A DNA stretch of 64,000 nucleotides from an uncultured Poribacteria bacterium (GCA_951813545.1 OX638352.1:2432835-2496834); one strand, 5' to 3'; shown: positions 1-64,000, counted from the first letter of the stretch. The notes: a model not told the origin generated them from the letters alone. Made by a program: numbers and translations.

Positions 1-177
1 CCCAACGATTTCTTTTCTGAAGTTTTGGATGCCAATGAAAGAGACTATGCCGTCATGACGCTCTCTGATGGGAAATGGTATGCAGTGAGTCCTGACAGTG
101 TTATCTGGCGTATGACAGAGATGGCGATCCTTGAAAAAGCAAACGTGCTTGATAATCCGTCCGCCGCAGAGAAATGA
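1..177 (+). CDS. C-terminal fragment of a C-type lectin-domain secreted protein; the 5' end lies outside the window. It is a paralog of the next two genes.
   Basis: Frame 1 is open from base 1 to a TGA at 175-177. The tail ...GKWYAVSPDSVIWRMTEMAILEKANVLDNP aligns with the C-termini of the 269..1495 and 1761..3113 products. Confidence 0.6.
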   Translation, partial: PNDFFSEVLDANERDYAVMTLSDGKWYAVSPDSVIWRMTEMAILEKANVLDNPSAAEK

Positions 178-268
178 TAACTGTAAAAGGTATTCCTGTC
201 CGAATAAACGTTTACATGAGGACAATTTACTGTGCCGATGCATCAATATTACAAAAGGAGAATTTATA

Positions 269-1495
269 ATGAATCTTCAAAGTTTTAAACAAAATCTCGG
301 AGTGCTTTTCTCGGTGACGATGATACTCTCCGTTCTGGTATCATCGTCTGTTGTTGCTCAGCAAGGCGCGACGATTTCTGGGCGCGTCGTTGATGAACTT
401 GGGGATCCGGTTGTCGGTACTTCGGTAGCACTTCATCGGTATAAAGCCATAGAGGATGATGAGCGACGAGTGCCATTCGTGCCTTTCTGGCAAAAGCCGG
501 TCAATTTAGATGGCAGTTTTTCCTTCGTAAATATTGCGCTAACAGAGTCCGTTAGTTTTGTGGTAGAAGATGAACGGACGAAAGGAAAAATCCTTTCTAT
601 CCAAATGGGTGAGTTAACCCTTTATCCGGGGGACCATCCACATTTTGGTAAAGTAAGGTTTTCCTTGGAAGCAGGGATGGACATCGAAAACGTTGTTATC
701 ACGGTGAACACAAATATTCCTCCGCAAGTCCGCGCGCGAGTCGTCTCTGCCGACGGCACACCGCTTGTCAATACGACTATATATGTTGCAGTGCAACGTA
801 AAAGTCTGGATGGAACTGGCTATGGGGGGTCTGGTGGCACAAGACAGACCGACGCGGAAGGATATTTCGTGGAAGACCTTCAGGTGGATGACGATCCCAG
901 ATTCTATGCGCTTGGCGTTGAGTATCAGGGACTTTTCGCAAAAGTACCTCCTTTCATCTTACATGAGGGGCAACCGCAAGTTCATCTTCTTTTGACCCTC
1001 GACGGTAATCCAGATCCGCTTGCACGTCCACCGGTAGGCCCACCGTCTACTGCATTAACGGCGTTTCTTGATCCACCAACGGTGTGGATTGTGAACCCTG
1101 CGAATGGACACGCTTACAAAAAAATTCATTGTGACAGTGTAGTGGATGCAACAGCCCAAGCCACCGCAGAAAATGCCTATCTCGTTGCCATCAATGATGA
1201 AGTAGAAAATGAATGGTTGGATGGAATCTTTGGGCGAGAACGTTTTTGGATTGGACTCAACGATGCCACCGAAGAAGGACAGTTGGTTTGGGATAGCGGT
1301 GAACCTGTTACCTATACCAACTGGGGTGAACATGAACGCGCAGGCGACAATACTGAAGTGAATGACTACGTTATCTGGGGATTTGGCGGTAGATGGGAGA
1401 TGGTCGCACCTGGAAGTAGTCAGACACATTTTGTCAAAAATGCAATTCTCGAAAGGACAGATGTGTCCGTTGAGACCCTATCTGAAGATGATTAG
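269..1495 (+). CDS. Secreted protein with an N-terminal carboxypeptidase-regulatory-like (CarboxypepD_reg) domain and a C-terminal C-type lectin-like domain
   Basis: ATG at 269 is followed by the signal peptide MNLQSFKQNLGVLFSVTMILSVLVSSSVVAQQ, so the upstream ORF extension from 131 is unlikely. ISGRVVDELGDPVVGTSVAL matches the CarboxypepD_reg motif. The C-terminus carries the CTLD motifs WIVNPANGHAYKKIHC...AYLVAINDEVENEWL...FWIGLND...W. Confidence 0.75.
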   Translation: MNLQSFKQNLGVLFSVTMILSVLVSSSVVAQQGATISGRVVDELGDPVVGTSVALHRYKAIEDDERRVPFVPFWQKPVNLDGSFSFVNIALTESVSFVVEDERTKGKILSIQMGELTLYPGDHPHFGKVRFSLEAGMDIENVVITVNTNIPPQVRARVVSADGTPLVNTTIYVAVQRKSLDGTGYGGSGGTRQTDAEGYFVEDLQVDDDPRFYALGVEYQGLFAKVPPFILHEGQPQVHLLLTLDGNPDPLARPPVGPPSTALTAFLDPPTVWIVNPANGHAYKKIHCDSVVDATAQATAENAYLVAINDEVENEWLDGIFGRERFWIGLNDATEEGQLVWDSGEPVTYTNWGEHERAGDNTEVNDYVIWGFGGRWEMVAPGSSQTHFVKNAILERTDVSVETLSEDD

Positions 1496-1632
1496 CGACA
1501 GCGCAACATTGGGTTCGCTTTCAGTTCAATCCATAGGGGTCAATTTTAGAAGGATATGCATGTTTCTTGATGTAAGAAAAGTGTTCCCAGGCGGATCTGT
1601 CTATCATAGCGACTATGAAATATCAGATGAGT

Positions 1633-1720
1633 GTGTGGCTTTAGCCCCGTAGGGGCGGCATGTTTATAGAAAAATGTTTCTTCTACCACCAAGCCCCGTA
1701 GGGGCGGCATGTTTATAGCG
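1633..1720. repeat. Two direct copies about 55 bp apart of a 27-bp element AGCCCCGTAGGGGCGGCATGTTTATAG with a GCCCC-GTA-GGGGC palindromic core
   Basis: Seen directly at 1633-1661 and 1691-1718. Reverse-complement copies occur at 35645-35672 and, more diverged, at 35723-35745. Confidence 0.7.
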
Positions 1721-1760
1721 GATCCAATCTACATTTGCCTATTTTAAAGGAGAAATTACG

Positions 1761-3113
1761 ATGAATCACCTGAAATTTACGCACCTTGCGTCCCTTGTTG
1801 GAATTATAATAACGCTCTCCCTTATTGCATCCGCCCCTTGTATCGCACAGAACGGGACAACACTCTCTGGTACCGTCCTTGACACGGAAGGGAAGCCAAT
1901 TGCTGGATTTGCCATTGGATTGCTACAAGGTTCTCTCATATCAAAGACTGATGAAGAGGGAGTTTTCACTTTCAACAATATCCCTGCCGGACCGGTTCAA
2001 ATTGCGATTCCAACGCAGCCGTCCAGAGAAAATGAAGAGCCTATATTCAATTTTGAGGCGGATAATGAAATCGTCTCAATCAAAATCAAGGGTATAACGC
2101 TTTATCAGGAAATGCGTCCGCCTTTCGGTGGTATCACGTTCGGTGTCAAATCGGGCAGTCATATTGAAGACATAACGGTTACCGTCCGGCCGCGGGTGCG
2201 AATTCGGACGAAAGTCGTTTTCAAAGATGGGAAGCCACTAACGAATGCTTCTGTTGCTACGCGAGTCGAAGGCGATGGTGGTAGGTCGAGTGGCGGGACT
2301 ACTACGGATGCCGAAGGATATTTTGTGCATTATATTGATAACAACGTTGTTCCAGCACACCACACGGTCACCGTGAAATATAAAGGGCTCTCGGCGAAAT
2401 CAGAGCCATTCCTCCTTGAAAAGGGTGCGCGCTATGATGATTTAGTTTTGACGCTTGATGGCGATGCACCACCTGCTGTCCCACAAACGGAATCTCTGCC
2501 GAAAGTTTTAGATAAGTTGACTGGTGGATCGACACCATCTGAGAAACCGACACTCACCCAAACAAACCACTCTTTACCAACTAATAAGGGACAGGTTAAT
2601 ATTCAAGAGGTGGAAGTAGAACCTCGTGTAACAAATACTAAACCTACTAACCCCGCTAAGCAGATACGGCCCCCGTGGGAGAAAGATGCTTGGGCTGTGA
2701 ACCCCGCAAATGGACACGCCTATAAAAAGATTCGGTGCGACAGTTTGGACGAGGCACGAGATCGCGCTGCCGCTGAAGGCGCGTCCCTCCTTGCGATTAA
2801 CGACGCAGCGGAGCAGCAGTGGATTTCGGGACTCTTTGGCAATCATCTCTATTGGATTGGACTCAGTGATGCTGAAAACGAAGGGGAATGGGTATGGCAG
2901 AACGGTGAACCTCTCACCTATACGAATTGGGGACCCAAGCACAGTTTCCCGCGGAGTCCGCTTTCACCGGAAAAGAAGGACAGTGCTGTTATGACCTTTG
3001 TGAATGGGCAATGGCACGCCGTTGGTCCCGGCGATCTCTTCTGGCGCATGACTAAAATGGCGATCCTTGAAAAAACAGACGTGCTTGACAATCCCCCTGT
3101 CAAAGAAAAATGA
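1761..3113 (+). CDS. Secreted CarboxypepD_reg-like plus C-type lectin domain protein (paralog)
   Basis: RBS AAAGGAGAA precedes the ATG. Signal peptide MNHLKFTHLASLVGIIITLSLIASAPCIAQ. LSGTVLDTEGKPIAGFAIGL is CarboxypepD_reg-like. The C-terminus carries CTLD motifs WAVNPANGHAYKKIRC...SLLAINDAAEQQWI...YWIGLSDAENEGEWVWQNGEPLTYTNW. Confidence 0.8.
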   Translation: MNHLKFTHLASLVGIIITLSLIASAPCIAQNGTTLSGTVLDTEGKPIAGFAIGLLQGSLISKTDEEGVFTFNNIPAGPVQIAIPTQPSRENEEPIFNFEADNEIVSIKIKGITLYQEMRPPFGGITFGVKSGSHIEDITVTVRPRVRIRTKVVFKDGKPLTNASVATRVEGDGGRSSGGTTTDAEGYFVHYIDNNVVPAHHTVTVKYKGLSAKSEPFLLEKGARYDDLVLTLDGDAPPAVPQTESLPKVLDKLTGGSTPSEKPTLTQTNHSLPTNKGQVNIQEVEVEPRVTNTKPTNPAKQIRPPWEKDAWAVNPANGHAYKKIRCDSLDEARDRAAAEGASLLAINDAAEQQWISGLFGNHLYWIGLSDAENEGEWVWQNGEPLTYTNWGPKHSFPRSPLSPEKKDSAVMTFVNGQWHAVGPGDLFWRMTKMAILEKTDVLDNPPVKEK

Positions 3114-3120
3114 TGGTTTT

Positions 3121-3346
3121 ATAGTAAAGCCCGAAAATATGTTGACCCCTTAGAAAACAACAACCCCTCCATCGCTGGCAGGGTTTGATGAGGTTTAAAA
3201 AAATATAGTAAAATCCGAGAATATGTTTACAGGTTGTCAGGGAACAAGCACCCCACTGCCGCTGGCACAGGGGGTCCCCACCCGTTATTGGGAAGGGGCA
3301 GGTAACCTCGCCTTTGCGTTGGTGTAGAGGTAATTACGGGTTTTAC
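3121..3346. repeat. Two tandem copies of an intergenic repeat family. Each has a 5' ATAGTAAARCCSRRAATATGT, a GC-rich hairpin around CGCTGGCR, and a 3' GTAATTA...TTTACT.
   Basis: Copy 1 at 3121-3200 and copy 2 at 3205-3346 align with each other and with 31541-31660. Partial relatives occur at 4556-4682, 33433-33470, 35520-35570 and 38345-38385. Confidence 0.6.
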
Positions 3347-3350
3347 TATA

Positions 3351-4441
3351 TAGGACTTACGCAATATTAATAGAAATAACAGGATTTTCGAGTTGTTGTC
3401 GTATGTAATCATCGAATAAACTCTCTTTGAATCGATAAATGGTTTGACCCGCTGCACGTGCGGCACGCGTCAGACTCACCCAGACCCACAAACAACAAGC
3501 AATATGATTCCGCTGGGCACGATGTTTACGACTTTGGCATTTACCAATACCTGTGGTTTGTTTCAATTCCCGATGAAGTTGCTCAATCTTCCAACGCAGG
3601 CAACATGTTTGTCGCGTCGCCTCAGCATCACATTGAGATAAATCGTTAGTCACAATATATTGCGTGCGCCCGGAGCCGGACACTATCCGAAACAACTTCA
3701 CTTGGTAGCCCTTAGGAAACTTTTTGATGTGCACAAGTTTACCATGTCTCATTTCTGCCGCTGTCCATGTGAGTGCGTCAACGCGCATGTGTGGATCAAC
3801 ACCGTCAGAATCGTTGACGAGACGATTGCTTTTCAGAGGCGCATAGTAGATTTTAGAAAGTGCTTGAATCGCCTTCATCACGTCCATTGAAGCATACCAA
3901 GCATCTATCAACACCGTCCGAAACGGCAGGCATTTGACGAAGTAGGCATTTTTGAGCATATCCTGAAGATGTTCAAGTTTAGTTTTACCATCACGATCGT
4001 AGTCGTAAATGCGGTAATCAATGATCCAATAGCACTGCGTCTTTGGGTTGACATAGACGCATGTCACAAGACCTATGCCGTTAATGACGCGCTTTTCCCA
4101 ACCGCTCCATTGTCGGCGAACGGGTTGAATCTCTTTGGCATATTGTTTTGAGATAACCGTATCATCAAACAGCAGGTATCCGTCTTCATCAAACTCAACG
4201 TCGTTTCGCACCGATGCCCAGAGATCCCGGGCAGAAATGCGGTGCGTATTCAGCAAACGATTGAGTTGATCATGACTCCACTTCTGTGTATGATCCGCAA
4301 AGTGCGTCTGTGTGAAGTTCCGCAAACCTGCTGACAGAAAATGGCAATAATCCAGTAATAATGGTTGTCTCTTTTCTCAAAGGTTTATGCTTTTCATAAT
4401 CACAGAGTATAACACCTTTTTCTACTATTGCGTAAGTCCTA
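3351..4441 (-). mobile_element. IS4/IS701-like insertion sequence, 1091 bp, with terminal inverted repeats and a 6-bp target site duplication
   Basis: Left end TAGGACTTACGCAATA at 3351-3366 and its reverse complement TATTGCGTAAGTCCTA at 4426-4441. ACTATA directly flanks both ends at 3345-3350 and 4442-4447. A single transposase ORF lies between. Confidence 0.8.
3357..4325 (-). CDS. DDE transposase, IS4/IS701-like
   Basis: Candidate catalytic residues sit in LLFDDTVISK, LIDAWYAS and CCLRWKIEQLHRELKQTTG. The last has the IS4-type R-x3-E-x6-K spacing. Confidence 0.8.
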   Translation of the reverse strand: MRNFTQTHFADHTQKWSHDQLNRLLNTHRISARDLWASVRNDVEFDEDGYLLFDDTVISKQYAKEIQPVRRQWSGWEKRVINGIGLVTCVYVNPKTQCYWIIDYRIYDYDRDGKTKLEHLQDMLKNAYFVKCLPFRTVLIDAWYASMDVMKAIQALSKIYYAPLKSNRLVNDSDGVDPHMRVDALTWTAAEMRHGKLVHIKKFPKGYQVKLFRIVSGSGRTQYIVTNDLSQCDAEATRQTCCLRWKIEQLHRELKQTTGIGKCQSRKHRAQRNHIACCLWVWVSLTRAARAAGQTIYRFKESLFDDYIRQQLENPVISINIA

Positions 4442-4682
4442 ACTATATTTGGGTAATGCTATAAAGGGCACCCTCAATCAAGAAGGTTCTCTAATCCCGC
4501 AAATCCTTGAATCCTGCCTCTGATAAGGGGGATAAAGGGGGTTATCTTGATTCAGACAGGGGTCCCCATAGCGAACAGCGTACGGGGCAGACATCACACA
4601 TGACCCGATTAAATTCTTAATCTTCATGTAACCCCGCCATTCCGTTGATGTTCAAGTAATTATGCACTTTACTGTAAATCTA

Positions 4683-4883
4683 ACGTGAGTTTGAAAAAAG
4701 TAACGTGAGTTGGAAACCGGCTACATTCTCAGACGACGGCGCTGGATTGTTGGGTTTCGCTGTGTCTATTTCCATGAATATGTCCTTGAAAAGCACATTT
4801 TTTGGATAAACTGAAGGGTTCTTGGTCTTTTCCCGCTCTACCCAACCTACGGGAGCCTTTAATTTTTATTATCAAACTCACGT
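4683..4883. mobile_element. MITE-like non-coding element of 201 bp with 12-13 bp terminal inverted repeats and a 10-bp direct duplication of flanking DNA
   Basis: ACGTGAGTTTGA at 4683-4694 and its reverse complement TCAAACTCACGT at 4872-4883. TGTAAATCTA is present at 4673-4682 and again at 4884-4893. An internal second copy of TAACGTGAGTT is at 4701-4711. No ORF. Confidence 0.55.
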
Positions 4884-5734
4884 TGTAAATCTACGAATGT
4901 TTCGTTCCGTGCTTACTTCTCCCCAGACAATTTTTTCCAATTAATTAGTCAGTCATTCCCACAAAGTCTACAGAGACATTCAGTTTTCCTGTGGCATTCA
5001 AAATATGTGGAACTGCCACAAGGTTCTCTTACTTGACAACCCATAACTGATAACTGACAACTCCCGCGTGGAACGGGTTTCTTGGGGAAATCCGCAGAAA
5101 TACCCAAGCAAAACACCCCAAGCAAAACACCCAGATTTCTTCCGCATAACAAGGAGAAGAGACTTTGAGCCGCCGAAACCTTTTGCATAAAATAGTGGTA
5201 ATTCCCGTTGTGTTTGTGGTTTCTGCCATGCTGGGTTGTGGTGAAACTGAAGATACGTCTTCCCTTGCGTTATCGGAAACTGTCATAGCTGGAGACACAG
5301 CAAGTTTTTCTGGACGCGTTGTTGATGAAGACGGAAATCCGGTTGCTGGGCTTACGTTAGTCATTCAACCTCGCGAAATTAACAATGAGACTGGTGTGCG
5401 GGGATACGGTCCGGCTTTAGAATCAGAGACCGACGATGCCGGACATTTTTCCATCACAGATATCCGTCCGGGAGAATTTCAATTCATGTTGGCACGTGAC
5501 TATCGGAACGGTCTGCTTTTTGAAACGGAATATCAACTCCTTTCTGTCAAAATCGGGGCTTTCGCCTATCATCCGAGTGACCAGTTCCCTCCTGCTTTTA
5601 CTAAAGATACTCTTTCTATAACTCCAGGCGTGCAAATAAAAGATGTAGAGGTCACGGTGCGCCTCCGGATGCGGGTTCGTGCGAAAATCGTTTTTGCAGA
5701 TGGCACACCCTTAGCAAACAAGGAAGTTAGAATC

Positions 5735-7202
5735 AGCGTGATAGACCCAAGTCTAAAGACTTGGGCTTCTGCAAATGTTAAGCAGAAGCATTTGTGGAAT
5801 TTAGAATCGGACTACACGATTCAACGGAGCAGCCGAGAATCCTATTGAATAGGACAATCGGTCTTACGACTCCTAAGCCAAAGGAAGCTACCCCTTCCTT
5901 AAGAATGTTCATAGCAGCGTTCTGGTCTCGGTCAAGGTGTGTATCACACTTTGGACATTGCCATTGACGGTCTGCTAATGTAAGCGTATCGTTTTTATGA
6001 TTACAAACAGAACAGCATTTACTTGTCGGAGACCACCGACCAATCTTCAGCACAGAGCGTATCCGCTTTTTGCTCTGGTGTTTAAGCTTCTGAAGGAACT
6101 CACCGAGGGATAGGTCAGAGACTTGTTTGCCCCACAAACGTTTCATGCCTCTAAGGTTCAGGTCTTCAAAGAACATTATATCAAAGTCTCGGCAGAGCTC
6201 TATGGCAAGTTTCCAATGGTGGTCTGCTCTTTGGTTCGCAGTTTTTTTATGGATACGAGCCACGTTCTTACGCGCTCGTTGCTGATTATGAGAACCTTTG
6301 ACCTTGCCGGAATACGCCTGCTGTGCTTTCGCCAACTTTTTAGCGTTCTGTTTGTAGAACATTGGAGAGGTATATCGTTCTCCGTCACTGGTAGTCAGGA
6401 AATCTTTGATACCCATATCGAACCCTTCAGCTTTACCTGTCTTAGGTTCTGGTATGACTTCACTATAATCTTCAGTGAGCGTGATATACACGTCCCCGAG
6501 AGCGTCTCGTGTAACTTGAACCTGTTTGATTTGTCCTTGTATTTTTCTATGCAAAGCGAAACGATACCAATGCCCATTAAGGCGAATTTTATAGGTTGGG
6601 TGGTTTCTATGGTGTTTCTGTCTATCACAGACTGGTTCTATAGCAATCTGTATGCCGTCAAATGTCATACCCTTGTGTTGTTGACACTTCTTGAATTGCG
6701 GGTGCCCTCTACCAAGTGTCCGCATTTCTCTAAAGGACTGTGACAAGCGTTTTAGCATGTTTTGCAGACTCCACGAGTACGGGAGAGACCAATGCTGGTA
6801 TTTTTCAAGTTTTTTAAGGTTCGTCAAATGCTTAGACATTTTAGCATACGAAAGCCCCTTGCCATACATGCGGTAATACCGCATAGACAACGCAATGAAA
6901 TGGTTTCGCACAACACCACAGATATTCAAGTCGTTATGCAGACGCTTCAAGGTCTTATCATGAAAGAGTTTATGAGTTGTGTTTCGCAGGGTATATCAGG
7001 TATCAGGCATTTATCCCCTTACAAGTGGGAGGCAAGCCCGCAACCTTGCGGTTACGCTTGTAAAGCTTGCCAACCTGATACTACAATTATACTACATTTT
7101 AGACCCAATTGCAAATCTTTTTTAGGAAACATTTGGTCTAATTCACAAGGGCGGTTCTGTATCCCAAACCTAAAGGATTGGGTTTTAGTACCGAAACTTT
7201 AG
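5735..7202 (-). mobile_element. IS200/IS605-family TnpB-only (IS1341-like) element inserted into the lipoprotein gene. Boundaries are approximate.
   Basis: Host-gene homology stops at about 5734 and resumes at about 7203. The right-end hairpin CCCAAGTC-TAAA-GACTTGGG is at 5745-5764. A related imperfect hairpin CCCAAACC-TAAA-GGATTGGG is at 7158-7177. No TnpA gene is present. Confidence 0.7.
5778..6950 (-). CDS. tnpB: TnpB (OrfB) RNA-guided nuclease-like transposon protein
   Basis: 390 aa. RuvC-I is at GFDMGIKDFL, RuvC-II Glu at MFFEDLNL, the zinc ribbon at CSVCNHKN...CPKCDTH and RuvC-III at DRDQNAAMNI. Confidence 0.85.
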   Translation of the reverse strand: MKRLHNDLNICGVVRNHFIALSMRYYRMYGKGLSYAKMSKHLTNLKKLEKYQHWSLPYSWSLQNMLKRLSQSFREMRTLGRGHPQFKKCQQHKGMTFDGIQIAIEPVCDRQKHHRNHPTYKIRLNGHWYRFALHRKIQGQIKQVQVTRDALGDVYITLTEDYSEVIPEPKTGKAEGFDMGIKDFLTTSDGERYTSPMFYKQNAKKLAKAQQAYSGKVKGSHNQQRARKNVARIHKKTANQRADHHWKLAIELCRDFDIMFFEDLNLRGMKRLWGKQVSDLSLGEFLQKLKHQSKKRIRSVLKIGRWSPTSKCCSVCNHKNDTLTLADRQWQCPKCDTHLDRDQNAAMNILKEGVASFGLGVVRPIVLFNRILGCSVESCSPILNSTNASA

Positions 7203-7569
7203 ATAAAAACACGAGATTTACAAGGAGATGGGAGTGGGAGTATTGGAGCTACATTGCAAACCGATGCCCAAGGGTACTTCATACAGTATGTGGATAGAGG
7301 TCGGGCGACATCCTACACCGTATCGGTAGAATATAAAGGACTTTCTGCAACGTCGGAGAAATTTGTACTCAAAGTTGGGGAACGCCGTGAAGATTTAATT
7401 TTGACGTTGCCAGGTGCCCGCCGATGAAGCGTGACACTTTCAAGACTGTAAACCGGAAGTCCCAGAGGGGCAAAATGTATGTAGCATCTGCGAACCACAA
7501 TGTCTGAAAGCCCCGGAAGGGCGACAGGTGTGTCGTGGGTTATCTATGTATTAAGGAGAAGAGTTAACT

Positions 7570-8376
7570 ATGAGTCGTCAAAACTTTTTACCGGGAATAG
7601 TGATGATTTCTCTCGTAATTGCAATTTGTACGCTGCTGGGTTGTAGTGAAATGGATAACCCGTCACGGGATGTGATGGATGACGACAAGACAATCCTTGC
7701 AGGTCGTGTTATTGATACGAATGGAGCTCCAGTTCCGCAACTCGCGCTATTCGCTGAGTATATTAAAACTATAAATGAGGATTTTCAGGCACTATCTGGT
7801 GTGATTTTGGAAACGAAGACTGATGAAACGGGACGTTTCTCTATCACTGAAATCCGTCCCGGGCAAATTCAATTTGTATTAGTTCCCAGCCACGATCAAC
7901 AGAGTTACGGCGATATAAAATATCAACTTATCTCTGTCAAAATCGGCAGGATTGTTTACTATCCGGATGAATTACAGAGTCCGCTTTTACCCGACCACCG
8001 TGCGTCCTTTTCAGTCACTCCAGGCGAGCAGATAGAAGGCATCGAAATCACTGTAAAAGTTCGGATGCGGATTCAAGGGAAAATCGTTTTCAAGGATGGA
8101 ACACTACTTGCTAATTGGCCAATTCTTCTTAGAACGGAATATAAGCGCAAGGGACTTAGTGCAGGCTATAGCACCTCAACTCGTACAAATGCCGATGGTT
8201 TTTTTACGCGATATGTATCTTCCGCTGGATCGTACAAAGTTACAGCGAGGTTTCAGGAACTTATTGCAACGTCGGAACAGTTTACACTTGATGACGGTGA
8301 GCATCGCGAAGATCTGGTCTTGACGTTTGATAGCGAGCCAATCCCGCGGTCTGAGGAGTGGTGGGGTAATGACTGA
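7570..8376 (+). CDS. Lipoprotein with a CarboxypepD_reg-like domain; paralog lacking the lectin domain
   Basis: RBS GGAGAAGAG. Lipobox signal ...ICTLLGCSE. LAGRVIDTNGAPVPQLALFA. The C-terminal region is homologous to the other paralogs. Confidence 0.7.
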   Translation: MSRQNFLPGIVMISLVIAICTLLGCSEMDNPSRDVMDDDKTILAGRVIDTNGAPVPQLALFAEYIKTINEDFQALSGVILETKTDETGRFSITEIRPGQIQFVLVPSHDQQSYGDIKYQLISVKIGRIVYYPDELQSPLLPDHRASFSVTPGEQIEGIEITVKVRMRIQGKIVFKDGTLLANWPILLRTEYKRKGLSAGYSTSTRTNADGFFTRYVSSAGSYKVTARFQELIATSEQFTLDDGEHREDLVLTFDSEPIPRSEEWWGND

Positions 8377-8405
8377 ACAGAAACTGTAACTTGAATATGA
8401 TTGCC

Positions 8406-9485
8406 TTACGAAAGTAGGTTTCCGCAGTACGCACAAGCGTCTAATTTGATGTCACCATTAAACGTTTCACGCTCCGGAGTTAAGTAGGTCTCATAGTTCG
8501 TAACGCAATTTGCGTTTTCACACGTCCGTGTAGAGGGACCAATATCTCGTTTCGGTGGTTGTGTCAAGATGAGTTGTTCCAATCCCATGAGACTGGCGAT
8601 CAGTGCCATCCGAACAGGCACTGCGTTGGCAGATTGCTCGAAATAGGCGGCACGTGGGTCGTCGTCTAACTCGTATGCGAGTTCATTGACGCGCGGGAGT
8701 GGATGCATAATCATCGCGTCCGGCTTCGCGTTTTTCATGACCTCTGCATTCAGAAGATAACTACCGCGCACAGCGGCGGCATCCATATTTGGCGGAAGCC
8801 GTTCCTCTTGAAGTCGATTCACGTAGATAACATCCAACCTGTCAATCACTTCTGTAATACTTTCTACCTCAAGAGGTATCTGTCCATGGCACTGTTCCAG
8901 TTGCGCAAGCACCCAAGGTGGCATCTGTAGCGGATTCGGCGCGATGTGAACCAGTTGTCCACCGAATCTCGCAACTGCCAGAGCGAAGGAGTGGGCTGCC
9001 CGTCCAAACTGTAGGTCTCCGCAAATACCGACGGTTAATCCTTTTACTTTCGATTTCCGCCGTATAATGGTATAAAGATCCGCGAGTGCCTGTGTGGGAT
9101 GTGTGTGAGTGCCATCACCGCCGTTGATAACCGGGATATGTGCGTGCTGTGCAATGACACGTGCCGCACCTGCCCAGTTGTGCCGCACGACAATAATGTC
9201 GGCATAATTCGTCACCATTCGCGCAGTATCGGCGAGCGTTTCGCCTTTCGTAGTAGAAGTTGCGTTTGGATCAGCAAAGCCGAGGGTCCCACCGTTGAGC
9301 CGTTCCATCGCACTTTCAAACGAAAGCCGGGTCCGTGTACTCGGTTCATAGAAGAGCGTTGCGAGCAATTTGCTCCTGCTGATGCCCGCCCATGTCTCCA
9401 GTTGCGACTGCATGCCTCCTGCGAGTCGAAAAATCTGTTCAATCTCAAAATTCGACAAATCGTCGAGTGTTACCAGATGCCTCAT
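8406..9485 (-). CDS. pyrB: Aspartate carbamoyltransferase catalytic chain with a C-terminal PyrI-type zinc-binding domain fused
   Basis: STRTR and HPLP motifs identify the ATCase/OTCase fold. The extra 50-aa tail RTCENANCVTNYE...(23)...LDACAYCG has the C-x4-C-x23-C-x2-C spacing of the ATCase regulatory-chain zinc domain (E. coli CPNSNC...CKYC). Confidence 0.85.
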   Translation of the reverse strand: MRHLVTLDDLSNFEIEQIFRLAGGMQSQLETWAGISRSKLLATLFYEPSTRTRLSFESAMERLNGGTLGFADPNATSTTKGETLADTARMVTNYADIIVVRHNWAGAARVIAQHAHIPVINGGDGTHTHPTQALADLYTIIRRKSKVKGLTVGICGDLQFGRAAHSFALAVARFGGQLVHIAPNPLQMPPWVLAQLEQCHGQIPLEVESITEVIDRLDVIYVNRLQEERLPPNMDAAAVRGSYLLNAEVMKNAKPDAMIMHPLPRVNELAYELDDDPRAAYFEQSANAVPVRMALIASLMGLEQLILTQPPKRDIGPSTRTCENANCVTNYETYLTPERETFNGDIKLDACAYCGNLLS

Positions 9486-9676
9486 TTTCTTTTTTTAATT
9501 TTCCTTGCGGTTCGGTCAGATGAGTTTAGCATTTGATGTGCCTATTCGTATATTCGCCTTCCATTTCATTACAGGCTTGATTTCAGAAAATTGGTATCAT
9601 GGATTCCAACCGGTATAGGAGAGCAAAAACACCCCAATACCCTGCTACAAACCTCCCTTATCCTGTAAATCCTATT

Positions 9677-10624
9677 TTAGACAATTGTTGATGAATCGAC
9701 CTGCAAGCTACCAACCAATTCACTAATTGACTTCATGTTTGCTTCTTTGAGGTAGGCGTGAATGCCTTTTACCACTTCTATTGATGCGTGTGGATTGACG
9801 AAATTCGCTGTCCCGACTGCCACAGCGGATGCCCCGGCGATAAAAAATTCCACAGCGTCTGTTGCAGACATAATGCCTCCCATGCCAATAATCGGGATAG
9901 AGACGCTTTTGTAAACCTCCCAAACCAGTCGCAGTGCCACCGGTTTTATCGCTGGCCCAGAGAGTCCGCCTGTCACATTCGCGAGTTCCGGTTTCCGTGT
10001 TTCTGCGTTAATCGCCATACCGAGGAGCGTGTTGATGGCAGAAAGCCCGTTCGCGCCTGCATCCTCAACGGCACGCGCAATAATGCTAATATCTGTAACG
10101 TTCGGGGAGAGTTTCACCAAGAGCGGGAGATGTGTCTTTGCTCGGACCTCTTTAACGAGTTGATATGCCAACGTTGCATCAACGCCGAAACTCATACCAC
10201 CGCAATCTAAGTTCGGACAGGAGATGTTGAGTTCTACCGCAGCGACACCGTCTGCTGTGTTTAGTTTCTCAATCACTGTCAAATATTCTTCGACCGTTTT
10301 GCCACAGACATTGACAATTACCGGCACATCGAAATCACGGAGGTAGGGCAGCTTCTCCAAAATAAAACCATCAACGCCGACGTTTTGGAGTCCAATCGCG
10401 TTGAGCATACCGGAAGGGGTTTCCATGATGCGTTGCATCGGATTGCCGGGCCACGGCACACTCGTAACACCCTTAACGACAACCGCACCGAGTCGGTTCA
10501 GATCCACGAACTCGGTATATTCACTACCGTATCCGAAGGTGCCGGATGCCGTCATGACGGGGTTTCGCATCTGTATCCCGCCGATATTCACACTGAGTGA
10601 CTGGTCTGTTGTATCCATCGCCAA
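9677..10624 (-). CDS. pyrD: Dihydroorotate dehydrogenase, family 1 catalytic subunit
   Basis: MTASGTFGYG, NISCPN with an active-site Cys, and GGIMSATDAVEFFIAGASAVAVGTA. Confidence 0.85.
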   Translation of the reverse strand: MAMDTTDQSLSVNIGGIQMRNPVMTASGTFGYGSEYTEFVDLNRLGAVVVKGVTSVPWPGNPMQRIMETPSGMLNAIGLQNVGVDGFILEKLPYLRDFDVPVIVNVCGKTVEEYLTVIEKLNTADGVAAVELNISCPNLDCGGMSFGVDATLAYQLVKEVRAKTHLPLLVKLSPNVTDISIIARAVEDAGANGLSAINTLLGMAINAETRKPELANVTGGLSGPAIKPVALRLVWEVYKSVSIPIIGMGGIMSATDAVEFFIAGASAVAVGTANFVNPHASIEVVKGIHAYLKEANMKSISELVGSLQVDSSTIV

Positions 10625-10714
10625 TAATAATAACAGGTTTACATGGAAATTTCAAGACTACATTTCTACTTCGTTGCATAGAAAGAATTGACTTCGATTG
10701 TTCTTGATAGGGCG

Positions 10715-12655
10715 TTACCAACTGAGGTAGACGACGCGAAAATCGAAAATCAATCCCAGAATGCTAATTATCGATGCGACGATCACATCGCCGATAACCA
10801 AGCCGATGAAAAACGGGATTGAACGCCTATATAACCGAACACCCCCTGTTGAGAGCAGTATTCGTTTAATGATCCAGCTGATTAAAAGTGGAAACCACAG
10901 TCCGGTAAAGGTCCACCAACTTGAAACAACATATCCAACGGGATGCAGGGGCCACTGAATGAATCGCCATCGCAGGAGTAGGAGACTAACAGCGAAGGCA
11001 AACCCACCAGTGGTATAGAGCATACCGCTGATGCTCGTTTCGCTGGGATTATAGAGCCATCCTGCAAGTCTGTTGAAAGCGGCGCGGGCATACCATGAGC
11101 GCGCCTGCTCTAAACCAACCTGATAGGAGAGGTGCAAGTGTCCCCACGCCGCAGAAAGGGCACCTACAAAGATAGCAATCGCCAATACCCATAGCAGTTG
11201 CGTCGGATTGAAACGGGTTTGATGTGCGAGTTTAAATCCCTCCAGTTGATGCGGCATCGGGTGCGCGCGATACGAGAGATGGTTCAGCCAGAAAAAGAGC
11301 GACATCACCGAGAGATTTCGGTTGCCGATCCGCCGGGTGCCGAGCGCGTCTGTCAAGAGTAGATCTGGACCCGCATTGTAGAGGTCATGTGCAGGCGGTC
11401 CCAGTTCGGCGCGGATGCGGGTGATTGTCACTGACATCGCGAAATAGAGCGCGAAGAATAAGGCTGCAAACCAGAGCGACATCCCCGCTTTCAGACAAAA
11501 CCCCATAATCAAGATAAATCCGATGAGCACGCCGATACCGGCTGTTCTATAACGTAACGCTTCGCCTTCATCGTTAGTGGTAGGTGCGCGGTTACTAAAA
11601 ATCGTCTGCAGCACCACCTTAACGTGTGAACGTCCCATCCACAAGGTCCAGAGAAATAGGGCTATCCAAACACCTCGAATTTGCGCCATTTCTCTCGGAA
11701 ATCCGACAGCCCCTCGCCAACCGAACATCTCACCAATAATCCGTTCAAAGTGCCAAAACAGGTGAAAAAACCAGCAAGAGAATCCCAAATCGAGCGGAAT
11801 CAAGAAACCTACCCCAACGGCAAAAGGAAAGAAGCTGATGCGGAAACCGGGATTATTCATCGCACTCCACGGCTTTTCACCGAGCCGAAAACTGTGATAG
11901 AGCGGAATTGTCGGGAAAACAGGATCAATTTGATGTAAACTATAAAGAAGGTTCAGGACAGCAGCGATGCATAAGCCGACGGTCATCATCCGTCTATTGA
12001 AAAACAGATGAGACGCAGTTCGCAGGTTGCCAGTATTTGTCGCCGCTCGTGTGATTTCGTATGGGAGTTGTGCGATCGGGTAGGTGAGCCGTTCATGTTC
12101 CTGCCACTGCTTGCGTATAAGCACGTTGATACAGAGCATCGTCACCCCAATGACGAGGCAGAAACCTACCCAGATTAACGTTGGCAATAGCCACGCTTGT
12201 ATGTGTGTCTGAAGGTAGAATGTGGATTCACCTCTGTAGAAACCTTGCAATACCTCCTGTTTTCCGACGACGATCCATTCAGGAAGATGTTGATGAAAGA
12301 GTTGCGCCCATTCGTTTTCAGTCGTTGCGTACCAAAAACCGTTGCCCATCAATGGCACTAAGACTTGTAGCATGTCGCGTCCGGCGAAAACGGAGGCTTG
12401 GCACAGCATCGCATAGATCGTTAGCAATTCGCTCTGTGTAAATGCCAACGTTGGGCGCAGACGGCGTAGTATTACACTCAGTCCGATAAGAAAAAGCAGC
12501 GTAAATAAGACATTGAACAACAACGCCAAACTCGTGGGGCGGTTGGAGTCCCATATATAACTGAGATGTAGAACCCAGTAGCTATTAAACGGGATGAGAA
12601 TAATACCAATCAGCGTTGCACGTAGCGTAATAGGACTTTTTGAAGGGTGTTTCAT
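10715..12655 (-). CDS. Large polytopic membrane protein of unknown function
   Basis: 646-aa uninterrupted ORF with many hydrophobic segments. No catalytic motif recognised. Confidence 0.6.
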   Translation of the reverse strand: MKHPSKSPITLRATLIGIILIPFNSYWVLHLSYIWDSNRPTSLALLFNVLFTLLFLIGLSVILRRLRPTLAFTQSELLTIYAMLCQASVFAGRDMLQVLVPLMGNGFWYATTENEWAQLFHQHLPEWIVVGKQEVLQGFYRGESTFYLQTHIQAWLLPTLIWVGFCLVIGVTMLCINVLIRKQWQEHERLTYPIAQLPYEITRAATNTGNLRTASHLFFNRRMMTVGLCIAAVLNLLYSLHQIDPVFPTIPLYHSFRLGEKPWSAMNNPGFRISFFPFAVGVGFLIPLDLGFSCWFFHLFWHFERIIGEMFGWRGAVGFPREMAQIRGVWIALFLWTLWMGRSHVKVVLQTIFSNRAPTTNDEGEALRYRTAGIGVLIGFILIMGFCLKAGMSLWFAALFFALYFAMSVTITRIRAELGPPAHDLYNAGPDLLLTDALGTRRIGNRNLSVMSLFFWLNHLSYRAHPMPHQLEGFKLAHQTRFNPTQLLWVLAIAIFVGALSAAWGHLHLSYQVGLEQARSWYARAAFNRLAGWLYNPSETSISGMLYTTGGFAFAVSLLLLRWRFIQWPLHPVGYVVSSWWTFTGLWFPLLISWIIKRILLSTGGVRLYRRSIPFFIGLVIGDVIVASIISILGLIFDFRVVYLSW

Positions 12656-12710
12656 ATTTTTTAATTGTGTGTATTGCTACGGTTTGGCTGAGGGGAGGAG
12701 ATAACAAGAA

Positions 12711-12932
12711 ATGGTGATGATGGTGGTATTTGGTCTTGTTGTTATAGTTATGATCTGTGGTGGTGTATTACTTGCACGTCTGGCAACCGTTGCCAAATCC
12801 AAGGGTTCGTGGATATGGGGATGTTTCATCCTTATTGTACTTATCTGTGTTCCACTTTTTTTGTTAGGTCTCGGCGTGTGGCTTCTCCACTTTAGTGGAA
12901 TATCGTCGCAACAATTTAGCCCATTTGGTTAA
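12711..12932 (+). CDS. Small hydrophobic membrane protein, hypothetical
   Basis: GGAGGAG RBS 9 nt upstream of the ATG. 73 aa with two predicted TM helices. No homology recognised. Confidence 0.35.
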   Translation: MVMMVVFGLVVIVMICGGVLLARLATVAKSKGSWIWGCFILIVLICVPLFLLGLGVWLLHFSGISSQQFSPFG

Positions 12933-12947
12933 TAGCGTGTTAAAAAA

Positions 12948-13640
12948 TCAGAGGTCTTCCTCGGCGGATGTTTCTTCTTCGACAACTGGAGTTTTGCCTG
13001 AGAGGTAGAGAAACCATGCAGTCAGCCCAATTGCGATGAAAATCCACAGAACTCCCCAAATCTCAGTCGCAATGCCTGTTACCTCTGAAAGCATCCGTGC
13101 ATCTGAACGGAGGTTGGCTCTGTCTAAAACATCACTCTTGATGTCAAGAATCGCGTAGAGACAGCTTGTCACGCCGATGATACGTAGGATCCAGTCGTTG
13201 ACAGCCTCTGGGAGATAGAAGCCGATGGCGACCAGCGCAACACCAAAGCCGATACCGAACAAATAGGTGAATGTACTCTCGCCGAAGCCGATGGAGATTG
13301 CCACCATACCGAAGCCGATAAGGATGCTAATTGCTTTATCGAAGCGTGTTCTCGCTGCCAGAAGCAGGATAATCCCGCCCCACAACAAACTACCGAGATA
13401 ACCCGCTGTTAATGTCCAGAACCGAGAGCCACCTTGTGTGAGTGCGTGACCGCCCTGCTGCGGGTTAATCTGAATTTCGACGATACGACCTCCGGTTGCG
13501 ATTGCCGCAAGACCGTGGCTCACCTCATGCATGAACACAACGAAGATTTTAAGCGGGTATACAAACAGTGTGTTCCATAAAAAACCAATGGCTATAAAGA
13601 TCAGGAGCAGCGCGATATAACGTTTAAAATATGCTAACAT
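12948..13640 (-). CDS. M50B-family (site-2 protease-like) membrane metallopeptidase
   Basis: HEVSHGLAA HExxH motif embedded in a TM helix. Multi-pass hydrophobic profile. Confidence 0.65.
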   Translation of the reverse strand: MLAYFKRYIALLLIFIAIGFLWNTLFVYPLKIFVVFMHEVSHGLAAIATGGRIVEIQINPQQGGHALTQGGSRFWTLTAGYLGSLLWGGIILLLAARTRFDKAISILIGFGMVAISIGFGESTFTYLFGIGFGVALVAIGFYLPEAVNDWILRIIGVTSCLYAILDIKSDVLDRANLRSDARMLSEVTGIATEIWGVLWIFIAIGLTAWFLYLSGKTPVVEEETSAEEDL

Positions 13641-13867
13641 CAGTCCCCTTAAATTGCTTGCCTTTTACGACACAATCTGCTATAGTATATCATAAAATAT
13701 TCAAAATATACAATTCTAAAAGTAAAGGGGCGTGCCTTTGCGGTGATAGGTAGGCGATGGGGCGTTTGCCTAAATTATTTGGTATCAATATCAGGAAGTG
13801 GTCAATGTGCAGAAGTGTCTTTGAAACTATGCCTACTTTCAAACCCAGTCGCATACGCAGCGAAAAC

Positions 13868-13893
13868 CATTTTTTCACAACGTGAAAAAATGA
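13868..13893. promoter_or_regulatory. Perfect 11-bp inverted repeat CATTTTTTCAC-AA-CGTGAAAAAATG about 22 bp upstream of aroC; candidate operator
   Basis: Palindrome seen directly in the divergent intergenic region between the M50 gene and aroC. Confidence 0.3.
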
Positions 13894-13914
13894 GCAGGGC
13901 CCATAAATAAGAAA

Positions 13915-15000
13915 ATGAATACATTTGGTCACCTTTTTCGGATTACAACTTGGGGCGAGTCACACGGCGGGGCTGTCGGTGTTGTCGTTGACGGATGTCC
14001 ACCGCAAATTGACTTGGACGAATCCGCGATACAATTTGAACTTGATCGACGGAGACCGGGCCAAAGCCATCTCACGACACCGCGTCAGGAGGTTGATGCT
14101 GTTGAAATACTTTCCGGTGTCTTTGAAGGCAAAACACTCGGAACGCCTATCTCCATGCTGGTATGGAATAAGGACGCACGTCCCGCAGCCTACGACCATC
14201 TGAAAGACCTATATCGTCCCTCACACGCTGATTTCACGTATCAACAGAAGTACGGCATCCGAAACTGGCAAGGTGGCGGCAGAGCAAGTGCACGGGAAAC
14301 GATCGGACGCGTCGCTGCAGGGGCAATTGCGAAGCAGATATTACGTGAGATGTCGGGAACTGAAACGCTCGCTTATGTCAAGCAGATTCATACATTGGAA
14401 GCCGAAGTGGACGCAGACACGGTGACACTTGAAGAGATAGAGGCGAGTCCTGTGCGGTGTCCCGACCCGATTGTTGCTCCGAAGATGGCGGAGCGCATCG
14501 ATCAGGCGCGACGTGATCTTGACTCTCTCGGTGGTATAATTGAATCGGTTGCTCGTAATGTTCCTGTCGGACTTGGTGAACCGGTATTCGACAAACTCAA
14601 GGCGGATTTGGCGAAAGCGATGATGTCTCTCCCCGCAACGATGGGTTTCCAAATCGGTTCCGGTTTTGGGGGTATTACGATGACCGGTTCTGAACATAAC
14701 GATCCGTTTTATCTGGAGAAGGACGATGGGACGGAGCGGGTTCGGACGCGTACAAATAATTCCGGCGGGACACAGGGCGGCATTTCAAACGGCGAAAATA
14801 TTCTGTTCCAAGTCGCTTTCAAGCCAACAGCGACGATTGGAAAGCCGCAACAAACCGTCGATGTGGACGGAAACGAGGTGACGTTAGAGGCGAGCGGACG
14901 ACATGATCCTTGTGTGTTGGTGCGCGCACCCGCGATTGTTGAAGCAATGGCAGCACTTGTTCTCACGGATCATCTGCTCCGCCAACGTGCGAAATCTTAA
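13915..15000 (+). CDS. aroC: Chorismate synthase
   Basis: [30 protein letters not shown]... is full-length AroC-like. Confidence 0.9.
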
Positions 15001-15302
15001 TGCAAGACCAAACGATCGTTCCAACACACGATGTCGATGAACTGTTTATTTCTACAGTCGTTCGGCTGATTCAACGGCGCGCGTTCCCGAACCTCCGAAA
15101 TATTATCGCGAAAACACAATGGGGATGGGCGGCAACATCGGCACACTGATTCCGATGTTTTTTAGACGTATCCGCGTTGATCCGGCTGTTGCAACGGGTC
15201 CGTTTGTTACAACTGCTATTGATGTCCTTCGGTATTTTCATCTATTTTTTGTTGGCAAAAATACTGCTTTTTGAGTAAATTGATCGGAGGGTTGCTGGAA
15301 CA

Positions 15303-15773
15303 ATGATAACAGTCTCGAAAATCGAAAAAATTTCGCCTGACAGTACATTGGAAGTTTGTGCTCGACAGGTAATTGTGAGTTATTTTCGAGAAATGATGTC
15401 CTGCGAGGAGGGTGCCAAGGACGGGACGGATATTAGGTTTGTCCATGATATGCGCGTCGCTTCGCGTCGTTTAAGTGCTGCTATGGACAACTTCGCCGAC
15501 TGCTTTCCAGAGAAACCCTTCAAAAAATACTACAAAAAGGTAAAAGCGATAACTCGAACCATGGGAGCTGTCCGTGATCTGGATGTCCTTATCGCTCGTT
15601 TTCAGAAGGAAATGGTTACGCTGACTGGAGCAGAACAGGCGGACATCCAAGGATTTATCGAACACCTACAGCAAGAACGGGAAGATGCTCGAAAACCGAT
15701 GCTGACGCTCTTTGGGAAACTGGAAGCAGCCGATTTTGAGACCAAATTTTTAGAATTCTTTGTCAGCTTTTAA
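15303..15773 (+). CDS. CHAD-domain protein, half-size
   Basis: The RFVHDMRVASRRLSAAMDNF motif is characteristic of the CHAD domain. 156 aa, ending ...FLEFFVSF. Confidence 0.65.
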   Translation: MITVSKIEKISPDSTLEVCARQVIVSYFREMMSCEEGAKDGTDIRFVHDMRVASRRLSAAMDNFADCFPEKPFKKYYKKVKAITRTMGAVRDLDVLIARFQKEMVTLTGAEQADIQGFIEHLQQEREDARKPMLTLFGKLEAADFETKFLEFFVSF

Positions 15774-15896
15774 TTTATAGACATCTGAACCGCTGCATCC
15801 GTTGTCCTTGCGGGTTTCTGTAGGATTGAGTGAAAAATCGCGAGCGAAACTCGCTCCTATTAGTTCCTATCAACTAAAGCGTGTAGTTCGTAATGT

Positions 15897-16038
15897 AATG
15901 GAGAACGGGTATACGGAGAGAAACTTGAAGGTTTCCAACCCAAGGAAAATTAAAAAATGTAATGGAGAACGGATATACGGAGAGAAACTTGAAGGTTTCC
16001 AACCCACCACACCGAACCGCAAGGAAAATTAAAAAATG
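15897..16038. repeat. Tandem duplication of about 62 bp of the 5' leader, RBS and ATG of the second CHAD gene. The second copy carries a 15-bp insert.
   Basis: TAATGGAGAACGGRTATACGGAGAGAAACTTGAAGGTTTCCAACCCA...AGGAAAATTAAAAAATG occurs twice in tandem at 15897-15960 and 15959-16038. Copy 1 ends ATG-TAA. Copy 2 ends at the ATG of 16036..16545. Confidence 0.7.
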
Positions 16039-16545
16039 GCAAAAGCGCACAAAATCATTGGCGTTGTGCCGAAGCAAAGTTATCATGAGAATGCACGCAT
16101 CATTCTCCCGCAAAAGGTTGAGGAGGTTTACACGTGGGAGCCGTTCATCTGGGATGAAACTCGGCACAAAGAGCTCCACAACATGCGAATTTCGATTAGA
16201 CGCCTCCGATATACGATGGACGTTTTTCGTGCCGCTTATGGGTTTCCGAAAACGTCTTCTAAAGAGGTTTCAGTAAATTACAGTGGGCGTTTCGCTGAAT
16301 TCTTCGCGGTGATACTTGATTTGCAAGAGATACTCGGTGATATTCACGACTCTGATGTCGTCTTGGAAGCCTTAACCGATTATGCAGATCAAGCGGGACG
16401 TGGGACTTTAGCGCAAGGTGTTGCTGCACTCATTGACCGGACGAAGGAGATTCGTAAAGTAGATTACAAAACATTTTTAGAAAAATGGGAGCGGCTATCT
16501 GCAGCAGGCTTCAAACAAGAGTTGCTATCATTTTTGGTATCATAG
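16036..16545 (+). CDS. CHAD-domain protein, half-size paralog
   Basis: HNMRISIRRLRYTMDVF and LGDIHDSDV motifs. 169 aa, ending ...LLSFLVS like the upstream paralog. Confidence 0.65.
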   Translation: MAKAHKIIGVVPKQSYHENARIILPQKVEEVYTWEPFIWDETRHKELHNMRISIRRLRYTMDVFRAAYGFPKTSSKEVSVNYSGRFAEFFAVILDLQEILGDIHDSDVVLEALTDYADQAGRGTLAQGVAALIDRTKEIRKVDYKTFLEKWERLSAAGFKQELLSFLVS

Positions 16546-16597
16546 TTACTAATTGGAAAAGTACGCTCGTGGTGGCGTGCGTAGGGGGATTATTATA

Positions 16598-17572
16598 ATG
16601 AGCACGAATGTTGTCGGCGTAGATATGGGTGGCACTAAGATTCTATCGGCTGTCATTGACTCGGAAGGCAATATCTTAAGTACAGCCAAAGTACCAACCA
16701 AAGCAGATAAAGGTCCATCCATTGTAATTGATCGGATCGCGGACAGTATCCAGAACGCTATTGACAAGTCAGGTGTTGAAGCTGCATCAATTCAGGCTGT
16801 TGGAATTGGAGCACCAGGACCACTTGACCCAGCTACAGGGATTGTTATTTTCGCACCCAACCTCCGTTGGAAGGATGTTCGGCTGAAGAAAGAGTTAGAG
16901 GCGCGCGTCGGCTTTCCGACATTCGTTGACAATGATGTGAATGTTGGGACGCTTGGTGAACACGTGTTCGGTGCTGGGAAAGGTGTTCAGAACGTTGTCG
17001 GAATTTTTGTGGGGACCGGCATTGGTGGCGGAATTATTCTACAAGGTGAGCTTTTCCACGGCGCGAGTAAGACAGCAGGTGAAATCGGGCATATTATTGT
17101 CAAAGCGGGTGGACCCAGATGCGGATGTGGAACTCGTGGCTGTTTAGAGGCAATCGCGAGCCGCACGGCAATGACAAAACAGTTTCAGAAAGCGATTCTG
17201 AAAAGAGGGAAAAAGAGCGTGCTCTCTGAACTCACCGGTGGTGACTTGCGGGCGATCCGGAGTGGGGTGTTGGCGAAAGCGATTCGTGCAGATGATAAGT
17301 TAACGCTAAAAGTTATCAAAAGGACAACAAAATACCTCGGTATTGGCATCGGTTCTATTGTAAATTTCTTGAATCCAGAGATGATTGTGCTTGGCGGTGG
17401 AGTCGTTGAAGCACTGGACGATACATTCTTAGACAGTATCCGCAAGGCTTCGGAGAAGTACGCACTCCCTAATACCTTGAGTGGGGTTCAGATTGTAAGG
17501 GCAAAGTTAGGGGATAACGCTGGTATTCTTGGTGCAGCTGCACTCGCACGGCAGCGACTTGAGGCAGTGTAG
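16598..17572 (+). CDS. ROK-family sugar kinase (glucokinase-like)
   Basis: GGGGAT RBS then ATG at 16598. VGVDMGGTKIL, GIGAPGPLD, and the zinc motif CGCGTRGCLE. Confidence 0.8.
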   Translation: MSTNVVGVDMGGTKILSAVIDSEGNILSTAKVPTKADKGPSIVIDRIADSIQNAIDKSGVEAASIQAVGIGAPGPLDPATGIVIFAPNLRWKDVRLKKELEARVGFPTFVDNDVNVGTLGEHVFGAGKGVQNVVGIFVGTGIGGGIILQGELFHGASKTAGEIGHIIVKAGGPRCGCGTRGCLEAIASRTAMTKQFQKAILKRGKKSVLSELTGGDLRAIRSGVLAKAIRADDKLTLKVIKRTTKYLGIGIGSIVNFLNPEMIVLGGGVVEALDDTFLDSIRKASEKYALPNTLSGVQIVRAKLGDNAGILGAAALARQRLEAV

Positions 17573-17632
17573 TCGGTGTAGCGAAACCGAGATGAGAGGG
17601 TATCGTTTTATAAGTCTACGGAGGGTGGACCT

Positions 17633-19312
17633 ATGTTAGTAGATGATAACAGAGAAGAACATCGGATGATGATTTTCGGCAACGATAGCCGCCTTGTTCA
17701 GGATGAGTTAATCGTAGAGAGTAACGCGAAACGGGAAGGAATCTTGGCGCAAAAGGTTCACGCGGATTCCTATACCGTCACGCTGTATGTGTTACTGAAA
17801 GATTACGGTCTTACACCGGTCTTTCGCATCAAGCCGCGCATCCGCTTCCATCGCTCTAACTATGATAATCTCTCTTCAAGTGCACCAATCCGATACAGCC
17901 TTGATGATATCATCCATTTCGCTGAGTTGAAACGTGGTGTTGATTTGACGGAAAAGGTTGACGATGTCAAGCTCGCGGAAATCCTTGGGGACGCGCCTGC
18001 ACTCAAGGATGTGACGGATGATCCAGCGTTGCACCTGGTCTCACAGCGCGACGTATCCCTCCGAAACCCACCTTTTAAAACTAAGACTAAGGTTTTTGGA
18101 CAAAGCGAAGATCAAGGTGTAGAAGAGGGAGGCATCCGTATTGGAACGTTCCTTGATGCGCTTAATCAGCCACAAAACACCGAGCAAATTTTCAAACGGT
18201 TTGCAAAAGGGAGTGAATTCGCACGCGATTTGCGTGAGGCTTTGGCACCCTACGAGGACTTTGAATTTCAATTCGGTCTCTATTCTCGATATGAGCGGCG
18301 GGATTGCGTCTTGGCGAATGGAGACGCTGAAACCAGCGGAAATTACCGGGCAACGTTTGATCCGTGGACGGCGCTCGGGTATATCCGAACCGCTGGCGAT
18401 ACGCAGCAGTTCCAAATCCTAATGCATGAACGCGGGACACGATGGGAACATAAAATTATGTTGGAGCAAATGGATGCTCCAACGCTTGATCGCCTTGCAA
18501 CGGAGATTCCAAGGCTTCGCCGCGAGTATCTAATTGGACGTGTTTTATCCAAAAGCCAAACCGCCTTGACACGCTTGGCTGAACTTCGCCAATCCCAGCT
18601 AAATCTGACAACCGATTTACACACTGGATATACACTCCAACTCGAAATACCTGTCTCTCAAAAACGGTTTTCTGTCATAGAGCACCGCCAAAAATTGCGC
18701 CAGACATTTAACGGGGACGGTGCTTATCGCCTCCATCCATTGAATGGTGAATTTGTTGAGAGACATCATAACATGGCGAAGGGCATCCGAAATGGGATTG
18801 TCTGGACCTTAGATTCTGTAAATCTATCTACAGGACAACCTCCATTAGAGCAAGAAGATGAGGGGATTCTTATCATCAAAACGCCCCATCAAAACAAGTT
18901 CGTCGTCCGTTCCGCCGAAGAGCTTCGTGAACGCCTTCCTAAAAATGGATTTGAGAAATGTTGGAATGAAGCAATTGATATGGGGGGCTATACTGTCCTC
19001 AACCAAATGAGTGGTAGAGTCTATATGGTGAGTTACGGACGAAGAAATACTGGCAGTATCCATGAGGGCAATATTACCAATGAGGATGTCGCGCACTATC
19101 TCTCAATTGAATACCTCGGCATAGATCCTACCCGTGTTGGGGTTTCACGCTTTGGGGTGCCTGCCTATGTACAGCGAAGTTTCTTTGACAGACTTTTCAG
19201 TAGACAACCTGTATCGCCACTCTTTAATCAGTTGATTCAAACCGAAGCACAGGTCCTCGCAGAAATCAAAAGCTTCGCGCGGTATTGTAAAGAGAAGCTG
19301 GAGATTCCATAG
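17633..19312 (+). CDS. Hypothetical 559-aa soluble protein. First gene of the candidate three-gene defence operon.
   Basis: GGAGGG RBS then ATG. Long intact ORF with no recognisable motif. 49-bp gap to the ATPase gene. Confidence 0.55.
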   Translation: MLVDDNREEHRMMIFGNDSRLVQDELIVESNAKREGILAQKVHADSYTVTLYVLLKDYGLTPVFRIKPRIRFHRSNYDNLSSSAPIRYSLDDIIHFAELKRGVDLTEKVDDVKLAEILGDAPALKDVTDDPALHLVSQRDVSLRNPPFKTKTKVFGQSEDQGVEEGGIRIGTFLDALNQPQNTEQIFKRFAKGSEFARDLREALAPYEDFEFQFGLYSRYERRDCVLANGDAETSGNYRATFDPWTALGYIRTAGDTQQFQILMHERGTRWEHKIMLEQMDAPTLDRLATEIPRLRREYLIGRVLSKSQTALTRLAELRQSQLNLTTDLHTGYTLQLEIPVSQKRFSVIEHRQKLRQTFNGDGAYRLHPLNGEFVERHHNMAKGIRNGIVWTLDSVNLSTGQPPLEQEDEGILIIKTPHQNKFVVRSAEELRERLPKNGFEKCWNEAIDMGGYTVLNQMSGRVYMVSYGRRNTGSIHEGNITNEDVAHYLSIEYLGIDPTRVGVSRFGVPAYVQRSFFDRLFSRQPVSPLFNQLIQTEAQVLAEIKSFARYCKEKLEIP

Positions 19313-19360
19313 GAATTCGGATTTTATGTTGGTAAAATTATCTCTGTGAGGTGAAAACTC

Positions 19361-20539
19361 ATGATACGAAGTCTTGAAGTAAAAGGGCTGAACAATCGAG
19401 ATGATGGAAATTTCAATTTTCATTTCCATGAAGACCTGAATATTTTTACTGGCGCAAACGGCTCAGGCAAGACAACGATCCTTAAACTGCTGTGGTATCT
19501 CATCAGTGGACACCTTGAGCAAATCCTTGCTGAAATTCCATTTCATTCCATTGCAATTCAAACTGATCTGTTCGCTTTGAGCATGGTACGAGCTGAACCC
19601 GACCAAGTTACGCTTGATTACAGCTTTAGTGAAGAAGAAGGTGGGTACGAATTTATTATCATTGACACGGAGACAGGAAGAATCTACCGGAAGGATGTGG
19701 ATTGGGTAAATGCCCTTGAGAAGCGGATCACTGAATCGTCCACGGGAAGTCTTTTTTTTCCCACGTTTAGGAGAATTGAAGGTGGTTTTTCAATTGGTTC
19801 CAAAAGTTCGGCAGATGCTGAGGACGTGGCTGTACTAAGATTATTAAGTTCAACGACAGAGAAACTTCTAAATGCGATATCACAACTATCGGAAGATATG
19901 TCTACTGATAGACATAGGTTCATATTTTCAGTTTCAACTATGGATATAATAAAATTACTACCGCAAAAGTCCCTTGATATTTATCAAGAGATCAGCAACC
20001 TTCAATCTCAGGTATTAGAAAATATTTCAAGGGAAATGGAAAATAATCCTGATAAAGACAAAGCTGGTGAGATTCCTAAAAGTGCTTCCTCCGTTCTGGA
20101 TGCTATCCAGCAGGTTGATAAGGAAACAGAGCAGTTGAGGAAGCCGTTTTCTGTGTTGTCTGAGTTGACTCGAAAAATTCTACGATACAACGCAATTCAG
20201 GTTACCGAAAAGTTAGTTCTTGGAGAAACAACTGATGGTATTACCTTTGGAGAAGGAAGAGATGACATTGCAATTGGGGAAATAAATGAGGCAATTTCCT
20301 CCGATAAACTTTCTTCCGGTGAAAAGCAGATGCTCAGTTTTTTGTGTTACAACGCTTTTTACAAGGATACGGCTATCTTCATTGATGAACCTGAGTTAAG
20401 TCTCCATGTGGATTGGCAAAGACTACTTTTACCAACTCTCCTCGATCAAAGCACTGGAAATCAGTTTTTCATTGCAACGCACTCACCTTTCATCTTTTCT
20501 GGGTACCAGCACAAAGAGATTCCACTGAAAAGTGATTGA
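19361..20539 (+). CDS. ABC-type AAA_15/AAA_21 ATPase, OLD/AriA-like
   Basis: Walker A FTGANGSGKTT, ABC signature LSSGEKQ, Walker B IFIDEPELSLH, and H-loop IATHSP. Confidence 0.8.
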   Translation: MIRSLEVKGLNNRDDGNFNFHFHEDLNIFTGANGSGKTTILKLLWYLISGHLEQILAEIPFHSIAIQTDLFALSMVRAEPDQVTLDYSFSEEEGGYEFIIIDTETGRIYRKDVDWVNALEKRITESSTGSLFFPTFRRIEGGFSIGSKSSADAEDVAVLRLLSSTTEKLLNAISQLSEDMSTDRHRFIFSVSTMDIIKLLPQKSLDIYQEISNLQSQVLENISREMENNPDKDKAGEIPKSASSVLDAIQQVDKETEQLRKPFSVLSELTRKILRYNAIQVTEKLVLGETTDGITFGEGRDDIAIGEINEAISSDKLSSGEKQMLSFLCYNAFYKDTAIFIDEPELSLHVDWQRLLLPTLLDQSTGNQFFIATHSPFIFSGYQHKEIPLKSD

Positions 20540-20563
20540 ACGGACAGAGGAGAAGATATCTGA

Positions 20564-21322
20564 ATGTCGTTGCCCGATCCTACCTTAGAGAATTTAGTTG
20601 TTGCTCTGCGCCTCTCTAATAAGCCAAACATTATTGTTGAAGGTAAAGATGATGAAATCATCTATGGGACATTGGTGGAGCGTTTAGGAAGATTTGATGT
20701 AGGTTTTTTCAGCGCGGGTTCCAAAGACACTCTACTTCATCTTTATAAGGAACTTTCTGAATATGAAAATGTGGGGGACTTCAGGCATGCCCCTGTTACT
20801 TTTATCGCTGACCGTGATATGTGGTTATTCAGAGGCATTCCAGATCAATATGACGACATTATTTGCACAGAAGGTTATAGCATTGAGAACGATTTGTATT
20901 CATACGCCAAGTTAAAGGATCGAATAGGAAATAAGGCAGAATATGACCAAACTTTAGACTCAATTAGTATGTGGTTTGCCTATAAAGTGGAAGAATATTT
21001 AGAGAAGAACCCACCAGAAAAAACCTTTGAATCTATCCGAGATGAGGAACATGTGGATGTGGCGTATCATTTAAATCGAGTTGTTCCACCTGAAAAGACT
21101 ACTCTGGCAGCTGATTTGGAGTTTCTTCCTTCAGATCATGAAAGGGTTAAAGCCGTCAGGAGCGCATATCATCTTCAACTTCGAGGAAAACTTCTTTTTG
21201 AGTTACTCGTCCGTTTTTTAAATAAACCTAAGCAGGGATTTACCAATGCTACTGTTAGTTATCATGGCTTGTACAATGATGCAATTACGGTTCCTGAGTC
21301 AGATCGACTAGAAAGAAAATGA
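20564..21322 (+). CDS. DUF4435/Toprim-like nuclease, AriB-like
   Basis: N-terminal IIVEGKDDEIIYG has the Toprim E-G-x-x-D motif, with Glu at residue 26. FIADRDMW is a candidate Toprim DxD. 25-bp gap from the ATPase gene. Confidence 0.7.
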   Translation: MSLPDPTLENLVVALRLSNKPNIIVEGKDDEIIYGTLVERLGRFDVGFFSAGSKDTLLHLYKELSEYENVGDFRHAPVTFIADRDMWLFRGIPDQYDDIICTEGYSIENDLYSYAKLKDRIGNKAEYDQTLDSISMWFAYKVEEYLEKNPPEKTFESIRDEEHVDVAYHLNRVVPPEKTTLAADLEFLPSDHERVKAVRSAYHLQLRGKLLFELLVRFLNKPKQGFTNATVSYHGLYNDAITVPESDRLERK

Positions 21323-21421
21323 AGTACAAGAGAAACTGAATGAACAAAAACAAAAAATCGCATCACGAAAATCGACTTCTTGATACATTCTAAGAATAAG
21401 GTTAGAAGGAGACACGCGAAG

Positions 21422-22249
21422 ATGCCAAACCGCAGAAAAGTCCTTATCACCGGAGCATCGGGCTATATCGCCGGACGGATGCTCCCGGAATTTCGCCAAC
21501 GTTACGAACTCGTGCTGCTGGACGTGAAGACCACAAATCGGCAGGGAGAAGAGGTCGAAGGCATTCAGATTGCTGAACTCACCGACCCTGACCGGAACGC
21601 ATACAGACACCATTTTGAAGGCATCGATGCGGTCGTTCACTGTGCCTTTAAGGGGGGCAGTTTTGAGAACGAGCTTGCGAACGTTCAGATGGCATACAAC
21701 CTCTATCAAACCTGCGTTGAAACCGATGTCCGACGTGTTGTCGTCTGTAGTTCTAACCACGCCGCCGACTATTACGAGCGGCTCATCTGGGCAGATAAGT
21801 GGGATGTGGTGACCCCAGAGATGCGTCCATTGTCCGATAACTTCTACGGGTGGGCGAAAGAGGCGTATGAGCACCTTGGCTTTGTCTTTGCGACTGGACA
21901 CGTTGACGGGAAGAAGCTACAGAATGTGCAGTTACGTATTGGTGGACCGCGGGAAACGGATATGGCGAATTCTTCAGCAGATGATTTGAAGGCGATGCAC
22001 CGTGGACTTGGCGCGTATTTGAGCGTCCGAGATCAGATCCAACTTTTCGTCAAGAGCATTGAGACGGAAAGTATAGAGGACGAAAACGGAATTCCATTTC
22101 AGATTTTCTACGGCATCAGTGACAACTCGCATAAGTTCTGGAGTATCGCCAACGCACGGAAGGTAATAGGCTATGCACCGGAGGACGACAGCCAACTCCG
22201 TTTTGCCGACCGGTTGGCGGAATTGTTAAAACAGGCGAAAGGGACATAG
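21422..22249 (+). CDS. NAD-dependent epimerase/dehydratase family protein
   Basis: AGGAGAC RBS. Rossmann VLITGASGYIAGRM. SDR-like body. Confidence 0.75.
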   Translation: MPNRRKVLITGASGYIAGRMLPEFRQRYELVLLDVKTTNRQGEEVEGIQIAELTDPDRNAYRHHFEGIDAVVHCAFKGGSFENELANVQMAYNLYQTCVETDVRRVVVCSSNHAADYYERLIWADKWDVVTPEMRPLSDNFYGWAKEAYEHLGFVFATGHVDGKKLQNVQLRIGGPRETDMANSSADDLKAMHRGLGAYLSVRDQIQLFVKSIETESIEDENGIPFQIFYGISDNSHKFWSIANARKVIGYAPEDDSQLRFADRLAELLKQAKGT

Positions 22250-22336
22250 CGCGTAATTTTCCTACTTATTTTTGTAGGAGCGACCTCTGGGTCACTAACG
22301 ATCTGTCGGATCTGAGCATTCCGGATAACTACATTC

Positions 22337-23044
22337 TCAATTTGCGGCGGCTTTGAACCAGTTGTAGCAAGCAAAAAGTATGAGCAGAACTGCTACTATT
22401 ATGGCTATCTGGATTACTTTCCTAAGCCGCGGGGCGATCTGATGCCTTTCTTCTCTATTTCGGGGAACAGTGGATACTACGCCTAACCCAATTACGACTC
22501 CCCCAAAGATGAGGGCAATACCCGCTTTCGCTTGGCGTATATCATCAATTCCATCTGTTAAAACGAGTTGGGTTGTTAACACGAATCCGATTATTAGCAA
22601 TGCCAGAATAGCAGCAATTTTTAAGGCGGTAATGCGTTTCTGTGTCCAACCCTTCTCAACAGCACGCCCGATCAAAAACGCGCAACCTAACCAACAGTAG
22701 ATGAGTGTGTTTAGCGTTGTAATAATCCCACCGAGTGTCCACATCTTCGTCAGTGCCAGAAAAGGCATAATCCCGATATTGATTTGCATTGCGAAAATCC
22801 CAGTATAGAATACCACTGGCTTTGGAATTTTGGGGAACACGGCCCATCCCTCCTTGTAGACGGAATCTCTTATATTGCGACAGTCAATCTTTGGTATTAC
22901 CAAAGTATAGCATAAAAACACTAGAAATCCCGCTAACTGTTTAAAGAATCTTCGCAAGGAAAGTTGATTTGTGAATTGCGCGTTCCCCAAAAACTGTGTG
23001 AGTGCTTCAGGGAATCCCTCGCCCCGTTCTTGGAAGACCTCCAC
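22337..23044 (-). CDS. Hypothetical membrane protein
   Basis: ORF with 5-6 hydrophobic helices. The start codon is uncertain. Confidence 0.45.
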   Translation of the reverse strand: MEVFQERGEGFPEALTQFLGNAQFTNQLSLRRFFKQLAGFLVFLCYTLVIPKIDCRNIRDSVYKEGWAVFPKIPKPVVFYTGIFAMQINIGIMPFLALTKMWTLGGIITTLNTLIYCWLGCAFLIGRAVEKGWTQKRITALKIAAILALLIIGFVLTTQLVLTDGIDDIRQAKAGIALIFGGVVIGLGVVSTVPRNREERHQIAPRLRKVIQIAIIVAVLLILFACYNWFKAAAN

Positions 23045-23168
23045 TATTTTCTCCTGAATATCTTCCGCGAAACCCCGTAAAAATCTGAGGGCGTGCAGTC
23101 TTCATACACCTCAAAATTGAGGTGTATTGGGAAGTAGGTTGAATCTTTAGCGGTGAGTGCTGCGAGTA

Positions 23169-23340
23169 CTAATTGGAAAAAGTGGTTTTACCCGTCTGTT
23201 GGGGCGCGAAAAGGACGATATACTTCCCATCTTTGACGCGCCTAATAAAATCGGCAACCTCTGTTGTCCGGGGGATGAGGTAGTTATCTTCAGGATATAG
23301 GCGGCCTTGGGTTCCAAATCTTCGCATACTTATTAGCATC
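23169..23340 (-). pseudogene. Truncated N-terminal fragment (57 aa) of an AAA+ ATPase gene
   Basis: The minus strand encodes MLISMRRFGTQGRLYPEDNYLIPRTTEVADFIRRVKDGKYIVLFAPQQTGKTTFSN* with Walker A G/APQQTGKTT and then a stop. No continuation. Confidence 0.45.
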
Positions 23341-24059
23341 TCCAAACTTCAGTTGACTGGTTATCAGTTATCGGTCGTCGGTAAGAGGGATTATCGTCTA
23401 ACCAAAGCCTCTTGTTACCGATAACTCTCACTGTGAGGCAAACTTTAACCATCAACTCGCCTCTGTTCTAAATGTTAAAGCACAAGTTGATGGTTAAAAC
23501 TATTTTTAATGTCAGCTCGGCATAGGAGTTCCGCGTCGGATTATCCGAGAGATGCCGTTCTCTTTTGTAGCATAAACTGTTTGTTTCCTTGTTTTTGTCC
23601 AAGCACATCGGGAGCGAGTTGATCAATGAAAGGTTATCAATCCCAGTCCTTATCTGCTTTCAAGAGGGAGCAAAGGTCTCAAATCATAACACCCTACCTT
23701 TGAAACTCTCACTATAGCAGGCAACCCACTTTTTCAAACGGTCTTGCGTGCGTGAAAAGTGCTAAAGATCGCGGTTTTGGTTTCCTTTTTCTCTCAAAGG
23801 TGTGTAGAAGTTCTTTGCTCCCTTTTGAGGTGTTATTTTCTCAATGGGTGTGTGGGTTTGTGTCTCATCAGAGACGGTATGGTTTCCCACACTTATTGGA
23901 CAAAAACAAGGTAGTTTGTGCAGAATGCTAACGTCTACTCTCACTATGAGGCAAGTGGATGGTACAAAAACTGCTTTACCGAGCTCACGTTATTTTTACG
24001 AATTATACATTCTTTTCCAAAGTTTTCAAACGAAAAAAGGGGTGAGGTGTTCTTGGAGT

Positions 24060-24380
24060 TGGAGGCATGCATTTCGGCGGTGTGATTTGATGGTGCCTTC
24101 GGAGCGTTCCAAATGCTGTGCAATCGCTTTGATGGGTAGTTCCTGACGGTAATATAAGAGAAACACCTATTTACGGAGAGGCGTGAGTTGCTGGATGGCT
24201 GCCCGGAGGTGTTCTCGAAGTTCTTGCCTTTCTAGGTCTCGACCCGGATCGGGGTGCGTCTGTGTGATCCGGCGTTCGTCTACGGTGTGGAGGGGTTCGG
24301 TATCGCGTTTCTGCTTTTGAAAAAAAATCGATACAAACATTTTCAGCAATGCGATAGAGCCATGAAGGGAACACCAATTT
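24060..24380 (-). pseudogene. Frameshifted, N-terminally truncated ECF sigma-70 family sigma factor
   Basis: Three minus-strand frames carry region 2 (WLYRIAENVCIDFFSK), the region 3/4 linker (LREHLRAAIQQLTPLRK) and the region 4 HTH (LLYYRQELPIKAIAQHLERSEGTIKSHRRNA). At least two frame changes separate them. Confidence 0.55.
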
Positions 24381-24480
24381 TATCTGCTCTTTGTGTCTTC
24401 AACTTACCCTCTGGAGAAATGGATAGGTTGTGTCGTGTCCAATCTGGAGACTTATCTGTATTCGGATGACAGGAGATATA

Positions 24481-25125
24481 TCACAATAACGTTGAAATAA
24501 TAATACCAAATAACCAAATCGCAACTGCCCAAAAACATGCCTGACTTTTCTTCACCTTTGCAAAAACCGCGATGGCGATTGTCAAAATTATGATATACCA
24601 TAAACTCAAGATATTAATATGGCCCAGGAACACTCTCAGTTTTACATTGTCAAGAGAGCCTGCCAAGTTGTGAAGGCCCGGAATCATTTGCATATCTGCT
24701 ACCATCTCAATTTCTTCAACCTGTCTGAAAACTATGAGCAGTGCCGAATTGAACAATTTTATTAGAATTTGAATCAATGAAATATGTATAAGACTCGCAA
24801 AGATGTGTTTAAATTTAACCGCCTCATTTATCTGAAAAATTCGAGCGAATCCAGTGAGTAGCGCGCTCAGTACAACAATCCAGAGAATCTCTCCTGCGAG
24901 ATTTGCTATCAGAACACCTATTATTATAGGGCCAACCTCGCCATCAGAGGGCATACTTTTTACAATTAGATGTTCCTCGAATGGAGCAGTTCCCCATGAC
25001 AGGAAAGCAGAAACGAGAAAAAGAAGCGTGAACGCTAAACCCCACCTAGGTTCTGATTTTAGACGAGCAAACAATACGCCCGGTGTTGTAATCAAGTATT
25101 CAAGGTTTTTCCAACTATCTCCCAT
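24481..25125 (-). CDS. Hypothetical integral membrane protein, possibly Yip1-like
   Basis: 214-aa ORF with 5 hydrophobic helices. Weak family assignment. Confidence 0.5.
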   Translation of the reverse strand: MGDSWKNLEYLITTPGVLFARLKSEPRWGLAFTLLFLVSAFLSWGTAPFEEHLIVKSMPSDGEVGPIIIGVLIANLAGEILWIVVLSALLTGFARIFQINEAVKFKHIFASLIHISLIQILIKLFNSALLIVFRQVEEIEMVADMQMIPGLHNLAGSLDNVKLRVFLGHINILSLWYIIILTIAIAVFAKVKKSQACFWAVAIWLFGIIISTLL

Positions 25126-25976
25126 AATTTTACTTATTCCTTTGGGTATATAAAGTTTTTGACATCAAACGCGAAGCGGGGAGGGCGATTGGTACTCAAT
25201 TAGATGAACTTGAAAACCTCACCGAAGTAAAGGTGCTTGGGTCTGATGTCTCAAAGCAGGGTGTCGCCTCTTTGACAAAGCGGGAAAACTGATGTATTTC
25301 AAAGGTGGCTTGACGCTCAAACCCACCCACGGCGGCACTTTCGCATCGGCAAAACCAAACAACTCCTTGTACGCCTTGTCGCTGAGAAACTCTCGGAACC
25401 GGAAACGAACAGGCCCCGAAGAAACATCCCGCCCTCAACCGAGTGCCTCCGTCTCATTGGGTGGAACATTTATCCCACAAATATTGAGGAACACGACCTC
25501 ATCCCCGAACAGATACTCGTCATCGTCCGTGGGTGATGGCACATTGAGTTAATGTTTAAGTGTTTGAAAGATATTTGGAAGGTTCGTGTTTTCCGCAGCC
25601 ACAAATCGTATTGGATGTTCTGTGAAGTCTATGCCAAACTCATTGCCGTCCTCATATGCCATTGGGAAATGTTAGTCGCCGAATGGCGATATATACAACG
25701 CAGTGTCATCAAAACTGCCAAACTCATCAAATCTTACACTCACATACTTACAGTGGGTTTAGGAACTCCAAAAATGCACTCCTGGAAACCTTTGATATCA
25801 TCAGGTGCACCTTCCAAAATGGATACAGTATCGAAGGCAATGAGGCGAAACTAACAACTTTGAAACGCCTCTAGGATGCAAAGAAACCCCTAAATTGACA
25901 CCTAATAGGTTGGACGTACGTGAAACTCGACAGCATTTCGTCAGGTAAATCCTATTCAAAAAATCGCATATACTTT

Positions 25977-26252
25977 TTACATGAGCCAAACTATGGAAAG
26001 AAGGAATGCCGCCAGCAAAGAAATATAGAAATACCACCGATCGCGGGATGTAAGTTTAGTAAAATAGGAGGTGAAGGTTATAAACCATGCAACCAAACAG
26101 GCCAAGCCAAAAGCTTTAAAACATAGGGCGACAAGGAAAACTATGTATAATGGAAGTAAAGTTATCTTTAAAAACAACCTTAATTTCCCTACATTTTTCT
26201 TTTCTAAATGTTTGGATTCAGACAAAATCCACTCTTGTATTTTCATCATCAT
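25977..26252 (-). CDS. Small 91-aa membrane protein. Candidate immunity or accessory protein for the upstream Gly-rich secreted protein.
   Basis: Two or three TM helices. Lies immediately downstream (same strand) of 26295..26726 after the hairpin AGGGGGAC-CTGC-GTCCCCCT at 26262-26284. Confidence 0.4.
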   Translation of the reverse strand: MMMKIQEWILSESKHLEKKNVGKLRLFLKITLLPLYIVFLVALCFKAFGLACLVAWFITFTSYFTKLTSRDRWYFYISLLAAFLLSIVWLM

Positions 26253-26294
26253 TTTTTCCGTGGGAATAGGGGGACCTGCGTCCCCCTAAAGCTA

Positions 26295-26726
26295 TCAAGC
26301 ACAACCATAACAGTGATGGTGCCCAAAAATACAGTTACCGGAACCACTACCGGAACCACTACCGGAACCACTACCGGAACCACTACCGGAACCACTACCG
26401 GAACCACTACCGGAACCACTACCGGAACCACTACCGTTATCTGAGCCTCCGCCAAATATACCCTTTATGCCGTAGTAGATGCTAGCTCCAATTACAATTG
26501 TACCAACACCTATTTGACTAGCAGTGGCAATCACACCGGTTCGGAGACTTCCAGTACCTAGGTAAACCGCGGCACCCGTGTTTCCTGAACTTGCAATAAT
26601 CTTAGCACCAAGAGCTACACCACCAGCAGCTGTAATTCCAGACTTAAGGGGCTCATCATGGGCAAGAACTGGCTGGGCAAAGGATCCAACAAAAACAAGT
26701 AGAATCAAAAGTGTCAGTTTCTTCAT
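26295..26726 (-). CDS. Secreted glycine-zipper-rich protein with a (GS)17 tract and a C-terminal Cys/His cluster. Bacteriocin-like.
   Basis: Sec signal MKKLTLLILLVFVGSFAQPVLA. GxxxG-rich segment GAAVYLGTGSLRTGVIATASQIGVGTIVIGASIYYGIKGIFGGG. Then GSGS... then NCIFGHHHCYGCA*. Confidence 0.65.
   Translation of the reverse strand: MKKLTLLILLVFVGSFAQPVLAHDEPLKSGITAAGGVALGAKIIASSGNTGAAVYLGTGSLRTGVIATASQIGVGTIVIGASIYYGIKGIFGGGSDNGSGSGSGSGSGSGSGSGSGSGSGSGSGSGSGSGNCIFGHHHCYGCA
26338..26440. repeat. Perfect tandem repeat (ACCGGAACCACT)x8.5 encoding the Gly-Ser tract
   Basis: 12-nt unit repeated without mismatch from 26338 to 26440, inside the CDS. Confidence 0.9.
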
Positions 26727-26830
26727 TTTATCGTACTCCTTACTTTTTTGTCAAGCAAAAAATTAAATCAAATCAATTGATACCGCGGCTCAAAACAAAA
26801 GAACCAGCGAGGCTTTTGCGAAAGCACAGA

Positions 26831-27460
26831 TTATTTATCCTTTCCTTTGTGAAACTCAGAGAATTCCAAGTCTCGACCTTCAGCGTTCGCTTCTTCCCAA
26901 GTTTCCGCCCAGGTTTTCAGCTGCTTCTTTGCCCGAGACAACCGATTTCTTACGGAAGACGCAGAGACTTCGCATATTTCGGCAATCTCTTCATAAGACT
27001 TGCCTGCAAGTTGCAGGAGAAAGATATTTTGCTCTAATTTAGGCAATTGCGCAATTGCCTTGAAGAGTTTTTTTCGTCTCTCTTCGTCCAACGTCCAGTC
27101 TTCCATTATCCGATGTGAGGTAACAGTCGCAGCTTCCACCTTAGCCTCGGAAACGTTAGTGAGGGATTCCATCTGGATACGTCTCTGATTGTTTCTGTGC
27201 CATCCTGCGATAAGCTGGCTGGCGATGCGAAACATCCAGTTCAAAACTTTCTCAGGTTCTTGAAGCGTTTCTAAATGTTCCTTTGCTTTGAGGAAGGTGT
27301 CATCGGTAAGTTCTTCAGCGTAGTGCCAGTCGCCTATTTTCCCTGTGATAAATTCACAGAGGCGGTGCTTATACAGCGCATAAAGTTCGTCAAAAGCGCG
27401 TTCATCTCCAGATAAGATTTGACGAACAAGTCTTGCGTCTCGCCTTTGTTCATCGGTCAC
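26831..27460 (-). CDS. ECF-type RNA polymerase sigma factor
   Basis: Sigma-70 region 2 (DDTFLKAKEHL...WMFRIASQLIAGWHRNNQRR) and region 4 (LAGKSYEEIAEICEVSASSVRNRLSRAKKQL). Confidence 0.85.
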   Translation of the reverse strand: MTDEQRRDARLVRQILSGDERAFDELYALYKHRLCEFITGKIGDWHYAEELTDDTFLKAKEHLETLQEPEKVLNWMFRIASQLIAGWHRNNQRRIQMESLTNVSEAKVEAATVTSHRIMEDWTLDEERRKKLFKAIAQLPKLEQNIFLLQLAGKSYEEIAEICEVSASSVRNRLSRAKKQLKTWAETWEEANAEGRDLEFSEFHKGKDK

Positions 27461-27650
27461 CTGACATAGAGTCCTCCAATTGAAAGCAGTATAGGGTGAA
27501 CCTCAAAATAAGAATGAGGGTTTGTGCTTTCATAAGACATGAATGCAGATTTCGTCGGAAAATCTCACAACAGGCAAATTTTTTTCATTTGTGCTTGACA
27601 ACACCGATGGGGATTTGTAAAATAGCGGTATCTCGTGGAAGGAGCCTACA

Positions 27651-28676
27651 ATGCCGAATTTTACAGCAGAAGAACTCACCACTATTTGCCTCAATGTCTT
27701 TCAAAAATTAAATATCTCGGCATCCGAGGCGGAAATCGTAACTCACTCTATGGTGGATGCCAATCGCGTCGGCCACGATTCACACGGCGTTATTCATCTC
27801 CTAAAGTATGTCCGTGAATTGGAAACGGGATTGATTGAACCCGGTGTTCCAATAGAGACACTACATGAATCTGCATCTATTGCGGTTTTAGATGGAAATT
27901 GGGGGTTCGGTCCCGTTATTGCGACGCGCGCCGTTGAGGTGGCAATCCAGAAAGCAAAGCAGACGGATATAAGTTCCGTCGCTGTGTCACGGTGCAATGA
28001 GGTGGGTCGGTTAGGTGGGTATGCGTGCCTCGCAGCGGATGCTGAGATGATCGCATTGCTCATGGCAAATGACCACGGGGGTGGCACCTGTGTCGCGCCA
28101 CACGGTGGCGTTGAAGGCAGACTCTCTACAAATCCTATCGCGTGTGCAGTGCCGATTGAAGGGCAAGATCCGATTATACTGGATATGTCCACGAGTGTTG
28201 TCGCATCGGGGAAGATTCGGGTCAAACAGCATCGGGACGAAGCAGTGCCTTACGGGTGGTTGATTGACGCTGAAGGTGAGTCAACGACAAATGCGGACGA
28301 TTTCTATGGCACACCACCCGCCGCTATATTGCCATTTGGTGGTGGGGTTTCGGCGCACAAAGGGTTCGGGCTGAGCGTCATTGTTGACATTCTATCCGGT
28401 GCGCTTACGGGTGCTGGATGTAGTCAAGGCGAAGATGCCCGCGTCGGCAATGGATTGTTCGTGTTGGTGATTAACGTTGCCAGTTTTAGAGGGTTTCCGG
28501 GGTTCAGCGCGGAGATAGAACGCTTTATTGCGTATCTCAAATCGGCAAAGCGGGCTGCTGGCGTTGACGCAATTCGGATGCCGGGTGAACGCGGTTGGGA
28601 GGAACAACGCAGACGAGAACGGGAAGGTATTCCGATAGACGCGGAGACATGGACACAAATTCAAACTCTTTTCTAA
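27651..28676 (+). CDS. Ldh_2-family (malate/L-lactate/sulfolactate dehydrogenase type 2) oxidoreductase
   Basis: GHDSHGV, and a length and profile typical of the Ldh_2 family. Confidence 0.8.
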   Translation: MPNFTAEELTTICLNVFQKLNISASEAEIVTHSMVDANRVGHDSHGVIHLLKYVRELETGLIEPGVPIETLHESASIAVLDGNWGFGPVIATRAVEVAIQKAKQTDISSVAVSRCNEVGRLGGYACLAADAEMIALLMANDHGGGTCVAPHGGVEGRLSTNPIACAVPIEGQDPIILDMSTSVVASGKIRVKQHRDEAVPYGWLIDAEGESTTNADDFYGTPPAAILPFGGGVSAHKGFGLSVIVDILSGALTGAGCSQGEDARVGNGLFVLVINVASFRGFPGFSAEIERFIAYLKSAKRAAGVDAIRMPGERGWEEQRRREREGIPIDAETWTQIQTLF

Positions 28677-28767
28677 TTTTCCTTGCGGTTCGTTGAGGCA
28701 GGTTTTAGGGAGGATGTCTATCTCCGTATATTCGGTTTCCCTGCCCGTTGGTTGGGCTTACGCGCTT

Positions 28768-29895
28768 TCACTGGCATGAGGGAGCTGTTAACGATTCGCC
28801 GGTCTCTGGGTGAAACAGGTGCGCTTTGTCCATATTGAAGCTGACCGTTACTTGAGCGTTGTGTTGCGGTACATTGATAAGATCTGATTGGGCAACGAAG
28901 TTGTTTTGCTCTGTCCGAAGGTATAAGAGGGCGTGATTTCCGAGCGGCTCAACCAGTTCCACCTGCGTTTCAACACGATTTTCAAGCTGAAACTTGCTGT
29001 TAGAAGTCCCATTTTCACCAACGTGAATGTCCTCCGGACGGATACCGAGCGTCACCGAATCCCCCGAAAGAGTGTTGAGTGCTGACTGAAGTTGCGCGTT
29101 CAATTCCACCTTGAAGTTTTCAAATCGGAGCGCAGGCGTATCACCGTTATTCACAATCTGTGTCTCTATGAAGTTCATCGGCGGCGTGCCGATGAAGCCG
29201 CCGACGAATTGGTTTGCGGGTTTGTGATAGAGCGTTCCCGGATCGGCAATCTGCTGGATTTTCCCCTCATTGAGCACCACTATTTGGTCCCCCATCGTCA
29301 TCGCCTCAACTTGGTCGTGTGTGACGTAGACAATAGTGGCGTTAAGCCGATCGTGCAGACGACTGATTTCCATCCGCATTTGCACGCGTAGCTTCGCATC
29401 GAGGTTGCTCAAGGGTTCATCGAACAGGAATACCTTCGGATGCCGAACGATTGCCCTACCGACGGCGACACGTTGGCGTTCACCACCGGAGAGGTGCTTC
29501 GGCTTGCGGTTCAGGAGGTGCGAGATGCTCAGAATCTCCGCTGCCTCTTTGACACGCTCATCAATCTCCGCTTTCGGATATTTGCGAAGTTTCAACCCAA
29601 ACGCCATGTTCTTATACACCGTCATGTGTGGATAGAGGGCGTAGTTCTGGAAGACCATGGCAATGTCTCTATCTTTAGGCGGAATGTCGTTGATGCGTTC
29701 ATCATCGATGTAGATGTCGCCTGCTGTTATCTCTTCCAATCCGGCGATCATTCGTAACATAGTCGATTTGCCGCAACCCGACGGACCAACGAGCACGGTA
29801 AACGATTCGTCCGGAATCTGAAAATCTGCCTGTTCCACTGCGAGAACGTCACCGTCGTAAACTTTGGTGACATCTTTCAAACTAACTTGTGCCAT
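28768..29895 (-). CDS. ABC transporter ATP-binding protein, sugar import (MalK/UgpC-like)
   Basis: Walker A GPSGCGKST, signature LSGGERQR, Walker B FLFDEPLSNLD, and a C-terminal TOBE-like domain. Confidence 0.85.
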   Translation of the reverse strand: MAQVSLKDVTKVYDGDVLAVEQADFQIPDESFTVLVGPSGCGKSTMLRMIAGLEEITAGDIYIDDERINDIPPKDRDIAMVFQNYALYPHMTVYKNMAFGLKLRKYPKAEIDERVKEAAEILSISHLLNRKPKHLSGGERQRVAVGRAIVRHPKVFLFDEPLSNLDAKLRVQMRMEISRLHDRLNATIVYVTHDQVEAMTMGDQIVVLNEGKIQQIADPGTLYHKPANQFVGGFIGTPPMNFIETQIVNNGDTPALRFENFKVELNAQLQSALNTLSGDSVTLGIRPEDIHVGENGTSNSKFQLENRVETQVELVEPLGNHALLYLRTEQNNFVAQSDLINVPQHNAQVTVSFNMDKAHLFHPETGESLTAPSCQ

Positions 29896-29914
29896 CGCCG
29901 CTCCTTGAAAACTC

Positions 29915-31483
29915 CTATTGAGGGGCTACATCCTCTTTTTTCACGGCAGGTTGCGCTATCAATTCGGCAACAGCCGTTTCAACATCAAATCCGCCAAGGC
30001 TTGCTTTTCGGATAATACCTTCACCGTCAATTAGAAAGGCTGATGGAATTCCCCACACTCCGTATAGCGTCCTTAACTTCCGGCTTTCATCCCAATATTG
30101 AAGCCACGCAAGTCCTTCTTCTTCTACATAAGCCTCAAGGGGTTCCTTTGACCTATCTAAACTGATGCCGATGATTTGGAAATTCTGATCCTTGTATTTT
30201 TCATAAGTCTTCTTAATTTTCGGCATCTCGGCAATACAAGGTCCACACCATGTTGCCCAGAAGTCAAGCAACACAACCTTCCCGTGAAAGTCTTTCAAAG
30301 AAAGTTCTTCACCTTTCAAATCCGTTACCTGAAAATTTGGTGCCGGTTTCCCGACCCATTCACTCGGATTTGTCCTGAGAGACTTAGATGATTCATCTTT
30401 TTGAGAAGTTGTTTCCTGTTTCAGGATCTTTGTCGCGGGTATCGACTGTGATTGCGAACCGGTCTCAGATGTTTTGGCAGGTTTTTCGAGATTTTCCTTC
30501 ACCAAGTCCGCGACAGCATGTTCAAGCGTGTGTCCACGGAGGTTCGTTTTACGGATGACACCCTCACCGTCAATCAGGAAGGTTGACGGAATCGAACGGA
30601 CCTTGTACAGATCGGCGACCTTACCGATGTTGTCCCAATGATGAAGCCAGCCAAGTTTCTCTTTTTCAATATAAGCCTCAAGGGGCGTTATGGACCTATC
30701 TAAACTAATACCGATAATCTGAAACTTCTGATCTTTATACTTTTCGTAAGTCCTCTTAACATTCGGTATCTCTGCGATGCAGGGTCCACACCACGTTGCC
30801 CAGAAATCGAGAAGGATCACCTGCCCGCGATACTGCTCCAGCGAAAGGGTCTCACCCTTCAGATCCGTCACCTGAAAATCCAGTGCCTGTTTACCGATCC
30901 ACTCCCTTGGATTTATGCTCATCCCAGGTGGTTTCGGCAATTCACCCTTTCGATCGGCTTTATCTTGTTCGAGAATCTTTTTGGCGAGTTTCGCCTGCGA
31001 TCGTGAACCGTACTTCGGATGAGCTATCAATTTCTGGTAGGCACTGTCTGCTTTGTCGTGTTTGCCAAGTTTGTCATACGCCAACCCCAAGTCTAACAAG
31101 CAACGTTCAACGTAGCGAGCCTCCGGATGGTCCTGGGTGACTTTTTCAAAGGCTTTGATCCCTTCTTCAACATGCTCCAGCTGCACTAAGGCATTGCCGA
31201 GAATATGATAAACTTCATCCACTCGTCTGTATTCCGGATGTGCTGCAACAAAATCTCTTGACTTCTCAACTAACCTCTCTAAATCTTCCTGTTTCTTCTG
31301 CTGTTTGAGACTTTTAGAAATTGCCTTAATTTCCTGATACTTGTAAGCTGCTTTCACCGAAGCCGCACCAGCGAAGTTCGCACAAAAACCTATCAACACA
31401 AGACTTGTGAGCACGTAAATGAGATGAGTACAAAAACCTCTATTTCTGTTTTGCTGTGAGTCTATTTTACTTCGGAAGAACAT
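29915..31483 (-). CDS. TPR-repeat protein with two tandem TlpA/ResA-like thioredoxin domains
   Basis: WATWCGPC occurs twice. The TPR-like N-terminal half. Start chosen at MFFRSK, which has an AGGAGG RBS. The longer ORF from 31636 lacks an RBS. Confidence 0.75.
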   Translation of the reverse strand: MFFRSKIDSQQNRNRGFCTHLIYVLTSLVLIGFCANFAGAASVKAAYKYQEIKAISKSLKQQKKQEDLERLVEKSRDFVAAHPEYRRVDEVYHILGNALVQLEHVEEGIKAFEKVTQDHPEARYVERCLLDLGLAYDKLGKHDKADSAYQKLIAHPKYGSRSQAKLAKKILEQDKADRKGELPKPPGMSINPREWIGKQALDFQVTDLKGETLSLEQYRGQVILLDFWATWCGPCIAEIPNVKRTYEKYKDQKFQIIGISLDRSITPLEAYIEKEKLGWLHHWDNIGKVADLYKVRSIPSTFLIDGEGVIRKTNLRGHTLEHAVADLVKENLEKPAKTSETGSQSQSIPATKILKQETTSQKDESSKSLRTNPSEWVGKPAPNFQVTDLKGEELSLKDFHGKVVLLDFWATWCGPCIAEMPKIKKTYEKYKDQNFQIIGISLDRSKEPLEAYVEEEGLAWLQYWDESRKLRTLYGVWGIPSAFLIDGEGIIRKASLGGFDVETAVAELIAQPAVKKEDVAPQ

Positions 31484-31540
31484 CGTTAGCCTCCTCATAT
31501 TTATCAGATCTCTTTGAATTTGTGTGCAATGCTTTATGTT

Positions 31541-31660
31541 ACAGTAAAGCCCAAAAATATGTGGACAGTTGCTCGGTGAAGCAAACCCGCACCACCGCTG
31601 GCGAGGATTGTATCCTCGCCTCCCTGCAAGGTCCAAGTAATTGTAGATTTTATTATAAAA
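31541..31660. repeat. Copy of the intergenic repeat family, with hairpin GGCGAGGAT-TGT-ATCCTCGCC
   Basis: Aligns with 3205-3346 through AGTAAAGCCCAAAAATATGTGGACAG...CCGCTGGCGAGG...AGTAATT. Confidence 0.5.
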
Positions 31661-31708
31661 CTCGATAAAAACGTGCGAGATTTCAACCTCGTTAGCGAAG
31701 TCGGCGGC

Positions 31709-32716
31709 TTAATTTGCTCGGTTTTCCTGTACGAGGTCAGCAACGGCACTCTCAAGCGCGTAACCGCGGAGGTTCACCCTGCGAACAATACCCGCACCAT
31801 CAATCAGAAAAGTTGATGGAATTGCACGGACATTGTACAGGAGACTGATCTTACCACCACTGTCCAAATATTGTCGCCACGCGATGCCTTCTTTGTCGAT
31901 GTATGCCTCAAGCGGAGCAGTTGAGTTATCCAAGCTAATACCGACGATCTGAAACTTCTGATCTTTATACTTTTCGTAGGTCCTCTTAACGTTTGGCATC
32001 TCGGCAATACAGGGTCCACACCACGTTGCCCAGAAGTCGAGAAGGACCACCTGCCCGCGATACTGCTCCAGCGAAAGGGTTTCACCGATCAGATCCGTCA
32101 CTTGAAAATCTGGCGCGGGTTTACTGATGAACTGGTTCGGTCGCTGACTCTGACTCGCTTCAGGTGAACTAGCTAATTCACCTTTTCGCTCGGTTCTATC
32201 CTGTTCAAGAAGTTGCAGTGCTGTTGCGGCATACCTACCCGTCCGATACTTTGAATGATTTGTCAGTTTTCCGTAAATCGCATCCGCTTTGTCGTGCTCG
32301 CTGATTTTGTCGTAAGCTAGCCCCAGCGTTAACATACTCGGTTCAACATAGCTAGCAGAAGGATAGTCCCGAATAAGTTTCTCAAGGACAGCTATACCTT
32401 CTTCAGCGCGCTGCATCTGAACTAAGATGGTGCCGAGAAGATAATATACCTCGTCCACCTGCCTGTATTTTGGGTGCGCTTTGATGAAAGCCTGTGATTT
32501 TTCAACCAACGCCTCATAATCAGCGGGGTCTCCACCCTCTGAAAGTTTTTTAGCAATTGCTTTAATCTCGTGGTAGGCGTGGCTGGCTGAAACTGCATCT
32601 GAGACTGTCACGTCAAGGGTCGAACTCACGCAAGAACTGATTAATGCCAATCCCGTGAGTACGATAATCAGGGAGTACCAGCGGTTTGTTCTGGAACTCT
32701 CATTTCGGGGAAGCAT
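31709..32716 (-). CDS. TPR-repeat protein with a single TlpA-like thioredoxin domain (paralog)
   Basis: WATWCGPCIAEMP and an N-terminal TPR-like region homologous to 29915..31483. Confidence 0.75.
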   Translation of the reverse strand: MLPRNESSRTNRWYSLIIVLTGLALISSCVSSTLDVTVSDAVSASHAYHEIKAIAKKLSEGGDPADYEALVEKSQAFIKAHPKYRQVDEVYYLLGTILVQMQRAEEGIAVLEKLIRDYPSASYVEPSMLTLGLAYDKISEHDKADAIYGKLTNHSKYRTGRYAATALQLLEQDRTERKGELASSPEASQSQRPNQFISKPAPDFQVTDLIGETLSLEQYRGQVVLLDFWATWCGPCIAEMPNVKRTYEKYKDQKFQIVGISLDNSTAPLEAYIDKEGIAWRQYLDSGGKISLLYNVRAIPSTFLIDGAGIVRRVNLRGYALESAVADLVQENRAN

Positions 32717-32747
32717 CGTCCGTCTCCTTCACGCAAATTGGTGTCTG

Positions 32748-33338
32748 TTAAACAGCGTTCCGATAGGAATACGCCAGTAGCAACTTAATCTCTTCCGCCT
32801 GCACTTGTTGCAAGAAACGGGTTACGTCCGAATCGGAGCTGCCTTCGGCGGCTTGGCACCAATCGATAAACTGATAAGCATCCCAATTCTCTTGCGCCGC
32901 AATAGTTTGTCCGATGTCTGCAAGCGCGTCCGATGGATTTTGTGTTTCCTCGAAAAGTTCGAGTGCGCGTTCACGTAACTCAGGGAAAATCGGGTGTGTA
33001 CCGACTCTACCGAACCAATACTTGGAGTTGCTGTAATCCGGTTCACGGCGATGCATGATGCCGTGCCAGTAGCTGCCCGTCTGATTTTCTAATCCTTGTG
33101 AGATATTATGCGATTCATCGAGTGCGTCGTTCCATAGGAGTAAGCCGCTTTTAATGGCTTCCCCAAACGTCATATTTTTCAGCGATTCTCCGTCGAAAAG
33201 TTCATCGACGGATGCCGATTCCAGGGCATCTGTCAGTTCACTATTCCACGCTTTCTGTGGAACGAGTGTTGGGAGTGGGTTACCTGCTTCTAATTTTTCG
33301 ATAGCTTCAGCGATTGCTGATGTGTATGTTACATCCAT
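32748..33338 (-). CDS. Hypothetical protein
   Basis: AAGGAG RBS then ATG (MDVTYTSAI...). No recognised domain. Confidence 0.5.
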   Translation of the reverse strand: MDVTYTSAIAEAIEKLEAGNPLPTLVPQKAWNSELTDALESASVDELFDGESLKNMTFGEAIKSGLLLWNDALDESHNISQGLENQTGSYWHGIMHRREPDYSNSKYWFGRVGTHPIFPELRERALELFEETQNPSDALADIGQTIAAQENWDAYQFIDWCQAAEGSSDSDVTRFLQQVQAEEIKLLLAYSYRNAV

Positions 33339-33623
33339 GAGAAGACTCCTTAGCGTCCAAATCGGTCTAATTTGAAAATAGTTTACCATCTTTCTCCAAA
33401 TAAATCAAGCGTTTTCAGATTTTTCTCTGGTTCCTTCTCTTTGCTGGCGGGGTTTGCTACCCCGCTTACTGAAAACTAAAAACCCTTGGCTGAATGCGGA
33501 AACCGGTTGACATTTCTGAAAACTTGTGGTACACTCTACCGATGCTTATTGGCACAGTTGCAGTCGGCGCACTAAGGCCAAATCTTACATACTATCTATT
33601 CAGGAGACGCTTTGAGGTAATTT

Positions 33624-34520
33624 ATGGCAAAAGTTGGACTCATCGGGGTCGGCAACATGGGCATGGGGATGTCGCGAAACATTTTGAAAGCCGGACATGA
33701 ACTGACGGTATATGATGTCCGCCCAGAACCGTTAGAAACACTTGCACAAGAAGGGGCACACACCGCTGCATCGCCACGTGAAGTCGGTGCCGCCGCAGAT
33801 ACTGTCTTTATCATGGTGCTGAATGTCGAACAAGTTAAAGCAGCACTGCTCACAGAAAACGGACTGCTGGCAGGGCTCAAACCGGGATCTACAGTCATCT
33901 GTACAGCAACTATCGGACGCTCTCAAGTGATAGAGGTTGCCGAACTGGTGACAGCAGAAGGTCTCAATATGGTTGATGCGCCTGTCAGTGGAGGCGCGCC
34001 GGGTGCGGCTGCGGGTACACTCACAATGATGGTGTCGGCACTAACCGAGACATTTGAAGCATCAAAACCGGTGCTTGAAGCGGTCGGACGGGACATCTAC
34101 CATGTCGGAGAAGAGATTGGGATGGGACAGACCGTCAAATCCGCACTCGCAGTCCTGATAGGTACCACGTATGCGGGTATCTTTGAAGCACTGACGCTGG
34201 CAGTGAAGGCAGGCGTAACACCGGAGACACTTCGCGATGTCGTCAGTACAAGCGTCGTCGGGAATTTCCTCTTCACGGATACAACACAAAACATCTTAGA
34301 GCGAAACTTCAAGGGACAAAGCAATATCGGTACAATGTATAAGGACCTCACCTTGGCAAAAAATATGGCGAGTGAATGTGGTGTCCCTCTTTTCGCAGCG
34401 AGTGCTGCCTTTGAACTGTTTCAGGCGGGGAAAGCAGTAAATCCTGATGAGGATAACTGGACTATTATCAAAATCCTCGAAAGCATCGCAGGTGTTGAGG
34501 TGAAAAAAACGGAAGAATGA
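33624..34520 (+). CDS. 3-hydroxyisobutyrate/2-hydroxy-3-oxopropionate reductase family NAD(P)-dependent dehydrogenase
   Basis: KVGLIGVGNMGMGMSRNILKAGHELTVYD Rossmann. HIBADH-like body. Confidence 0.8.
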   Translation: MAKVGLIGVGNMGMGMSRNILKAGHELTVYDVRPEPLETLAQEGAHTAASPREVGAAADTVFIMVLNVEQVKAALLTENGLLAGLKPGSTVICTATIGRSQVIEVAELVTAEGLNMVDAPVSGGAPGAAAGTLTMMVSALTETFEASKPVLEAVGRDIYHVGEEIGMGQTVKSALAVLIGTTYAGIFEALTLAVKAGVTPETLRDVVSTSVVGNFLFTDTTQNILERNFKGQSNIGTMYKDLTLAKNMASECGVPLFAASAAFELFQAGKAVNPDEDNWTIIKILESIAGVEVKKTEE

Positions 34521-34651
34521 AACCGAAAAACGGAAGAATCGAGGGATGGAAGGATCAGTGGATATCCAATCTTTCCAGCATCGGAAGAGCGGAACTTCCG
34601 TTATTTGTTCAAACGAAAGAATTCAAACGAAAGAAATTGAAAGGGAGTTGA

Positions 34652-35503
34652 ATGTTCAAATTGGGAACCATCACGGATGGAATTAGTCGGGATTTTGAAT
34701 ACGCACTTGACACAATGGTAGAAACCGGCTTGGAATACGTTGAATTACAGTATCTTTGGGAAAAACAGGTCGGAGATCTGACGGATGCAGATATTGAGCG
34801 GGTCAAAAAGTTAATTGACAATCGAGATCTAAAAGTATCGTGTATCTCGCATCATAATCTCTCGGCACTTCCTCTGGACACGGCAGTTGATGCGCCTGCA
34901 TATCGAGCGCATATTTCGACATTGCAGCGGTGTATTGATGTTGCACAAGCACTCGGCACGAATCTCGTACGGATTTTCAGTTTTCGGAAAGAGATGGTCC
35001 TTTTTGGGGCGGAACCGGTTATCTCGGAGGACGCATGGACAACGCTCCTGAACCGGTTAGAGGAACCCTTGCGAATCGCCGATGCGGTGGGTATCACACT
35101 TGTCATTGAAACTGCAATCTCCGGTAATGTGACATCGGCATACCTTGCCAGAAAACTGATTGACGAATTAGGCGCGTCACATCTGAAAGTCCTCTGGGAT
35201 CCGTGTAGCTCTCTCTATTGTACCGAAGTCCCTTATCCGGACGGCTATGAGATTATCCGTGACCATATCGCGCACGTTCACCTCAAGGACGGTGTCGTAA
35301 ATCTTCCAGCAGCAACATTCGATTTCTGTGCAATGCGCCAGGGACAGATGGATGCTTACTACAATGACATTGTGGATGCCTTGAAACGGGATGGGTATGA
35401 CGGCGCGATCTCTTTAGAGAGTGTTTATACCCCAGAGGGTGGAACGCGCGAGGATGGATTTAGGGAGTCTTTACCTGTCTTTATGGAACTTATGGGTAGA
35501 TAA
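34652..35503 (+). CDS. Sugar phosphate isomerase/epimerase (xylose isomerase-like TIM barrel)
   Basis: AP_endonuc_2-like profile. Conserved H/D/E positions (IAHVHLKD, ISLES). Confidence 0.75.
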   Translation: MFKLGTITDGISRDFEYALDTMVETGLEYVELQYLWEKQVGDLTDADIERVKKLIDNRDLKVSCISHHNLSALPLDTAVDAPAYRAHISTLQRCIDVAQALGTNLVRIFSFRKEMVLFGAEPVISEDAWTTLLNRLEEPLRIADAVGITLVIETAISGNVTSAYLARKLIDELGASHLKVLWDPCSSLYCTEVPYPDGYEIIRDHIAHVHLKDGVVNLPAATFDFCAMRQGQMDAYYNDIVDALKRDGYDGAISLESVYTPEGGTREDGFRESLPVFMELMGR

Positions 35504-35980
35504 ACCAACCGGCAAACAAAAGGACGCAGCCTACGCGCCGCTGGCGGGGTTTGATGAAGATTAACAATTTAATTCGGTAATTTCCTAACGATGCTCGGTG
35601 CGGTTGCAAACCGCACCATAGGTGTCAATTTAGGAGTAGGAACATCTCTACAAATGCCGCCCCTACGGGGCTAAAGCATTGGGGTAAACGTGTTTCTACA
35701 CAAATGCTGCAGAAATACCCAAGCAAATAAACCCTACGGGACTAAAGAGAGTTTTAGCAGACGTGCGTTTTAGGTTTAAGTCCAGGGCGATTAGGAAATC
35801 GAACCTGCCGGACCTGGGGATTGTGGTTGTCCTTTTTTAAATAAAATTGACAGTTATGGTGCGGTTGCAAACCGCACCTACCGGACCTGGGGAAAACATA
35901 GAATTACCGAAATATTTACTTAAACTTCATTAACCCCGCTGATGTCCCGTTAATTATAGGCTTCACTATAGTCCCAAAAG
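35504..35980. repeat. Repeat-dense intergenic region. GGTGCGGTTGCAAACCGCACC occurs twice, CCGGACCTGGGGA occurs twice, GCCCCGTAGGGGC-family copies are present in reverse orientation, and a CGCTGGCGGGG copy is present.
   Basis: Copies seen directly at 35596-35620 and 35861-35881, at 35809-35821 and 35882-35894, at 35645-35672 and 35723-35745, and at 35541-35562. Confidence 0.5.
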
Positions 35981-35984
35981 AAAA

Positions 35985-36030
35985 AAGGACGCAGTCAATA
36001 TATGATATACAGACTGCGTCCTTTATTTCT
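35985..36030 (-). terminator. Rho-independent terminator for 36065..37291
   Basis: 11-bp stem AGGACGCAGTC/GACTGCGTCCT. On the minus strand it is followed by TTTTTTCTTTT. Confidence 0.6.
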
Positions 36031-36064
36031 GCAAGGTACAGAGACCTCGCACTAAAGTCATACA

Positions 36065-37291
36065 TTACTTGGCTTTCAAACTTCCCCAAGTTGTGAAGAG
36101 TTTTCCAGCAGGTTCGACGGAAACAAATCCACCGGTGTAAATATCCCATAAGCCACCAACACCAGCGAACAAACTCCAACCGCCGCCGCGTTCACTGACC
36201 TTCACTAACAGGACATTCTTACCTGCTACCAAGTTAACTGTGAAGTCATCTTGGAAGTCGCCAGCACCACGGTTGACTGGGTTGTTATGAACAACTTCAC
36301 CGTTGAACCAGACCTTGACAGAGTCATCACTACCGACTTTCGCCGGAACGCCGTCCTGCGCTTCAGGAGCGTCAAGGATAATCAATCCATAAACCGAATG
36401 GTCGTTAACATCGCCTTCGCCTAAGCCAAGATCGTTGACAAGATCGTTGACGTTGTCGCCACCGGTTGCGGCAATCTCACCGACCGTCCATTGCAAATCA
36501 CCGACAGCATCGCCTTCACTGGCACCGTTTGCTGCGACCATGTCTTCAGTAACTTCACCACCGCTGGCTTCAGCGAGTGAATCCACATCGGTGGAATTTG
36601 CGCCGCCTTGGCCAGTCTCGGTTGGTGCAATCACCCAGAGCCATGGACCGGTAATTTTTCCAGCCACACCAAGAACAGCGGGTCTTATGGCAGTTTCCAC
36701 ATCGGCATCAACACCGGCGAACATGCTCCAACCACCACCGCGCTCACTGACCTTCACGAGCAAGAGGTTATCACCTTGCTTTATATCAACCTGAAATGTG
36801 TCCTGGAAATCACCAGCCCCACGGTTGACAGGGTTGTTGTGAACCTCTGCACCGTTGAGCCAGACCTTGACAGAGTCATCACTGCCGACTCTCATATCCA
36901 CGCCGCTCTGATCAGAAGCGGATACAAGCGTGATAAGTGCATAAGACGAGTGGTCGTTGACATCGCCTTCACCCAAACCGATTTCGTTGACAAGATCGTT
37001 GACGTTGTTGCCACCGGTTGCGGCAATCTCACCGACTGTCCATACCAAGTCACCGACAGCATCACCTTCGTTTGCGCCGTTTTCTGCGACCATCTGTTCA
37101 GTAACTTCACCACCACTGGCTTCAGCGAGTGAATCGACATCGGTGGAATTTGCGCCACCTTGGTTGGCTTCGGTTGGTGCGATCATCCAGAGCCATGGAC
37201 CGGTAATTTTGTCTTGGGCGTTAGCGGTCATCGTCATGGCAAAAAGTGCTATGAGACATGTCAACCCTATCGTAAATAATTTCCTATACAT
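36065..37291 (-). CDS. Secreted protein with two tandem ~190-aa concanavalin/LamG-like repeats
   Basis: Signal peptide. The unit KITGPWLW(M/V)IAPTE...RVGSDDSVKVW(L/F)NG...LLVKVSERGGGWS(M/L)FAGV occurs twice at about 85% identity. C-terminal tail VEPAGKLFTTWGSLKAK. Confidence 0.65.
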   Translation of the reverse strand: MYRKLFTIGLTCLIALFAMTMTANAQDKITGPWLWMIAPTEANQGGANSTDVDSLAEASGGEVTEQMVAENGANEGDAVGDLVWTVGEIAATGGNNVNDLVNEIGLGEGDVNDHSSYALITLVSASDQSGVDMRVGSDDSVKVWLNGAEVHNNPVNRGAGDFQDTFQVDIKQGDNLLLVKVSERGGGWSMFAGVDADVETAIRPAVLGVAGKITGPWLWVIAPTETGQGGANSTDVDSLAEASGGEVTEDMVAANGASEGDAVGDLQWTVGEIAATGGDNVNDLVNDLGLGEGDVNDHSVYGLIILDAPEAQDGVPAKVGSDDSVKVWFNGEVVHNNPVNRGAGDFQDDFTVNLVAGKNVLLVKVSERGGGWSLFAGVGGLWDIYTGGFVSVEPAGKLFTTWGSLKAK

Positions 37292-37555
37292 GGAAATCCT
37301 CCAATCAATTTTTACTTTTAAATCATATAAGTGACATCAGTGTTGTCCATTCTTGCGGTTCCGGTTGCATCTCGACCAAGGGATCGCAGCCACAATATTA
37401 AGCCGATGCTTATAAAGATAGGACAACCTCTTTAGAGCAGTATAACAAATATACCACAATTAAATCAAGCACAAAAAACTTTATGCAGTTTTAGCCGATA
37501 AAAACGATTCCGAATCACTAATCCAGGAACGGTAATACCGGCTAAAAATACCAAC

Positions 37556-38248
37556 TTAGTAAGAACTTTTGACTTCTGCCCACTTCGCTGCTAATTTGCC
37601 AGCGGGTTCAACGGGAAGTCCTTTGAATTTCAGATTGTAGTCCAAATCCGCATCGATACCGACAAACATGCTCCAACCGCCGCCGCGTTCACACACTTTA
37701 ACCATTAGAACGTTATCGCCTTTTTTCAGGTCTACCTCAAATGTGTCCTGAAAATCGCCAGCACCGCGGTTGACAGGGTTTTTGTGAACCTCTTTGCCGT
37801 TGAACCACACCTTAACGGAGTCATCACTACCGACACGTGCTTCAACGCCTTTCTTGGTAGCCTTTGAGGTAGCGTTGATCACGGCGTAGGAGCAGTGGTC
37901 GTTGATATCGCCCCCGGGCCCCAACTTAATCTTTAGGAGCGTGTCGTTAATGTTGTTGCCCCCGACTGCGGCGATTTCTCCTTCGGTCCATTCGTAATTT
38001 TCGGCGAATTTGACCTTCAGGACTTTATCAGTAATTCCTTCTTTGGCAACATCTTCCTCGGTCAGTTTACCCTTTGTTGCGTCTTTGATACCGTCGTCAT
38101 CTGTTACAGCGGCACCACCGCCCCCGGCAGGGCTTTCGGTGATCATCCACATCCAAGGACCTTCAATTTTATCTATGGCAGTAGCAAATTGTACCGTGAG
38201 CAAAAATGCAATAGCACACACTGCCAAAATCATAAATCTGCTTTTCAT
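37556..38248 (-). CDS. Secreted single-repeat paralog of 36065..37291
   Basis: Signal peptide. IDKIEGPWMWMI...ARVGSDDSVKVWFNGKEV...MVKVCERGGGWSMFVGI. C-terminal VEPAGKLAAKWAEVK. Confidence 0.65.
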   Translation of the reverse strand: MKSRFMILAVCAIAFLLTVQFATAIDKIEGPWMWMITESPAGGGGAAVTDDDGIKDATKGKLTEEDVAKEGITDKVLKVKFAENYEWTEGEIAAVGGNNINDTLLKIKLGPGGDINDHCSYAVINATSKATKKGVEARVGSDDSVKVWFNGKEVHKNPVNRGAGDFQDTFEVDLKKGDNVLMVKVCERGGGWSMFVGIDADLDYNLKFKGLPVEPAGKLAAKWAEVKSSY

Positions 38249-38444
38249 TTTTTAGTTTAACCTCCTTAATATTCAACTAACGTGATAGGTTATCACAAGT
38301 TACCAAAAATGTCAAATTAATTTTTCAATTAAACAGGGTTTACACAGTTTCCTCGCTGGCGAGGTTTTAAACCTCGCCAGCGGCGCGTAGTAGCCAAGAA
38401 AATTGCGTAAGTCCTATTAAAATTAATTTGAAAACGTCTATCAG

Positions 38445-38750
38445 TTATTCTATTTCTAACTGATTTTGGACACTGGCAACCTTATCGTTCATTGTTTGGG
38501 TTTTGTCGATTCGAGTTCCAAACTTGAGTGTCGTTGTGATTCGGGGCGCGCCCATCTCATGGACGACCTCGTGGCACCGTCGAATTGCCGCAAATACAAC
38601 ATCCCACTCGCCTTCAATATTGGTGCCATAAGCGTGCAATTTCGTTTCTAAGCCTGCCTCTTTTAGCACCTTCTCACACGCAGTGACGTATTTGGAGACC
38701 GATACACCGACACCTATTGGAACAACACAGAGATCCGCGATGACCTTCAT
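38445..38750 (-). CDS. MTH1187/YkoF-family (DUF77) small protein
   Basis: Start chosen at MKVIADLCVVPIGVG. The longer ORF would overlap the upstream AKR gene. 101 aa. Confidence 0.6.
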   Translation of the reverse strand: MKVIADLCVVPIGVGVSVSKYVTACEKVLKEAGLETKLHAYGTNIEGEWDVVFAAIRRCHEVVHEMGAPRITTTLKFGTRIDKTQTMNDKVASVQNQLEIE

Positions 38751-38760
38751 GTAGCCCTCC

Positions 38761-39729
38761 TCAATTACCGCGTAATTGTTCCAAAACGGCGGCAGGTAGT
38801 GGTGCTGCACCCGAAGTCGCGACACCATCGTCAACCTGTGCCGGTGTCATCATCCCTGGCACGACACAAGAGACTGCAGGGTGTGCCAAGATAAATTTGA
38901 GGGCGGCTTGGGGGAGACTTCGCGCCTTATCTCCAATGATCAACTTAACCTGTTCCACGCGTTCCAGATCGGCGAGGAATTTCTCACGGGACCACGTCTT
39001 GCGATAATCGTTCTCCGCAAACACAGTATCAGGTCCGAGTTGTCCAGAGAGAAGTCCTGACGACAACGGCTGTCGGACGGCAACAGCAACGCCTTTTTCA
39101 GCAGCGGTCTCCATCACAGGGGCTGCCATATCCTGGGTGAGGATATTGTAAGTAAGCAGCAACGAAGATATACCGGTCTCTGCTATCGCCTTTAGCGCAT
39201 CCGCCTCACTGCCGAGACCCATCCCATAGAATCGGATTTTGCCTTCGACTTTGAGGTCCTCCATCGTTCCGAACGCGTCATTCCACTTCTCTGGAGGGGG
39301 TGGCCCATGGAATTGGTAGATGTCTATGACATCCCTGTTCAACCGTGTGAGGCTCCCTTCAACTGCTGACCGGATATAATCGGGTGAAACATTGAACGAC
39401 GGGTGTTCCCATCCTTGGCTAATCCATCCATCAGAGTCCAATTCATAGCCGAGTTTTGTGGCGATGACGACTCTGTCACCGAGTGCTGAAAAAGCCTCGC
39501 CAAGTAGCCGTTCTGCACGTCCACCGCCGTACTGATCTGCCGTATCGTAATAGGTAACACCGCTTTCAAAGGCGTACCGAAGGAGATCGACAGCGTCAGT
39601 CTCACCGATGTCTCCCCATTCACGACCTCCGAGTTCCCATGTTCCCATGCCGATTTCAGAGACGGTTAGTCCTGTGTTTCCTAATTTACGTTGGCGCACT
39701 ATTTTTTCCTTCGCGAGATCGCAAGGCAC
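38761..39729 (-). CDS. Aldo/keto reductase
   Basis: LGNTGLTVSEIGMGTWELGG, and a full AKR-like length. Confidence 0.85.
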   Translation of the reverse strand: MPCDLAKEKIVRQRKLGNTGLTVSEIGMGTWELGGREWGDIGETDAVDLLRYAFESGVTYYDTADQYGGGRAERLLGEAFSALGDRVVIATKLGYELDSDGWISQGWEHPSFNVSPDYIRSAVEGSLTRLNRDVIDIYQFHGPPPPEKWNDAFGTMEDLKVEGKIRFYGMGLGSEADALKAIAETGISSLLLTYNILTQDMAAPVMETAAEKGVAVAVRQPLSSGLLSGQLGPDTVFAENDYRKTWSREKFLADLERVEQVKLIIGDKARSLPQAALKFILAHPAVSCVVPGMMTPAQVDDGVATSGAAPLPAAVLEQLRGN

Positions 39730-39928
39730 GGGCCCCTGCGTTTAGAGAGTCGTACGATTTAAATCTGCCTGTCATTTTGCGATATTTACGATTATTTGTC
39801 AAGAAGATTTAATTTTTCCGTCAGCGGCATTCAGTAAATAACCCTCGCTGCGCTGAAAATGAATTTGTATTGACAGGCGACCTCTATTTCTGATAAGATA
39901 AAGTTATTCATTTGATGGGGAGGAACAC

Positions 39929-40726
39929 ATGGCTAAAAAACGCGGAACCTTTCGTTTGAGCGGTGTCGGGACTAAAGTCGAGCAGCATGCAGAGCGGGTC
40001 TTACGGATGCTAAAACTGGATTCGCAAGAAGCAATGGGGCATGCCTACGCGTCTTTATTGTTTCTGGAACGCAAGGAACCGGAAAGGTTCAAAATGCTCA
40101 TGGCAGAAACGGCGGTTGCGGCACTCTACGAGCGAATTGAGACGCGGAAAAAGAAACATAAGCCAGCAATTTTGGGGATGGAAGCGCAACCTCGGCAGCC
40201 GAAGCGGGGTGAAGTGAGCGCAGAGCGGAGGAGACGGCGACTCGCACTTAACGGTGAAGGGACACTGAGCGAACAGCACATCGACAGGGTGAAAAGACTC
40301 TGGTCGGTTCTGCTGGAGGGTAATCATAATATGTATCAATATAAGACGCGTGTCGCTTTTGCCGAGTCAATGCAATGGTTGGAAGAAAACGAACTGAATA
40401 CATTTCTAAAACTTCTTGAGTCGCTTGAGGATATGTCAAATGGTGATGACGCTTATTTTATTTTCATTCGGCATGAACTCAATCAGGTTCAAAAACAGGT
40501 TGCGGCATCACATGAAAAATTGGATCTGAACCTTCTGGCACCGGCACGAAGAACACTTAAAGAGCGCGTTTTAGTTCGCGAGCTACACCAAAAAGCGGAG
40601 GCAAATTTGGGAAAGACGACGATAGCGGATCGAGAGGTGGAGTTGCCTAACGATGGCACTACCGCAACTGAAGAGACACATCCAGATCAGACGACAGTGT
40701 TTAACCTCTCAGAAGGGAAATTTTGA
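39929..40726 (+). CDS. Hypothetical protein
   Basis: 265-aa ORF, charged and helical, with no motif. Overlaps the rfbB start by 4 nt, as in an operon. Confidence 0.5.
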   Translation: MAKKRGTFRLSGVGTKVEQHAERVLRMLKLDSQEAMGHAYASLLFLERKEPERFKMLMAETAVAALYERIETRKKKHKPAILGMEAQPRQPKRGEVSAERRRRRLALNGEGTLSEQHIDRVKRLWSVLLEGNHNMYQYKTRVAFAESMQWLEENELNTFLKLLESLEDMSNGDDAYFIFIRHELNQVQKQVAASHEKLDLNLLAPARRTLKERVLVRELHQKAEANLGKTTIADREVELPNDGTTATEETHPDQTTVFNLSEGKF

Positions 40727-41760
40727 TGAAATTACTGGTCACTGGTGGCGCGGGATTTATCGGTGCCAATTTCATCCGATACTGGCTGCGACACCACTCA
40801 GATGATGCCATCGTTAACCTTGACCTACTGACGTACGCTGGAAATCTCTCCAATTTGACGGATATAGCGACACACTACCCAAAGCGTTACAAGTTTGCAC
40901 ACGGTGATATTTTGGACTCGGTGTTTGTGGAAAGTGTCTTGAAAAAAGAGCCTCCGGACGCGATCGTCAATTTCGCTGCGGAGTCACATAACAGTCGTGC
41001 TATTCTACATCCGCGGCGTTTCTTTGAAACGAACGTGATCGGGACGCAGGTGTTACTGGACGCGGCTCGAAAGTCCGGTGTACAGCGGTTCCATCATATC
41101 TCTACATGTGAGGTTTACGGCGAACTCCCTTTAGATTCACCTGATGCATTTAGTGAGAACGCGCCGTATCGTCCACAGACACCCTATAACGCCTCTAAAG
41201 CAGCAGCCGATCATCTCGTGAACGCCTACTTTCATAGCTTTGGCATGCCGATAACGATTTCCAATTGTGCAAACAACTACGGTCCGTACCAGCACCCAGA
41301 GAAACTCATTCCGCTCTTCACAACGAATGCGATCCAAAATTTACCCTTAACGCTCTACCGAAGCAGTCATAACCGGCGTGAATGGCTACATGTTGAGGAC
41401 CATTGTGGGGCAATCGCGGCGGTTCTCAAGCACGGAAAAATCGGTGAGACTTATAACGTCGGGAGCGGTGTGGAAAAGAGCATCGAGGAAATTAGCGATT
41501 TCATCTTGGATGTTCTTAACAAATCACAGGAATTGAAAACTTACGTTCCTGACCGGCCCGGACACGATTGTCGGTATCTGTTAGATTCGGAAAAGATCGC
41601 CCGTGATGTCGGATGGGAACCGACTATTGAATTTGAAGATGGCATGCGCGAGACGATTCAATGGTACGTCGAGAATCAGGAATGGTGGCAGATGATTCAA
41701 CAGAAAGTAGATAGTGAAGTGGTTCAAGAGGATAAATGGGAAACGTTCACAGAGAGGTAA
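40723..41760 (+). CDS. rfbB: dTDP-glucose 4,6-dehydratase
   Basis: MKLLVTGGAGFIGANF and YNASKAAADHLV (YxxxK). Confidence 0.9.
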   Translation: MMKLLVTGGAGFIGANFIRYWLRHHSDDAIVNLDLLTYAGNLSNLTDIATHYPKRYKFAHGDILDSVFVESVLKKEPPDAIVNFAAESHNSRAILHPRRFFETNVIGTQVLLDAARKSGVQRFHHISTCEVYGELPLDSPDAFSENAPYRPQTPYNASKAAADHLVNAYFHSFGMPITISNCANNYGPYQHPEKLIPLFTTNAIQNLPLTLYRSSHNRREWLHVEDHCGAIAAVLKHGKIGETYNVGSGVEKSIEEISDFILDVLNKSQELKTYVPDRPGHDCRYLLDSEKIARDVGWEPTIEFEDGMRETIQWYVENQEWWQMIQQKVDSEVVQEDKWETFTER

Positions 41761-41765
41761 ATGTC

Positions 41766-42746
41766 ATGCAACTAACGACGGAACAACTGGCAACATGGAA
41801 ACGGGATGGAATAATCGTGGTGCCCAACGTGTTTTCACCGGAAATGATTGTGCCCGCGCTGGAAGAGATCGAACGAAATGCATACGATGGATTAACTTAC
41901 GCCGAATATCAAGCGAAATGGGGTCCGCAGCCAGACGCACTGAAAAGTGCCTATGAGAAAAACAGTGATATGCAACGACTTGCGGGTCCTTTTGGAAAGG
42001 CAGTGCATTTTCCGACAGGCTTGGAAGCCGTGGATAAACTTATCGAAAACGAGGCGTATCTGGCGATCGCACAGCAGCTGTTAGATACAGAAGAAATTCG
42101 GCTCGGTTATGGACAAATATTCTTCCGAGAGGGACTCACCGATAGCCGTCATAGTGAACATCCATGGCAGGGTTACCACATTGACAATGCAACGAACTCA
42201 CCCTTGCCACCACATCCAGATTGGCAACGCTACGGATATGTTCTGACCGCTATCTTCCCACATGACATCGAATTGGACGGTGCGCCGATGCTTGTCTGCC
42301 CAGGTTCACAGAACCAGTTAGATAAAATATGGGCGAGGTACCCGGGCAGAGCGGGCGGAATGGGTATTCCTGACTTACGTGAATTTAAAGGAGAACTCGC
42401 GGATCCGGTTCCGCTTACGGCGAAAGCGGGGAGTGTGTCGTTTCGCTCAAGTTACTTGGTTCACGCCGCACAACCATTTGAGAACAAGAGTAGACAACGT
42501 GGATGGATGGGGTTCCACTTCCATCGTGCGGATAATGACGATTGGTGCAAAACGACACGTCCAGTGCCGGGTTGGGGCAGCCCACAGTATATGAAATTTG
42601 TCGCGCAAACGACACCTGCTGTACGACGTGTTTTAGGGTGGCCCACCCCTGGCGATGCCTACTATACGCCGGAAGCCCTTGCCCGTCTTGAACAGGCATA
42701 TCCGGGAATTGATCTGGAGCCATATAGAAAAACATCAAAAACTTAG
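41766..42746 (+). CDS. Phytanoyl-CoA dioxygenase (PhyH)-family Fe/2OG oxygenase-like protein
   Basis: MQLTTEQLATWKRDGIIVVPNVF, and a PhyH-like length. Confidence 0.65.
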   Translation: MQLTTEQLATWKRDGIIVVPNVFSPEMIVPALEEIERNAYDGLTYAEYQAKWGPQPDALKSAYEKNSDMQRLAGPFGKAVHFPTGLEAVDKLIENEAYLAIAQQLLDTEEIRLGYGQIFFREGLTDSRHSEHPWQGYHIDNATNSPLPPHPDWQRYGYVLTAIFPHDIELDGAPMLVCPGSQNQLDKIWARYPGRAGGMGIPDLREFKGELADPVPLTAKAGSVSFRSSYLVHAAQPFENKSRQRGWMGFHFHRADNDDWCKTTRPVPGWGSPQYMKFVAQTTPAVRRVLGWPTPGDAYYTPEALARLEQAYPGIDLEPYRKTSKT

Positions 42747-42755
42747 TCAAAGATG

Positions 42756-42784
42756 GCAGCCATGCAACAACGGCAGCATGGCGG
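42756..42784. repeat. Hairpin with conserved loop AACAACGGCAGCA, copy 1
   Basis: GCCATGC-AACAACGGCA-GCATGGC, 10 bp after the PhyH stop. The same loop with a different stem is at 44073-44097. Confidence 0.5.
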
Positions 42785-42849
42785 ATTTTATCATGGAGGA
42801 GGCCCTGCTGAAACCTATCTGACAGCTCCCGTTAGGGTCTAATTAAAAA

Positions 42850-43899
42850 ATGAGTAAAACGAGAAAAGTTGTGATGATGAATGAGGCAGGACGTATCTGG
42901 ACAGAGGAACAGGAAACACCTGCCCCGAAACCCGGACAACTCTTAATCGAAGTTCGCGCCTCAATGGTAAGTCCCGGTACGGAACTCGGTGGTGTCAAAC
43001 GGAGACGCGAGAATCCGGAGTCTGAAGCGCGACAGCGTCCGTTTGGGTATACCAACGCTGGTGTCGTTGTTGGTAAAGAAGGCGACTGCGACGAATTTGA
43101 GATCGGCGATAGGGTGGCTGGTATGGGGGGTGGCTACGCACTCCACGCCACCTATGCCTGTGTGCCGCACAACTTATGCGCGAAGGTTCCGGATGATGTC
43201 ACTGACAAGGAAGCCGCTTCTATTCATCTTGCGGCAACCGCATTGCACGCCGTGCAACGCGGACGTATCCGTATCGGTGAAAATGTTGTTGTTGCTGGTC
43301 TGGGTATTGTTGGGCAATTTGCATGCCAGATAGCCAAAACAGCGGGTGCTTACGTTATCGGTTTAGACCAACTGCCCTTGAGGATAGGTATTGCCGAGAA
43401 CGCCGGGATACACCGTGCCATAAACGTTTCGGAAGCGGATCCGATTCCCATTGCACAGGAATTCACCAACGGCTACGGTATGGATTGTGGGATTATCGCT
43501 TTCGGTGGTGATGCGACGAGCGCGTTTCAGCAGATCCGCGCGACGCTTAAGACCGCACCCGATACACACAAAGTCGGGCGGATCGTCATCGTCGGTGGGG
43601 CAAGTATTACACACGGCTTTGCGGCAGGACTTGGCAATGTGGACGTTATCAGTGCGGCGCGTACGGGACCCGGCTACCATGATGAGGATTATGAACACGG
43701 CGTGGATTACCCACCGGTGTTCGTCCCATGGCCCACACAACGCAACTTGGAGTTATCGCTGCGGCTGATGTCCGAAGGCAAAATTCAGGTGGATCCGTTG
43801 ATTACAGATATTGTGCCAATTGACCAAGCCTCTGAGGCATGTGAAAGGTTGATTCAAACGCCAAATGAGGCGTTAGGGGTTATCTTTTCAATGCAATAA
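42850..43899 (+). CDS. Zinc-type/MDR alcohol dehydrogenase-family oxidoreductase
   Basis: GGYALHATYACVP and the Rossmann VVVAGLGIVGQFACQIAK. Confidence 0.75.
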   Translation: MSKTRKVVMMNEAGRIWTEEQETPAPKPGQLLIEVRASMVSPGTELGGVKRRRENPESEARQRPFGYTNAGVVVGKEGDCDEFEIGDRVAGMGGGYALHATYACVPHNLCAKVPDDVTDKEAASIHLAATALHAVQRGRIRIGENVVVAGLGIVGQFACQIAKTAGAYVIGLDQLPLRIGIAENAGIHRAINVSEADPIPIAQEFTNGYGMDCGIIAFGGDATSAFQQIRATLKTAPDTHKVGRIVIVGGASITHGFAAGLGNVDVISAARTGPGYHDEDYEHGVDYPPVFVPWPTQRNLELSLRLMSEGKIQVDPLITDIVPIDQASEACERLIQTPNEALGVIFSMQ

Positions 43900-44072
43900 C
43901 CGGTTAGAATTTACGCAATTTACCCGTTTTTGTGCAGTCTTTCGTTTGTAGTAGCGCAATTCATTGTGCGTTCTTCGGTAATATCTGCGCAATGTCGGCG
44001 TGGACTCCAAATTTGCGTAAGTCCTGATGATTTGCTTACACCAGCTTAAAAAATTGGCAAAAATTAACAGCA

Positions 44073-44097
44073 CTGCAACAACGGCAGCAGTGCTGAC
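44073..44097. repeat. Hairpin with conserved loop AACAACGGCAGCA, copy 2
   Basis: CAGCACTGC-AACAACG-GCAGCAGTGCTG, upstream of the GNAT gene. Confidence 0.5.
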
Positions 44098-45375
44098 TTG
44101 AAAGGAGGAGCTGCACGCCAAGTGATCTTGACGATTCGCTTGCGCCAGCTTAAAAAATTGGAAATTCGAGCGGCTCGTGAATCAGAGTTAGCGCAGGTCG
44201 TTGAACTTAGCTGCATAGCATTTAATCCAGATGGACACGAACGCTATTGGCAGTACATAACTGCGGATAGCAGCTACAGACTCCCACAGACCCGTGTGGT
44301 GGTGGTGAACGACAAGGTCGTTTCCACCCTACGCGTCTGGGAACGGCGGATGCGGGTTGGTGCATCCCTCGTAACGATGGGTGGCATCGGTGGTGTCTGC
44401 ACACATCCGGATTACCGAGGTGTCGGATACGCGTCTGCCCTCATGCGAGATACAATTGATTATCTGCGGATGACTGGATGTGATCTTGGTGTGCTGTTTA
44501 CTATTATTCCAGAGGCGTTTTACAGGCGATTGGGATGGATCTCTTTGCCGCTACACGGCTTCAATATAACGTGTAAAGCCGCAACGCGCGAGGCAAATTC
44601 ATCGGAGTGGCAAGTCACCGACTTTAACCCAGAAACGAATTTGGACGCAGTAGCAGCGCTATACGATCTTGCCAATGCCCAACAGAGTGGAACTATCGCT
44701 CGGACACGCGCGTATTGGGATATGGCACCCTCACGCATCCGCGGTGTTCTTCCCACCGTGATTGCCCATCAAAATGGGTATATCGGCGGGTATCTTAACT
44801 ATGGGATAGGCGAAAAACGTGCGGAGGTGTGTGAAGTCGGATACGCACCGGATAACCCTCCGGTTTTGGATGCGCTTGTATCCCATTTTTTACAAGCGTG
44901 TGAATCACAAAAGGTTGAAAAAATAAACGGCAGATTTCCGTCTCGGCATCCGTTTGTGGAACGCCTGATAGCGGAAGTCGACAGTCCGGTAACCCTAACA
45001 GAATACACGAGCATGATGCTCTATGCTGTAAATCTACCGGTGCTTTTGCGTCGTCTTGTGGTGGGATGGGAATCGCAAATTGCGGATGCCGAAGAGACGT
45101 TTGCACCACTTGCGGTCAAACTACCTGCTTTCAATAACCAGCAGATAGTCCTGCGACATAATGCCGATGGCACGCTCCAAATAGTTCCTGAAGATGCCGA
45201 CGCTGTTGACTTGGGAGTTGATTTATCCGATGCAGATTTCTGGCAACTCCTGTTCGGCGAAATAGGGTGGGAGCAGGTGAGGTCCGACGCTTCGGTATCC
45301 TCAGAAATCTCGGTGTTCTTAGAAACACTGTTTCCCAAACGCGATGTTATCTTCTGGAATCCAGACCAGTATTGA
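44098..45375 (+). CDS. Eis-like GNAT N-acetyltransferase
   Basis: GNAT motif VTMGGIGGVCTHPDYRGVGYASALM, followed by a second GNAT/SCP2-like region. The start is uncertain (ATG 44098 or GTG 44122). Confidence 0.7.
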   Translation: MKGGAARQVILTIRLRQLKKLEIRAARESELAQVVELSCIAFNPDGHERYWQYITADSSYRLPQTRVVVVNDKVVSTLRVWERRMRVGASLVTMGGIGGVCTHPDYRGVGYASALMRDTIDYLRMTGCDLGVLFTIIPEAFYRRLGWISLPLHGFNITCKAATREANSSEWQVTDFNPETNLDAVAALYDLANAQQSGTIARTRAYWDMAPSRIRGVLPTVIAHQNGYIGGYLNYGIGEKRAEVCEVGYAPDNPPVLDALVSHFLQACESQKVEKINGRFPSRHPFVERLIAEVDSPVTLTEYTSMMLYAVNLPVLLRRLVVGWESQIADAEETFAPLAVKLPAFNNQQIVLRHNADGTLQIVPEDADAVDLGVDLSDADFWQLLFGEIGWEQVRSDASVSSEISVFLETLFPKRDVIFWNPDQY

Positions 45376-45403
45376 GAAATGGACAAGTACGGGTAAAAGG
45401 GGT

Positions 45404-46336
45404 ATGGAACATAATCGTAAAAACAATTCGGAATCTCAAAGGCAGGGAACCCGGACCAGGGCATTCGGAACATCCGGCAGAATCAATCACGATGCCAGTG
45501 AGTTTTATGGGAGCAAGCTCTATGCCGGTCAGGAGCCACTAGAGCCTGATGAATGGATTGAAAACTCTATCCCCACTGAAAACCTTGATCGATTCTACTG
45601 TGCGTCCAGCGCACAGATGTCCGAAATCCCGGACGCAAGCGTTCATCTGATGGTTACGTCCCCACCTTACAATGCCAAGAAGGAATACGACGACGATCTA
45701 TCGTTAGCAGAGTATAGGGAACTTCTTCATGCTGTCTTTGCCGAAACCCACAAAAAATTGGTTACCGGCGGCAGGGCGTGTATTAATATCGCCAACTTAG
45801 GAAGGAAACCCTACATCCCACTGCATAGCTACATCATAGAGGATATGTTAGCGATAGGCTACCACATGCGCGGTGAAATCATCTGGGATAAAGCCTCAAG
45901 TGCGGGTAGCTCAACGGCGTGGGGGAGTTGGTTATCAGCGGCGAACCCTGTACTGAGAGACGTTCACGAATACATCCTCGTCTTCTCCAAGGACTCCTTT
46001 TCTCGGAAACGCAACGGCAAAGAGAATTCTATTCGCAAAGAGGATTTCTTAGAGTGGACCAAAAGCGTTTGGACTTTTCCGTCTGTTTCAGCCAAACGCA
46101 TCGGTCATCCTGCCCCATTTCCCGAAGAACTGCCGCATCGGCTAATTCAACTCTATACCTTTGTGGGGGATGTCGTCTTGGATCCATTCTGTGGAAGCGG
46201 CACAACCTGCTTGAGTGCATTGAAATCAGGGAGGCATTATATCGGGTATGATATTGAGGAGAAATATATAAAACTGGCAAACGAGCGAATCCGACAGTAT
46301 GCCGATCAGCCGCGTTTACCAGTTTTTAAGGATTGA
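45404..46336 (+). CDS. Beta-class N4-cytosine/N6-adenine DNA methyltransferase (orphan)
   Basis: Motif IV VTSPPY comes before motif I VVLDPFCGSGTT, which is the beta permutation. Start taken at MEHNRKNN to avoid overlap with the upstream gene. Confidence 0.8.
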   Translation: MEHNRKNNSESQRQGTRTRAFGTSGRINHDASEFYGSKLYAGQEPLEPDEWIENSIPTENLDRFYCASSAQMSEIPDASVHLMVTSPPYNAKKEYDDDLSLAEYRELLHAVFAETHKKLVTGGRACINIANLGRKPYIPLHSYIIEDMLAIGYHMRGEIIWDKASSAGSSTAWGSWLSAANPVLRDVHEYILVFSKDSFSRKRNGKENSIRKEDFLEWTKSVWTFPSVSAKRIGHPAPFPEELPHRLIQLYTFVGDVVLDPFCGSGTTCLSALKSGRHYIGYDIEEKYIKLANERIRQYADQPRLPVFKD

Positions 46337-46397
46337 GTTTTCGCTCTGATTTTCCGTTTCAAAATCGGGTTTTGGTGTATTTCAACCGTGCAGGAAT

Positions 46398-48716
46398 CTA
46401 TGATAAAAAAACCAAAATTGCGTATGTTTTCCCTGCTTCAGTTTTAAAACTCACCACCGAATCCGATTGTTCTATGTCAACCTGTCCACCTTCGCATGTC
46501 ACCGAAACGGCTGCATCTGTCCGTAGGGTGCAGTCTCGCCCAAGCGAGGAATGAAGTTTCGCTTCGGTGAGTTGTCCGCTCTCCCATGTCATCTCAACCT
46601 CAAATCCGCCGCGGGCACGCAAGCCTTTGACGCTTCCAGTGCACCACGCCTTCGGAAGCGCGGGCAACAAGTGGACCTCACCCGCATGGCTCTGGAGCAA
46701 CATCTCCGCGATGCCGGAGACGCCCCCGAAATTGCCGTCAATCTGGAAGGGTGGATGTGTATCGAATAAGTTCGTCAAAGTACATTTCGCCAAAAGTGCT
46801 TGGAGGTGTGTGTATGCCTCTTCGGCATCTTCAAGTCGTGCCCAGAAGTTGACAAGCCACGCCCGACTCCAGCCTGTGTGTCCACCACCGTGTGCCAATC
46901 GATATTCTAACGATTTTTTCGCTGCTGCCGCCAACTCCGGTGTACCTCGCAGCGTAATCTGGCAACTCGGATGAAGGGCATACATGTGCGACATGTGTCG
47001 GTGTCCCGGTTCCGGTTCGTCGTAGTCAAACACCCACTCCTGCAACCGTCCGGTTTTCTCGCTAATCTGAAGCGGCGCGAGTCGTTCAAGGGCAGAGACC
47101 AACTCGGCGCGAAATTTGGTGTCTTCTCCAAGGACATCGATGCAGGCGATGCAGTTGGTGAAGAGTTCATGGATAATTTCGAGATCTATGGTCGCGGCAT
47201 AAGTAAAGAGGGAGCGGGTACCGTCCGGTTTCAGGAAGCTGTTTTCTGGTGAGTGTGATGGATTCGTGACGAGTTTTCCAGCAAAAGGTGTGCCTTCTGG
47301 TGCTTCAACGAGAAAGTCAAGCATGAAACGGGCTGCGCCTTTCATGAGCGGATAGCCTTGTTCAATAAGGAAATCCTTATTGCCCCCAAAAAGATAGTGC
47401 TCCCACACGTGTTCACATAACCATGCAGCACCCACAGGCGAGATACCCCAAATACCGTCAGCAGGTGTTGTGAAACCCCAAACGTCGGAGAGATGGTGAA
47501 CGACCCAGCCATCAGCACCATAATGGATTTTTGCTGTCCGGTTTCCCGGTTCAACGAGCGTGTCCATGTAATCGAACAGTGGTAGGTGGCACTCTGAAAG
47601 GTTACAAATTTCAGGGACCCAATAGTTCATCTGGAGGTTGATATTGGTATGGAAATCGCTGTTCCAAGGCGCGTTCATATGCTCATTCCAGATGCCTTGT
47701 AAATTCGCAGGCAGACATCCAGGTCGCGAGCTTCCCATCATCAGATAGCGTCCATATTGAAAATAAAGTGCGATGAGTTCTGGATCTGACGCGCCCGCTT
47801 TCACTGCCTCTAAGCGTTCGTCGGTCGGGAGATTTGCTGTATCGGTAGAACCGAGATTGAGATCCACCCGTTGAAAGAGGTATTGATGTTCCGCAATATG
47901 GTCTGCTCGAATTGTAGCGTAAGACTTTGTCTCGATATCTGCAAGATAATTTTCGCAAAGCGCGTGCGGGTTTCCACTCGCATCTGTCTGATTTATGTAA
48001 CTCGTCGCAGCGGCGAGCAAGAGCGTTACAGCGTTCGCACCTTGCACAGAGAGCCGGTCACCTTCCGAATGTCCCTCTCCACCCTCAAAATACATCTGTA
48101 GATAAGCCGAAAAGTGCATCCCGTCATCGCCACATTGTCCGTCAAGTCGGAGGATATTCGCAGCAATTGCTTCAACGGTGGCATCCTGTTCCCGTGTCAT
48201 CGTCACGTCGAAAGTGAGTTGTTTTACCGTATCAGATTCAATTCTTATAACAATGAGATTGTCTACTGCTGTTGCGAAGACTTCTCTGCTAAAATTGACA
48301 TCGCCGTGACAATAGGTCGTCCGAGCAATCCCTGTGTTCAAATCTAACTCCCGGTAGTACGCAGTAGCATCGCCATCATGCTCAAATTCCAGAAGCAGGT
48401 CTCCTAAGGATTGATAGGATTTGATACGTTCTGGTACGCCGAGCATGGTTTCACCAGCAAGCTGAGTCGCTTCTTCGTTTTTATCCTCGAAAAGCAGCTG
48501 CTGGACTTTCGGGAGTGCTTCTAAAGCCTTCGGATTGTTGGTGTCGCGAGGACCACCGTCCCAAAGGGTTTCCTCGTTAAGTTGGATACGTTCTTGTTTA
48601 ACGCCACCAAACACCATAGCACCGAGTCGCCCGTTTCCGACAGGTAATGCGTCTGTCCATGCCTGGGCTGGTTTATGATACCATAAAACGAGATTATTTG
48701 CGGTTGTGTTTGTCAT
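46398..48716 (-). CDS. GH95-family alpha-L-fucosidase-like glycoside hydrolase
   Basis: 772 aa. The N-terminus [30 protein letters not shown] and overall length are typical of GH95. Confidence 0.8.
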
Positions 48717-48948
48717 TGACCCTCCGTCATATTAAGAAAAATCGCCGTCTATCACAAAGACGGGAACCTCACATGAGAGGCAAGTCTTATTCAATTTGAA
48801 ATTGGTGGCAAGGAGTGTGATACCTCTGGAGTTTAGCCCGTTAGTGCTATTTTTTTGCTTACGGCATCTCCGCTCGTTTTAAGAATTGCTTTATTTTTTT
48901 CGCTCTGACGACATAATACCCTTTACTCTCTGGATGGAAAGGCGATTA

Positions 48949-49995
48949 TCATACCCACCCTCTTCGCTCTCGGTGACCGCATAGCACCTTCACTGTCTCA
49001 TGTGCTTTTTTCTCTGCCGCAATATGCAACGGAGTATGACCTTCATCGTTCTCTACATGAGTGTCAGCCCCATTTTCTAATAACACCACTGCTGTCTCAT
49101 GGGCATTGTGTTGCGCTGCAATGTGCAAAGGGGTGTCGCCCTGTTCGTCTTTCGTGTTGACATCAGCCCCATTTTCTATTAACACTACCGCTACTTCAGA
49201 AGTATCATCCTCCGCTGTAACATGCAGCGGCGTGTGACCTTTATTATTTTCCCCGTTGACATCAGCACCACTTTCCAGCAGTGCCACCACTGTCTCGTAA
49301 GCGTTACGCCACACTGCCCAATGCAGGAGGGTATAACCAGATTTATTTCTCGGGTTGACCTCCGTTTTGTCTTCCAGTGATACGCCTTCTGCCTCATAGA
49401 CATTGCGCCATGCCGCCCAGTGCAGAGGTGTATCGCCATCTTCATTCTTCGCGTTGACGTCAGCCCCATTTTCTATTAGCACTACCGTTGTTTCGTGCCC
49501 ATTATTCCATGCTGCCCAATGTAAGGGGGTAAAGTCCTTGTCGTTCCTTGCGTTGACATCAGCCCCATTTTCTATTAACACCGCCGCCGCTTTTGACGCG
49601 TTATGCCATGCCGCCCAGTGCAGAGGTGGATATCCATATTTGTCCTTCGCGTTGACGTCAGCCCCATTTTCTATTAACACCGCCGCCGCTTCTGAAGCAT
49701 TGTCTCGCGCTGCATCGTGCAAGGAGGTATAGCCGGGTTTTTCCACCCGCTCAACCACACGCGCAACATGTTTACCGGTTGACAAACCGGGTTTAGTTTT
49801 CATATCCGCTCCTGAAGGATTTTCCACAACCTTATTGCTACTTTCTGGACGCGAGCGGGGGGATGTCTCAAGAATGGTTCCAGATTTTGATTCATCAGAT
49901 ACATCTTGTTGCTTACACACAATAGCAACCTGTTCCTTCAAAACTGTGTTTCTCAATGTAAACATCAGTTTTAGTGTTCCTGCTTCAGCGTCCAC
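48949..49995 (-). CDS. Ankyrin-repeat protein with about 8 repeats. The N-terminus abuts the TnpB element end.
   Basis: Repeats of the form G.TPLHWAAW.N..E.AAVLIENGADVNAK. The ORF begins with GTG 40 bp from the tnpB stop. Confidence 0.8.
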   Translation of the reverse strand: MDAEAGTLKLMFTLRNTVLKEQVAIVCKQQDVSDESKSGTILETSPRSRPESSNKVVENPSGADMKTKPGLSTGKHVARVVERVEKPGYTSLHDAARDNASEAAAVLIENGADVNAKDKYGYPPLHWAAWHNASKAAAVLIENGADVNARNDKDFTPLHWAAWNNGHETTVVLIENGADVNAKNEDGDTPLHWAAWRNVYEAEGVSLEDKTEVNPRNKSGYTLLHWAVWRNAYETVVALLESGADVNGENNKGHTPLHVTAEDDTSEVAVVLIENGADVNTKDEQGDTPLHIAAQHNAHETAVVLLENGADTHVENDEGHTPLHIAAEKKAHETVKVLCGHRERRGWV

Positions 49996-51250
49996 CGCCT
50001 CCCAATGAGGTCTTACACGGACTCCACAGGCGTTTTACATCTCATGCGAACCGCACGCGATGGTTCTTAAGTTGATAGCCGCGTTTACGTCTCGGTCTTC
50101 TACGAAGCCGCAACTTTGACAATGATACTGCCTTTCTACTAACGACAAATCTTCTTTCTTATGCCCGCACCTGCTACACGTCTGACTTGACGCAAAGAAC
50201 TGTGGGGCTTCTACAACGGGTATGCCAAGCGTTTCGGCTTTGGATTTGAGTTTCGCGAGAAAACCGCCGAGTGCTGAATCGGATAACGCTTTGGCAAGTT
50301 TCCTATTTTTCAACATGTTCGTAACTTTCAGGGTTTCTATACCGATAACGCTTGCTTTCTTGACGATCTGAGTTGTGGCGTTATGATGTTGATGTTCACG
50401 GATACACGCAATGCGGTAGTGGATACGCTCAACTTTGCATTTTTGCTTATACCAATTGTTGGATCCAAACACCTTCTTGCTCAACTTGCGTTGCTCCCGC
50501 TTAAGTTTGCGTTCATAATGTTTCAGAGGTCTTGGATTATGATACTTTGTGCCATCGTTAAGGGTTGCTAACGTGTTAATGCCAACATCTATACCAATCA
50601 CAGGGAGTCCACGCGTATCACGTGGAGCATTCGGTGTTCCTGTTTCGACCAGAATAGAGACAAACCAACGGTCGGCTTTCCTTGAAATCGTCACCTTACG
50701 GATTTCACCTTCAAATCTCAATGATTCAAACATACGAACCCGCCCGATTTTCAGGAGACGGATATGTTTGCCTTCTACCTTCACCTTCGCACCTTCTACA
50801 GTGTAAGACTGGCGGTCTGAACGCTTTTTATATTTCGGAAACTTGTTTTCGCCATTCTTCCAACGTTTGATAGCATCACCAAGATTCTCAAACGCATACG
50901 CAGCGGCACGCTGATCACACACACCGCACCCCTCAAACTTCTTACGCTTTTCGGCATTGAACCGCTGGCGTAACGTCCGAGCAGAACGCCACTCGTCTTT
51001 CGATAAGCCGTCTTTGAAGTCAGAAAGTCCATAGTTATAGGCAACACGCGCATAACTGCATTGTTGTGCAAACCATGAACGCTGTTTTTCTGTCGCGCGT
51101 AACGCTATCTTGTGTGCTTTTAGGGGCATTGTGGTATATCTCGTATCTCACTTTAACCGCTTTTTCAAGGCGGTAGGCGAGGAGGCTGCACGAGTGTGCA
51201 GTTGAAAAGTCCTCGCCACGAGATACTATCATTATACCACTTTTGTACAC
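49996..51250 (-). mobile_element. Second IS200/IS605-family TnpB-only element. Boundaries are approximate.
   Basis: tnpB is flanked by the hairpin-rich left end GGCGAGGA-GGCTGCACGAGTGTGCAG-...-TCCTCGCC at about 51165-51215. The right end lies between the tnpB stop and the ankyrin start. Confidence 0.6.
50035..51129 (-). CDS. tnpB: TnpB (OrfB) protein
   Basis: GIDVGI (RuvC-I), IGIETL (RuvC-II), the zinc ribbon CSRCG...CQSCG, and DRDVNAAINL (RuvC-III). Confidence 0.9.
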   Translation of the reverse strand: MPLKAHKIALRATEKQRSWFAQQCSYARVAYNYGLSDFKDGLSKDEWRSARTLRQRFNAEKRKKFEGCGVCDQRAAAYAFENLGDAIKRWKNGENKFPKYKKRSDRQSYTVEGAKVKVEGKHIRLLKIGRVRMFESLRFEGEIRKVTISRKADRWFVSILVETGTPNAPRDTRGLPVIGIDVGINTLATLNDGTKYHNPRPLKHYERKLKREQRKLSKKVFGSNNWYKQKCKVERIHYRIACIREHQHHNATTQIVKKASVIGIETLKVTNMLKNRKLAKALSDSALGGFLAKLKSKAETLGIPVVEAPQFFASSQTCSRCGHKKEDLSLVERQYHCQSCGFVEDRDVNAAINLRTIACGSHEM

Positions 51251-51503
51251 GAAATGTCAAGAAAAACATACAAAAACATAGAAAAAGAACTATTTAGGAA
51301 CTACTCCTTTTTTTAATTAAGGATAGGATTCTGATTTATAGTGAACCCATTAACTTAACCATCGCGCTGACAAAGCGCACTTATCGGAGAATGTCTAAAT
51401 ATTTTCGTGTAGTGTACCCTATGAGTATAGCATATACCGTACGAAAATGCTATAACTCTCGGAGATACCAGACGACTTAGTTTAGCGTCACTAAAGATTG
51501 TGC

Positions 51504-52784
51504 TTACCGTTGTTGCCATGGAATACTACCTGCCTTCTGGGTTTCCGTCTGGAATAGTTGACTCATTTCTCTGAAAAGGTCCTTTTGTGTTGAGGCACCG
51601 TTCGTCGTTTCCAACGGATCACTTGATAGATCGTAGAGTTCTAATGGTTCAAAGGGACTGTTATGTAACAACTTAATGTCCCCACGCCGGACCGCGTGTT
51701 GAGATTGCCCAAGAAACGTTTGACCGCCTTCCCTTCGCAACCAGTAGAGGATACGCTCGGAGAAATCCTGCTGTTCCCCTTGGAGGGTTTGCCAGATTGA
51801 GCGTCCTTCAATATCGTCTGGAATCGGCGCGCCAGCTACCTCACACACTGTCGGGAACAGATCCATGAGCAACGCGACCTGATCGGTAACGTGTCCTTCA
51901 GGAATATGTCCGGGCCACATCGCACACGTAGGGACTCGGATGCCCCCTTCGTACATTTGTCCTTTTTGCCCGCGCAGCGGACCGTTGTGTGCCCCGACAT
52001 CCATTGAGCCGCCGTTGTCAGAGGTGTAGATAACAAGCGTATTGGATAGCTGATCGGTCTCTACAAGCGTATCAAGCACACGTCCAATGCCAGCATCCAT
52101 GTGTTCTACGAGGGCAATGTATTTGGCGCGCTGTGGTGAAATATCGGGTTCACGTTCCTGCACCCGTTCTACCCAATTATCAGGCGGTTGGATTGGCGTA
52201 TGCGGCGCGTTGTAAGCAAGGTAAAGGAAAAAAGGGTCGGACGACTGTGATTGCGCGCGAATGAAATCCATACTCCATTCTGTGAAGAGGTCTGTGGCAT
52301 GCCCCGTTGGATCAATGGTGTCAAAACCGTGCCGCATGTAATTTATGTCGTGTCGGAGGTGCGTGTAGTAGTCATCCATCATATCGCCGAGAAAGCCGTG
52401 AAAATGATCGAATCCACGTTTGCAGGGGTGATTCTCCGGTTCAAGTCCGAGGTGCCATTTGCCAATAAGCGCAGTGCGGTAATCCTTCTGTTTCAATGCT
52501 GATGGAAGTGTGACTGCATCTTGTCGGAAATAGCCCCAACTGTTTTCTGGGTGGGTGCGGATTACCCCCGGCACCCCGGCTCTGTCTGGATAGCGTCCGG
52601 TCATGAGAGAGGCTCTGCTGGGGGAGCAGACAGAAGAGTTCGCATAAAATTTACTGAACCGCGTCCCTTCTGCAGCGATCCGGTCGATGTTTGGGGTTTG
52701 AATTGATGGACCGCCGTGTACCGAAATATCGCCATAGCCGTGATCGTCCGCGAGAATGAGAAGTATATTAGGCAATTTTGTCAT
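51504..52784 (-). CDS. Sulfatase (formylglycine-dependent arylsulfatase family)
   Basis: LILADDHGYGD. The CSPSRASLMTGRY motif (C-x-P-x-R). Confidence 0.85.
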   Translation of the reverse strand: MTKLPNILLILADDHGYGDISVHGGPSIQTPNIDRIAAEGTRFSKFYANSSVCSPSRASLMTGRYPDRAGVPGVIRTHPENSWGYFRQDAVTLPSALKQKDYRTALIGKWHLGLEPENHPCKRGFDHFHGFLGDMMDDYYTHLRHDINYMRHGFDTIDPTGHATDLFTEWSMDFIRAQSQSSDPFFLYLAYNAPHTPIQPPDNWVERVQEREPDISPQRAKYIALVEHMDAGIGRVLDTLVETDQLSNTLVIYTSDNGGSMDVGAHNGPLRGQKGQMYEGGIRVPTCAMWPGHIPEGHVTDQVALLMDLFPTVCEVAGAPIPDDIEGRSIWQTLQGEQQDFSERILYWLRREGGQTFLGQSQHAVRRGDIKLLHNSPFEPLELYDLSSDPLETTNGASTQKDLFREMSQLFQTETQKAGSIPWQQR

Positions 52785-52840
52785 AGTTTCTCCGTGAGTG
52801 TATTATAGCGTGAAGTGCGTAGTAATATAGTGTTAACTTT

Positions 52841-53206
52841 TCAATTCACGAATTCGCACCATACAGCAGGAACGCCTACCTGCGCGCCAATTGGTGCAGC
52901 TTGGAGTTCTGAGGTATCTATGTTCTCCAAACTATCGGTTACTATCGACAGATTGGTATGTGGTGCTGAGAGATTTGGATCGAGGTGACGTGCTTTGAGG
53001 TGTAAAGCGATGGCTTCATCCAACTCGCCTTCCCAACAGCGCAAAGCACCCAAATTGGTGTGTGGTGCTGCCAGATCGGGTGCAAGGCGAATTGCTTTAT
53101 TTAGGGCAACTTTCGCTGCCTCAAGCCTTCCATGATCAATGTCGTCATAGGCCTGACGATTTAACACTCGCGCGCGCTCAATATACTCAGTCATGCTGTC
53201 TTCCAT
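52841..53206 (-). CDS. TPR-repeat protein
   Basis: Three TPR-like units (APHTNLGALRCWEGELDEAIALHLKA...). Confidence 0.55.
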   Translation of the reverse strand: MEDSMTEYIERARVLNRQAYDDIDHGRLEAAKVALNKAIRLAPDLAAPHTNLGALRCWEGELDEAIALHLKARHLDPNLSAPHTNLSIVTDSLENIDTSELQAAPIGAQVGVPAVWCEFVN

Positions 53207-53277
53207 ACAGCAACCATCCGAAAAATGAGTGCAGCCAGTCGTTCAGGTAACCCGCCAGCTGCACTGGTTTGCCTTGT

Positions 53278-54060
53278 CTATTGCTGAGATTTGATACTTG
53301 CCCATGTGGTGGCAAGTTTGTCAGAAGGCTCAACGGGCAGTAGTGTTACGAGTCCCTTATCCATCAAATCCTTTATATCCTCTGCTTCCAGTACGGAAGC
53401 GAAAATTGCGACCTCATAAAGCATGCCATCAAGTGTTTCTGAGGTGTTGTTGGTCCAACCACCGATATTAACATCAGTGTCATTCTGGGGACCCGGTTTA
53501 CCCATCCCGCCAACAGAAGCGATTTCCTCACCGTTTTCGTATATCTTGATGGTGTCCTTTGCGTCGTAAGTTGCGGTCATGTACAACCAAACATCTTTCT
53601 TGACGTTTCCTTGATTCCAAGCCCCTTTCCAACCGTCTCGCGCAAAGTATGCTTCCCAGCCGGTGCCGCTGGAGCTTGTCCTAAAGGCGTAATTTGCCAC
53701 TGTGCCATTCGCAGGTCTTTTGCCGAGAATATGCCCATAACCGTTCTCGGATTTGTTGACATACACCCATGAAGTGATTGACCACGCCTCTTCGAGATAC
53801 ATGCTGTCGGAGTCAGGAATGATGACCCGATCATTTTGTCCGTTTAAACTTAGGGCAGAACCATCCGGGCCTTTGACCCATTTTCCACCCTGAAGTTCAC
53901 CTTGGTTCTTGTTTCCAGAAATATCGTTGATTTTATCACCTTTACCTTCGTCGAGTAGCCAAATTCCCCTTGCGGTTTCAAAGTCGATGTCCGCATAGGT
54001 TTGTACTGTGAAGGTCAGACTGATGGCGATAATCGCTAAGCAAACTATAATGGATTTCAT
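53278..54060 (-). CDS. Secreted LamG/concanavalin-like jelly-roll protein
   Basis: Signal peptide MKSIIVCLAIIAISLTFTVQTYA. LamG_3-like LSLNGQNDRVIIPDSDS...WLYMTATYD...IKIYENGEEI. C-terminal VEPSDKLATTWASIKSQQ. Confidence 0.7.
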   Translation of the reverse strand: MKSIIVCLAIIAISLTFTVQTYADIDFETARGIWLLDEGKGDKINDISGNKNQGELQGGKWVKGPDGSALSLNGQNDRVIIPDSDSMYLEEAWSITSWVYVNKSENGYGHILGKRPANGTVANYAFRTSSSGTGWEAYFARDGWKGAWNQGNVKKDVWLYMTATYDAKDTIKIYENGEEIASVGGMGKPGPQNDTDVNIGGWTNNTSETLDGMLYEVAIFASVLEAEDIKDLMDKGLVTLLPVEPSDKLATTWASIKSQQ

Positions 54061-54125
54061 TGTTACCCCCTAAAGGTTAATTGACCATTAAGATGCATTT
54101 TGACTAAGCCGGCTTGCTTAATCTA

Positions 54126-54908
54126 TTATTGAGATTTAATGCTTGCCCATGTAGTTGCGAGTTTGCCAGAAGGTTCAACGGCAGTGAGTAGGGATGGTAG
54201 TCTGTTCTCCATCAGGTCGTTTATGTCTGCTTCTGCCAGCGCGACATCGAAAAGCGCGACCTCATAGAGCATACCGTCAAGCGTCTCTGAAGTGTTGTTG
54301 GTCCAACCACCGATGTTGACATCCGTGTCATTCCGAGGTGCCGGTCCACCATGACCGCTGACAGAACCGATTTCAGCTCCATTTTCATAGATTTTGATGG
54401 TATCTTCTCCATCATAAGTTGCGGTCATGTACAACCAGACATCTTTCTTCACACTTCCTTGATTCCAAGCACCTTTCCAGCCGCCTCGCGAATAGTATGC
54501 TTCCCAGCCGGTGCCATTGCCGCTTGTCCTAAATGCGTAATTAGCCACCGTTCCAGATGCGGGTCTTTTGCCGAGAATATGTCCAAAACCGTTCTCGGTT
54601 GTATTCACAAAAGTCCATGCGGTGATCGTCCACGCCTTCTCCAGATATAGACTGTCGGAGTCGGCAATGATAACCCGATCGTTTTGCCCGTTTAAACTTA
54701 AGGCAGGACCATCCGGTCCTTCGACCCATTCTCCGCCCTGAAGTTCACCGTGATTCTCGTTTCCAGACATATCGTTGATAAAATTGCCATCACCTTCGTC
54801 GAGTAGCCAAATTCCTCTTGCGGTTCCAAGGTCAATTTCCGCATACGTATGTACTGTGAACGTCAGACTGATGGCGATAATCGCTAAACAAGCTATAATG
54901 GATTTCAT
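54126..54908 (-). CDS. Secreted LamG/concanavalin-like jelly-roll protein (tandem paralog)
   Basis: About 80% identical to 53278..54060. C-terminal VEPSGKLATTWASIKSQ. Confidence 0.7.
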   Translation of the reverse strand: MKSIIACLAIIAISLTFTVHTYAEIDLGTARGIWLLDEGDGNFINDMSGNENHGELQGGEWVEGPDGPALSLNGQNDRVIIADSDSLYLEKAWTITAWTFVNTTENGFGHILGKRPASGTVANYAFRTSGNGTGWEAYYSRGGWKGAWNQGSVKKDVWLYMTATYDGEDTIKIYENGAEIGSVSGHGGPAPRNDTDVNIGGWTNNTSETLDGMLYEVALFDVALAEADINDLMENRLPSLLTAVEPSGKLATTWASIKSQ

Positions 54909-54988
54909 TTTACCTCCTAAAGGTTAATTTACCATTAAGTAAGATACGTTTTGACTAAGTGTGTTACGCTACCTAAAACCAAATCAAC

Positions 54989-55981
54989 CTACTGTTCCGA
55001 ATTTACCGCCTGAATCAAAGCGATGATGTATCCGAACTGGAACGCCCACGCTTGTCGGACTCTACCAGAAACACCGGGCGGCGGTGTGTCATCTGGATGT
55101 CCTGGTGCGTGGTCAGGCATTAACATGTAAGGGTATTCTACATCTCGGAGGATCTGCGCAACTCTGTGCATGTCAAGGTGTCCCTCGTCGGGCCAGACTT
55201 CTTGGAAGTTGTGCAATCCGCCGCGAATGTTACGAAAGTGAATGTTAAAAAGTTTCTTGCGTTCGCCGAAATACTGGATAATCTCATAGAATTCAGTGCC
55301 GGGGTCATCTAAACCCTCCGACACAGTGCCACAGCAGAAGTTAAAGCCATGATACGGGCTTTCTGCAATCTCGGCGAAGCGTTTCAAACCGTCAAAGATG
55401 GGGTAATTCCACCGCTCAACGCCCCTCAAAACAGGCGCGGGCGGATCGTTCGGATGACACGCCATCTGAACCCGGTTTGCCTCAGCAACTGGGATTACAC
55501 GCTCAAAAAAATAAGCGAGCCGATCGAACGCTTCTTCACGGCTTACTTCACCCGCCTCTGAGAGCGTTTCGTTATCGTACTTAGAGAAGTCGAAGGTGCT
55601 GTAACTTGAGCCACCACGTCCGGGTGTGCTCTCGGTCCGCTGGTGATTCAGAATACAGAAATTATAATTCAACCCTCGCAGCCCTGCCGCAGCAGCGTTC
55701 TCAATCATCTTGCAAACAGCATCAATATCCGTGTCACGCTGTGGGTCTTGGGCAAGTGTAATACTCCTCGGAAGCCCGATGTGAATCATCTCGAGGCTGA
55801 TACCCGCTTCTGCCGCTTCTGCCTTGTGTCGAATCAATGTTTCGGTTTCGGTATTCTCAACAGAGGCATCCATGTGCGTTACACCGTGGCGCACGAGGAA
55901 TGCCAACTCCTTCGGGGATGTCCCGATGCCTTGAACACCGACATGCATCGCCGCCTTTTCACGTGGTTGCTTCTCAGCCAT
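54989..55981 (-). CDS. uxuA: Mannonate dehydratase
   Basis: VIPVAEANRVQMACHPNDPPAPVL and LMPDHAPGH align with UxuA [24 protein letters not shown] and PDHGHQM. Start at MAEKQ, which has an AAGGAG RBS. Confidence 0.8.
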   Translation of the reverse strand: MAEKQPREKAAMHVGVQGIGTSPKELAFLVRHGVTHMDASVENTETETLIRHKAEAAEAGISLEMIHIGLPRSITLAQDPQRDTDIDAVCKMIENAAAAGLRGLNYNFCILNHQRTESTPGRGGSSYSTFDFSKYDNETLSEAGEVSREEAFDRLAYFFERVIPVAEANRVQMACHPNDPPAPVLRGVERWNYPIFDGLKRFAEIAESPYHGFNFCCGTVSEGLDDPGTEFYEIIQYFGERKKLFNIHFRNIRGGLHNFQEVWPDEGHLDMHRVAQILRDVEYPYMLMPDHAPGHPDDTPPPGVSGRVRQAWAFQFGYIIALIQAVNSEQ

Positions 55982-56180
55982 CGTTTCGTTCTCCTTTGAC
56001 TCTCCTTTGACAATTGAATGTGCTATCAACTGTTCGGACTTTAAGATGGTATCCGCGCATTATAGCACACTTAAAAAACTAAGTCAATTCAAAAACAGAA
56101 AATTTCTGGACATCCGATCCGCTTCATGCTATGCTAAAAACCACAGAATTTCATAGCAATTACACAACAGAGGAGAAACG

Positions 56181-57737
56181 ATGGCTACAGAAGATTACAC
56201 TTCGCGTGTACCGCATTATACGTTCGCAGACACATTGGAAGAGCAGGAAGCACAGTTGGAGACGAATCCCCTGATGCAACGGCTCAACGCTTATCGTAAA
56301 ACGTATGAAAGCGATCCCCACCGTCCGATTTATCACTACATCAACCCCGAAGCGATGCTCAATGACCCAAACGGTCTCTGCTTTTGGCAAGGACGATGGC
56401 ATCTCTTTTATCAGGCATATCCACCTGAAGATACACGGCAGCATTGGGGACACGCAATCAGTGATGACCTCATCCACTGGCGCGACCTACCCTATGCAAT
56501 CTATCCCAACCCTGAAAGATGCTGTTTCTCTGGGTCGGCATTTGTTGAAGAGGATCGTGTGATTGCGATGTACCATGGCACCGTTGTCGGCAACATGGTG
56601 GCAGTATCAAGCGACCCACTTCTCCTGAATTGGGAGAAAGTCTCCGGTAAAGCGGTCATTCCAGCACAACACGCCGATGGCACAACCCCAGTCTACCGTG
56701 TCTTCGATCCGTGTATCTGGAAGAAAGACGGTATGTATTATTCGCTTTCGGGCGGAACACTCCCGCACGGACCCGGCGGTAAACCGATTCGAGCCAATTT
56801 CCTGCTCCGTTCAGCGGATTTAGCGAACTGGGTCTATCTGCACCCTTTTGTTGAGAATGATATGTTCACATTGGTTGGTGATGATGGTGCGTGCCCGTAC
56901 TTCTGGCCCATCGGCGACCGGCACATGCTCCTTTTTTTTAGTCACATGAGTGGCGGACAATATCTGCTCGGCGACTACGATACTGAACGCGACAAGTTCG
57001 TCGTGACAGCAGGAGCAAAGAACAATTTCGGGGCAGCATCTCCTGCTGGTGTTCACGCACCTTCAGCAACACCTGACGGTAATGGTGGTCTCATTGTCAT
57101 CTATAACATGAATCCAGCAAAACCTACCAAAGGTTGGAACCAGATCATGACGCTGCCGCGTCGTCTGACACTCCTCTCCAGAGATGAAATCGGAATTGAG
57201 CCTGCTGGTGACATTGAATCGTTGCGGTATGAACATCAACATGTTAATGCGATGACACTCCCGGCAAACGAAGAGGTCGTGCTGGAAAGCATAAGTGGCA
57301 ATGCGATGGAACTTGAACTCGAAATCGACACAAAATCCGCTCCGATGGTTGAACTAAATGTGCTTCGATCACCGCAGAAAGAGGAATTCACACGCATCGC
57401 GTTCTTCAGAGAACGTGGCATGCGCAACCTGAATTCCGATGTTAACGTACGCGATAGTCTACTAACGATCGATTCATCGTATTCGTCAATCGCACCAGAT
57501 GTTCTTTCGCGTGCGCCTGAAACCGGAGCAATCTCCGTTGCTCAAGGCGAAACCCTTAAATTACGCGTATTCGTTGACAAGAGCGTCGTAGAGGTATTCG
57601 CTAACGGGAAGCAGTGCGTGGCGATGCGGGTCTATCCAGACAAGGAAGAGAGTGTCGGTGTATCACTGCGCTCACAAGGGCAAGCGTGTGAACTCAAATC
57701 ATTAGATGCTTGGCAGATGCAGAACATCTATGCGTAA
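56181..57737 (+). CDS. GH32 glycoside hydrolase (beta-fructofuranosidase/levanase-like)
   Basis: NDPNGLCFWQGRWHLFYQ, WGHAISDDLIHW, and the FDP and EC-type motifs. Confidence 0.85.
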   Translation: MATEDYTSRVPHYTFADTLEEQEAQLETNPLMQRLNAYRKTYESDPHRPIYHYINPEAMLNDPNGLCFWQGRWHLFYQAYPPEDTRQHWGHAISDDLIHWRDLPYAIYPNPERCCFSGSAFVEEDRVIAMYHGTVVGNMVAVSSDPLLLNWEKVSGKAVIPAQHADGTTPVYRVFDPCIWKKDGMYYSLSGGTLPHGPGGKPIRANFLLRSADLANWVYLHPFVENDMFTLVGDDGACPYFWPIGDRHMLLFFSHMSGGQYLLGDYDTERDKFVVTAGAKNNFGAASPAGVHAPSATPDGNGGLIVIYNMNPAKPTKGWNQIMTLPRRLTLLSRDEIGIEPAGDIESLRYEHQHVNAMTLPANEEVVLESISGNAMELELEIDTKSAPMVELNVLRSPQKEEFTRIAFFRERGMRNLNSDVNVRDSLLTIDSSYSSIAPDVLSRAPETGAISVAQGETLKLRVFVDKSVVEVFANGKQCVAMRVYPDKEESVGVSLRSQGQACELKSLDAWQMQNIYA

Positions 57738-58428
57738 AGGTGCAACTGCAAACACCTCTGTCCAGTACGCCGCGGATCTTTATAATGTCAAAGAGGTAAC
57801 CCTTCACGGCACAGCGGACTTATCGTTCTGGGAAGCAGTATTACGCAAGGAGGGTCTTTTCCCATACCAAGAAGCGGGTAAGGCAAATCTCCTGCTCAGC
57901 GCGATAAATGCGAAGTGGAGGAGATTCAAGTTTAGGGAGTTTGTGATTGCTGTTGGCGTTTGTCTCAATGAAAATGGAACAAGTTTGGATGGGTACTATC
58001 TACCACATGCATTTAATTCGTCTAAACTCTTGGCTTTTTCGGAAAGAGTTTTCTTCCAGACCCCTTATTTTCAAGGCGACATCCAACTTCAAAACAAACT
58101 CCCGGCTTCTATTAAATTGCAAGACAGAACAGGTGTTCTTCTCCACGCGGAAATGTCTACTCCTGAGATGTTACCGATAGTTGAATATTTAGAATGGAAA
58201 GGACCTATTTTTCTGCCGAATAACCGCGGTAAATTCTTCGCTGTATTGGCGGGTGAAGCGAAAATTTATCCGTTTTCATCCGAAACAGATAGGTTTGAAC
58301 TCAAACCATCAGCGCGCCATGGAATTTTTCAACAACTTATTGATAGCAATTTTGCTGGCAGCGTATGGAGTCTGAGAAGTAATTCCCGCCACGCAAAGTC
58401 AAAGACTTACAAGCGAGATTCTGAATAA
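57730..58428 (+). CDS. Hypothetical protein
   Basis: ATG overlaps the stop of the upstream GH32 gene. 232 aa with no motif. Confidence 0.5.
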   Translation: MRKGATANTSVQYAADLYNVKEVTLHGTADLSFWEAVLRKEGLFPYQEAGKANLLLSAINAKWRRFKFREFVIAVGVCLNENGTSLDGYYLPHAFNSSKLLAFSERVFFQTPYFQGDIQLQNKLPASIKLQDRTGVLLHAEMSTPEMLPIVEYLEWKGPIFLPNNRGKFFAVLAGEAKIYPFSSETDRFELKPSARHGIFQQLIDSNFAGSVWSLRSNSRHAKSKTYKRDSE

Positions 58429-58441
58429 GGGGTAATCCAAC

Positions 58442-60064
58442 ATGGCAGATACATGGGAAAAACTCCGAGGTAAAACCTATCCGGATACAGAGACGGGACA
58501 GTTCGCTGCCCTTGAAACGGATGAGACAGTACGCGACTACAAGAAACGGAGAGAGGCGTGGGCATCAGATTCCTACCGTCCCATCTATCACATGTCTTCT
58601 CTCTACGGCATGGGCGATGCGAACGGACTTTGCCAATGGCAGGGTAGGTATCATCTCTTTTATCAATTCGGTCCCCCGGGTGCTGATCGGGTTCACTGGG
58701 GGCACTGCTACAGTGAAGATCTGGTGCATTGGCATGATTTACCGCCTGCACTGTATCCTGATACTGAACTACACTGCTTCAGCGGTCAGTGTCTCGTGGA
58801 AGATGAACGGGTTGTTGCTATCTACCACGGCAAAATGTCCGGGAATAGCATCGCTACTGCGAGCGATCCGCTACTGCTTAACTGGAAAAAGCATCCGAAT
58901 AACCCTGTCATTCCTAATGTCGAGACCAATGAATACGAGCAGCCCTATAACGTCTTCGATCCGTGTATCTGGAAAGAAAAGGATGGGTATTATTCAATTT
59001 CTGGCACATCAGCCAACGGTTGGATCCGAGAACGACGTAGATCTGCCTCACACCTCTTTTATTCAAGGGACCTGACACATTGGGAGTATCTCCATCCGCT
59101 GCTGATTGACGATGTTTTTTGCGACCTCGGTGAAGACGGAGCAGTGCCAAACTTCTTACCTATCGGAAACGGTAAGCATATCCTGCTTCTTTTCAGCCAC
59201 AAACGTTCAGCGCGCTACTATATTGGCGAGTACGACAGCGGGACCCATAAGTTCACGCCTGAATATCACGGTAGAATCAACCACGGTACCTTCGGTGGCG
59301 GGATGGTCTCTTGTCCCTCCGCGGCGATAGATACAACAGGTCGCCTCATCACCATATTAAACTGCTCGGATGGGAGACAGAGTGAGCAAGCCGCATCTGG
59401 ACTGTGTATGACACTCCCGTGGCACCTCACGCTCAAAGAGGACAACGCGCTGGCGATACAACCGGTTGAGGAGGTGAAAAGCCTACGGGACACGCACACC
59501 CGCCTCACGGACGTTGCGCTGTCAGCAAACGAAGAAAGCATTCTTGATGATGTGGCGGGCAAAGCGATTGAGATAGAAATGACTGTAGAAATCGGGACAG
59601 CGCGAGAGTTCGGTTTGTATGTGTTCCGTTCACCGAACGGGGACGAACGGACGAAAATCTCTATCTACAACCACAGGCACGGCAAAACCAACGATAGTTT
59701 GCAGATTGATATGTCCTATTCCTCTTTGCGTACAGACCTTGTTGGCAAACCGCCTGAGACTGCGCCGTTTCGCTTGAGCAGTGACGGTAAAGTCCGACTC
59801 CGCATTTTCCTTGACCGTAGCCTCATTGAGGTCTTCGCAGATAACGGGGAATGCTTTCCTGAATGGACGTATCCGAGGAAAGGTATTGACAAACTGTTCC
59901 CACTGTTCTCTCGGCAGTGTGCTGTTGCCCGTGTTTATCCGCTGCAAGAAGAGAGCAACGGCATCTCGCTTTTCGCCATCGGCGGGGAGGCGAAGGTTGT
60001 TTCGATGGATGTGTGGCAGATGCGTTCGATCTGGCAAGAGTTGAGATATCGGGAAGGACAGTAG
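58442..60064 (+). CDS. GH32 glycoside hydrolase (paralog)
   Basis: GDANGLCQWQGRYHLFYQFGP, WGHCYSEDLVHW and FDPCIW. Confidence 0.85.
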   Translation: MADTWEKLRGKTYPDTETGQFAALETDETVRDYKKRREAWASDSYRPIYHMSSLYGMGDANGLCQWQGRYHLFYQFGPPGADRVHWGHCYSEDLVHWHDLPPALYPDTELHCFSGQCLVEDERVVAIYHGKMSGNSIATASDPLLLNWKKHPNNPVIPNVETNEYEQPYNVFDPCIWKEKDGYYSISGTSANGWIRERRRSASHLFYSRDLTHWEYLHPLLIDDVFCDLGEDGAVPNFLPIGNGKHILLLFSHKRSARYYIGEYDSGTHKFTPEYHGRINHGTFGGGMVSCPSAAIDTTGRLITILNCSDGRQSEQAASGLCMTLPWHLTLKEDNALAIQPVEEVKSLRDTHTRLTDVALSANEESILDDVAGKAIEIEMTVEIGTAREFGLYVFRSPNGDERTKISIYNHRHGKTNDSLQIDMSYSSLRTDLVGKPPETAPFRLSSDGKVRLRIFLDRSLIEVFADNGECFPEWTYPRKGIDKLFPLFSRQCAVARVYPLQEESNGISLFAIGGEAKVVSMDVWQMRSIWQELRYREGQ

Positions 60065-60117
60065 CACTTCTACAATAGGAAACTGCCCTTGCGGAACAAT
60101 CGTATAAGTTAAGTTTA

Positions 60118-61236
60118 ATGATTTTTACTTCAAGAGTGATGATTAACTCGATGAAATTAATGCCGTCAAATAACACACCTGCCTTGTTTGGGTTAAACCC
60201 ATCTAACACAAATAAGGACTTCAGGGAAGCAAAAGCGTGGGGGAAAAATAGTTTTAACAACTGTTTCCCGATAGCCTTACTATGTTATATGCAAAGTCAA
60301 AATACCGCTCCTGTGTATTTGACTGTAGACGAAAAGTGGAATATTGTTCCTGAGAAGATTGATGTGAATTCCATCTTTGGACATGCGTATGATTCTGAGG
60401 ACATTTTCTTTGGTTTTGAGTCTACTTATGGGCAAAGTCAGCGATTAGTTAAGGGAACTTTGCCTCGAATTGATTTAGTGGTAATGGATACTTCTGATTC
60501 TGAAAGTCCTTGGCTACGAGCGTTAGAGATTAAATTAACAACTTTACCTGATAATTCAACTTGCGACTTTTCTGAAGAAGAGTACGGTTGTGAACTTGTG
60601 GTGCGTCCGAATACGATTATCCATTTAACACTTGAGATTGTTAGTCAGTATGCCGAACATCAGAGCGAACTTTCAGACAGTCTACGCCCTATTTTTCACA
60701 ATAACTTTAACTGGGAATCAGAAAATAGCATGCTGGAGGAAATACCTCATATTATTCAAATTATCAGGACTCTGTTACTTGCGAAAATAGACGATCAGCT
60801 TCCATTAGTTATACAGCCTATTTGGAAAACTATTGGGAAATCCTCTCGGCTTCATGAGAACTGCTTAGATGTTTTCGTTTGGAGTACGTTCGCTTTTGCG
60901 AAACTGCTTTTAGATACAGTTGAACAAGGGCGTTCCAGAAAATTCTCACGAGCAAAGCGAGCAGTTTTGTGGATGGTGAAGATGCTTTCTGATTTTGCTA
61001 CAGATGGAAAAATTGATCCACAGACCGTCAGTGTCGGATTTACGAGACAAACAGACAAAGCCTTTGCATTGAGTGGAAGAAAGACGCACCCTTATATGTC
61101 CTGTGCAGAACTCTCACGTCCAAGAATCAAAAAAACTGAAATTAAAAACATTATCTTGGGACAGGGAGAAAAGTTGCTTAGTCCAGAAAGGCGATTTGAT
61201 GCGATTCTGGTTAATTCTCCCGAACTTTTTACGTAA
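60118..61236 (+). CDS. Type II restriction endonuclease, PD-(D/E)xK fold (candidate)
   Basis: IDLVVMDTSD...LRALEIKLTT fits a D-x(n)-E-x-K nuclease core. The gene is AT-rich and sits immediately upstream of a C5-MTase, 16 bp away. Confidence 0.6.
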   Translation: MIFTSRVMINSMKLMPSNNTPALFGLNPSNTNKDFREAKAWGKNSFNNCFPIALLCYMQSQNTAPVYLTVDEKWNIVPEKIDVNSIFGHAYDSEDIFFGFESTYGQSQRLVKGTLPRIDLVVMDTSDSESPWLRALEIKLTTLPDNSTCDFSEEEYGCELVVRPNTIIHLTLEIVSQYAEHQSELSDSLRPIFHNNFNWESENSMLEEIPHIIQIIRTLLLAKIDDQLPLVIQPIWKTIGKSSRLHENCLDVFVWSTFAFAKLLLDTVEQGRSRKFSRAKRAVLWMVKMLSDFATDGKIDPQTVSVGFTRQTDKAFALSGRKTHPYMSCAELSRPRIKKTEIKNIILGQGEKLLSPERRFDAILVNSPELFT

Positions 61237-61252
61237 AAGGTAGGAAACACAA

Positions 61253-62230
61253 ATGTCTATGAAATTTATTGATCTCTTCGCCGGATGTGGTGGTATGACA
61301 CTCGGATTCCAAAATGCCGGTTTTGAAGCAGTTGCCGCCTTTGATAACTGGGAACCAGCAGTTCAGGTCTATCGTGCTAATTTTTCACATAACATACACA
61401 AAATAGATCTCGGCAATTGGCAAGAAGGTTTAGAAATATTAAACGCATATCAATTTGATATGATTATTGGCGGACCTCCGTGTCAAGATTTTTCGCATGC
61501 AGGTAAACGGAACGAGGACTTGGGAAGAGCGAATCTAACCGTAAGTTTTGCGCAGATTGTCGCGCATACAAAACCGCAATGGTTTGTCATGGAAAACGTG
61601 GATAGAACTGTGAAAAGCCAACGGTATAAGCAGGCAGATGAGATTCTCAGAGCAGCAGGATATTCACTAACACAGCGAATTTTAGACGCAAACCAGTGTG
61701 GTGTTCCGCAAAGAAGGAAACGTCTTTTTCTTATTGGTGAATTAGGACTATCTATCTCTGTAGATAGCAGATCCCTCGCGAGTTATTTGGATAACAATCT
61801 GACTACCAAACCGATGACAGTGCGTGATTACTTGGGGGATAGTCTCGATGTTGCCCACTACTACCGACATCCTCGCAACTATAGCCGCCGCGCTGTCTTT
61901 AGCATTGATGAACCGAGTCCAACAGTAAGAGGCGTTAATCGCCCAATTCCAAAAACCTATAAGGCGCATCCGAAGGACACTGCACTTATTTCAGAAAAAG
62001 TGCGTCCACTCACAACCTTAGAAAGAAGTTACCTCCAAACCTTTCCAAAAAACTTTCATTTCACTGGATCGAAAACCGATTTGGAGCAGATGATTGGGAA
62101 TGCTGTACCAGTGAAACAGGCAGAGTACATTGCACGTTGCATCGGTGCCTACATTTCCGAAGAGGGGGACACCTTAAATCCAATCAAGCAGGAATCTGTT
62201 CAGATGCTTCTATTTCGAGAATCAAACTGA
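61253..62230 (+). CDS. DNA (cytosine-5)-methyltransferase
   Basis: Motif I FAGCGGMTLGF, motif IV GGPPCQDFSHAGKR, motif VI FVMENV, motif VIII QRRKRLFLIG, and motif X GNAVPV. Confidence 0.9.
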   Translation: MSMKFIDLFAGCGGMTLGFQNAGFEAVAAFDNWEPAVQVYRANFSHNIHKIDLGNWQEGLEILNAYQFDMIIGGPPCQDFSHAGKRNEDLGRANLTVSFAQIVAHTKPQWFVMENVDRTVKSQRYKQADEILRAAGYSLTQRILDANQCGVPQRRKRLFLIGELGLSISVDSRSLASYLDNNLTTKPMTVRDYLGDSLDVAHYYRHPRNYSRRAVFSIDEPSPTVRGVNRPIPKTYKAHPKDTALISEKVRPLTTLERSYLQTFPKNFHFTGSKTDLEQMIGNAVPVKQAEYIARCIGAYISEEGDTLNPIKQESVQMLLFRESN

Positions 62231-62262
62231 GATAACTTCTGAGGCTAAACTGAGACTATCCT

Positions 62263-63474
62263 ATGCTTTATTTAACTGTTATTTTCGCGGTCTATATCCT
62301 ATTTTTTTCAATCCAACTGACAGCAACTGCGCAAAGCGTCAACATCCGCGAACCTATCCCGCCACCGGCTGCCGTTCGCAAAACTTTTAACCTGGACCCA
62401 TTTTACAAGCAGTGGACTGATGTGGAAGGATTGCCTGTTGTCGCATCATCGAAGGTGAACCCTTATGCTATAAAAGAAGCAGCATGGCTCATTCGACAGA
62501 TGATTGGGCATCGTCAGGATGTGTTGCAGGCACTCGCAGAAAATAACGTGCGTTTTGCTGTGATGGCACATAACGAACTAACAACACAGATTCCCGAACA
62601 CAGTGATCTGCAACCCGACTATTATTGGGATCGGCGCGCACGCGGTTTGGGTTCCACGCCATCAAGGCCTGCTGTAAGTTGTGGTGAAGAAAATCTGCTT
62701 AACTATTCAGGAGACCCTTATTCGACTGAGAACATTCTGGTACACGAATTCGCGCATGCAATTCACCAAATGGGATTGAATACTGTTGATTCCAGTTTTG
62801 ATGACCGCCTTAAAACAATATATGACGCTGCAGTCGAAAAAGGATTGTGGAAAGACACCTACGCCATTACAAACAAGGCGGAGTACTGGGCTGAAGGTAC
62901 ACAATCTTGGTTTGATACAAACCGGGCAAACGATGACCAACATAACCATGTAGACACACGGGACAAATTGAAAGAATACGATCCAGCACTCGCCACACTG
63001 CTCACCGAAATTTTTGGCGATAAGGATTGGCGATACACACAGGCGATAACTCGCACGCATCTCGTGCATCTCCAAGGGTTCAACCCTGAAGAATCCCCAG
63101 AGTTTGAATGGCCCCCTGAATTGATAGAATTGACAGAGTTCCACCAGCGATTAAAGGACCCAGACAGCGATGGTAATGGCAAGTGGATAGACTTAAAGGA
63201 GCACGATCCGAGTCTGCTGCCAAATTTAAAGTCTGGAGACGACGACACCGAAACCGCAATTATCTTCGTGAACAGTACGAAAACCGAGATCGCCTACTAT
63301 TGGGTAGATTATGAAGGGAATGAGAAATCCTACGGCAAGATCGCCCCAGATGCCTTCGTCAATCAACACACGTATGCCGGACATATCTGGCTTATCAAAG
63401 ACCTGAACGGACGTAACCTTGCCGTATTCCGCGCTGAAGAAAAAACCGGGCGGGCATTTGTTGGTAAAGACTAA
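62263..63474 (+). CDS. Secreted HExxH zincin-like metallopeptidase domain fused to a C-terminal VHL-beta-like domain
   Basis: Signal peptide MLYLTVIFAVYILFFSIQLTATAQS. NILVHEFAHAIHQMG ... EYWAEGTQSWFD. C-terminal IIFVNSTKTEIAYYWVDYEGNEKSYGKIAPDAFVNQHTYAGHIWLIKDLNGRNLAVF aligns with the pVHL beta domain [57 protein letters not shown]. Confidence 0.65.
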   Translation: MLYLTVIFAVYILFFSIQLTATAQSVNIREPIPPPAAVRKTFNLDPFYKQWTDVEGLPVVASSKVNPYAIKEAAWLIRQMIGHRQDVLQALAENNVRFAVMAHNELTTQIPEHSDLQPDYYWDRRARGLGSTPSRPAVSCGEENLLNYSGDPYSTENILVHEFAHAIHQMGLNTVDSSFDDRLKTIYDAAVEKGLWKDTYAITNKAEYWAEGTQSWFDTNRANDDQHNHVDTRDKLKEYDPALATLLTEIFGDKDWRYTQAITRTHLVHLQGFNPEESPEFEWPPELIELTEFHQRLKDPDSDGNGKWIDLKEHDPSLLPNLKSGDDDTETAIIFVNSTKTEIAYYWVDYEGNEKSYGKIAPDAFVNQHTYAGHIWLIKDLNGRNLAVFRAEEKTGRAFVGKD

Positions 63475-63485
63475 GGAAGAATCAG

Positions 63486-64000
63486 AGTGAATCAGACTGT
63501 CCAAAAGGTTACTGCATTTATCGTCCGCGAAAAAGACGGGATCAAAGAATTGCTTGTCTTTAAACATCCGACTGCGGGTGTCCAAATTCCTGCTGGAACA
63601 GTTGAAAAGGGTGAAAATATTGAAGTCGCTGTGAAGAGAGAGGCATACGAGGAAACAGGCTTACAGTTTGTAAAAATTGAAAACTATCTGGGTTGTTTTG
63701 AAAATGAATTGGAAAATAACCAAAGAATAATAGCGGAAACAACGCCAGTTTACATCGAACCCAATTTAAGTGCAATTCCCTACAAGCGAAAGCTGCCCAA
63801 AGGGCTTACCATTGATTACCTTTCCACACAGGAGGATTTCACACGCATTTCGTACATTGAGTACGAATATGACCAATTTTACAAACCCATACACATTGAC
63901 GCTAACATTACCGGATGGGTACCGAATGAAAACTTAAGTGCGCAGAAAAAAAGACATTTTTTCCTTATGTCCACACAAGAGAAAACGGCGGATGCATGGG
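63486..64000 (+). CDS. NUDIX hydrolase; the 3' end lies outside the window
   Basis: AAGGAAG RBS then GTG. Nudix box GTVEKGENIEVAVKREAYEETGL. Confidence 0.7.

Follow-up and report, generated by a model that had tools for sequence, protein, structure and literature searches.

In the PARIS system an ABC ATPase, AriA, is encoded next to a DUF4435/Toprim nuclease, AriB, and the published MacSyFinder rule for its recognition calls for adjacent genes, one matching AAA_15 with at least 32 bits or AAA_21 with at least 27 bits and the other matching DUF4435 with at least 27 bits (PMC9122126). In the AriB of E. coli the two-metal Toprim site is built from the acidic residues E26, D30, D88, E90 and E122 (PMC11464382). 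According to the published PARIS trees, in which 11 clades are distinguished, ariA and ariB co-evolve and swapping between them is rare. A second family has to be considered for the gene which precedes the pair described here, namely the triphosphate tunnel metalloenzymes (TTMs). A link between CHAD proteins, TTMs and polyphosphate is documented (10.1101/567040; PMC4641920), and the polymerase Vtc4p is set apart from the hydrolytic TTMs by the replacement of an acidic patch with basic residues (PMC4641920).

Here we analysed a stretch of 64,000 nucleotides (the window) from an uncultured Poribacteria bacterium (GCA_951813545.1 OX638352.1:2432835-2496834), in which a sequence-only reading had proposed a defence operon of three genes (g1, g2 and g3). 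It is concluded, with a probability of roughly 0.85, that g2 and g3 form a self-contained, compact and divergent two-gene PARIS pair in a hypervariable slot, and that g1 is a vertically inherited neighbour with a predicted TTM fold.

Results

Table 1. Features of the locus (positions counted from the first nucleotide of the window)
Feature	Position	Strand	Description
CHAD gene 1	15303-15773	+	upstream conserved context of g1; Pfam CHAD
CHAD gene 2	16036-16545	+	upstream conserved context of g1; Pfam CHAD
ROK glucokinase	16553-17572	+	upstream conserved context of g1; Pfam ROK 266.7 bits
g1	17633-19312	+	559 aa; conserved, Poribacteria-specific, predicted N-terminal TTM/VTC-like fold; neighbour, not component
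g1-g2 leader	19313-19360	+	48 nt, g1 stop to g2 start; left edge of variable segment
g2	19361-20539	+	392 aa; AriA-like ABC ATPase; PARIS-type sensor/sequestering subunit by homology
g3	20564-21322	+	252 aa; AriB-like DUF4435/Toprim nuclease; C-terminally truncated allele
8-bp deletion junction	21310-21311	+	TTTTCTCG kept in sister alleles; frameshifts g3
Out-of-frame g3 tail relic	21311-21383	+	ends at ancestral stop 21381-21383
SDR/epimerase-family gene	21422-22249	+	downstream core flank; right edge of variable slot; Pfam Epimerase/NAD_binding_10

The three ORFs proved to be real and co-oriented, and each start is preceded by a ribosome-binding site of the GGAGG/GAGG type as had been claimed; the gaps between them are 48 nt and 24 nt instead of the 49 and 25 given earlier. 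Tight spacing, which had been taken as an argument for a single transcript, and common orientation are likewise genuine but not specific to these genes: the gap between the ROK gene and g1 is 60 nt, and one uninterrupted co-directional run extends from the chorismate synthase gene to the SDR gene (probable start, ATG at 21422). A promoter and terminator scan of this run gave no match on the plus strand. The g1-g2 leader contains TGGTAAAAT, a TGnTATAAT-like box and putative promoter, and a GAGG ribosome-binding site; at many occupied loci the leader is conserved, while the empty loci differ from the first base past the g1 stop. Since in Poribacteria the pair always stands directly after g1 and no plus-strand promoter was detected between them, g1 may be co-transcribed with g2-g3.

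The assignment of g2 and g3 to the AriA-like ATPases and the AriB-like DUF4435/Toprim proteins is borne out by the best PADLOC models, by Pfam and by the published rule alike, with 75.8 bits for AAA_15, 82.5 bits for AAA_21 and 33.6 bits for DUF4435, the last modestly over its threshold, in two co-oriented genes separated by 24 nt. AriA is the top PADLOC model of g2 (96.4 bits) and also its best PDB relative (8ux9_B/8v45_A, E = 3.7e-19), and the expected motifs are all found (Walker A GANGSGKTT, signature LSSGEKQ, Walker B IDEPE, H-loop ATHSP). Compared with E. coli AriA the protein is shorter by about 70 residues, and its alignment is limited to the N- and C-terminal ATPase lobes; because of this shorter length and the unaligned middle, its oligomeric architecture and trigger-sensing pores may differ from those of AriA.

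For g3 the top PADLOC model is AriB. The motifs E26-G27-x-x-D30 and D83-R84-D85 are present as previously read, and E26, D30, D83, D85 and E108, invariant across 23 and 35 homologues, align with the acidic motifs of AriB. A phmmer search with g3 alone did not reach AriB; its top match, eIF2 alpha (E = 0.001), looked spurious and was rejected, and the profile and fold searches gave AriB. The confident structural model of g3 matches AriB over the whole predicted fold, i.e. the Toprim part and the C-terminal helical domain.

The g3 allele of the window has been shortened by a frameshift, as was revealed by DNA alignment with the alleles of L031, L054, L033 and L049. The 8-bp deletion leads to a premature stop and to the loss of about 23 C-terminal residues, among them a near-invariant Leu and the terminal helix, leaving 252 aa where the sister alleles have about 275. 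In the alternative frame the relic of the tail reads KENEVQEKLNEQKQKIASRKSTS, and the equivalent part of L031 is ...EKVVEEKLDKQNEKIALQTSTS. The frameshift is recent, and the copy may be weakened or inactive. It is possible, though we consider it rather doubtful, that the pair here is a decaying relic as a whole, with an inactive nuclease and a locus which is defenceless or retains the ATPase only. Besides the lost residues themselves, such decay is suggested by the requirement of E. coli AriB for E285, near the C-terminus of its about 308 residues, in dimerisation and defence (PMC11464382), by the advanced decay of the same cassette in the nearest species, L007, whose slot contains a remnant, and by the frequent losses of the cassette across the Poribacteria slot. 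Against it stand the catalytic residues of g3, which are all intact in the fold comparison together with the 207 residues alignable to AriB, the intact g2 ORF beside the frameshifted gene, the naturally short tails of some other alleles (L082, L038) and the recurrence of the truncated form on 5 contigs.

It is improbable that the pair represents another family of ABC ATPases and Toprim proteins, whether OLD/Gabija-like, Septu/retron PtuA-like, AbiL or an AbiEii-type toxin-antitoxin. The PADLOC models PtuA, mad3, NsnB and AbiLi do match g2 (E from 1e-21 to 1e-14), as do GajA and PtuA in the PDB (about 1e-6), the Pfam description of AAA_21 names the AbiEii toxin, and g3 shows a faint OLD-like Toprim match (E = 0.2); nevertheless AriA comes first by wide margins in both PADLOC and the PDB, and the nuclease is a DUF4435 protein of its own, without the ATPase fusion of OLD/GajA.

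The proposal that g1 is the third component of the system was not upheld. This gene lies between the ROK glucokinase and SDR genes in each of the 74 Poribacteria species compared, of which 47 have the pair or a vestige of it; in the other 27 the pair is absent, g1 being intact, highly conserved and unchanged in position. Relatives of the pair outside Poribacteria were found on a Lichenicola plasmid, in an Acinetobacter record and on 12 viral contigs: in all 14 the g2-like gene is directly upstream of the g3-like one, and none has g1. These modules without g1, together with the overlap of the g2 stop and the g3 start in most Poribacteria alleles, argue for the autonomy of the two genes. The g1 family is limited to 29 clusters, and in the contexts of its distant members the pair was never a neighbour; the relatives at 57% and 44% identity gave no information on context, their contigs being about 2 kb long.

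The history of g1 is also different from that of the pair. Among Poribacteria its identity ranges from 71 to 94%, like that of the core flanks (75-97% for the SDR gene across species), whereas the pair ranges from 33 to 91%; Spearman's rho is 0.72 for g1 against the SDR flank, 0.30 against g2 and 0.15 against g3. The divergence of the pair is uncoupled from g1, which tracks the core flanks. The lower GC content of g2 and g3, earlier estimated by eye, was confirmed against the 44 other ORFs of the window (0.484 +/- 0.032): with 0.399 (z = -2.6) and 0.393 (z = -2.8), respectively, they are about 9 GC points down and compositionally foreign, and g1 is host-like (0.473, z = -0.3). Other low-GC ORFs occur downstream and encode a Yip1 membrane protein and an ECF sigma factor; there are no defence genes among them.

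The synteny of g1 and the pair within Poribacteria reflects a fixed insertion slot beside a core gene, and g1 is in substance a mere neighbour. A three-component system with g1 as sensor, regulator or second-messenger/polyphosphate-producing enzyme working with the pair is highly improbable in view of the 27 species and 14 outside modules in which one occurs without the other, the divergence and GC content of g1, its distant relatives without such neighbours, and the empty sites, where divergence begins straight after its stop codon.

The slot itself is extremely dynamic. It contains the full pair in 39 species, is empty in 24 and has partial or other content in 10; in L069 it holds an IS. At least 18 gains or losses of the pair are required on the g1 tree of the 74 species. 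At the empty loci the SDR gene comes directly after g1, in most of them with a gap of 8-137 nt. Neither target-site duplications nor repeats were seen by eye at the slot edges, and no tRNA genes as integration targets were found within the window. The alleles of the two genes occur in different combinations: g2 cluster 3 is paired with g3 clusters 2, 3, 5 and 6; L010 and L049 are 98% identical in g1, 92% in g2 and 51% in g3; and L012 and L017 are 92%, 58% and 91% identical, respectively. In the mosaic of L010 and L049 the breakpoint could be placed in the DNA about 200 bp ahead of the g2 stop. We therefore have a hotspot of PARIS with reassortment between the alleles of nuclease and ATPase, and the published co-evolution with rare swapping does not hold among the Poribacteria alleles.

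The statement that g1 has no recognisable domain holds true at the sequence level but not at the level of the fold. The protein matched nothing in Pfam, NCBIfam, PADLOC or PHROGs; in Pfam neither the whole protein nor either half searched separately gave a match even at E <= 10, CYTH (PF01928) and VTC (PF09359) included, and neither phmmer nor the family profile found a chain in the PDB. The confident structural model, however, is that of a TTM with a topologically closed, hydrophilic, 8-stranded beta-tunnel, whose closest matches are the tunnel domains of Vtc4, Vtc3 and Vtc2, i.e. VTC polyphosphate polymerases, ahead of the hydrolases. The predicted strands carry invariant residues at alternating positions (R7xE9xR11, K67xR69xR71, E98xK100, K149xK151xK153, Y220xR222xD224, R239xT241xD243, R270xE272xK274), and their content of invariant Lys and Arg is unusually high. 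The first strand carries RxExR in place of ExExK, so that a basic residue replaces the first Glu of the hydrolases.

Upstream of g1, the two CHAD genes scored 82.8 and 43.2 bits with Pfam CHAD, and the ROK gene passed the generic ROK glucokinase model (TIGR00744, 274 bits against a cutoff of 260); polyphosphate glucokinase was rejected as an annotation, the score being below the cutoff of that model. The order CHAD-CHAD-ROK-g1 is common to L001-L006. The CHAD genes beside g1 do not count as independent evidence, given the synteny of all 80 loci, and CHAD neighbours are absent beside two distant g1 relatives.

Discussion

By homology with the E. coli system, g2-g3 would be an abortive-infection, anti-phage system. 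The g2 ATPase is expected to oligomerise and to keep the g3 Toprim nuclease inactive; a phage-encoded trigger would bind g2, and in the presence of ATP and the trigger g3 would be released. The freed nuclease could then dimerise and cleave host tRNA, by which translation and phage growth would be halted. The complex, the sensing of a trigger and the tRNA target are all carried over from E. coli PARIS.

In this article a compact, divergent PARIS lineage is described from an uncultivated phylum of sponge symbionts, together with a chromosomal slot among core genes which accommodates hardly anything but PARIS cassettes, and where the rate of their gain, loss, duplication and recombination is very high. 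The unit exchanged consists of the nuclease and the last about 70 codons of the ATPase, which suggests that this part of AriA has to match AriB. It should be emphasized that tight spacing and co-orientation beside a defence pair did not mean a third component; it was the comparison of presence and absence across species that settled the question of g1, and this may serve as a caution in annotation.

As to g1 itself, it is best described as a vertically inherited, lineage-specific TTM, whose substrate is most probably inorganic tri- or polyphosphate or a nucleotide triphosphate and which is to be grouped with the CHAD-CHAD-glucokinase genes upstream of it. The Vtc matches ahead of the hydrolases, the basic first strand and the Lys/Arg-rich strands are in line with a polymerase, although we regard it as unlikely that g1 is a prokaryotic VTC-type counterpart making polyphosphate with the two CHAD proteins and the glucokinase; the literature, when searched, offered nothing usable as direct proof that Poribacteria contain polyphosphate. 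As an orphan triphosphate-tunnel family visible at the fold level only, g1 may be relevant to the way in which sponge symbionts handle phosphate or polyphosphate.

Compared with known TTMs, the predicted g1 shares the closed eight-stranded beta-tunnel of Vtc4/Vtc2 (3g3q, 3g3o) and YgiF (5a61), and its invariant basic and acidic strand residues may face inward. YgiF of E. coli is a CYTH-CHAD tripolyphosphatase, and g1 is likewise associated with CHAD, through adjacent genes as in polyphosphate operons. In contrast to yeast Vtc4/Vtc2, g1 has neither an SPX nor a membrane domain, it has no detectable sequence similarity to the Pfam CYTH or VTC models or to any PDB chain, and its family consists of Poribacteria and a few relatives.

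The pair differs from OLD and Gabija GajA, where the ABC ATPase is fused to the Toprim domain, in having separate polypeptides, and its sequence and fold scores with these proteins are far below those with AriA and AriB. With the B185/P4-like PARIS of E. coli (Rousset 2022 PMC9122126; Burman 2024 PMC11464382; PDB 8ux9, 8v45-8v49) it shares the two-gene cassette, in which the AAA_15/21 ABC ATPase comes first and the DUF4435 Toprim protein second, the motifs of the ATPase, a strongly similar C-terminal ATPase lobe (54.5 bits over 68 residues), the location in a variable hotspot and the occurrence also on phage and plasmid DNA. The Poribacteria proteins are more compact (ATPase 392 versus 464 aa, nuclease 252-275 versus 308-316 aa), and the middle of the ATPase, with the coiled-coil, insertions and pore regions of AriA, could not be aligned by sequence. 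The setting is also different, a chromosomal position between core genes of an uncultivated sponge symbiont, and the reshuffling of ATPase and nuclease alleles seen here qualifies the published view of ariA and ariB as co-evolving, rarely swapped partners.

Gene positions and composition

The three open reading frames under study, g1, g2 (the AriA-like ABC ATPase gene) and g3 (the AriB-like DUF4435/Toprim nuclease gene), lie exactly where the sequence-only reading had placed them, each start is preceded by a GGAGG/GAGG-type ribosome binding site, and the motifs cited for g2 and g3 were found in both sequences. The spacing is tight as described, but the gaps measure 48 and 24 nt, not 49 and 25. 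The low GC content claimed for the ATPase and nuclease genes was borne out as well: compared with the 44 other ORFs of the window (0.484 +/- 0.032) it is 0.399 in g2 (z = -2.6) and 0.393 in g3 (z = -2.8), while g1 resembles the host (0.473, z = -0.3). The window also holds a low-GC ORF (~0.39-0.40) for a Yip1-domain membrane protein with an ECF sigma factor nearby, neither of them defence-related.

Features of the window and of the corresponding loci (L handles) of other Poribacteria species
Feature	Position	Strand	Remark
CHAD and ROK genes	15303-17572		two CHAD genes and ROK glucokinase, directly upstream of g1
CHAD ORF, first part	15303-15773		profile positions 5-128
CHAD ORF, second part	16036-16545		profile positions 167-199
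g1	17633-19312	+	559 aa
g2	19361-20539	+	392 aa
g3	20564-21322	+	252 aa
Deletion in g3	between 21310 and 21311		8 bp
Old g3 stop	21381-21383		ancestral frame
"Epimerase" ORF	21380-22249		start probably ATG 21422, not TTG 21380; 275 aa as in other species
Yip1-domain ORF; ECF sigma factor nearby	24481-25125; 26831-27460	-; -	
Deletion remnant, nearest species	L007:7680-8060		g2 N-terminus joined to g2 C-terminus
Recombination breakpoint	L010:8700-9713		relative to L049
Three-gene variant	L065:8319-12102; L070:8023-12218		short ATPase and two DUF4435-like genes
IS element in place of the pair	L069:7921-9240		DDE_Tnp_1 transposase, 80 bits
Two tandem ATPase+DUF4435 pairs	L077:7662-11605		first ATPase ORF overlaps g1 end

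The ATPase and nuclease genes as a PARIS pair

Together g2 and g3 are a new, divergent member of PARIS, a known and common system present in 5.2% of genomes (PMC9122126). The published operational rule asks for neighbouring genes with AAA_15 of at least 32 bits or AAA_21 of at least 27 bits, and DUF4435 of at least 27 bits (PMC9122126); since g2 scored 82.5 bits against AAA_21 and 75.8 against AAA_15, and g3 33.6 bits against DUF4435 (cutoff 27), the pair is classed as PARIS. The best PADLOC model for g2 was AriA (96.4 bits), and AriB (35.9 bits) was the sole model matched by g3. AriA was also the closest solved structure to g2 (8ux9_B/8v45_A, E = 3.7e-19), with PtuA and GajA at ~1e-6. As a single-sequence query against solved structures g3 did not reach AriB; a profile built from 23 Poribacteria g3 alleles matched AriB chains only (E = 0.004-0.01), in an alignment pairing VEGxxD, DRD/DRE and TxGxSxEN. 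The five acidic Toprim residues of AriB are E26, D30, D88, E90 and E122, and E26A kills defence (PMC11464382); their counterparts in g3, all invariant, are E26, D30, D83, D85 and E108. The proposed AriA-like and AriB-like pairing was thus upheld by Pfam, PADLOC, structure matches and Toprim residues. Variable positions cluster between the ATPase lobes in g2 and fall outside the catalytic blocks in g3. Compared with E. coli AriA, g2 is ~70 residues shorter, and the alignment is confined to the ATPase lobes.

What the analysis shows of the pair is its domain content, its folds and catalytic residues, its autonomy as two genes, its foreign composition and the dynamics of its locus. By analogy with E. 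coli PARIS, the ATPase oligomer would sequester the nuclease, a phage trigger and ATP would set it free, and the nuclease dimer would cut tRNA, leading to growth arrest.

In the window allele, an 8-bp deletion relative to sister alleles (~275 aa) shifts the frame of g3, so that the protein stops 23 residues early, and the ancestral frame is still legible to the old stop. The identical 252-aa protein recurs on 5 contigs, so the deletion is no one-off assembly error. Dimerisation and defence by E. coli AriB depend on a residue near its C-terminus (PMC11464382), so the window allele may be impaired.

Relation of g1 to the pair

The earlier proposal of a three-component PARIS variant including g1 is not supported. 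More than 260 close homologues of g1 were found, every one from Candidatus Poribacteria, and the frame of ROK glucokinase, g1, variable slot and SDR gene is kept across 80 species-representative genomes (identity 71-94% for g1, 72-92% for ROK, 75-97% for the SDR gene). The slot holds a full ATPase+DUF4435 pair in 39 species and partial or other content in 10; in 24 it is empty, with a g1-SDR gap of mostly 8-137 nt and the sequence departing at the first base past the g1 stop codon. A pair or its vestige occurs in 47 of the 74 informative genomes, window included, and g1 stands without one in the remaining 27. On the g1 tree this pattern takes at least 18 state changes, close to random shuffles (22.1 +/- 2.0). 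The pair is much more diverged than its flanks (g2 37-79%, g3 33-91% identity), and its divergence is uncoupled from that of g1 (rho 0.30 for g2, 0.15 for g3), with which the SDR gene co-varies (rho 0.72).

The nearest relatives of the pair outside Poribacteria are all two-gene modules without g1: one lies on a Lichenicola plasmid, next to MazEF and RelE modules, another in an Acinetobacter record, and 12 are on viral contigs; their g2 matches are full-length, at 32-36% identity. The g1 family comprises 29 representative clusters out of 1.84 billion, and the distant homologues within it, at 38% and 32% identity, have unrelated housekeeping genes as neighbours. Because of these contexts, and of the pairs found elsewhere without it, g1 is a mere neighbour; the three-gene interpretation lacks support, as g1 is conserved with the flanks, the slot content varies and outside pairs have two genes.

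Tight spacing, formerly an argument for a single g1-g2-g3 transcript, is not peculiar to these genes: the ROK-g1 gap is likewise only 60 nt, and all genes of the array that begins with chorismate synthase and ends with the SDR gene point the same way. A + strand scan of this array for promoter and terminator consensus gave zero matches. The 48-nt leader between g1 and g2 carries a TGGTAAAAT box, a candidate promoter element, and TGnTATAAT-like extended -10 boxes in the longer (100-130 nt) g1-g2 spacers of L053, L055, L080 and L081 suggest an own promoter for the pair in those genomes.

A putative tunnel enzyme beside the slot

The statement that g1 has no recognisable domain holds for sequence methods, and sequence-based searches for its identity found nothing; however, its confident AF2 model (pLDDT 84.5, pTM 0.88) matches the tunnel chains of the yeast polyphosphate polymerase VTC. 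In Foldseek 13 VTC chains lead (E 4e-6 to 1e-4), followed by the E. coli CYTH-CHAD tripolyphosphatase YgiF (2e-3). Invariant residues alternate on the predicted strands (R7xE9xR11, K67xR69xR71, E98xK100, K149xK151xK153, Y220xR222xD224, R239xT241xD243, R270xE272xK274), an invariance extending to relatives of 31-57% identity and the pattern expected of a tunnel lining. The beta-1 motif is RxExR, and there is an additional C-terminal domain of ~270 aa. According to the best reading of the model, g1 would be a triphosphate tunnel metalloenzyme (TTM) acting on tri- or polyphosphate, by hydrolysis or synthesis; it defines an orphan family detectable at fold level only, with eukaryotic VTC polyphosphate polymerases nearest.

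CHAD domains bind polyphosphate and are fused to TTMs or found within polyphosphate operons (10.1101/567040; PMC4641920). The link of g1 to its CHAD neighbours is weakened, because the Poribacteria loci are all syntenic and distant relatives have no such neighbours. The CHAD signal is divided between two stand-alone ORFs, also in other Poribacteria. The top NCBIfam match of the "epimerase" ORF was the Azf-type NAD-dependent glucose-6-phosphate dehydrogenase, at 98.6 bits far under the cutoff of 400; this identity, if right, would suit the glucokinase neighbour.

The slot as a PARIS hotspot

Other slots hold tandem pairs, an IS element or a remnant in which the first g3 codons are joined to the SDR gene leader. 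The variant of two species, where an ATPase of 327-331 aa is followed by a DUF4435/OLD-Toprim-like protein of 269-400 aa and a 620-652 aa protein with a DUF4435-like N-terminus, may represent a true three-component system related to PARIS.

The allele classes of the two genes assort freely: g3 clusters 2, 3, 5 and 6 are all found together with g2 cluster 3. Identity between L010 and L049 is 98% in g1, 92% in g2 and 51% in g3; between L012 and L017 it is 92%, 58% and 91%. The L010 and L049 DNA is 96-100% identical until ~200 bp ahead of the g2 stop, within the conserved C-terminal ATPase lobe, then 36-66% through g3, and recovers in the SDR gene to 80-94%, for the most part 87-94%; from the position of this drop, the exchanged unit is the nuclease gene together with the last ~70 ATPase codons. 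The added interest of the locus is moderate, and lies in a PARIS-specific hotspot with modular reassortment and an orphan VTC-like tunnel protein adjoining it. The genes ariA and ariB are said not to be frequently swapped at deep-clade level (PMC11464382), whereas the Poribacteria alleles of g2 and g3 do reassort, the published statement having concerned deep clades.
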